Of a stretch of 21,941 nucleotides of DNA, positions 1 to 21,941 are shown one piece after another. The position numbers and the translations under genes are program-made. Source of the DNA: Octopus sinensis (Eukaryota); contig NW_021837021.1 of assembly GCF_006345805.1 (NCBI RefSeq), positions 1-21,941 on the forward strand. The letters are read 5' to 3'. Within the stretch, counting starts at the first letter, position 1, and each line of letters begins with the position of its first letter. Below the pieces are notes generated by a model, which made no database searches, had not been told where the DNA came from, and saw only the letters and a program-made list of their open reading frames with translations.

Positions 1-6
1 AGAAAA

Positions 7-84
7 GAGGGGAAAATATATTTAATATGGTGCGAAAGAAAAAAGAAAGAAAGAAAGAAAGATAGATAGAAATAAATAAATAAA

Positions 85-157
<73 letters not shown>

Positions 158-190
158 GGGGAAAATATATTTAATATGGTGCGAAAGAAA
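7..190. repeat. 35-bp perfect direct repeat (7-41, 156-190) flanking a (GAAA)n microsatellite
   Basis: GAGGGGAAAATATATTTAATATGGTGCGAAAGAAA occurs at 7-41 and 156-190; the interval is mostly (GAAA)n. Confidence 0.9.
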
Positions 191-571
191 GGATTCGCTG
201 TGGGTAGATGATAATTTGTTTTTTTTACTTGTAGGGGCTAGAGGAAGGGGCAATTCCTGTAGCCTTCGTGAACCGTCAGATATTTCGGTAAGAATGATGT
301 GGTGAGATATTGTTGGAGGAAGAATAAAGTTGGAGGAGATAGAAATGGTGTAAAAAGGAGAGGAGATGAGATGAGAGAGTGGGTGATTAAACAGATAAGG
401 GAAGAAGTGAGAGGAAGATGAGCATGGGAAGTGAAGGGTGGGGTGGGGAAACATATGTACCCGGTGGAGGGATGGAGAGGGTTACAGAGATGTAGTGGTG
501 CTGGTAGGGGAGATAGGTGTAGAAAAATAAAAGACGTGGGCATGAAAGGCTCAAGAAAGGAACATATACAT

Positions 572-800
572 GGCGAGCTGGCAGAAACGTCAGCGCGCCG
601 GGCGAAATGCTTAGCGGTATTTCGTCTGCCGTTACGTTCTGAGTTCAAATTCCGCCGAGGTCGACTTTGCCTTTCATCCTTTCGGGGTCGATTAAGTAAG
701 TACCAGTAACGCACTGGGGGGTCGATGTAATCGATTTAATCCGTTTGTCTGTCCTTGTTTGTTCCCTCTGTGTTAAGCCCCTTGTGGGTAGTAAAGAAAT
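572..800 (+). mobile_element. tRNA-derived SINE (octopus OR-like family), near full length
   Basis: A-box-like TGGCAGAA, B-box-like GAGTTCAAATTCC (641-653), central domain CCTTTCATCCTTTCGGGGTCGAT...AAGTACCAG; followed by (TA)n/(TG)n. Related copies at about 2060-2215, 12945-13070 and 19278-19490. Confidence 0.85.
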
Positions 801-801
801 A

Positions 802-863
<62 letters not shown>

Positions 864-878
864 TGTGTGTGTGTGTAT
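800..878. repeat. (TA)n/(TG)n microsatellite
   Basis: Seen directly. Confidence 0.95.
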
Positions 879-1500
879 GTCCATGGTGAGAAGGGAGAAT
901 GGTAGAGTGTTGTAGAAATGATGGTAAGAGCAGATAAGAGATAAGAGAAGCTTTAGTCAGGATGACTCAAGCTAATAGACATGCGCTTTGAGTGCTCAAA
1001 TTGGGATGCCACTGAAATTCTGGTTTGAACTGCAGTTGAAGATGTGGTTTTGTGACCGCTCTTTCTAAAGCGGCTAGAAGTGTCTCCCCTTTGAGCTGGT
1101 AGGTATACATTAAGGTAGATGTACCATTAGCTGGGATACTGTAGATAAAGTTGTTAGAGACTATCTACGCCTTTTATTCTATAGCTAAATTCAATATTTT
1201 TGTCAAGTCTTGCCAAACTGTTTTGCCTTTTCTTTTCTGCTTTAATCTTGGAGAAGATAACTATAGAAAAAATGACGTGGATGTGAAGGGAAAAGTAAAA
1301 AGAAAAAGACGTAGGACAAAAGAAAAGGGTTGAGAGAGAAGAAAAGAGGAAGATTTTGAGTAAAACATGGCTAAAGGAACAATATTTTAATAGGACGCTT
1401 TGAATACTAAATACCAATATAGTAAGAGCCTTTGTTAATCAATGTTGACCCAGAATCTGCGCATGCAAGGCCTGGTTAAGATGTTTTTTGAGAAAGACTA

Positions 1501-1600
1501 GCAGTTGTCTCTCCATACCACCGATATTTATCCAACGAAAAGGGTTCCGATGTGGCTCAATACAGTTTGGCAAAATGGTTGTCGCAGATGTTGCTATCAG
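1501..1600 (+). pseudogene. Possible degenerate Penelope-like RT fragment
   Basis: The frame from 1501 reads PYHRYLSNEKGSDVAQYSLAKWLSQML, reminiscent of the PLE RT motif PLRPILS..GS...Y.LAKWL. It is short, has stops upstream and was matched by eye only. Confidence 0.3.
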
Positions 1601-1626
1601 AAAGCAAACAACCATCGATATATATA

Positions 1627-2003
1627 TTCTTTTATCATTTTGTTCTTTTACTTATTTCAGTCATTTGACTGCAGCCATGCTGGAGCACCGCCTTTGGTCG
1701 AACAAATCGACCCCAGGACTTATTCTTTGTAAGTCTAGTACTTATTCTATCGGTCTCTTTTGCCGAGCCGATAAGTTACGGGGACGTAAACAAACCAACA
1801 TCGGTTGTCAAAGCGATGGCGGGGGGACAAACAGAAACACAAATACATACATATTTTTTCAGTTTCCATCAACCAAATCCACTCACAAGGCCTTGGTCGG
1901 CCCGAGGTATGGTAGAAAACACTCGCCCAAGGTGCCACGCAGTGGGACTGAACCCGGAACCCTGTGGTTGGAAAGCAAGCTTCATACCACACAACCACGC
2001 CTG
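1627..2003 (-). mobile_element. tRNA-derived SINE (octopus OK-like family), full length
   Basis: Minus strand: head CAGGCGTGGTTGTGTGG...CCGGGTTCAGTCCCACTGCGTGGCACCTTGGGC, body GGCCGACCAAGGCCTTGTGAGTGGATTTGG, tail GTGCTCCAGCATGGCTGCAGTCAAATGACTGAAA. Many related copies occur in the window. Confidence 0.9.
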
Positions 2004-2059
2004 TGTGTGTATATATATATCGTTCAGCTTCTTGTTCGACACTCTGATATTTTTGCCAA

Positions 2060-2215
2060 TCCATCGGTCTTCCTTTTATTTAATCGATCTTGAAAAATCA
2101 TAAAAGGAAAAAAAAGCTAACCTCGGAAGGACTTGAACAGAGAGTCGGAACAAACGCTGTGTGTGGGGTGGGGTCCTTCTATCCAACGCGCTAACGACTC
2201 AGCTAGTTTGCTGAC
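2060..2215 (-). mobile_element. Degenerate OR-like SINE
   Basis: The minus strand shows GAGTCGTTAGCGCG...TTCAAGTCCTTCCGAGGTTAGC...AAGATCGATTAAATAA, a diverged match to 572-800. Confidence 0.45.
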
Positions 2216-2603
2216 ACGACAAATATGACAGATAGTCACATATCTAATATAGTGAGTTGAAATTCATTGATAAATTGAGATTATCCTTGAAATTATATGA
2301 CAAAATCTCCCCCTGGTGGTGTTAAAAATATCTAAAAACATCAAATATAATACATAAATTAAAATATATTTTTAAAAAATACGTAGTGTACCTTAGATGA
2401 GTAGACGAAGAATCGTATATGTTGTATGGAAAACGAAACTCGGGAGGTGAGTGTGTGTTGTTGTTTTGCATTTATAATAAAATAAATATATGCAAATTAT
2501 AAAAATAATTTTAAAAGATATACAGTACGGTACTGTTTCTACTTCGCTGAATTTCACCGGGTGAGTTGGAACGTAACACCCGCAATAGTCGAGGGATCAC
2601 TGC

Positions 2604-2605
2604 AT

Positions 2606-2650
<45 letters not shown>

Positions 2651-3070
2651 ATATATATATAAAGGGGTTGTATGATTGTGTATAGAGGAATATATTATTC
2701 AAAGGAATTCCAACTCTGTTTTTTATGTTTTATTTATATTCTTTATAATATTAATGTAGAATATAGAATATATAGTATAAATAGTATATATATAGTAAAA
2801 TGAAATGAAGTATTGATTGTATTATAGAATACATGAAATGTTGAATATAAAATATTAGGGGACTAGTATACTTTCTTGCATTTAAGCAGTCCTCAAGGTC
2901 CCAGGTTACATATATATATATATGTATACACACACACACACACACACACACATACAAGCATATGCATACATACATGCATGCAGATAGACAGACACATGAC
3001 AATGAGACAGAGAGAGACAGAGAGAGAAGAGACGGAGGGGAAGGGAGGAGGGGGGAGGGAGCGAGAGAGG
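2604..3070. repeat. (TA)n, (CA)n and (GA)n microsatellites in AT-rich low-complexity DNA
   Basis: Runs at 2604-2660 and 2907-3070. Confidence 0.9.
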
Positions 3071-3336
3071 GTGAGTGAGAGCTGAGAGATTCTGTATACA
3101 TAATTGCGTTGGCCAATATTTACATTGTTTGTGAAGAGCTCTTCAACAAGTGTTGGTTAGGTACGTTCTCCGGAAGAAGGCAATCCACATTGAACATATG
3201 TTTGTCGGGAGATAGACAGATGCAGCCAATCCAAACGGGTCGGATTATCATTTTCAGCACCGAATGAGACTTTCTACAACAATGGCCTCTTTCAAAACAA
3301 AACAAAACAAAAAATCTGAAACTGCCTTCTCGACTA

Positions 3337-3337
3337 C

Positions 3338-3390
<53 letters not shown>

Positions 3391-3436
3391 CATCCATTTT
3401 TCTATCTAACAAGCCATCTATCCATCTGTCTATCTA

Positions 3437-3508
<72 letters not shown>

Positions 3509-3525
3509 GCTTTCTGTCTATCTAG

Positions 3526-3575
<50 letters not shown>

Positions 3576-3840
3576 ATCTATCTATCTATCTATCTATCTC
3601 TATATGTTTGTGTGTCAGAGACAGTGTGTGTGTGCGTATATGCGTGCGTGTGTGCGTGTGCGTGTGTGTGTGTATGTTTAAGTTTGTGTTTGTGTGCGCT
3701 TGTAAAATATGTGTGTACTTGTGTGAAATAGTGTGCATGAACGATTGTATGTATATCAATACATAAACATTCGGGGTCTTTTTCCTCTTAAAATACATAT
3801 TGCTTCCTTGTTTACCATACACACACACACACGTACACAC
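3337..3840. repeat. (TCTA)n/(TTTC)n tetranucleotide array followed by a TG-rich cryptic repeat
   Basis: Seen directly. Confidence 0.95.
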
Positions 3841-3908
3841 AAAGAGTGGGGGAGAGAGAACGTATATGTGCTCCTCTTTTTATTGTCTGTGTTGAATTAT
3901 ATCATGCA

Positions 3909-4309
3909 CTAGCAGTATCGCCCGGCGTTGCTCGGGTTTGTTTCGACCCTTTAGAATTGGAATTTTTGTAAAATAAAAAATTTGCATTATGTAGCTTGTT
4001 ATTCTCTTTAAGTGAACATTTTTCTGCTTGAAATTTACCGAAAAATGGTGACACAACAGTCACAAAATCGTAAAAAATAGGGATTTTCATAGAAAAAAAG
4101 CACCTTTTTGATGTAAATAATTTTTGGTGTTAACATGGTCTGATTTGAATTTTTTCTTCTACGGAATGAAGAGCAAGCCTTCTTCTATCATACTCTCAAT
4201 TTTGGTCAATTTGCGCTGCATGGTCTCGGAGGAGATAGCGTTAGTTGAAGGCTACCAAACCTGCCATACACTGAAGACAACTTCAGCTTTATATATATAT
4301 AGAGAGAGA
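3909..4309 (-). mobile_element. Non-autonomous Helitron, 401 bp, both termini intact
   Basis: The minus strand starts A|TCTCTCTCTATATATATATAAAGCTGAAG (5' TC at 4309-4308). It ends in hairpin CCCGAGCAACGCCGGG (3936-3921), 8 nt, then CTAG|T (3912-3909). It sits between A and T with no TSD, and has a small CTGAAG/CTTCAG hairpin at 4271-4286. Confidence 0.9.
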
Positions 4310-5229
4310 TTAATAGACAATATTGTCTTCGATTGTAAGCTTCCAATGTGAAACTATCAGTGAGTTTCCGAATTTCAGGTGAGAAAGACAAAAGGTGTTT
4401 CTGCAGTCATCCTTTCAAAGCCTGGATCCCACAAGCCACGATGGTTGTTGTGACAGTTTCTGGAAATTCGTTTCAGATTCTCAAAATCGAATGCTGAAAA
4501 TTCTTATTCGGAGTGTATGCATGGCGTCAAGAGTTGAGAGGCTGTATGCAGGTATGAATGCATACAGCCAGTTGTATAAAATGGCGTCTTCCACACAGCA
4601 TCGCTAGACCTGCTCCGATCTCCGATGAGATTTCAGACGTCCGTGAGATACAATTTGTGCGCCCTGTAGAACACCGTCGCTGCAGCAATTCGTCTCTTCT
4701 GTTGGCATCTGTTGATAAAGAACTGCTTTTTAAAATCTTTATATTTATTCAGTAACATCGTTTCTGTCAACTTCATTGAGAAAGATTTTTCTCTGAGACT
4801 CAATGAGTTGTAATGTTTTCTGAAACGGTTGTTTAACATGCACAGAAGTACTCCATATTGTTTCAAAATTTTAAACGGTGGCTCTTCCTTTCTTGTTCAG
4901 CTTTTCTGTAATATTTCCTACCGACCTAACCTGAACAGTTATGCTAGCTATGGCTGCAGTCACAACCTCAACCGTTTCGTCAAAGGTAACCTCCACCAGA
5001 GTGCAGTGTACAGTTTGATGAGCGGCTTCTTTTTCTTGATAAAACCATAGCCTTATATTTACATAGTTGAAATTTTACTTACCGATCGTCTCCTCTGAGC
5101 TTCAGGCTAGCAAAGGTCTTTATTCAAATTAGCCGCGGCTGCATTATTTTCTTTTGCCGATGTTATTGATGCAAAAAGCGTGGTTAACGAAGAGGTGCGG
5201 TTTATTTTCACAGTTTTATTAGGTTAGCT

Positions 5230-5538
5230 GTGGGGGCGCAATGGCCCAGTGGTTAGGGCAGCGGACTCGCCATCGTAGGATCGCGGTTTCGATTCCCAGA
5301 CCGGGCGTTGTGAGTGTTTATTGGGCGAAAACACCTAAATCTTCACGAGGCTCCGGCAGGGGGTGGTGGTGATTCCTGCTGTACTCTTTCACCACAACTT
5401 TCTCTCACTCTTTCTTCTGTTGGCCTGCTCATTTAGCCAGCAGGGTGGCGTCATTTGAAGGCTAAAACAATGCGAAGCGCATTGTGACTAGCAATGTGTA
5501 GCAACATCTGATGGCCTGGTCGGTCACGTGATCACGTG
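5230..5538 (+). mobile_element. Full-length tRNA-derived SINE with perfect 12-bp TSD
   Basis: A box TGGCCCAGTGG, B-box-like GGTTTCGATTCC, 3' end (CACGTG AT)x2; TSD ATTAGGTTAGCT at 5218-5229 and 5539-5550. Confidence 0.93.
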
Positions 5539-5639
5539 ATTAGGTTAGCTATAAAGATTAAGGACACACAACGCCCAAGTATTGATACTAACAGGACTGA
5601 CGGATTGATGAATGATTAACCAGAGTGTTGATCGAAATA

Positions 5640-5945
5640 ATATATAATATAATATATATAATAATATAATGAAATTATTGTATACAGTGCTCAGGTGCAC
5701 CACAACTTGTCAGAAAGTGCATATAAAAAAGTATATGCAGTAATGTAAAAATGTCTGGAAAGCGAACAATGTATGAGTCAGATACATGCTTGTGTGTGTA
5801 TGGAGGGGAGAAAATCAGGTGTAGTGTTGGCGAATCTCAGAAAGCATGGAAGTTTTGAAGGATGCAGTGCTCCGACAACTAACAACTGATGCCGGCAGTT
5901 TGTTCCATGCTTCAGCAACTCTCAGCGTGAAAAAATGTTTGTGAC
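5640..5945 (-). mobile_element. CR1-clade LINE 3' end (RT C-terminus plus 3' UTR), heavily 5'-truncated
   Basis: KHFFTLRVAEAWNKLPASVVSCRSTASFKTSM matches the CR1 ORF2 C-terminal motif (FFS.RV...WN.LP..VV...S...FK); stop at 5815, then UTR and an AT-rich tail near 5640-5670. Confidence 0.85.
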
Positions 5946-6401
5946 CTAATAGTGACCTTTTATAGAATCTTTTTTTCCTAAAGCCTATTTCTATGACTGG
6001 ACAGGTTTCTCGGTGAAAAGCGAAATTTAACACAGTTTCGGACGGTACAAAGTACGCAGATTGCGTTTAAGTTCAATATGCAGGATCAAAATTATGGAGG
6101 ATGTACTTTGATCAGTCTTTGGGGTGAATGTCCTGACAGTTTACTCTGGCGATGGTGCGTTGTGACACAATGATCATTCTTAATGAGTTCACGGGAATCA
6201 GATATCCAAATGCTTCTTGTATGATATCGGCATTCTTTGTTGAGGACTGGAATTTTTTAATTTTTTCTTTTTGAGCTGAGGAGTTTTCAGATTCGAGTGT
6301 GGTAGGTAGGACTGCAAGATCTATTTTCATAATGGTAATAGCACAAAATTTTCTCAAAACTGTTAGAAATTAGCCTAAAAAGGCAATTTTTTCAAAACTT
6401 G

Positions 6402-6725
6402 TGTATATGTGCACACACACATGTACACACGCACATGCACACACACACGCACCCACACACGCGCACACGCACACACACACACGTATACACACACGTGCAC
6501 ACACAACGCACACACGCATACACACGCACACGTACACACACCTACACACGCACACACGCACACGCATAGACACATACGCACACGCACTCGCACACTCACA
6601 CGTACACACACACGCACACACACACGCACGCACATACATACATACATACATACCTACATACATACATACCTACATACATACATGCATACATACATACATA
6701 CATACATAATACATACATACATACA

Positions 6726-6758
<33 letters not shown>

Positions 6759-6830
6759 GTTTGTGTGACTATACATATGTGTATGCCCGTATGTGTGCGT
6801 GCGTGCGTGTGTGCATGTATGCCATACACA
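6402..6830. repeat. Degenerate (CA)n plus (TACA)n microsatellite
   Basis: Seen directly; explains ORFs 6370-6856. Confidence 0.95.
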
Positions 6831-7084
6831 TCAGGATTTCCTGTAAATCGGCTCAAATTTACAGAATTGGTAATTCAGAACGATATACAATCGGCTCAAA
6901 AAAGAAAATGAAGAAATAAGAATTCTAAATTAGTAAACAGCTTGAATTTAAAGAAAATAAAAATCGGGCACGGCGGCGCAGCCCTGAAATGAAGCGCACA
7001 CCATCACCACCGCCACCCCCACGGCTAGCGCAATCTGGGTACCCCCGGCAAGCTACGGAATGGGGTTTGCGATTCTTTGATCAT

Positions 7085-7450
7085 TACAGATGTCATAACA
7101 GGGGCCGGTGGTGGTGGTGGGTGTGGCGGTGGTGGCGGTGATGGTGATGATGGTGGTGGCGGTGGTGGTGTTGGTGGTGGCGGTGGCGGAGTTAGCGGTT
7201 GTAGCATTGATGTTGATGATGGTGGTGGCGACGGTGGTGTTGTTGGTGGTGGTGGTGATTGTCGTTGTCAGTCATATTTGCGGTGGTAGCGTTGGTGAAT
7301 AGTCGTTGCTACTACTACAGCCATTGGCGGTGGTGGTGGGGGCGGCAGCGGCGGTGGCAGTGATGGTGGTGCTGGTGGTGGTGCTGGTGGTGATGCTGGT
7401 GGTGGGGGTGGTGCTGTTATTACTGCTGGTGGTCGTGCTGCTACTGCTGC
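7085..7450. repeat. GGT/GGC/GAT trinucleotide low-complexity tract
   Basis: Seen directly; explains the Gly-, Val- and Pro-rich ORFs. Confidence 0.9.
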
Positions 7451-8611
7451 AGGATGTAAAACTGCTGTTGATGCAGCTCCTGACCTGTAGAAACGGGGTC
7501 AGATGAAATCGGGGTCATATGACTAATTACAACCCTTAGAATTTCTAGTGCTTTTTTTTCTTCTTCTTAATAAGCTTAAACACCGTATGAAACGACTTCG
7601 AGATTTCAACTTTTACGTAAATAACCAAAACATCAGCAGTGTTGATTTTCCATACCAATGTTTACTCTGCGGTAGGCCCTGTTCAATTCGGCGCTTAGAT
7701 TTTTTAATTGATTTTTTTTAAACAAAAGTTTGAAAACAAAGCATATTTGTTTTGTTTTACCTTCATGGTTTGAGAATGTTAATTTTTAATCTAATAAAGG
7801 CTTTAAAATTGACAAAATGTGTTTATTGTTGATTACAGTAAGATAAAATCATAACAATAACAATACATCTCGTAGTTGTAAAATAAGACATTTTGAAACT
7901 ACATATACGTCAACAACGAAAAAGCTAGCTGCGGACCCGTAGCTCTATATGTTTACTGGTTACTCCGACGCGAGAAAAAAGGAAAAAAAGCGTGTAATTT
8001 GCAACACAGGCAGTAAACAAAAAATAAAATAGAACAGAGTGGTGACATTTAGTAGAGGTGACCCAGAAGTTGTTCCTCTTCGATTACTGTCGCAAACAGT
8101 AGCTTTTTTCAACTGAATACACGTCGTTGACTGGCTACAATTACCCAAATACGACAACTTTAACACGAAATAACTTCTAAAATATGAAATTTTGTCAAAA
8201 ATGTTCAAAGTAAACCGTGTTCTGCGTGAGAAATTCCACCAGTATACGAAGTTTTAAAGTGTTTAGTTTTAAAAAATTAAGTAAAAAATCTGTGCGGCAA
8301 ACTGAACATATCCCTGAGGTAGACCCAAAGATTTTAGTCGTCACTACGTTCGTAAACAAAAAGAATTTACAAGATACTTAAGACGGACGTAAACGTCTGT
8401 CATGTTTATAAAATCTCAATGAAACCGATTGGTTGACGCAGTTTTATTTATTATCGTTTCACCAGCAATTGGTTATTCTACATTTTATTGGTACCGCAAG
8501 ATTGTATACATAGATAGCAACTGTTGTTACGCTTATAAACTAGATCAGGTTGACTGATTTGTGTAGGTGACACATTTTCCACAGTTACGACAAGATATTT
8601 GACTGTATTGC

Positions 8612-8740
8612 TCAGATGCTCACCTGGCAACTATGAGATTTCGGGTCCAGTCTCATTGTGTCTCCTACTACAGACTCAGGCCGACCAAAACCTCGTCAGT
8701 GAACAATGTGGCGGAAACTATGAGGAAGTCAGTCGTGTGA
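8612..8740 (+). mobile_element. Degenerate 5' half of an OK-like SINE
   Basis: CGGGTCCAGTC...TGTCTCCTACTACAGACTCAGGCCGACCAAAACCTCGTCAGTG...GCGGAAACT aligns by eye with the head and body of 11302-11467. Confidence 0.7.
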
Positions 8741-8804
8741 AGTTCTCTCTGCCATCGATTACGTCATCTTATTCATTCGAAGTACGCCATTTATGCCACC
8801 TTTA

Positions 8805-8819
8805 ATATATATGTGTGTG

Positions 8820-8903
<84 letters not shown>

Positions 8904-9100
8904 GTATGTATATATATGTAGGTATGTATTGGCACACCGTATTTATGTATGTATATATGTATGTATGTAATACATACACCACACACACACACACACAAAC
9001 ATACCTACATACATACATACATACATACATACATACATACATACATACATACATACATACATACATACATACATAAATGCATACATACATGTGAGTGTGT
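8805..9100. repeat. (TA)n/(TACA)n microsatellite
   Basis: Seen directly. Confidence 0.95.
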
Positions 9101-9524
9101 ATGGTCATCTCGCTTCGACTTGTCGCTTGGTGCTAATCACAGAGATTCAAAGAACGGCACTGCTGCTGTAGAAACGTTTATCTCTATAATCCGATGACGT
9201 ACAGGTGTGTCTTTATGGTGACTTCATTTGTCTTTCCATTTACTGAATGTCCTGCGGCGACAGAAGGAAGATACGAGTCCAAACCTAAGCAGTTGGAAGT
9301 GCAATGTTAATTACATTCACCGGTCGCCTATGCGCAAGCCATGCAGATCTGCAACGGAACTACACGGTCATCAGAGAGGTCACGGTCGGAAAGTCCCAAA
9401 TGCTATTGACAACGAGGAAGTACAAGAGGATGTCAATTATCGTCCAAGATGAAACAATCACCATACATGTATGTATATTTTCCTGGTAACAAATTAATTG
9501 TAGTCATGAATTAATTGCCAGCAA

Positions 9525-9605
9525 TTAATATATATATGTATATATATGTATATGTATATATATTATATATATGTATATATATGTAATTATATTGTATATA
9601 TATAG

Positions 9606-9637
<32 letters not shown>

Positions 9638-9642
9638 GTATA

Positions 9643-9713
<71 letters not shown>

Positions 9714-9770
9714 ACATATATATTGTGTTTATGTGTGTGTTTATGTGTGTGTGTGTGTGTATCTTTATGT
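9525..9770. repeat. (TA)n/(TG)n microsatellite
   Basis: Seen directly. Confidence 0.95.
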
Positions 9771-9966
9771 CAGTGTTTGTCTCCCTAACATCGCTTGACA
9801 ACCGATGTTGATGTTTTTATGTCCCCGAAACTTAGCGGTTCGGCAAAATAAGTACTAGGCTTACAAAATATTAGTCCTGGGATAGATTTCTTCGACTAGA
9901 GGCTGTGCTCCAGCATGACCGCAGTCAAATGACTGAAATGAGTAAAAGAGTATTAGAGTAAGAGTA
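9770..9966 (+). mobile_element. 3' half of an OK-like SINE
   Basis: CATCGCTTGACAACCGATGTTG...TGCTCCAGCATGACCGCAGTCAAATGACTGAAA is the reverse complement of the 1627-1830 type tail. Confidence 0.85.
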
Positions 9967-9984
9967 CGTACATACGTTTGCTAG

Positions 9985-10245
9985 TTTGTTTGTGTGTGTA
10001 TGTGTATGTATGTATGTGCTTGTGTGTATGTGTATGTGTGTATGTGTATATGTGTGTATGTGTATATGTGTGGATGTGTGTATGTGTGTGTGTTTGTGTG
10101 TATATCTGTGTGGCTGTGTGTGTATGTGTGCATGTGTGCATGTGTGTGTGTGTGTGTGTGTGTGCATGTGTGTATTGTGTGTGTGTGTATGTGTATGTAT
10201 ATGTGCATGTGTGTGTATGCGTATGTGTCTGCGTGTGTGTGTGCA
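9985..10245. repeat. (TG)n/(TATG)n microsatellite
   Basis: Seen directly. Confidence 0.95.
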
Positions 10246-10419
10246 TCCACAGACGTGACAGAGGAATGGGGGAAGCAAGTGCATTGAAACAGTCCGAAAG
10301 GCGTCGCTAATGACGTTTACTGATGGAATATGGTTTCCAGGAATGAGTTAAAACAACATCCTCCTCCTCCTCCTCATCTGGTTTTCGTTTGTTAATCGCC
10401 GACAGGGGGAGACCTCCGC

Positions 10420-10542
10420 ATTCGCCACAACCACCACAACAACCACCATAAACCATCACCGCATCAACCTACCACCACCGGCGCCATCATCACTACCGTC
10501 ATCATCAGGGTCTTCATCATCATCATCATCATCATCATTATC

Positions 10543-10602
<60 letters not shown>

Positions 10603-11060
10603 CCCACGATTATGATCATTCCATTATCACCACCACGACAACCATTACCACCACAACCATAATCATCATCATTATTACCAGCATCATGCCCACCCCGTAG
10701 ACTATCACCAACACTACTGTTGTCATAACTACAAACACCATCATCATCATCATATGAATGCCGCCGCCACCACCATCATCATCATCATCATCATCTTCTT
10801 TATCATCAGCATCAGCATCACCACCATCACCGTCGTCGCCATCACCGTCATCTCATAATCTTCATCGCCATCATCGTCGTCGTCATCATCGTCATCGCCA
10901 TCATCGTCATTGCCATTATCCTTGACACCATCATCGAGGTCGACATCATCCCCGTCACCATCATCCTCGTCGCCATCATCGTCATCGCCATCATCGTCAT
11001 CGCCATAATCATCGTCGCCATCATCGTCGTCGCCATCATCGTCATCGTCATCGCCATCGT
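10420..11060. repeat. CAC/CAT/AAT/CGT trinucleotide low-complexity tract
   Basis: Seen directly, including pure (AAT)n at about 10540-10600. Confidence 0.95.
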
Positions 11061-11112
11061 CGTTGCTGTTATTGCTTTCGTGGTGGTTAAGGCTTGGTTT
11101 TTATTTCATCTT

Positions 11113-11253
11113 TCACTCGAACTTATTTGGGTCAATCCGGTGCAGTATTTCTTCTCCAAACAGGTCGGTCACGGCGTATGAATACATCAAATATAAGCAC
11201 AAGATGGCTTCTTGAACTAAATGTGTCTTGAAACACTCAGTTGTCGAAAATAT
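11113..11253 (-). CDS. Candidate terminal coding exon of an unidentified host gene
   Basis: Unique non-repeat DNA with an open frame: IFSTTECFKTHLVQEAILCLYLMYSYAVTDLFGEEILHRIDPNKFE*. Acceptor TCTGTTTGCTTCCGAAG| gives phase 0, and AATAAA lies at 11105-11100. No homology was recognised. Confidence 0.3.
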   Translation of the reverse strand: MFSTTECFKTHLVQEAILCLYLMYSYAVTDLFGEEILHRIDPNKFE

Positions 11254-11301
11254 CTTCGGAAGCAAACAGACTGGAACGTCCAACTTCATAAAATATTGCA
11301 T

Positions 11302-11467
11302 AGGCGCAGGCGCGGCTGTGTGGTGAGAATCTTGCTTCCCAACCACATGGTTCCGGGTTCAGTTCCACTGCGTGGCACCTCGGTCGAATGATTTCTATTA
11401 TAGCTTTGGGCCGACCAAAGCCTTGTGAGTGGATTTGGTAGACAGAAACTGGAATAAACCCGTCGTG
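11302..11467 (+). mobile_element. 5' half of an OK-like SINE
   Basis: GGCGCGGCTGTGTGGTGAGAATCTTGCTTCCCAACCACATGGTTCCGGGTTCAG...GGCCGACCAAAGCCTTGTGAGTGGATTTGGTAGAC; its internal microsatellite abuts the RTE tail. Confidence 0.9.
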
Positions 11468-11480
11468 AACACATATATAT

Positions 11481-11511
<31 letters not shown>

Positions 11512-11513
<2 letters not shown>

Positions 11514-12310
11514 TCATTCATCATCATTGTTCGACCGTGGTCGAGACAATGGAATTTACCATGCTACGCCAGACTTCACGGTCCATCATGGCATTACGGA
11601 GGTCCTGTTGCTGGATGCCTGTATCCCTGGATATTACATCAGGGTAGGAGAGTGTGCGCCCTCTGGTATTGCGAGTAGATGGCTTCCAGAGGAGAAGAGT
11701 AGAAATTACTTCTTTTTCAGCTCTACAACAATGTCCAGCAAACTGGACTCTCCTACCTTTCACAAGAGATGACACAGGTGGTAGTTTCCCATATATTTGC
11801 ATTTTGGTTGGATGACACTTCCACGAGAGATTTTGAGCTCTCATAAGGAGGCGAGTGTAGGTTCCATCCAACCGCCTCTCAAGCTTCTTTGATAACGTCC
11901 AGGTTTCTGAGCCATTTAGTAGGATTGGTTCGACTGTGGCTTTGAAGATTTCAAGTTTGAAGTCTCTACTTAGATTTGATGACCAGACCTTATGCATGCC
12001 ATTACAGGCTGACCAGGCTATACCCTTTCTAGTTAGAAAGTCTTTTCCAGATGATGATATGTATGACCCAAGATATTTATAATCAGAAACCATATTTAAG
12101 GGCGCATTGTTGAGAGTATGGATGATGCAATCACTGTTGGACAGGCACTTGTTTATGTATTCAGTTTTGGCCTCATTGAGGTAAAGACCTACACAATTTG
12201 AGGCTTGTTCAAGAGATTGTAAAAGAGACTGGGCATTGGAGAGAGAATCTTGATAGAGCGATGTCGTCAGCAAAGTCAGTGTCTGTCAAGTATCAGCTGG
12301 GTGTCTGGAA
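11512..12310 (-). mobile_element. RTE/RTEX-clade LINE, 5'-truncated; RT C-terminal half
   Basis: ORF 11524-12273 contains LN..KTEY, YKYLGS, ILL(N)GSETWTL..LDGTYTRLL and RRVQFAGHC.R. The catalytic YLTDTDFADDIAL (FADD at 12274-12263) lies in another frame, so there is a frameshift near 12255. The stop is followed directly by a (TGA)n-like tail at 11527-11512. Confidence 0.93.
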
Positions 12311-12325
12311 CACACACACACGCTC

Positions 12326-12401
<76 letters not shown>

Positions 12402-12472
12402 TGTTGTGTGTGTGTGTGTGTGTTGTAGTATGTGTATGTATGTATGTATGTATGTATGCATGTATGTATGTA
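12311..12472. repeat. (CA)/(TA)/(TG)/(TATG) microsatellite
   Basis: Seen directly. Confidence 0.95.
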
Positions 12473-12560
12473 CGTTACATAGAAATACAACAAAAAGGAG
12501 ACGGAATTTCATTCAAGGGAAATACCGCGTTATAGCTGGAACTTAAGACAATCTCTTCCC

Positions 12561-12722
12561 ACATTATTTACATTATTTACATTCGACGGATATTTGTCCT
12601 CATCTTGTTGTTGATGAATGCTGGAGGGTATATCAGCCGAAACAAACAAGATGAGGACAAATATCCGTCGAATGTAAATAATGTAAATAATGTACATAAT
12701 TCCTCATCTCATAAATATGGAA
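12561..12722. mobile_element. Collapsed PLE-type fold-back: perfect 49-bp inverted repeat around a broken hammerhead
   Basis: 12561-12609 is the exact reverse complement of 12645-12693. The 35-nt spacer holds TGATGAA-tGCTGGAGGGTATATCAGCC-GAAAC. Same family as 13439-14044. Confidence 0.85.
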
Positions 12723-12944
12723 TTAGAATCGCTTCTCAACTTACAAGAATTTGCCTGGCGTCGTTTTCACAGATATGGAGTTTGCATGGTTCTTTCAGCA
12801 CTCTGAAGATCGTGATTTACCGTCAAATGATCTGGCAGTTATTTCTTTCTTTTCATTTTTTTTTCCATTCATTTTTGTCAACCGTTACATGTACGTAATC
12901 CTTTTTGCTATAGGCACGATGTCTGAAATCTTTTTAGAGTAAGA

Positions 12945-13070
12945 CGATTACACCGACCTCAGTGTTTTAACTGATAAACATTTCATTAATCCCGAAAGGA
13001 CGAAAGGTAGAATCGACCTGGGCGGAATTTGAACTCATAACGTAGAGACGGACGAAATGCCGCTAAACAC
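12945..13070 (-). mobile_element. OR-like SINE fragment
   Basis: Minus strand GTTTAGCGGCATTTCGTCCGTCTCTACGTTATGAGTTCAAATTCCGCCCAGGTCG...CCTTTCGTCCTTTCGGG matches 605-740. Confidence 0.8.
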
Positions 13071-13205
13071 ATTCATACGACAGGCTTTCGCTCAGTTTCC
13101 GTCAGCGAAATTTCCTGTCAAATGATAACGGTCAACTCAAAGCTACGAAAGAAGATAAACAAGCCAGGATTGTCGAAGAGAGAGACGGAAGCTGGAACCA
13201 CGTAC

Positions 13206-13383
13206 CTGTGAGTCGAACCTCTCATCCACAAATCCACGCTGCTGCCTACGAACAAAGGACAACGTTAACTGCAACGAAGCGGTAACGATCAACCTTTTCA
13301 GTTGATAGTCTGACAGATTATCGATCTTGTCTGCTAGCTGTGGCACAACCATATTGGTAATGAACTCATCAACAACAATTAAT
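13206..13383 (-). CDS. Candidate internal coding exon (178 nt) of an unidentified host gene
   Basis: Acceptor CTGTTTTCAACAG| and donor CAG|GTACGT. Only one of three frames is open: LIVVDEFITNMVVPQLADKIDNLSDYQLKRLIVTASLQLTLSFVRRQQRGFVDERFDSQ. No homology was recognised. Confidence 0.45.
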
Positions 13384-13493
13384 CTGTTGAAAACAGTTTT
13401 CCTAAAAGCTTTGTAAATGAAATATGCAAATATAGATTCATTATTTACATTATTTACATTCGACGGATATTTGTCCTCATCTTGTTTGTTGTT

Positions 13494-13539
13494 AACACAA
13501 AGTTTCGGCTGATATACCCTCCAGCCTTCATCAGGTGTC
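13494..13539 (-). ncRNA. Minimal type I hammerhead ribozyme (stem III mutated)
   Basis: GACAC-CUGAUGA-A-GGCUG(10 nt)CAGCC-GAAAC-UUU-GUGUU. Stem I is GACAC/GUGUU. G16.2 is replaced by U relative to the other arm. Confidence 0.75.
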
Positions 13540-13624
13540 TTGGGGGAATTTCGAACCTGGGTTCTCATTCCTAAGGTATTTTTCGATGTTGTTGTTGTTG
13601 TTGTTATTATTATTATTATTATTA

Positions 13625-13671
<47 letters not shown>

Positions 13672-13677
<6 letters not shown>

Positions 13678-13756
13678 TCACTGCTTGGAATCGAACTCGG
13701 AATCTTTGGGTTAGTTGCCCGCGCTCTTACCACTACGCCAAATGCCCGTGGGCATT
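13672..13756 (-). promoter_or_regulatory. tRNA-derived Pol III internal promoter (SINE head)
   Basis: A box TGGCGTAGTGG (13740-13730), B box GTTCGATTCC (13696-13687), anticodon-arm-like GGG-CAACTAA-CCC. Confidence 0.75.
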
Positions 13757-13795
13757 ATATTAATAATAATAATGATGATAATAATAATAATAATA

Positions 13796-13849
<54 letters not shown>

Positions 13850-13910
13850 CAACAACAACAACATCGAAAAATACCTTAGGAATGAGAACCCAGGTTCGAA
13901 ATTTCCTCAA

Positions 13911-13956
13911 GACACCTGAAGAAGGCTGGAGAGTATATCAGCCGAAATGTTGTGTT
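13911..13956 (+). ncRNA. Minimal type I hammerhead ribozyme
   Basis: GACAC(13911-15)-CUGAAGA(13916-22)-A-GGCUG/CAGCC(13924-28/13939-43)-GAAAU-GUU^GUGUU; predicted cleavage after 13951. Confidence 0.75.
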
Positions 13957-14059
13957 AACAACAAGCAAGGTGAGGACAAATATCCGTCAAATGTAAATAA
14001 TGTAAATATTGTACATAATTCCTCATCTCTTAAATACAGAACTGAATATAGATTCATGT

Positions 14060-14241
14060 TATTCTTTCATTTCTTTCAGTCATTTGACTGCGGCCATGCT
14101 GGAGCACTACCTTTAGTCGAACAAATCGACTTCAGGACTTATTCGTTGTAAGCTTAGTATTTATTCTATCGGTATCTTTTGCCGAACCCCTAAGTTTCGA
14201 GGACGTAAGTACACCAACATCGGTTGTCAAGCGATGGCGGA

Positions 14242-14288
<47 letters not shown>

Positions 14289-14405
14289 GACGGGCTTCTT
14301 TCAGTTTCCGTCTGCCAAATCCACTCACAAGGCTTTTGTCGGCCCGAGGCTATAGCAGAAGACACTTGCCCAAGGTGCCAAGCAGTGGGACTGAACCCGG
14401 AACCA
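14060..14405 (-). mobile_element. OK-like SINE with internal (CA)n, 5' end of head missing
   Basis: Matches 1627-1965 throughout. Confidence 0.9.
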
Positions 14406-14490
14406 TCGAGTCTTTCAACGAAACCCTTCGAGGCAGTGCTCCAACATGACCGCAACGCAATGACTGAAACAAGTAAAAGATAGAATATAA
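14406..14490 (+). mobile_element. OK-like SINE tail fragment, opposite orientation, abutting the previous copy
   Basis: GAGGCAGTGCTCCAACATGACCGCAACGCAATGACTGAAACAAGTAAAAGA. Confidence 0.8.
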
Positions 14491-15145
14491 AAAGTCTCAT
14501 AAGACCTGTACAAAGATGGTCTTTTCCTGCCGGAACATTTTTATGGTACTTCATTCCTTTGTAGAATATAAATAAACCGTACATTAAATACACGTCTTTA
14601 TTTATTTATCTCTTTTTACCTGTCTATGATAAGGTATTAAAAAATCGATGCTTAGTTCCCAGACGTAATCAAAACGACCATAGCATAAAAAAGAAATTCT
14701 TCGATCGTACGAAAACAAAGAAAATTTAGGAAACATTGATGCGCCACGCTCGTCTCTTTATTGCACTGCACCCAACATGGCCGACTACTGGATTAATAAT
14801 GTGATTAACACGTTGCCGTATGACATAGCAAGCTGCAAACTTAAATAAAACATGTCTGAGTATAATAATATAATAGACTGGCGATGTGTGATTGGGTAGA
14901 GCTGGGATAATAGCCGCGAAGTATTATTCGGTACATTTTAATTGTGTCATGAGCGAACGATGAATTGAGCAAGGCCATTCGACAACAAAACCAACAACAA
15001 CAGCAGCAGCAGCAACAACAACTACGTTAAGAGCAAGTATTGTAGTGACACAAATACATACATACCTACATAAATATATATATGCGTGTGTGTTTGTATG
15101 TGTACATACACACATACACATACATACACATACACAAACAAACAT

Positions 15146-15571
15146 ATTCTTTTATTCTTTTACACGTTGCAGTCATTAGACTGCGGCCATGCTGGGGCAT
15201 AGCCTTGAATTTTTTGTAGTCGAATGAATCAACCCCAGTATTTATTGTTTTTTAAAGCTCGGTACTTATTCTATCGGTCTCTTTTGCCGAACCGCAATGT
15301 TACGGGAACGCAACACACCAACACCGGTTGACAAACGGTGGAGTGGGGGACAAATACAGACACAAAGACACATACACACACACTCACATACACCACACAC
15401 AGACACACAAGACAGGCTTCTTTCAATTTCCGTCTCCCAAATCCACTCACAAGGCTTTCGTCGGCCCGAGACTATAGTTGAAGACGTTTGTCCAATTTGC
15501 CACGCAGCAAGACTGAACCCGGAACTATGTGGTTGGTAAGCAAGCTACTTACCACACATCCACGCCTGCGC
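15146..15571 (-). mobile_element. OK-like SINE, full length
   Basis: Head GCGCAGGCGTGGATGTGTGGTAAG at the right end, internal CA-rich tract, tail CAGCATGGCCGCAGTCTAATGACTG at the left end. Confidence 0.9.
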
Positions 15572-15660
15572 ACTCCACACAGCTATATATAAAATAATGA
15601 AGGCAGCTCTACTCAATATAAAGCGAAAAAGAAAAAAATCACTTGTCACAAATTGTGACT

Positions 15661-15735
15661 GAGGGCCCGGGATAGCACCTACATTGGGGGCCCAGAGTAG
15701 CACCTACATTGAGGGCCCAGGGTAGCGCCTACATT
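15661..15735. repeat. 3 x 25-bp GC-rich minisatellite
   Basis: Units at 15661-85, 15686-710 and 15711-35; consensus GAGGGCCCAGGGTAGCACCTACATT. Confidence 0.92.
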
Positions 15736-15774
15736 CCTAGATAAAAGAGTTAGAAAAAAAAAAACCTTATACAG

Positions 15775-15902
15775 GACAGGTTTCTTTCGATTTCCAGCTA
15801 CGAATCCTCTCATAAGGCTTTGAATGGCCCGAGGTGCCCTGCTATGGGACTGAACCCAAGACCATGTTGTTAGGAAACAAACTTTTTACCCCACAGCCAC
15901 AT
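15775..15902 (-). mobile_element. Degenerate OK-like SINE 5' half
   Basis: GGCCCGAGGTGCC...GGGACTGAACCC...CCACAGCCAC matches 1860-2000 with a deletion. Confidence 0.7.
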
Positions 15903-16011
15903 GAATTTGTGCATCTATCATATTTAATGAAAATATATAATGATAGCCAAAGCCATATAACCTGAGGTATTCGTCCGGAGACGAAAACTGTATATATGTA
16001 TATATATATAT

Positions 16012-16331
16012 ATATTGTTGTATTTAGGCAAGGTCATTTTTTCTCTTGCCAAATAAACTCACGCAATAGATATATATATTCGTTCTTCATTTGCTTATCG
16101 TTGTTCTTATTTTTTATGTCCATTTTCTAGACGCCTTTCGTCTAGACGCCTGTTACGTCTTCAGCGACGAAGTTAAATGGAGGGTCACTGAAGAGGTCAC
16201 AGGCGTGCAACGAAAGGTTTCCACACAATGGACATGAAATAAAAACAACAATAAACAAGTGAAGAACAAATATCTATTGCGTGAGTTTATTTGGCAAGAA
16301 AAAAGTGACCTTCCCGAAATATAAACAATAT
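16012..16331. mobile_element. Older fold-back element, second family, with degenerate hammerhead cores in both arms
   Basis: 16012-16164 is a diverged reverse complement of 16188-16331 and shares an exact TCTTGCCAAATAAACTCACGCAATAGATAT block. Plus strand: CTGAAGA(16188-94)...ACAGGCGT...ACGAAAGG(16212). Minus strand: CTGAAGA(16164-58)...ACAGGCGT...ACGAAAGG(16139). Confidence 0.75.
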
Positions 16332-16368
16332 GTATGCGTATTTATGCATAAATATACTTTATTAAAAA

Positions 16369-16455
16369 GCACCAAAATATCACAAAAGCTGTTACTCAGA
16401 GTTTCACGTTCCTGTTAGAAACTCTGAGTAACAGTTTTTGTGATATTTTTGGTGC
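16369..16455. repeat. 37/38-bp inverted repeat with 12-nt loop
   Basis: 16369-16405 versus 16418-16455: one mismatch and one indel. Confidence 0.9.
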
Positions 16456-16459
16456 GGAG

Positions 16460-16570
16460 ATGACTGTCCGCAAGTGCGCATTCCGTGAGTCACAGTGGCT
16501 GTTCCAGCGCATTTTCCTTGGAATCCTCCGGGGCAACGCCTCTTCTATTTTCTCAGCTGGGGTCATGAGG
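16460..16570 (+). pseudogene. Relic C-terminus of a restriction-like-endonuclease non-LTR retrotransposon (CRE-like)
   Basis: RESQWLFQRIFLGILRGNASSI resembles the terminal ..FLFQRLS.AIQRGNA.S. motif of CRE-type ORFs; matched by eye only. Confidence 0.55.
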
Positions 16571-17782
16571 TGGTCTGAATTACAAGAAATCGAGAGAATG
16601 GTAGAATTCCGTAGTTGGTCAGTATACCAAAAAGAGACACACTTGAATATTACGTATTCAATATATCTATACATACACACACGCACATTCAACATGGACA
16701 CAGTTTGCGAACAACGAAAGTGCATTTCTAAGGATACATTAAGTGTTTCACTGTTCCAAGGATCAATAAAATATCTTTTGAACTTCTAGAATATTAGCTC
16801 AAATGACTGAAGAACTTTTGAGAAATGGCTTTTCAAAACAGGACTTTCAAAGGAAATAATTACCTAATTTGCTAAGTTACAACAATAAATGTATTCGACA
16901 ATTTCAGATTAATCTATATGTAAGAAAAAAAAATGGTTGCCTCTATGTGCTAAGCTAAGTAAGTTATTCTGCTGGCCATGCTTGTGTAGCGTGTAACCAT
17001 TTTCAAATAGTAGCGCCAATTTGTGGTAGTTGGCAATATGACGTAATGTCGTATTGCCGAAGAAATATGATTTTCGTTTTTCCATTGGTTAATATAACTG
17101 CTCATATAGGAATTCTAAAAGTTAGTTAAACAATATTTTTATGTGATTTCGATTCTTTTAAGTCAAGTTGAGCAGTTATAAAAACCCTAGATTTTGGGAA
17201 AAACTTCAGTGTTTGTTGGATGTAACTAAACTCCACGACACTCACTCCTTTGAGACGTTGGTTATATTTTTATGCCATGTCTATGAAAAATCCAACACTT
17301 GTTATTTAATTTTGGAGTGGTAAAGTTTATGATGAAAACATAAACGTTCTCAAAGACATACGAAATCTTTTTAGATCTTAAAACATTTGGGAATGTTCCG
17401 ATAGACTTACAAGTAGATGCGTATAAAAAAAAACTGCATGATGAAATTTGGTGAAAGAGATCTATTCTGCAGCGATTCAGTTATTGTTCTCGGGCGACAG
17501 AAATTATCATTTCGGGGTCATTTTGAATCCAAAGAATCACAGAAATTATAAAGAACTCTTATATTCAATCAGTAAAAGTGTTTAAATCCATTATAACAGC
17601 GACCCCTTCTCTGGTTATGTTACGAAACTAAATAGTTTTCATTTTAGCGAATTCCTTTCTCCCGACTCCAATTTCATGCCGTCTCGGCCAGGCGAGGGCC
17701 AACATATTTATATCATCTCTGATCGTGCATTTATGATTTAGGTCATTCACCAGACACTTTATTCTTTCTATTGAGTTTTTAA

Positions 17783-17787
17783 ATGTG

Positions 17788-17818
<31 letters not shown>

Positions 17819-18000
17819 TGTGGTGTGTGTGTGTGTGTGTGTGTGTGAATGTGTGCATTGGTTCATGTAGAACGAATGGGAGGAGTGCTAAATATATATT
17901 GTAAAGAATATGTTTTATATATTTATTCACACACACACACACACACATATGTATATATATAAGTATATTTGTATGTAAGCGTGTATGCATTTATGTATGC
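17783..18000. repeat. (TG)n, (CA)n and (TA)n microsatellites
   Basis: Seen directly. Confidence 0.9.
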
Positions 18001-18295
18001 TTGTGTCTACGCATGTTTGTATAGCTCCGTCAACAATAAAATGACTGAAGTTTTTAAAAATATAATGCAGAGCGAATATAAAACATGACATCATATTGAT
18101 TCCAAAATGTTTGTTAGATCAGAGACACAACTAACGGACTGGCCAACGTGAATGAGAGCCGGACATTACTAATTCTCAGGAACTGAAATGAAATCTGACA
18201 TTTTAGTATTATATTTGGAAAATTCACATTTCTAAAGAACACGAAGTCACTCTCCAGTCTGTCCCTATTCGTCATATTTTCCTAAGCATTGTTCG

Positions 18296-18607
18296 AAGTG
18301 GAGGCACATGGCCTAGTGATTAGAGCAGTGGACTCGCGGTCGAGGGATCGCGGGTTCGAACCTCAGACCGGGCGATGTATATGTTTATGAGCGAAAACAC
18401 TTAAGTTCCACGCGGCTCCTGCAGAAGGTAATGGCGAACTTCTGCTGACTCTTTCGCCACAACTTTCTCTCACTCTTTCCTCCTGCATCTTGCAGCTCAC
18501 CTGCGATGGACTGGCGTCCCGTCCAGGTGGGAAACCTATACGCCAAGGAAACCGGGAAACCGGCCCTTATGAGCCAGGCATGGCTCGAGAAGGAACAAAT
18601 AAACAAC
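18296..18607 (+). mobile_element. Full-length tRNA-derived SINE with 12-bp TSD (1 mismatch); same head as 5230-5538, different 3' half
   Basis: A box TGGCCTAGTGA, B box GGTTCGAACC, shared block CCACAACTTTCTCTCACTCTTTC, then CCTGCGATGGACTGGCGTCCCGTCCAGG. TSD AAGCATTGTTCG (18284-95) / AAGCATTCTTCG (18608-19). Confidence 0.9.
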
Positions 18608-18802
18608 AAGCATTCTTCGCCGCACCAACACCCAACGTCACTGGCAATGCTTAGCGGGAAACTCTTAAGGACTTTGATAGTATGACTTTTTTTCAAATTA
18701 TACAATATTCGTTTCGACGTAATTAAATTTTCAGATCTAATATTTTGAAAAACAAAGTCAAAAACCATTTGGTATTGTTCCTGATTGGTTATCAAAATTG
18801 AA

Positions 18803-19251
18803 AGCAGAAGCATTGGCTGTGTGGTTAAGAAACTCGCTTCACAAGCATGGGGTTTCGGGTTCAGTCCCACTGAGTGGTACCTTGGGTTGTTCCTTCAACT
18901 ATATTTTCAACCAATATCTTGTGAGATATTGGTTGGATGAAAACTCTGTAGCATGCTGCCCTATATATATATATATACGTATGTATACATACATGCATGT
19001 ATGCATGTACATATGTATGTCTGCAGGTAGGTGTGTATATATATATGTACGTCTTTGTGTTGGTTGGACGTAAACCAACCAACACAAAGTAACTCAGCGA
19101 TTTGGTGAAAGAGACCGATTGAATAAGTACCAGACTTAGAAAACCAAACAAACAAAAAATAACTACTGGGAATCGGTTTATTCGACTAAACCCTTGAAAG
19201 CAGTACTCCAGCATGGCCGCAGTCCAATGACTGAAACAAGCAACGGATAAA
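18803..19251 (+). mobile_element. OK-like SINE, full length, with two internal perfect hairpins
   Basis: Head TGGCTGTGTGGTTAAG...GGGTTCAGTCCCACTG, tail CTCCAGCATGGCCGCAGTCCAATGACTGAAACAAG. Confidence 0.85.
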
Positions 19252-19277
19252 ACACACTAATATACAATAGAGCAAAG

Positions 19278-19490
19278 GTGGAGAGGTGGCAGAATCGTTA
19301 CAGCGTCGCAAAAAAATGCGTCGCAGCATTTTGTCCGTCTTTCTGAATTTAAATACCGCACCGAGTTTGTCTTTGCCTTTCATTCTTTCGGGGTCGATGA
19401 AATAAGCACCAGTTGCGTACTGGGGCCAATGTAATCGGTTTACTTCCTTCTCTGAAATTGCCGGCGTTGTGCCAATAGTTGAAGCTAATA
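19278..19490 (+). mobile_element. OR-like SINE
   Basis: TGGCAGAATCGTTA head and central CTTTGCCTTTCATTCTTTCGGGGTCGATGAAATAAGCACCAG; the 3' tail differs from 740-800. Confidence 0.8.
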
Positions 19491-19756
19491 TATATTAGAG
19501 CAATTAAAAATGATAGTGCTGAATTACGATATGACATTTTTCATAACGTCTGATTGCGGATATTAAGAATATGCATTGTAGTCACAACACAAACAACACA
19601 CTTAGATAACAATCTGCTCTCAAACACGCCACCTCTCACTCAACGTTTCTTTGGTATCTTTGTGCATTTAAGTGGATGACTTTTAAATAGACAGCAATAC
19701 GTGATCCGCTTGTAATGTGGGATGTCCGGTTGTGCAGCAACTGACACACAATAGAT

Positions 19757-19811
19757 GACAGACAGACAGACAGACAGAAAGACAGACAGACATACAGACA
19801 GACAGACAGAC

Positions 19812-19869
<58 letters not shown>

Positions 19870-19985
19870 AGGAAATATCGGGCTCCAAGTATTTTCTTTA
19901 CTATATATATAATACATATATATATATTATATATAATATATATATATAGATATATATATACATACATACATACATACACATATAT

Positions 19986-20083
<98 letters not shown>

Positions 20084-20095
20084 TATATATATAAA
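19757..20095. repeat. (GACA)n(GATA)n and (TA)n microsatellites
   Basis: Seen directly. Confidence 0.95.
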
Positions 20096-20286
20096 TAGAT
20101 GAGTGTATTTTTACCTTGTTAACAATTAACACGGAAAAATAAATAAATAGTTACCAGGGCAGCAAAATCTCACAAGTAAAGATGTTGCAACTCCTTGTTT
20201 ATAAAGGTTGAACTTCGTGTTTACGTTGAATATTTTGAATAATATGAATAAAAAATGGAGTTAACGCAGTTTAAACAAGTATTTTT

Positions 20287-20372
20287 ACTTTCTACACATG
20301 TTTCGAAAATTCCACTGATACTATTCAAAAGAATAAATGGTATAAACAATGCAATCTTCTCTTCGGGAAAGT
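20287..20372 (-). ncRNA. Type I hammerhead ribozyme (U4C core variant), identical to 20741-20826
   Basis: Exact reverse complement of the plus-strand copy; predicted cleavage between 20293 and 20292. Confidence 0.75.
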
Positions 20373-20444
20373 GAAAAAAACGAAACTCGTCAATACGACA
20401 TTTTAGCAAAAAATGATGGATTTGTATAGCGATAGACATACCGC

Positions 20445-20541
20445 TGCCCCGGGTGAGGCACGAACTCACAACCTCCGCATATCTCCCGACTTGTGAGTTA
20501 ACACAAGGAAGGTACTGTCTATAAGTACGGCGCGCTAACCG
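20445..20541 (-). pseudogene. Intron-containing tRNA-Ile(UAU) relic, about 16 nt missing at the 5' end
   Basis: CGGTTAGCGCG-CCGTA-CT-TAT(20523-21)-A-[39-nt intron 20519-20481]-A-TGCGG-AGGTT-GTGAG-TTCGTGC-CTCAC-CCGGGGC-A follows the eukaryotic Ile-UAU layout. The 5' acceptor strand and half the D arm are absent, and T-loop A58 is T. Confidence 0.85.
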
Positions 20542-20740
20542 CTCTATCATTATATATAATTTAGACTTTAATTTCCTTTATATTTAACATTCACTATTAA
20601 TATCCCTACTCTTTCTGTTAGCTACTTATGACGTTATATCATATAACGTTTTTTAAACAATATTAATAGCGTTCTGTCTATCGCTATACGAATCCATCAT
20701 TTTTTGCTAAAATGTCGTATTGACGAGTTTCGTTTTTTTC

Positions 20741-20826
20741 ACTTTCCCGAAGAGAAGATTGCATTGTTTATACCATTTATTCTTTTGAATAGTATCAGTG
20801 GAATTTTCGAAACATGTGTAGAAAGT
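20741..20826 (+). ncRNA. Type I hammerhead ribozyme (U4C core variant) with extended stem II
   Basis: Stem I ACUUUC(20741-46)/GAAAGU(20821-26); core CCGAAGA(20747-53); stem II GAAGAUU/AAUUUUC plus CAUUG/CAGUG, AUAC/GUAU and UAUUC/GAAUA; GAAAC(20809-13)-AUGU-GUA^ with cleavage after 20820. Confidence 0.78.
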
Positions 20827-20867
20827 AAAAATACTTGTTTAAACCTGCGTTAACTCCATTTTTATTC

Positions 20868-20899
<32 letters not shown>

Positions 20900-20914
20900 T
20901 ATATTCTGATCTCT

Positions 20915-21170
20915 CTCTCTTCTGACCCTTTCGGTCATGAATGACCATGGGATTGCACCTAGAAAGTTACCCTCCTAGACACAAGTCCGGGCAAGGTTAT
21001 TTATGGAAGACCAGCAGTCGCCCATGCATACCGGCCTCCCCTCTCCACGCCACCAGTGTTATCCAAGGGAAAGACAAAGGCCGATACAGCTTGGCACCTG
21101 TGACGTCGCAACTCATTTCTACAGTTGAGTGAACTGGAGCAACGTGAAATAAAGTGCCTTGCTCAAGAAC

Positions 21171-21177
<7 letters not shown>
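20915..21177 (-). mobile_element. SINE lacking its tRNA head (central domain plus RTE-like tail)
   Basis: Minus strand GTGTTCTTGAGCAAGGCACTTTATTTCACGTTGCTCCAGTTCACTCAACTGTAGAAATGAG...GTGCAATCCCATGGTCATTCATGACCGAAAGGGTC; family assigned by eye. Confidence 0.7.
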
Positions 21178-21206
<29 letters not shown>

Positions 21207-21209
<3 letters not shown>

Positions 21210-21360
21210 CTTGTTTCAGTCATTTGGTTTGTGGCCAAGATGGAGCACTCCCTTGAAGAATTTTAGTCTTTTAGTCGAATGAATCAACCCCAATACTTTT
21301 GTTTTCTTTTGTAAGCCTTTTACTTATTCTGTCAGGTCTCTTACGCTAAACCCCGCTACA
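21207..21360 (-). mobile_element. Degenerate OK-like SINE tail
   Basis: TTACTTGTTTCAGTCATTTG...GGCCAAGATGGAGCAC...GTCGAATGAATCAACCCC matches 15146-15300. Confidence 0.75.
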
Positions 21361-21379
21361 TGAAGTACAAATCGATCTT

Positions 21380-21530
21380 GCTCCCTGACGAAGGAAGCCG
21401 GTATTACACTAATGTCTATATGCATCCATTTACTGATTGCAAAATCTTGACTTTTTGCACACTCCATCTGTTAATTATGAATAGTGCAACTATTACATAA
21501 TTCTGAACTCCCGGAAACAGCTGTCGGCCC
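21380..21530 (+). ncRNA. Solo hammerhead-like motif, canonical core, weak stems
   Basis: CUGACGA (21385-91), about 122 nt, then GAAAC-AGCU-GUC (21514-25) with a palindromic stem III loop. Stem I is only CC/GG and the base of stem II is imperfect. Confidence 0.5.
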
Positions 21531-21699
21531 TAAAATATCATGTATTCTCCCTTAGATTTTATATTTTATGTATTCCATGTAAATTTATTTTGCAAATATA
21601 TAAATAGCTAATATGCTTAAAGAAGAGAGTTCACCTGAATATTTTCAATTTTGGTATTTCTCCATATATATCTGTATACATATACCTACATTATCTACA

Positions 21700-21808
21700 T
21701 TTATATAAGAATGTATGTATATATATATATATATATGTTTGTTTTATATATATGAAGCCCAGTCGTGTTTATCTACATCATTATCTTTCCCGATCTCTGT
21801 CCCCCCTC

Positions 21809-21882
<74 letters not shown>

Positions 21883-21891
21883 CTCTATCTT

Positions 21892-21940
<49 letters not shown>

Positions 21941-21941
21941 A
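21700..21941. repeat. (TA)n and (TCTA)n microsatellites
   Basis: Seen directly. Confidence 0.95.

What the first reader, a model, noticed from the sequence alone, without database searches (positions are those of the whole stretch)
12561..21530. Recurrent tRNA-head plus hammerhead fold-back architecture in several unrelated families: possible PLE-mobilised SINE/retrozyme system
Seen: four fold-back loci (12561-12722, 13439-14044, 16012-16331, 20242-20871) from three families that share no obvious sequence beyond the ribozyme core. Each has hammerhead core motifs at the inner part of its arms or in its spacer. Two have a tRNA-derived sequence in the spacer, oriented into one arm. A solo core sits at 21385-21525. 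Established: PLEs carry minimal type I hammerheads with palindromic stem III in their pseudo-LTRs and often insert with an inverted, truncated terminal repeat; Schistosoma SM-alpha repeats combine a Pol III SINE-like unit with a hammerhead. Inference: these are non-coding, tRNA-headed RNAs that self-cleave and borrow PLE RT/GIY-YIG machinery, formed independently more than once in this genome. I cannot tell whether this is already described for octopus.
Basis: partly seen in the sequence, partly recalled or inferred. Interest (0 to 1): 0.88.

Follow-up and report, generated by a model that had tools for sequence, protein, structure and literature searches.

The report
Octopus hammerhead SINE inserted as inverted pairs
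Several small hairpin-shaped repeats in this octopus-like DNA are back-to-back paired insertions of short non-coding retroelements, and one family joins a tRNA-like promoter head to a Penelope-type hammerhead tail, a combination that seems undescribed in cephalopods but is built from known parts.

Summary
The four fold-backs are real: arms of 49-220 nt, 76-100% complementary, from three unrelated families.

**Hammerheads.**
- L2 has a complete hammerhead in both arms: exact CUGANGA/GAAA core, 5-bp helix I, 6-bp helix II, an extra A before G10.1, minimal helix III and a UU cleavage site. Only 7 of 1000 shuffled windows give any hit.
- L4 has the same architecture but a U4-to-C core change.
- L1 is a truncated, dead copy of the L2 family.
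- L3 has only the two boxes, at chance level.
- The 'solo core' at 21385 fails.
- Rfam reports no hammerhead, and only a sub-threshold tRNA hit in L4.

**Insertion signature.** L1 and L2 show the published signature of Penelope-like elements (PLEs): head-to-head 5'-truncated copies and a 32-33-nt tail on one side only, at the same position in both loci. L2 also has a clean 13-bp AT-rich target duplication.

**tRNA parts.** The longer L2 copy starts with a degenerate tRNA-like head with A and B boxes and no T-runs downstream. This family reads as a Pol III SINE with a PLE-type 3' module. L4's tRNA-Ile(UAU)-like piece lacks its A box and is followed by T6/T7 runs.

**Limits.** No PLE partner or further genomic copies could be retrieved. 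Repeated independent origin is not shown.

The parts
12561..12612 (-). L1 left copy of family A: 5'-truncated (starts at AACAACAAGAUGAGG), ends at ...GUAAAUAAUGU, no tail
   Evidence: inverted repeat; alignment
12613..12726 (+). L1 right copy of family A: starts inside the hammerhead core (UUGAUGA), has a 14-nt deletion removing the cleavage site and the helix I 3' strand, carries the tail from about 12693
   Evidence: alignment; coordinates
13429..13441 (.). L2 target-site duplication, left copy (AATATAGATTCAT)
   Evidence: the only 13-bp exact direct repeat between the flanks
13442..13753 (-). L2 left copy of family A, full length: tRNA-like head, (AAT)n(AAC)n linker, body, hammerhead, 3' stem-loop; ends at ...GUAAAUAAUG without tail; no T4+ run in 312 nt
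13675..13747 (-). Degenerate tRNA-like head. A box TGGCGTAGTGG 13740-13730; B box AGTTCGATTCC 13697-13687
   Evidence: ARAGORN only at -ps80; A/B-box pattern unique in window, 0.003 expected; no Rfam tRNA hit
13494..13539 (-). Hammerhead of the L2 left copy: GACAC|CUGAUGA|A|GGCUGG-AGGGUAUA-UCAGCC|GAA|A-CU-U|U^|GUGUU
   Evidence: descriptor; minimum-free-energy fold equals the hammerhead fold
13762..14044 (+). L2 right copy of family A, 5'-truncated in the (AAT)n linker, with the 33-nt tail at 14012-14044
13911..13956 (+). Hammerhead of the L2 right copy: GACAC|CUGAAGA|A|GGCUGG-AGAGUAUA-UCAGCC|GAA|A-UG-U|U^|GUGUU; predicted cleavage after 13951
14045..14057 (.). L2 target-site duplication, right copy
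16010..16164 (-). L3 left arm (family B). CUGAAGA at 16164-16158, CGAAAGG at 16140-16134. The GAAA sits in the loop of an 8-bp hairpin. No valid hammerhead
16188..16335 (+). L3 right arm (family B). CUGAAGA at 16188-16194, CGAAAGG at 16211-16217. Only a bulged, weak helix II; no helix I or cleavage site
20242..20449 (-). L4 left arm (family C), with a hammerhead-like motif at 20372-20287
20445..20549 (-). tRNA-Ile(UAU)-like fragment with a 40-nt insert at the intron position. The 5' acceptor strand and A-box region are missing. Its 3' end abuts the inner end of the left arm
   Evidence: Rfam tRNA, 5'-truncated, 11.8 bits, E 5.6
20664..20871 (+). L4 right arm (family C); T6 and T7 runs at arm positions 37 and 70
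20741..20826 (+). Hammerhead-like motif of family C: ACUUUC|CCGAAGA|57-nt helix II hairpin (G10.1-C11.1)|GAA|A-CAUGUG-U|A^|GAAAGU. Core has C in place of U4
   Evidence: relaxed descriptor gives 0.037 sites per shuffled window; the free fold gives the three-way shape
21385..21525 (+). Not a feature

Best explanation
The fold-backs are paired, head-to-head insertions of short non-coding retroelements. They are best explained by target-primed reverse transcription of the kind shown for Penelope-like elements (PLEs). In that mechanism both strands of a staggered break in AT-rich DNA are extended on element RNA, so two 5'-truncated copies point outwards from a central junction.

**Family A (L1, L2).** This is a SINE-like element of about 345 nt. 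Its parts, in order, are:
- a degenerate tRNA-derived head with A and B boxes, the inferred Pol III promoter;
- an (AAT)n(AAC)n linker;
- a body;
- a PLE-type minimal type-I hammerhead;
- a 3' stem-loop (GAUGAGG...CCUCAUC) in which reverse transcription starts at either of two sites 32-33 nt apart. This would give a tail on one side of the insertion only.

The hammerhead plus 3' stem-loop module is inferred to be copied from the end of an octopus PLE. It would serve mainly as the handle by which the PLE protein recognises the RNA. Self-cleavage is possible, probably only as a dimer or with protein help, and is not shown.

**Family C (L4).** It fits the same scheme, with a hammerhead-like fold that has a core deviation. 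It does not look Pol III-transcribed.

**Family B (L3).** An old paired insertion of unknown class.

**Shown versus inferred.** Shown: the repeats, the motif architecture, the tail asymmetry, the L2 target duplication and the A/B boxes. Inferred: the PLE enzyme as mobiliser, Pol III transcription and any catalysis.
For: **Hammerhead.**
- The full descriptor hits only the L2 arms; 7 of 1000 shuffles give any hit.
- The unconstrained minimum-free-energy fold of both 58-nt regions is exactly helix I plus helix II with an open core.
- All four substitutions between the two L2 hammerheads fall at N7, loop 2, 15.2 and 16.2. None falls in a stem or a conserved position.
- The motif has the traits listed for PLE minimal hammerheads (PMC4209133): an unpaired nucleotide between A9 and G10.1, a G10.1-C11.1 pair, a long helix II, a 4-5-bp helix I, a minimal helix III, and occurrence as opposite-strand pairs 100-700 bp apart.

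**Insertion signature.**
- PMC8557442 describes an inverted 5'-truncated copy next to the element and a 30-40-bp tail often at one end only.
- PMC11167929 shows that a PLE protein cuts and extends both strands, prefers AT-rich targets, and starts reverse transcription at two internal sites that delimit the tail.
- Here both right-hand copies carry TACATAATTCCTCATCTC.TAAATA..GAA. Both left-hand copies stop at ...GTAAATAATG(T), within 1-4 nt of each other, in two independent loci.
- L2 has a 13-bp AT-rich target duplication.
- The predicted cleavage site lies 60 nt (no tail) and 93 nt (with tail) upstream of the copy ends. In the anole PLE the cut site is at +26 and reverse transcription starts at +111-118.

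**Head.** It holds the only A-box/B-box pair in the window (0.003 expected). It is on the same strand as the hammerhead. There is no T4+ run in the 312-nt sense strand.

**Family is repeated.** Its body recurs in two O. bimaculoides protein records.

**L4.** The relaxed descriptor finds only L2 and L4 (0.037 per shuffled window), and the free fold gives a three-way junction.

**Partners exist.** Octopus genomes hold recently active PLE families (PMC13282606; PMC8967140).
Against: - No Rfam hammerhead hit at E<=10.
- Folding z-scores are modest, -1.9 and -0.9.
- Positions 15.2/16.2 (UG, CU) are not palindromic in the copies present, although that is a stated PLE trait.
- Only one copy carries the head, so the head-body junction has not been shown to recur.
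- Only L2 has a clean target duplication. L1's is a degenerate 15-23-nt similarity, while its arms are 100% identical.
- The only protein matches to the family A body peptide were two short octopus records, neither a long PLE ORF.
- L4 has C4 in place of the conserved U4, and its descriptor thresholds were chosen after I saw the candidate.
- L3 has neither a hammerhead nor a tail.
Confidence: 0.6

Rival explanations
1. The arms are simply heavily 5'-truncated ends (pseudo-LTR/3' parts) of autonomous PLEs inserted as the usual inverted pairs. On this reading there is no independent SINE. The tRNA pieces would be captured by template switching of the reverse transcriptase onto cellular tRNA or pre-tRNA, or would be unrelated neighbours.
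For: - PMC4209133 attributes most dispersed minimal hammerheads, and the opposite-strand pairs, to truncated PLEs.
- In L4 the tRNA-Ile-like piece ends at its discriminator base exactly where arm homology begins. It keeps an intron-like insert, lacks its 5' end, and cannot drive Pol III through the T6/T7 runs.
- L3 and L4 have no other copies in the window.
Against: - The L2 head is far more decayed than a tRNA captured at the age of arms that are 89% alike (no Rfam hit; ARAGORN only at 80%). Yet it keeps intact A and B boxes at proper spacing. That pattern fits an evolved SINE head.
- About 230 nt of linker and body between the head and the hammerhead carry no T-run.
Confidence: 0.22
2. Family A is an ordinary LINE-dependent tRNA SINE (partner such as RTE, CR1 or Dong). 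Its inverted pairs arise by twin priming, and the hammerhead match is fortuitous.
For: - SINEs and LINEs dominate octopus genomes.
- An RTE fragment lies at 11507-12286.
- The 3' region has three 9-nt repeats (GTAAATAAT, GTAAATAAT, GTACATAAT) that resemble LINE/SINE terminal repeats.
- The 3-nt microhomology CAT at the L2 left junction is what twin priming would give.
Against: - Classical twin priming inverts a different part of one RNA. It does not duplicate the same part.
- The internal start site is the same to within 1-4 nt in two independent loci.
- The hammerhead has p of about 0.007 per window plus four PLE-specific traits that the descriptor does not require.
- The repeats are internal, not terminal, in the tailed copies.
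Confidence: 0.1
3. The loci are MITE or fold-back DNA transposons, or for L4 a local inverted duplication. The arms would be terminal inverted repeats.
For: - L3 and L4 are symmetric to their outer ends.
- Both sit in TA-rich DNA, compatible with a TA target duplication.
- No tail or long target duplication can be shown for either.
- A separate MITE-like hairpin lies at 16369-16455.
Against: - L2 has a 13-bp target duplication, longer than the fixed 2-11-bp duplications I know for DNA-transposon superfamilies (from memory).
- L1 and L2 have a one-sided 32-33-nt extension.
- The L4 arms fold into a hammerhead-like junction that points outwards, as in L2.
Confidence: 0.08

Closest known systems
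Minimal type-I hammerheads of Penelope-like elements (Cervera and de la Pena 2014, PMC4209133)
   Same: - CUGANGA/GAAA core.
- An unpaired nucleotide between A9 and G10.1.
- A G10.1-C11.1 pair.
- A 6-bp helix II and a 4-5-bp helix I.
- Helix III reduced to A15.1-U16.1 plus 2 nt.
- Found as opposite-strand pairs a few hundred bp apart and as dispersed truncated copies.
   Different: - Here the motif sits about 230 nt downstream of a tRNA-like Pol III head, in an element with no coding capacity.
- Positions 15.2/16.2 are not palindromic in the two copies.
- The L4 version has C4 and a 57-nt helix II.
PLE insertion architecture (Craig et al. 2021, PMC8557442; Frangieh et al. 2024, PMC11167929)
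   Same: - An inverted 5'-truncated copy next to the element.
- A 30-40-bp tail at one end only.
- AT-rich or microsatellite targets.
- Two reverse-transcription start sites.
- A hammerhead about 90 nt upstream of the start site.
   Different: - No ORF and no tandem pseudo-LTR.
- The units are 50-345 nt long.
- The partner PLE has not been identified.
Schistosoma SM-alpha SINE-like hammerhead repeats (Ferbeyre et al. 1998, as cited in PMC8490949 and PMC6155905)
   Same: A short non-autonomous retroelement that combines SINE-like features with a type-I hammerhead.
   Different: - SM-alpha carries a full, fast hammerhead with loop-loop contacts.
- The octopus motif is the minimal PLE type.
- The two are unrelated in sequence.
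- The paired inverted insertion and the tail are documented here, not for SM-alpha in the papers I read.
Animal non-LTR retrozymes (Cervera and de la Pena 2020, PMC7229834; Li et al. 2026, bioRxiv 10.64898/2026.07.22.740005)
   Same: Non-coding elements with type-I hammerheads, proposed to be non-autonomous derivatives of PLE ends.
   Different: - Retrozymes are tandem arrays of 170-400-bp units expressed as circular RNAs.
- These loci are inverted pairs, not tandem arrays.
- Family A has a tRNA-like head.
tRNA-derived octopus SINEs (Ohshima and Okada 1994, cited in PMC10886601; tRNA-Core and tRNA-Deu families, PMC8967140)
   Same: A tRNA-derived head with A and B boxes, short length and high copy number in octopus.
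   Different: Known octopus SINEs are treated as LINE-dependent. None is reported with a hammerhead or a PLE-type tail in the papers I could search.

Membership tests
Hammerhead ribozyme, type I / PLE minimal variant | Conserved core: C3 U4 G5 A6 N7 G8 A9 ... G12 A13 A14, A15.1-U16.1, H17 | tested here: met
   Met exactly in both L2 arms. L4 has C4 in place of U4 and the rest intact. L3 has the boxes only. L1 is truncated in the core.
Hammerhead ribozyme, type I / PLE minimal variant | Three helices around the core, with helix I closing across the cleavage site | tested here: met
   L2: helix I 5 bp, helix II 6 bp, minimal helix III. The free minimum-free-energy fold equals this structure. L4: helix I 6 bp plus extension, long helix II. 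L3: not met.
Hammerhead ribozyme, type I / PLE minimal variant | Match to a curated covariance model (Rfam Hammerhead_1, HH9 and others) | tested here: not met
   No hammerhead family hit at gathering score or at E<=10, even on 650-700-base sub-regions. Minimal variants without a helix III hairpin may simply score poorly on these models.
Hammerhead ribozyme, type I / PLE minimal variant | PLE-specific traits: a nucleotide between 9 and 10.1; G10.1-C11.1; palindromic 15.2-16.2 or loop 3 | tested here: inconclusive
   L2: extra A present, G10.1-C11.1 present, but 15.2/16.2 are UG and CU, not palindromic. L4: no extra nucleotide, G10.1-C11.1 present, ACAUGU palindrome present.
Hammerhead ribozyme, type I / PLE minimal variant | Stems kept by compensatory changes across copies | tested here: inconclusive
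   Only two intact copies. All 4 substitutions fall in unconstrained positions. No stem position varies, so there is no covariation to count.
Hammerhead ribozyme, type I / PLE minimal variant | Site-specific self-cleavage | not testable with these tools
   Needs in vitro transcription or RNA-end mapping.
PLE-mobilised (non-autonomous) element | Inverted 5'-truncated copy adjacent, giving inverted repeats around the unit | tested here: met
   All four loci.
PLE-mobilised (non-autonomous) element | [quoted passage not shown] | tested here: met
   L1 and L2: a 32-33-nt tail on the right-hand copy only, with the same boundary in both loci. L3 and L4: not resolvable.
PLE-mobilised (non-autonomous) element | AT-rich or microsatellite target with a variable target duplication | tested here: inconclusive
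   L2: clean 13-bp AATATAGATTCAT. L1: degenerate. L3 and L4: TA-rich flanks, no convincing duplication.
PLE-mobilised (non-autonomous) element | 3' module homologous to the end of an autonomous PLE in the same genome | not testable with these tools
   No octopus PLE DNA could be reached. No PLE remnant is in the window. Collection scans found nothing real.
tRNA-derived SINE (Pol III) | tRNA-related head with A and B boxes at the 5' end | tested here: met
   L2 left copy: A box 11/11, B box 10/11, 32 nt apart, the only such pair in the window. Cloverleaf only at a relaxed ARAGORN threshold. In L4 the A-box region is absent.
tRNA-derived SINE (Pol III) | No Pol III terminator (T4+) inside the unit | tested here: met
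   Family A: none in 312 nt. This is weak evidence, since about 1 would be expected by chance. Family C: T6, T7 and three more runs, so not met for L4.
tRNA-derived SINE (Pol III) | The same head-body junction in many dispersed copies | not testable with these tools
   Only one head-bearing copy is available. The two O. bimaculoides protein-level remnants cover the body only.
Non-LTR retrozyme | Head-to-tail tandem repeats, each with a type-I hammerhead | tested here: not met
   The copies are inverted, not tandem.
MITE / fold-back DNA transposon | Symmetric terminal inverted repeats with a short target duplication of fixed length | tested here: not met
   Family A: one-sided tail and a 13-bp duplication. 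Families B and C: cannot be excluded.

The most novel reading that the evidence does not exclude
Octopus genomes may contain a class of Pol III-driven, tRNA-headed SINEs whose 3' module is a captured PLE end (minimal hammerhead plus reverse-transcription start stem-loop). They would be mobilised by PLE RT/GIY-YIG enzymes rather than by LINEs. More than one lineage (families A and C) would have acquired such a module independently. The hammerhead would act as a protein-recognition handle and perhaps as a dimer-dependent processing site.
Probability: 0.25. Interest if true: 0.7.

Novelty: new variant of a known kind. Interest (0 to 1): 0.5.

Why it matters
SINEs are defined by their dependence on LINEs. 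A tRNA-headed SINE that instead uses Penelope-like machinery would add a third partnership class, alongside LINE-SINE and LTR-dependent small-RNA elements such as Helenus and Ajax. SINEs make up about 12% of the O. vulgaris genome, and about 900 recently active SINE families there are unclassified (PMC13282606).

It would also give a compact natural substrate of about 135 nt, from the hammerhead to the tail. That substrate could be used to ask what a PLE protein recognises, and whether the minimal hammerhead is needed for recognition or for cleavage.

On the practical side, such inverted pairs with long (AAT)n centres are prone to misassembly. They can be mis-called as miRNA-like hairpins or MITEs, and one copy is already annotated as a coding exon.

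Tried and rejected
**Standard RNA scans.**
- Rfam at gathering score and at E<=10 gave only microsatellite and hairpin miRNA-type noise. It gave no hammerhead, and no tRNA except the 11.8-bit truncated hit in L4.
- ARAGORN at default settings found nothing.

**Attempts to fetch more copies.**
- Exact-pattern scans of metagenome and viral contigs with two family A patterns gave nothing, or 13 chance 18-mers.
- A protein search with the open frame of the family A body found only two O. bimaculoides records. No DNA could be retrieved for either: one gene spans more than 100 kb, the other is not on record.
- I used the RTE ORF of the window to pull in host contigs. This gave five ENA contigs, L001-L005. 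They share only the RTE and none of the octopus SINEs, so they come from another animal.
- A protein search with the L4 ORF found nothing.
This is a lead only.
- Craig et al.'s supplementary consensus sequences are not held.

**Rejected readings.**
- The solo core at 21385.
- The hit at 16807, which has a 4-bp helix II only.
- L3 as a hammerhead.
- L4 as a Pol III SINE.
- Pfam finds nothing in the spurious ORFs over the arms.

Full report
**What the window is.** The 21.9-kb window is AT-rich animal DNA packed with microsatellites and SINE copies. The only protein-level matches to the repeat studied here are two Octopus bimaculoides records. I therefore treat it as octopus DNA; the species is not established.

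**The observation: fold-backs.** All four are real.
- L1 has 49-nt arms that are 100% complementary, with a 35-nt spacer.
- L2 has 220-nt arms at 89%. The (ATT)n/(AAT)n runs extend the repeat to 13673 / 13762, which leaves an 88-nt spacer.
- L3 is a roughly 375-bp self-inverted stretch at about 77%.
- L4 has 205-nt arms at 98% and a spacer of about 215 nt.
- L1 and L2 belong to one family (A). L3 (family B) and L4 (family C) share nothing with it or with each other.

**Standard scans give nothing.**
- Rfam has no hit at gathering score.
- It has no hammerhead hit even at E<=10 on short sub-regions.
- ARAGORN finds no tRNA.

So I wrote explicit descriptors and calibrated them on dinucleotide shuffles of the window.

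**Hammerheads in L2.** The descriptor for a type-I or minimal hammerhead required:
- helix I of at least 4 bp;
- CUGANGA, with 0-1 unpaired nucleotide after it;
- helix II of at least 4 bp, then GAAA;
- A15.1...U16.1 and H17;
- helix I closing across the cleavage site.

It hits exactly two places, the two L2 arms at 13911-13956 (+) and 13539-13494 (-). Only 7 of 1000 shuffles gave any hit. The motif reads GACAC | CUGAnGA | A | GGCUGG-AGrGUAUA-UCAGCC | GAA | A-(UG or CU)-U | U^ | GUGUU. The unconstrained minimum-free-energy fold of the 58-nt region of each arm is exactly this structure, although the folding z-scores are modest at -1.9 and -0.9. The two copies differ at four positions: N7, loop 2, 15.2 and 16.2. 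All four are unconstrained.

Several features match the description of PLE minimal hammerheads, although my descriptor did not demand them (PMC4209133). These are the extra nucleotide between A9 and G10.1, the G10.1-C11.1 pair, the long helix II, the short helix I and the near-absent helix III. That paper also reports such motifs as pairs 100-700 bp apart on opposite strands. One listed trait is missing: 15.2/16.2 is not palindromic in these copies.

**Hammerheads elsewhere.**
- L1's right copy starts inside the core and has lost 14 nt that include the cleavage site.
- With one core mismatch allowed, the only additional sites in the window are the two L4 arms, 20741-20826 (+) and 20372-20287 (-).
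  - The motif reads ACUUUC | CCGAAGA | 57-nt helix II hairpin | GAA | A-CAUGUG-U | A^ | GAAAGU.
  - Shuffles give 0.037 sites per window. I chose those thresholds after seeing the candidate.
  - Its free fold is the three-way junction.
  - U4 is replaced by C, so catalytic competence is doubtful.
- L3 has CUGAAGA-N17/18-GAAA in both arms, but no helix I and no cleavage site. In one arm the GAAA is a hairpin loop. That string alone is expected 0.5 times per shuffled window.
- The 'solo core' at 21385 fails every helix test.

**How family A is inserted.** Aligning the four copies in sense orientation shows the following.
- The L2 left copy is full length. The L2 right copy stops in the (AAT)n linker. 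The L1 copies are shorter still.
- Both right-hand copies continue past ...GTAAATAATG with TACATAATTCCTCATCTC.TAAATA..GAA, 32-33 nt.
- Both left-hand copies stop there, within 1-4 nt of each other.
- L2 is flanked by a perfect 13-bp AT-rich duplication, AATATAGATTCAT.

This is the signature described for PLE insertions: an adjacent inverted 5'-truncated copy and a 30-40-bp tail often present at one end only (PMC8557442). It has a biochemical basis. A purified PLE protein cuts and extends both DNA strands, prefers AT-rich sites, and starts reverse transcription at two internal RNA sites that delimit the tail (PMC11167929).

The geometry agrees too. The predicted cleavage site lies 60 and 93 nt from the two copy ends. 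The 3' region folds into a GAUGAGG/CCUCAUC stem that encloses the first start site and is completed by the tail.

**tRNA parts.**
- The L2 spacer is the 5' end of the full-length copy, on the same strand as its hammerhead. It is too decayed for Rfam or default ARAGORN, and gives a cloverleaf only at the 80% threshold.
- It still carries the only A-box/B-box pair in the window; shuffles give 0.003. No T4+ run follows in 312 nt. That fits an evolved Pol III SINE head.
- The L4 spacer holds a tRNA-Ile(UAU)-like fragment with a 40-nt insert at the intron position. Its support is weak: Rfam 11.8 bits, E 5.6, 5'-truncated.
  - The fragment lacks the A-box region.
  - Its 3' end meets the inner end of one arm.
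  - T6 and T7 runs follow.
  - About 110 nt of AT-rich sequence lies upstream of it.
  - It is therefore not a working Pol III head. It may be a relic, a template-switch capture or part of a longer element.

**What I could not test.** I could not obtain more genomic copies or any octopus PLE sequence. Three things therefore remain open: recurrence of the head-body junction, covariation in the hammerhead stems, and the identity of the partner. Octopus genomes are reported to hold recently active PLE families.

**Comparison with what is known.** All the parts are known:
- PLE minimal hammerheads, including opposite-strand pairs;
- the PLE paired-insertion-plus-tail architecture;
- hammerhead-bearing non-autonomous PLE derivatives, the retrozymes (PMC7229834; 10.64898/2026.07.22.740005);
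- the SINE-like SM-alpha of Schistosoma.

Hammerhead_1 hits have been counted in the giant squid genome. I found no report of a tRNA-headed SINE with a PLE-type 3' module, in cephalopods or elsewhere. That is an absence in a limited library.

**Verdict.**
- The claim of repeated independent origin is not shown.
- I rate it a new variant of a known kind, of moderate interest.

Noticed in passing
window 16369-16455: A separate 87-bp near-perfect hairpin (36-bp arms, 13-nt loop) lies just right of L3. It looks MITE-like or miRNA-like and gets only sub-threshold Rfam miRNA hits.
   Followed up: partly
window 11507-12286 (-); L001-L005: This is the 3' part of an RTE-type LINE ORF (249 aa). Homologues at 70-74% nucleotide identity sit on ENA metagenome contigs (ERZ25072740, ERZ26222911). 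Those contigs carry none of the octopus SINEs, so the same RTE lineage occurs in another, unidentified animal.
   Followed up: partly
window 13858-14040 (+) and 13442-13600 (-); proteins P0001, P0002: One reading frame stays open through the family A body in every copy. Family A sequence is annotated as coding in O. bimaculoides, as A0A0L8FV75 and as the first exon of dystrobrevin beta isoform X1. This may be exonisation or an annotation artefact.
   Followed up: partly
window 1635-2003, 9735-9952, 11304-11467, 14054-14490, 15150-15571, 18814-18886, 19089-19252, 21193-21342: Eight full or partial copies of one abundant SINE family, at 68-85% identity. Several have an internal (CA)n.
   Followed up: no
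window 5230-5417 / 18298-18482, and 571-741 / 12937-13069 / 19279-19442: Two further tRNA-like SINE families, with two and three copies. Neither matches the strict A-box/B-box pattern that the L2 head matches.
   Followed up: no
window 20086-20241: 156 bp of unique sequence lies between a long (TA)n tract and L4's left arm, whereas the right arm abuts (TA)n directly. It may be part of the inserted unit, as a long one-sided extension, rather than flanking DNA.
   Followed up: no
window 13580-13673 and 13762-13861: About 90 nt of (ATT)n faces about 90 nt of (AAT)n across the tRNA-like head. This long AT-only palindrome would be prone to cruciform formation, slippage and misassembly.
   Followed up: no
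window 6990-7440 and 10380-11080: Long imperfect (GGT/GAT)n-type tracts lie on one strand, and their complement (ACC/ATC)n lies 3 kb away. They are coding-like low complexity with no ORF support.
   Followed up: no
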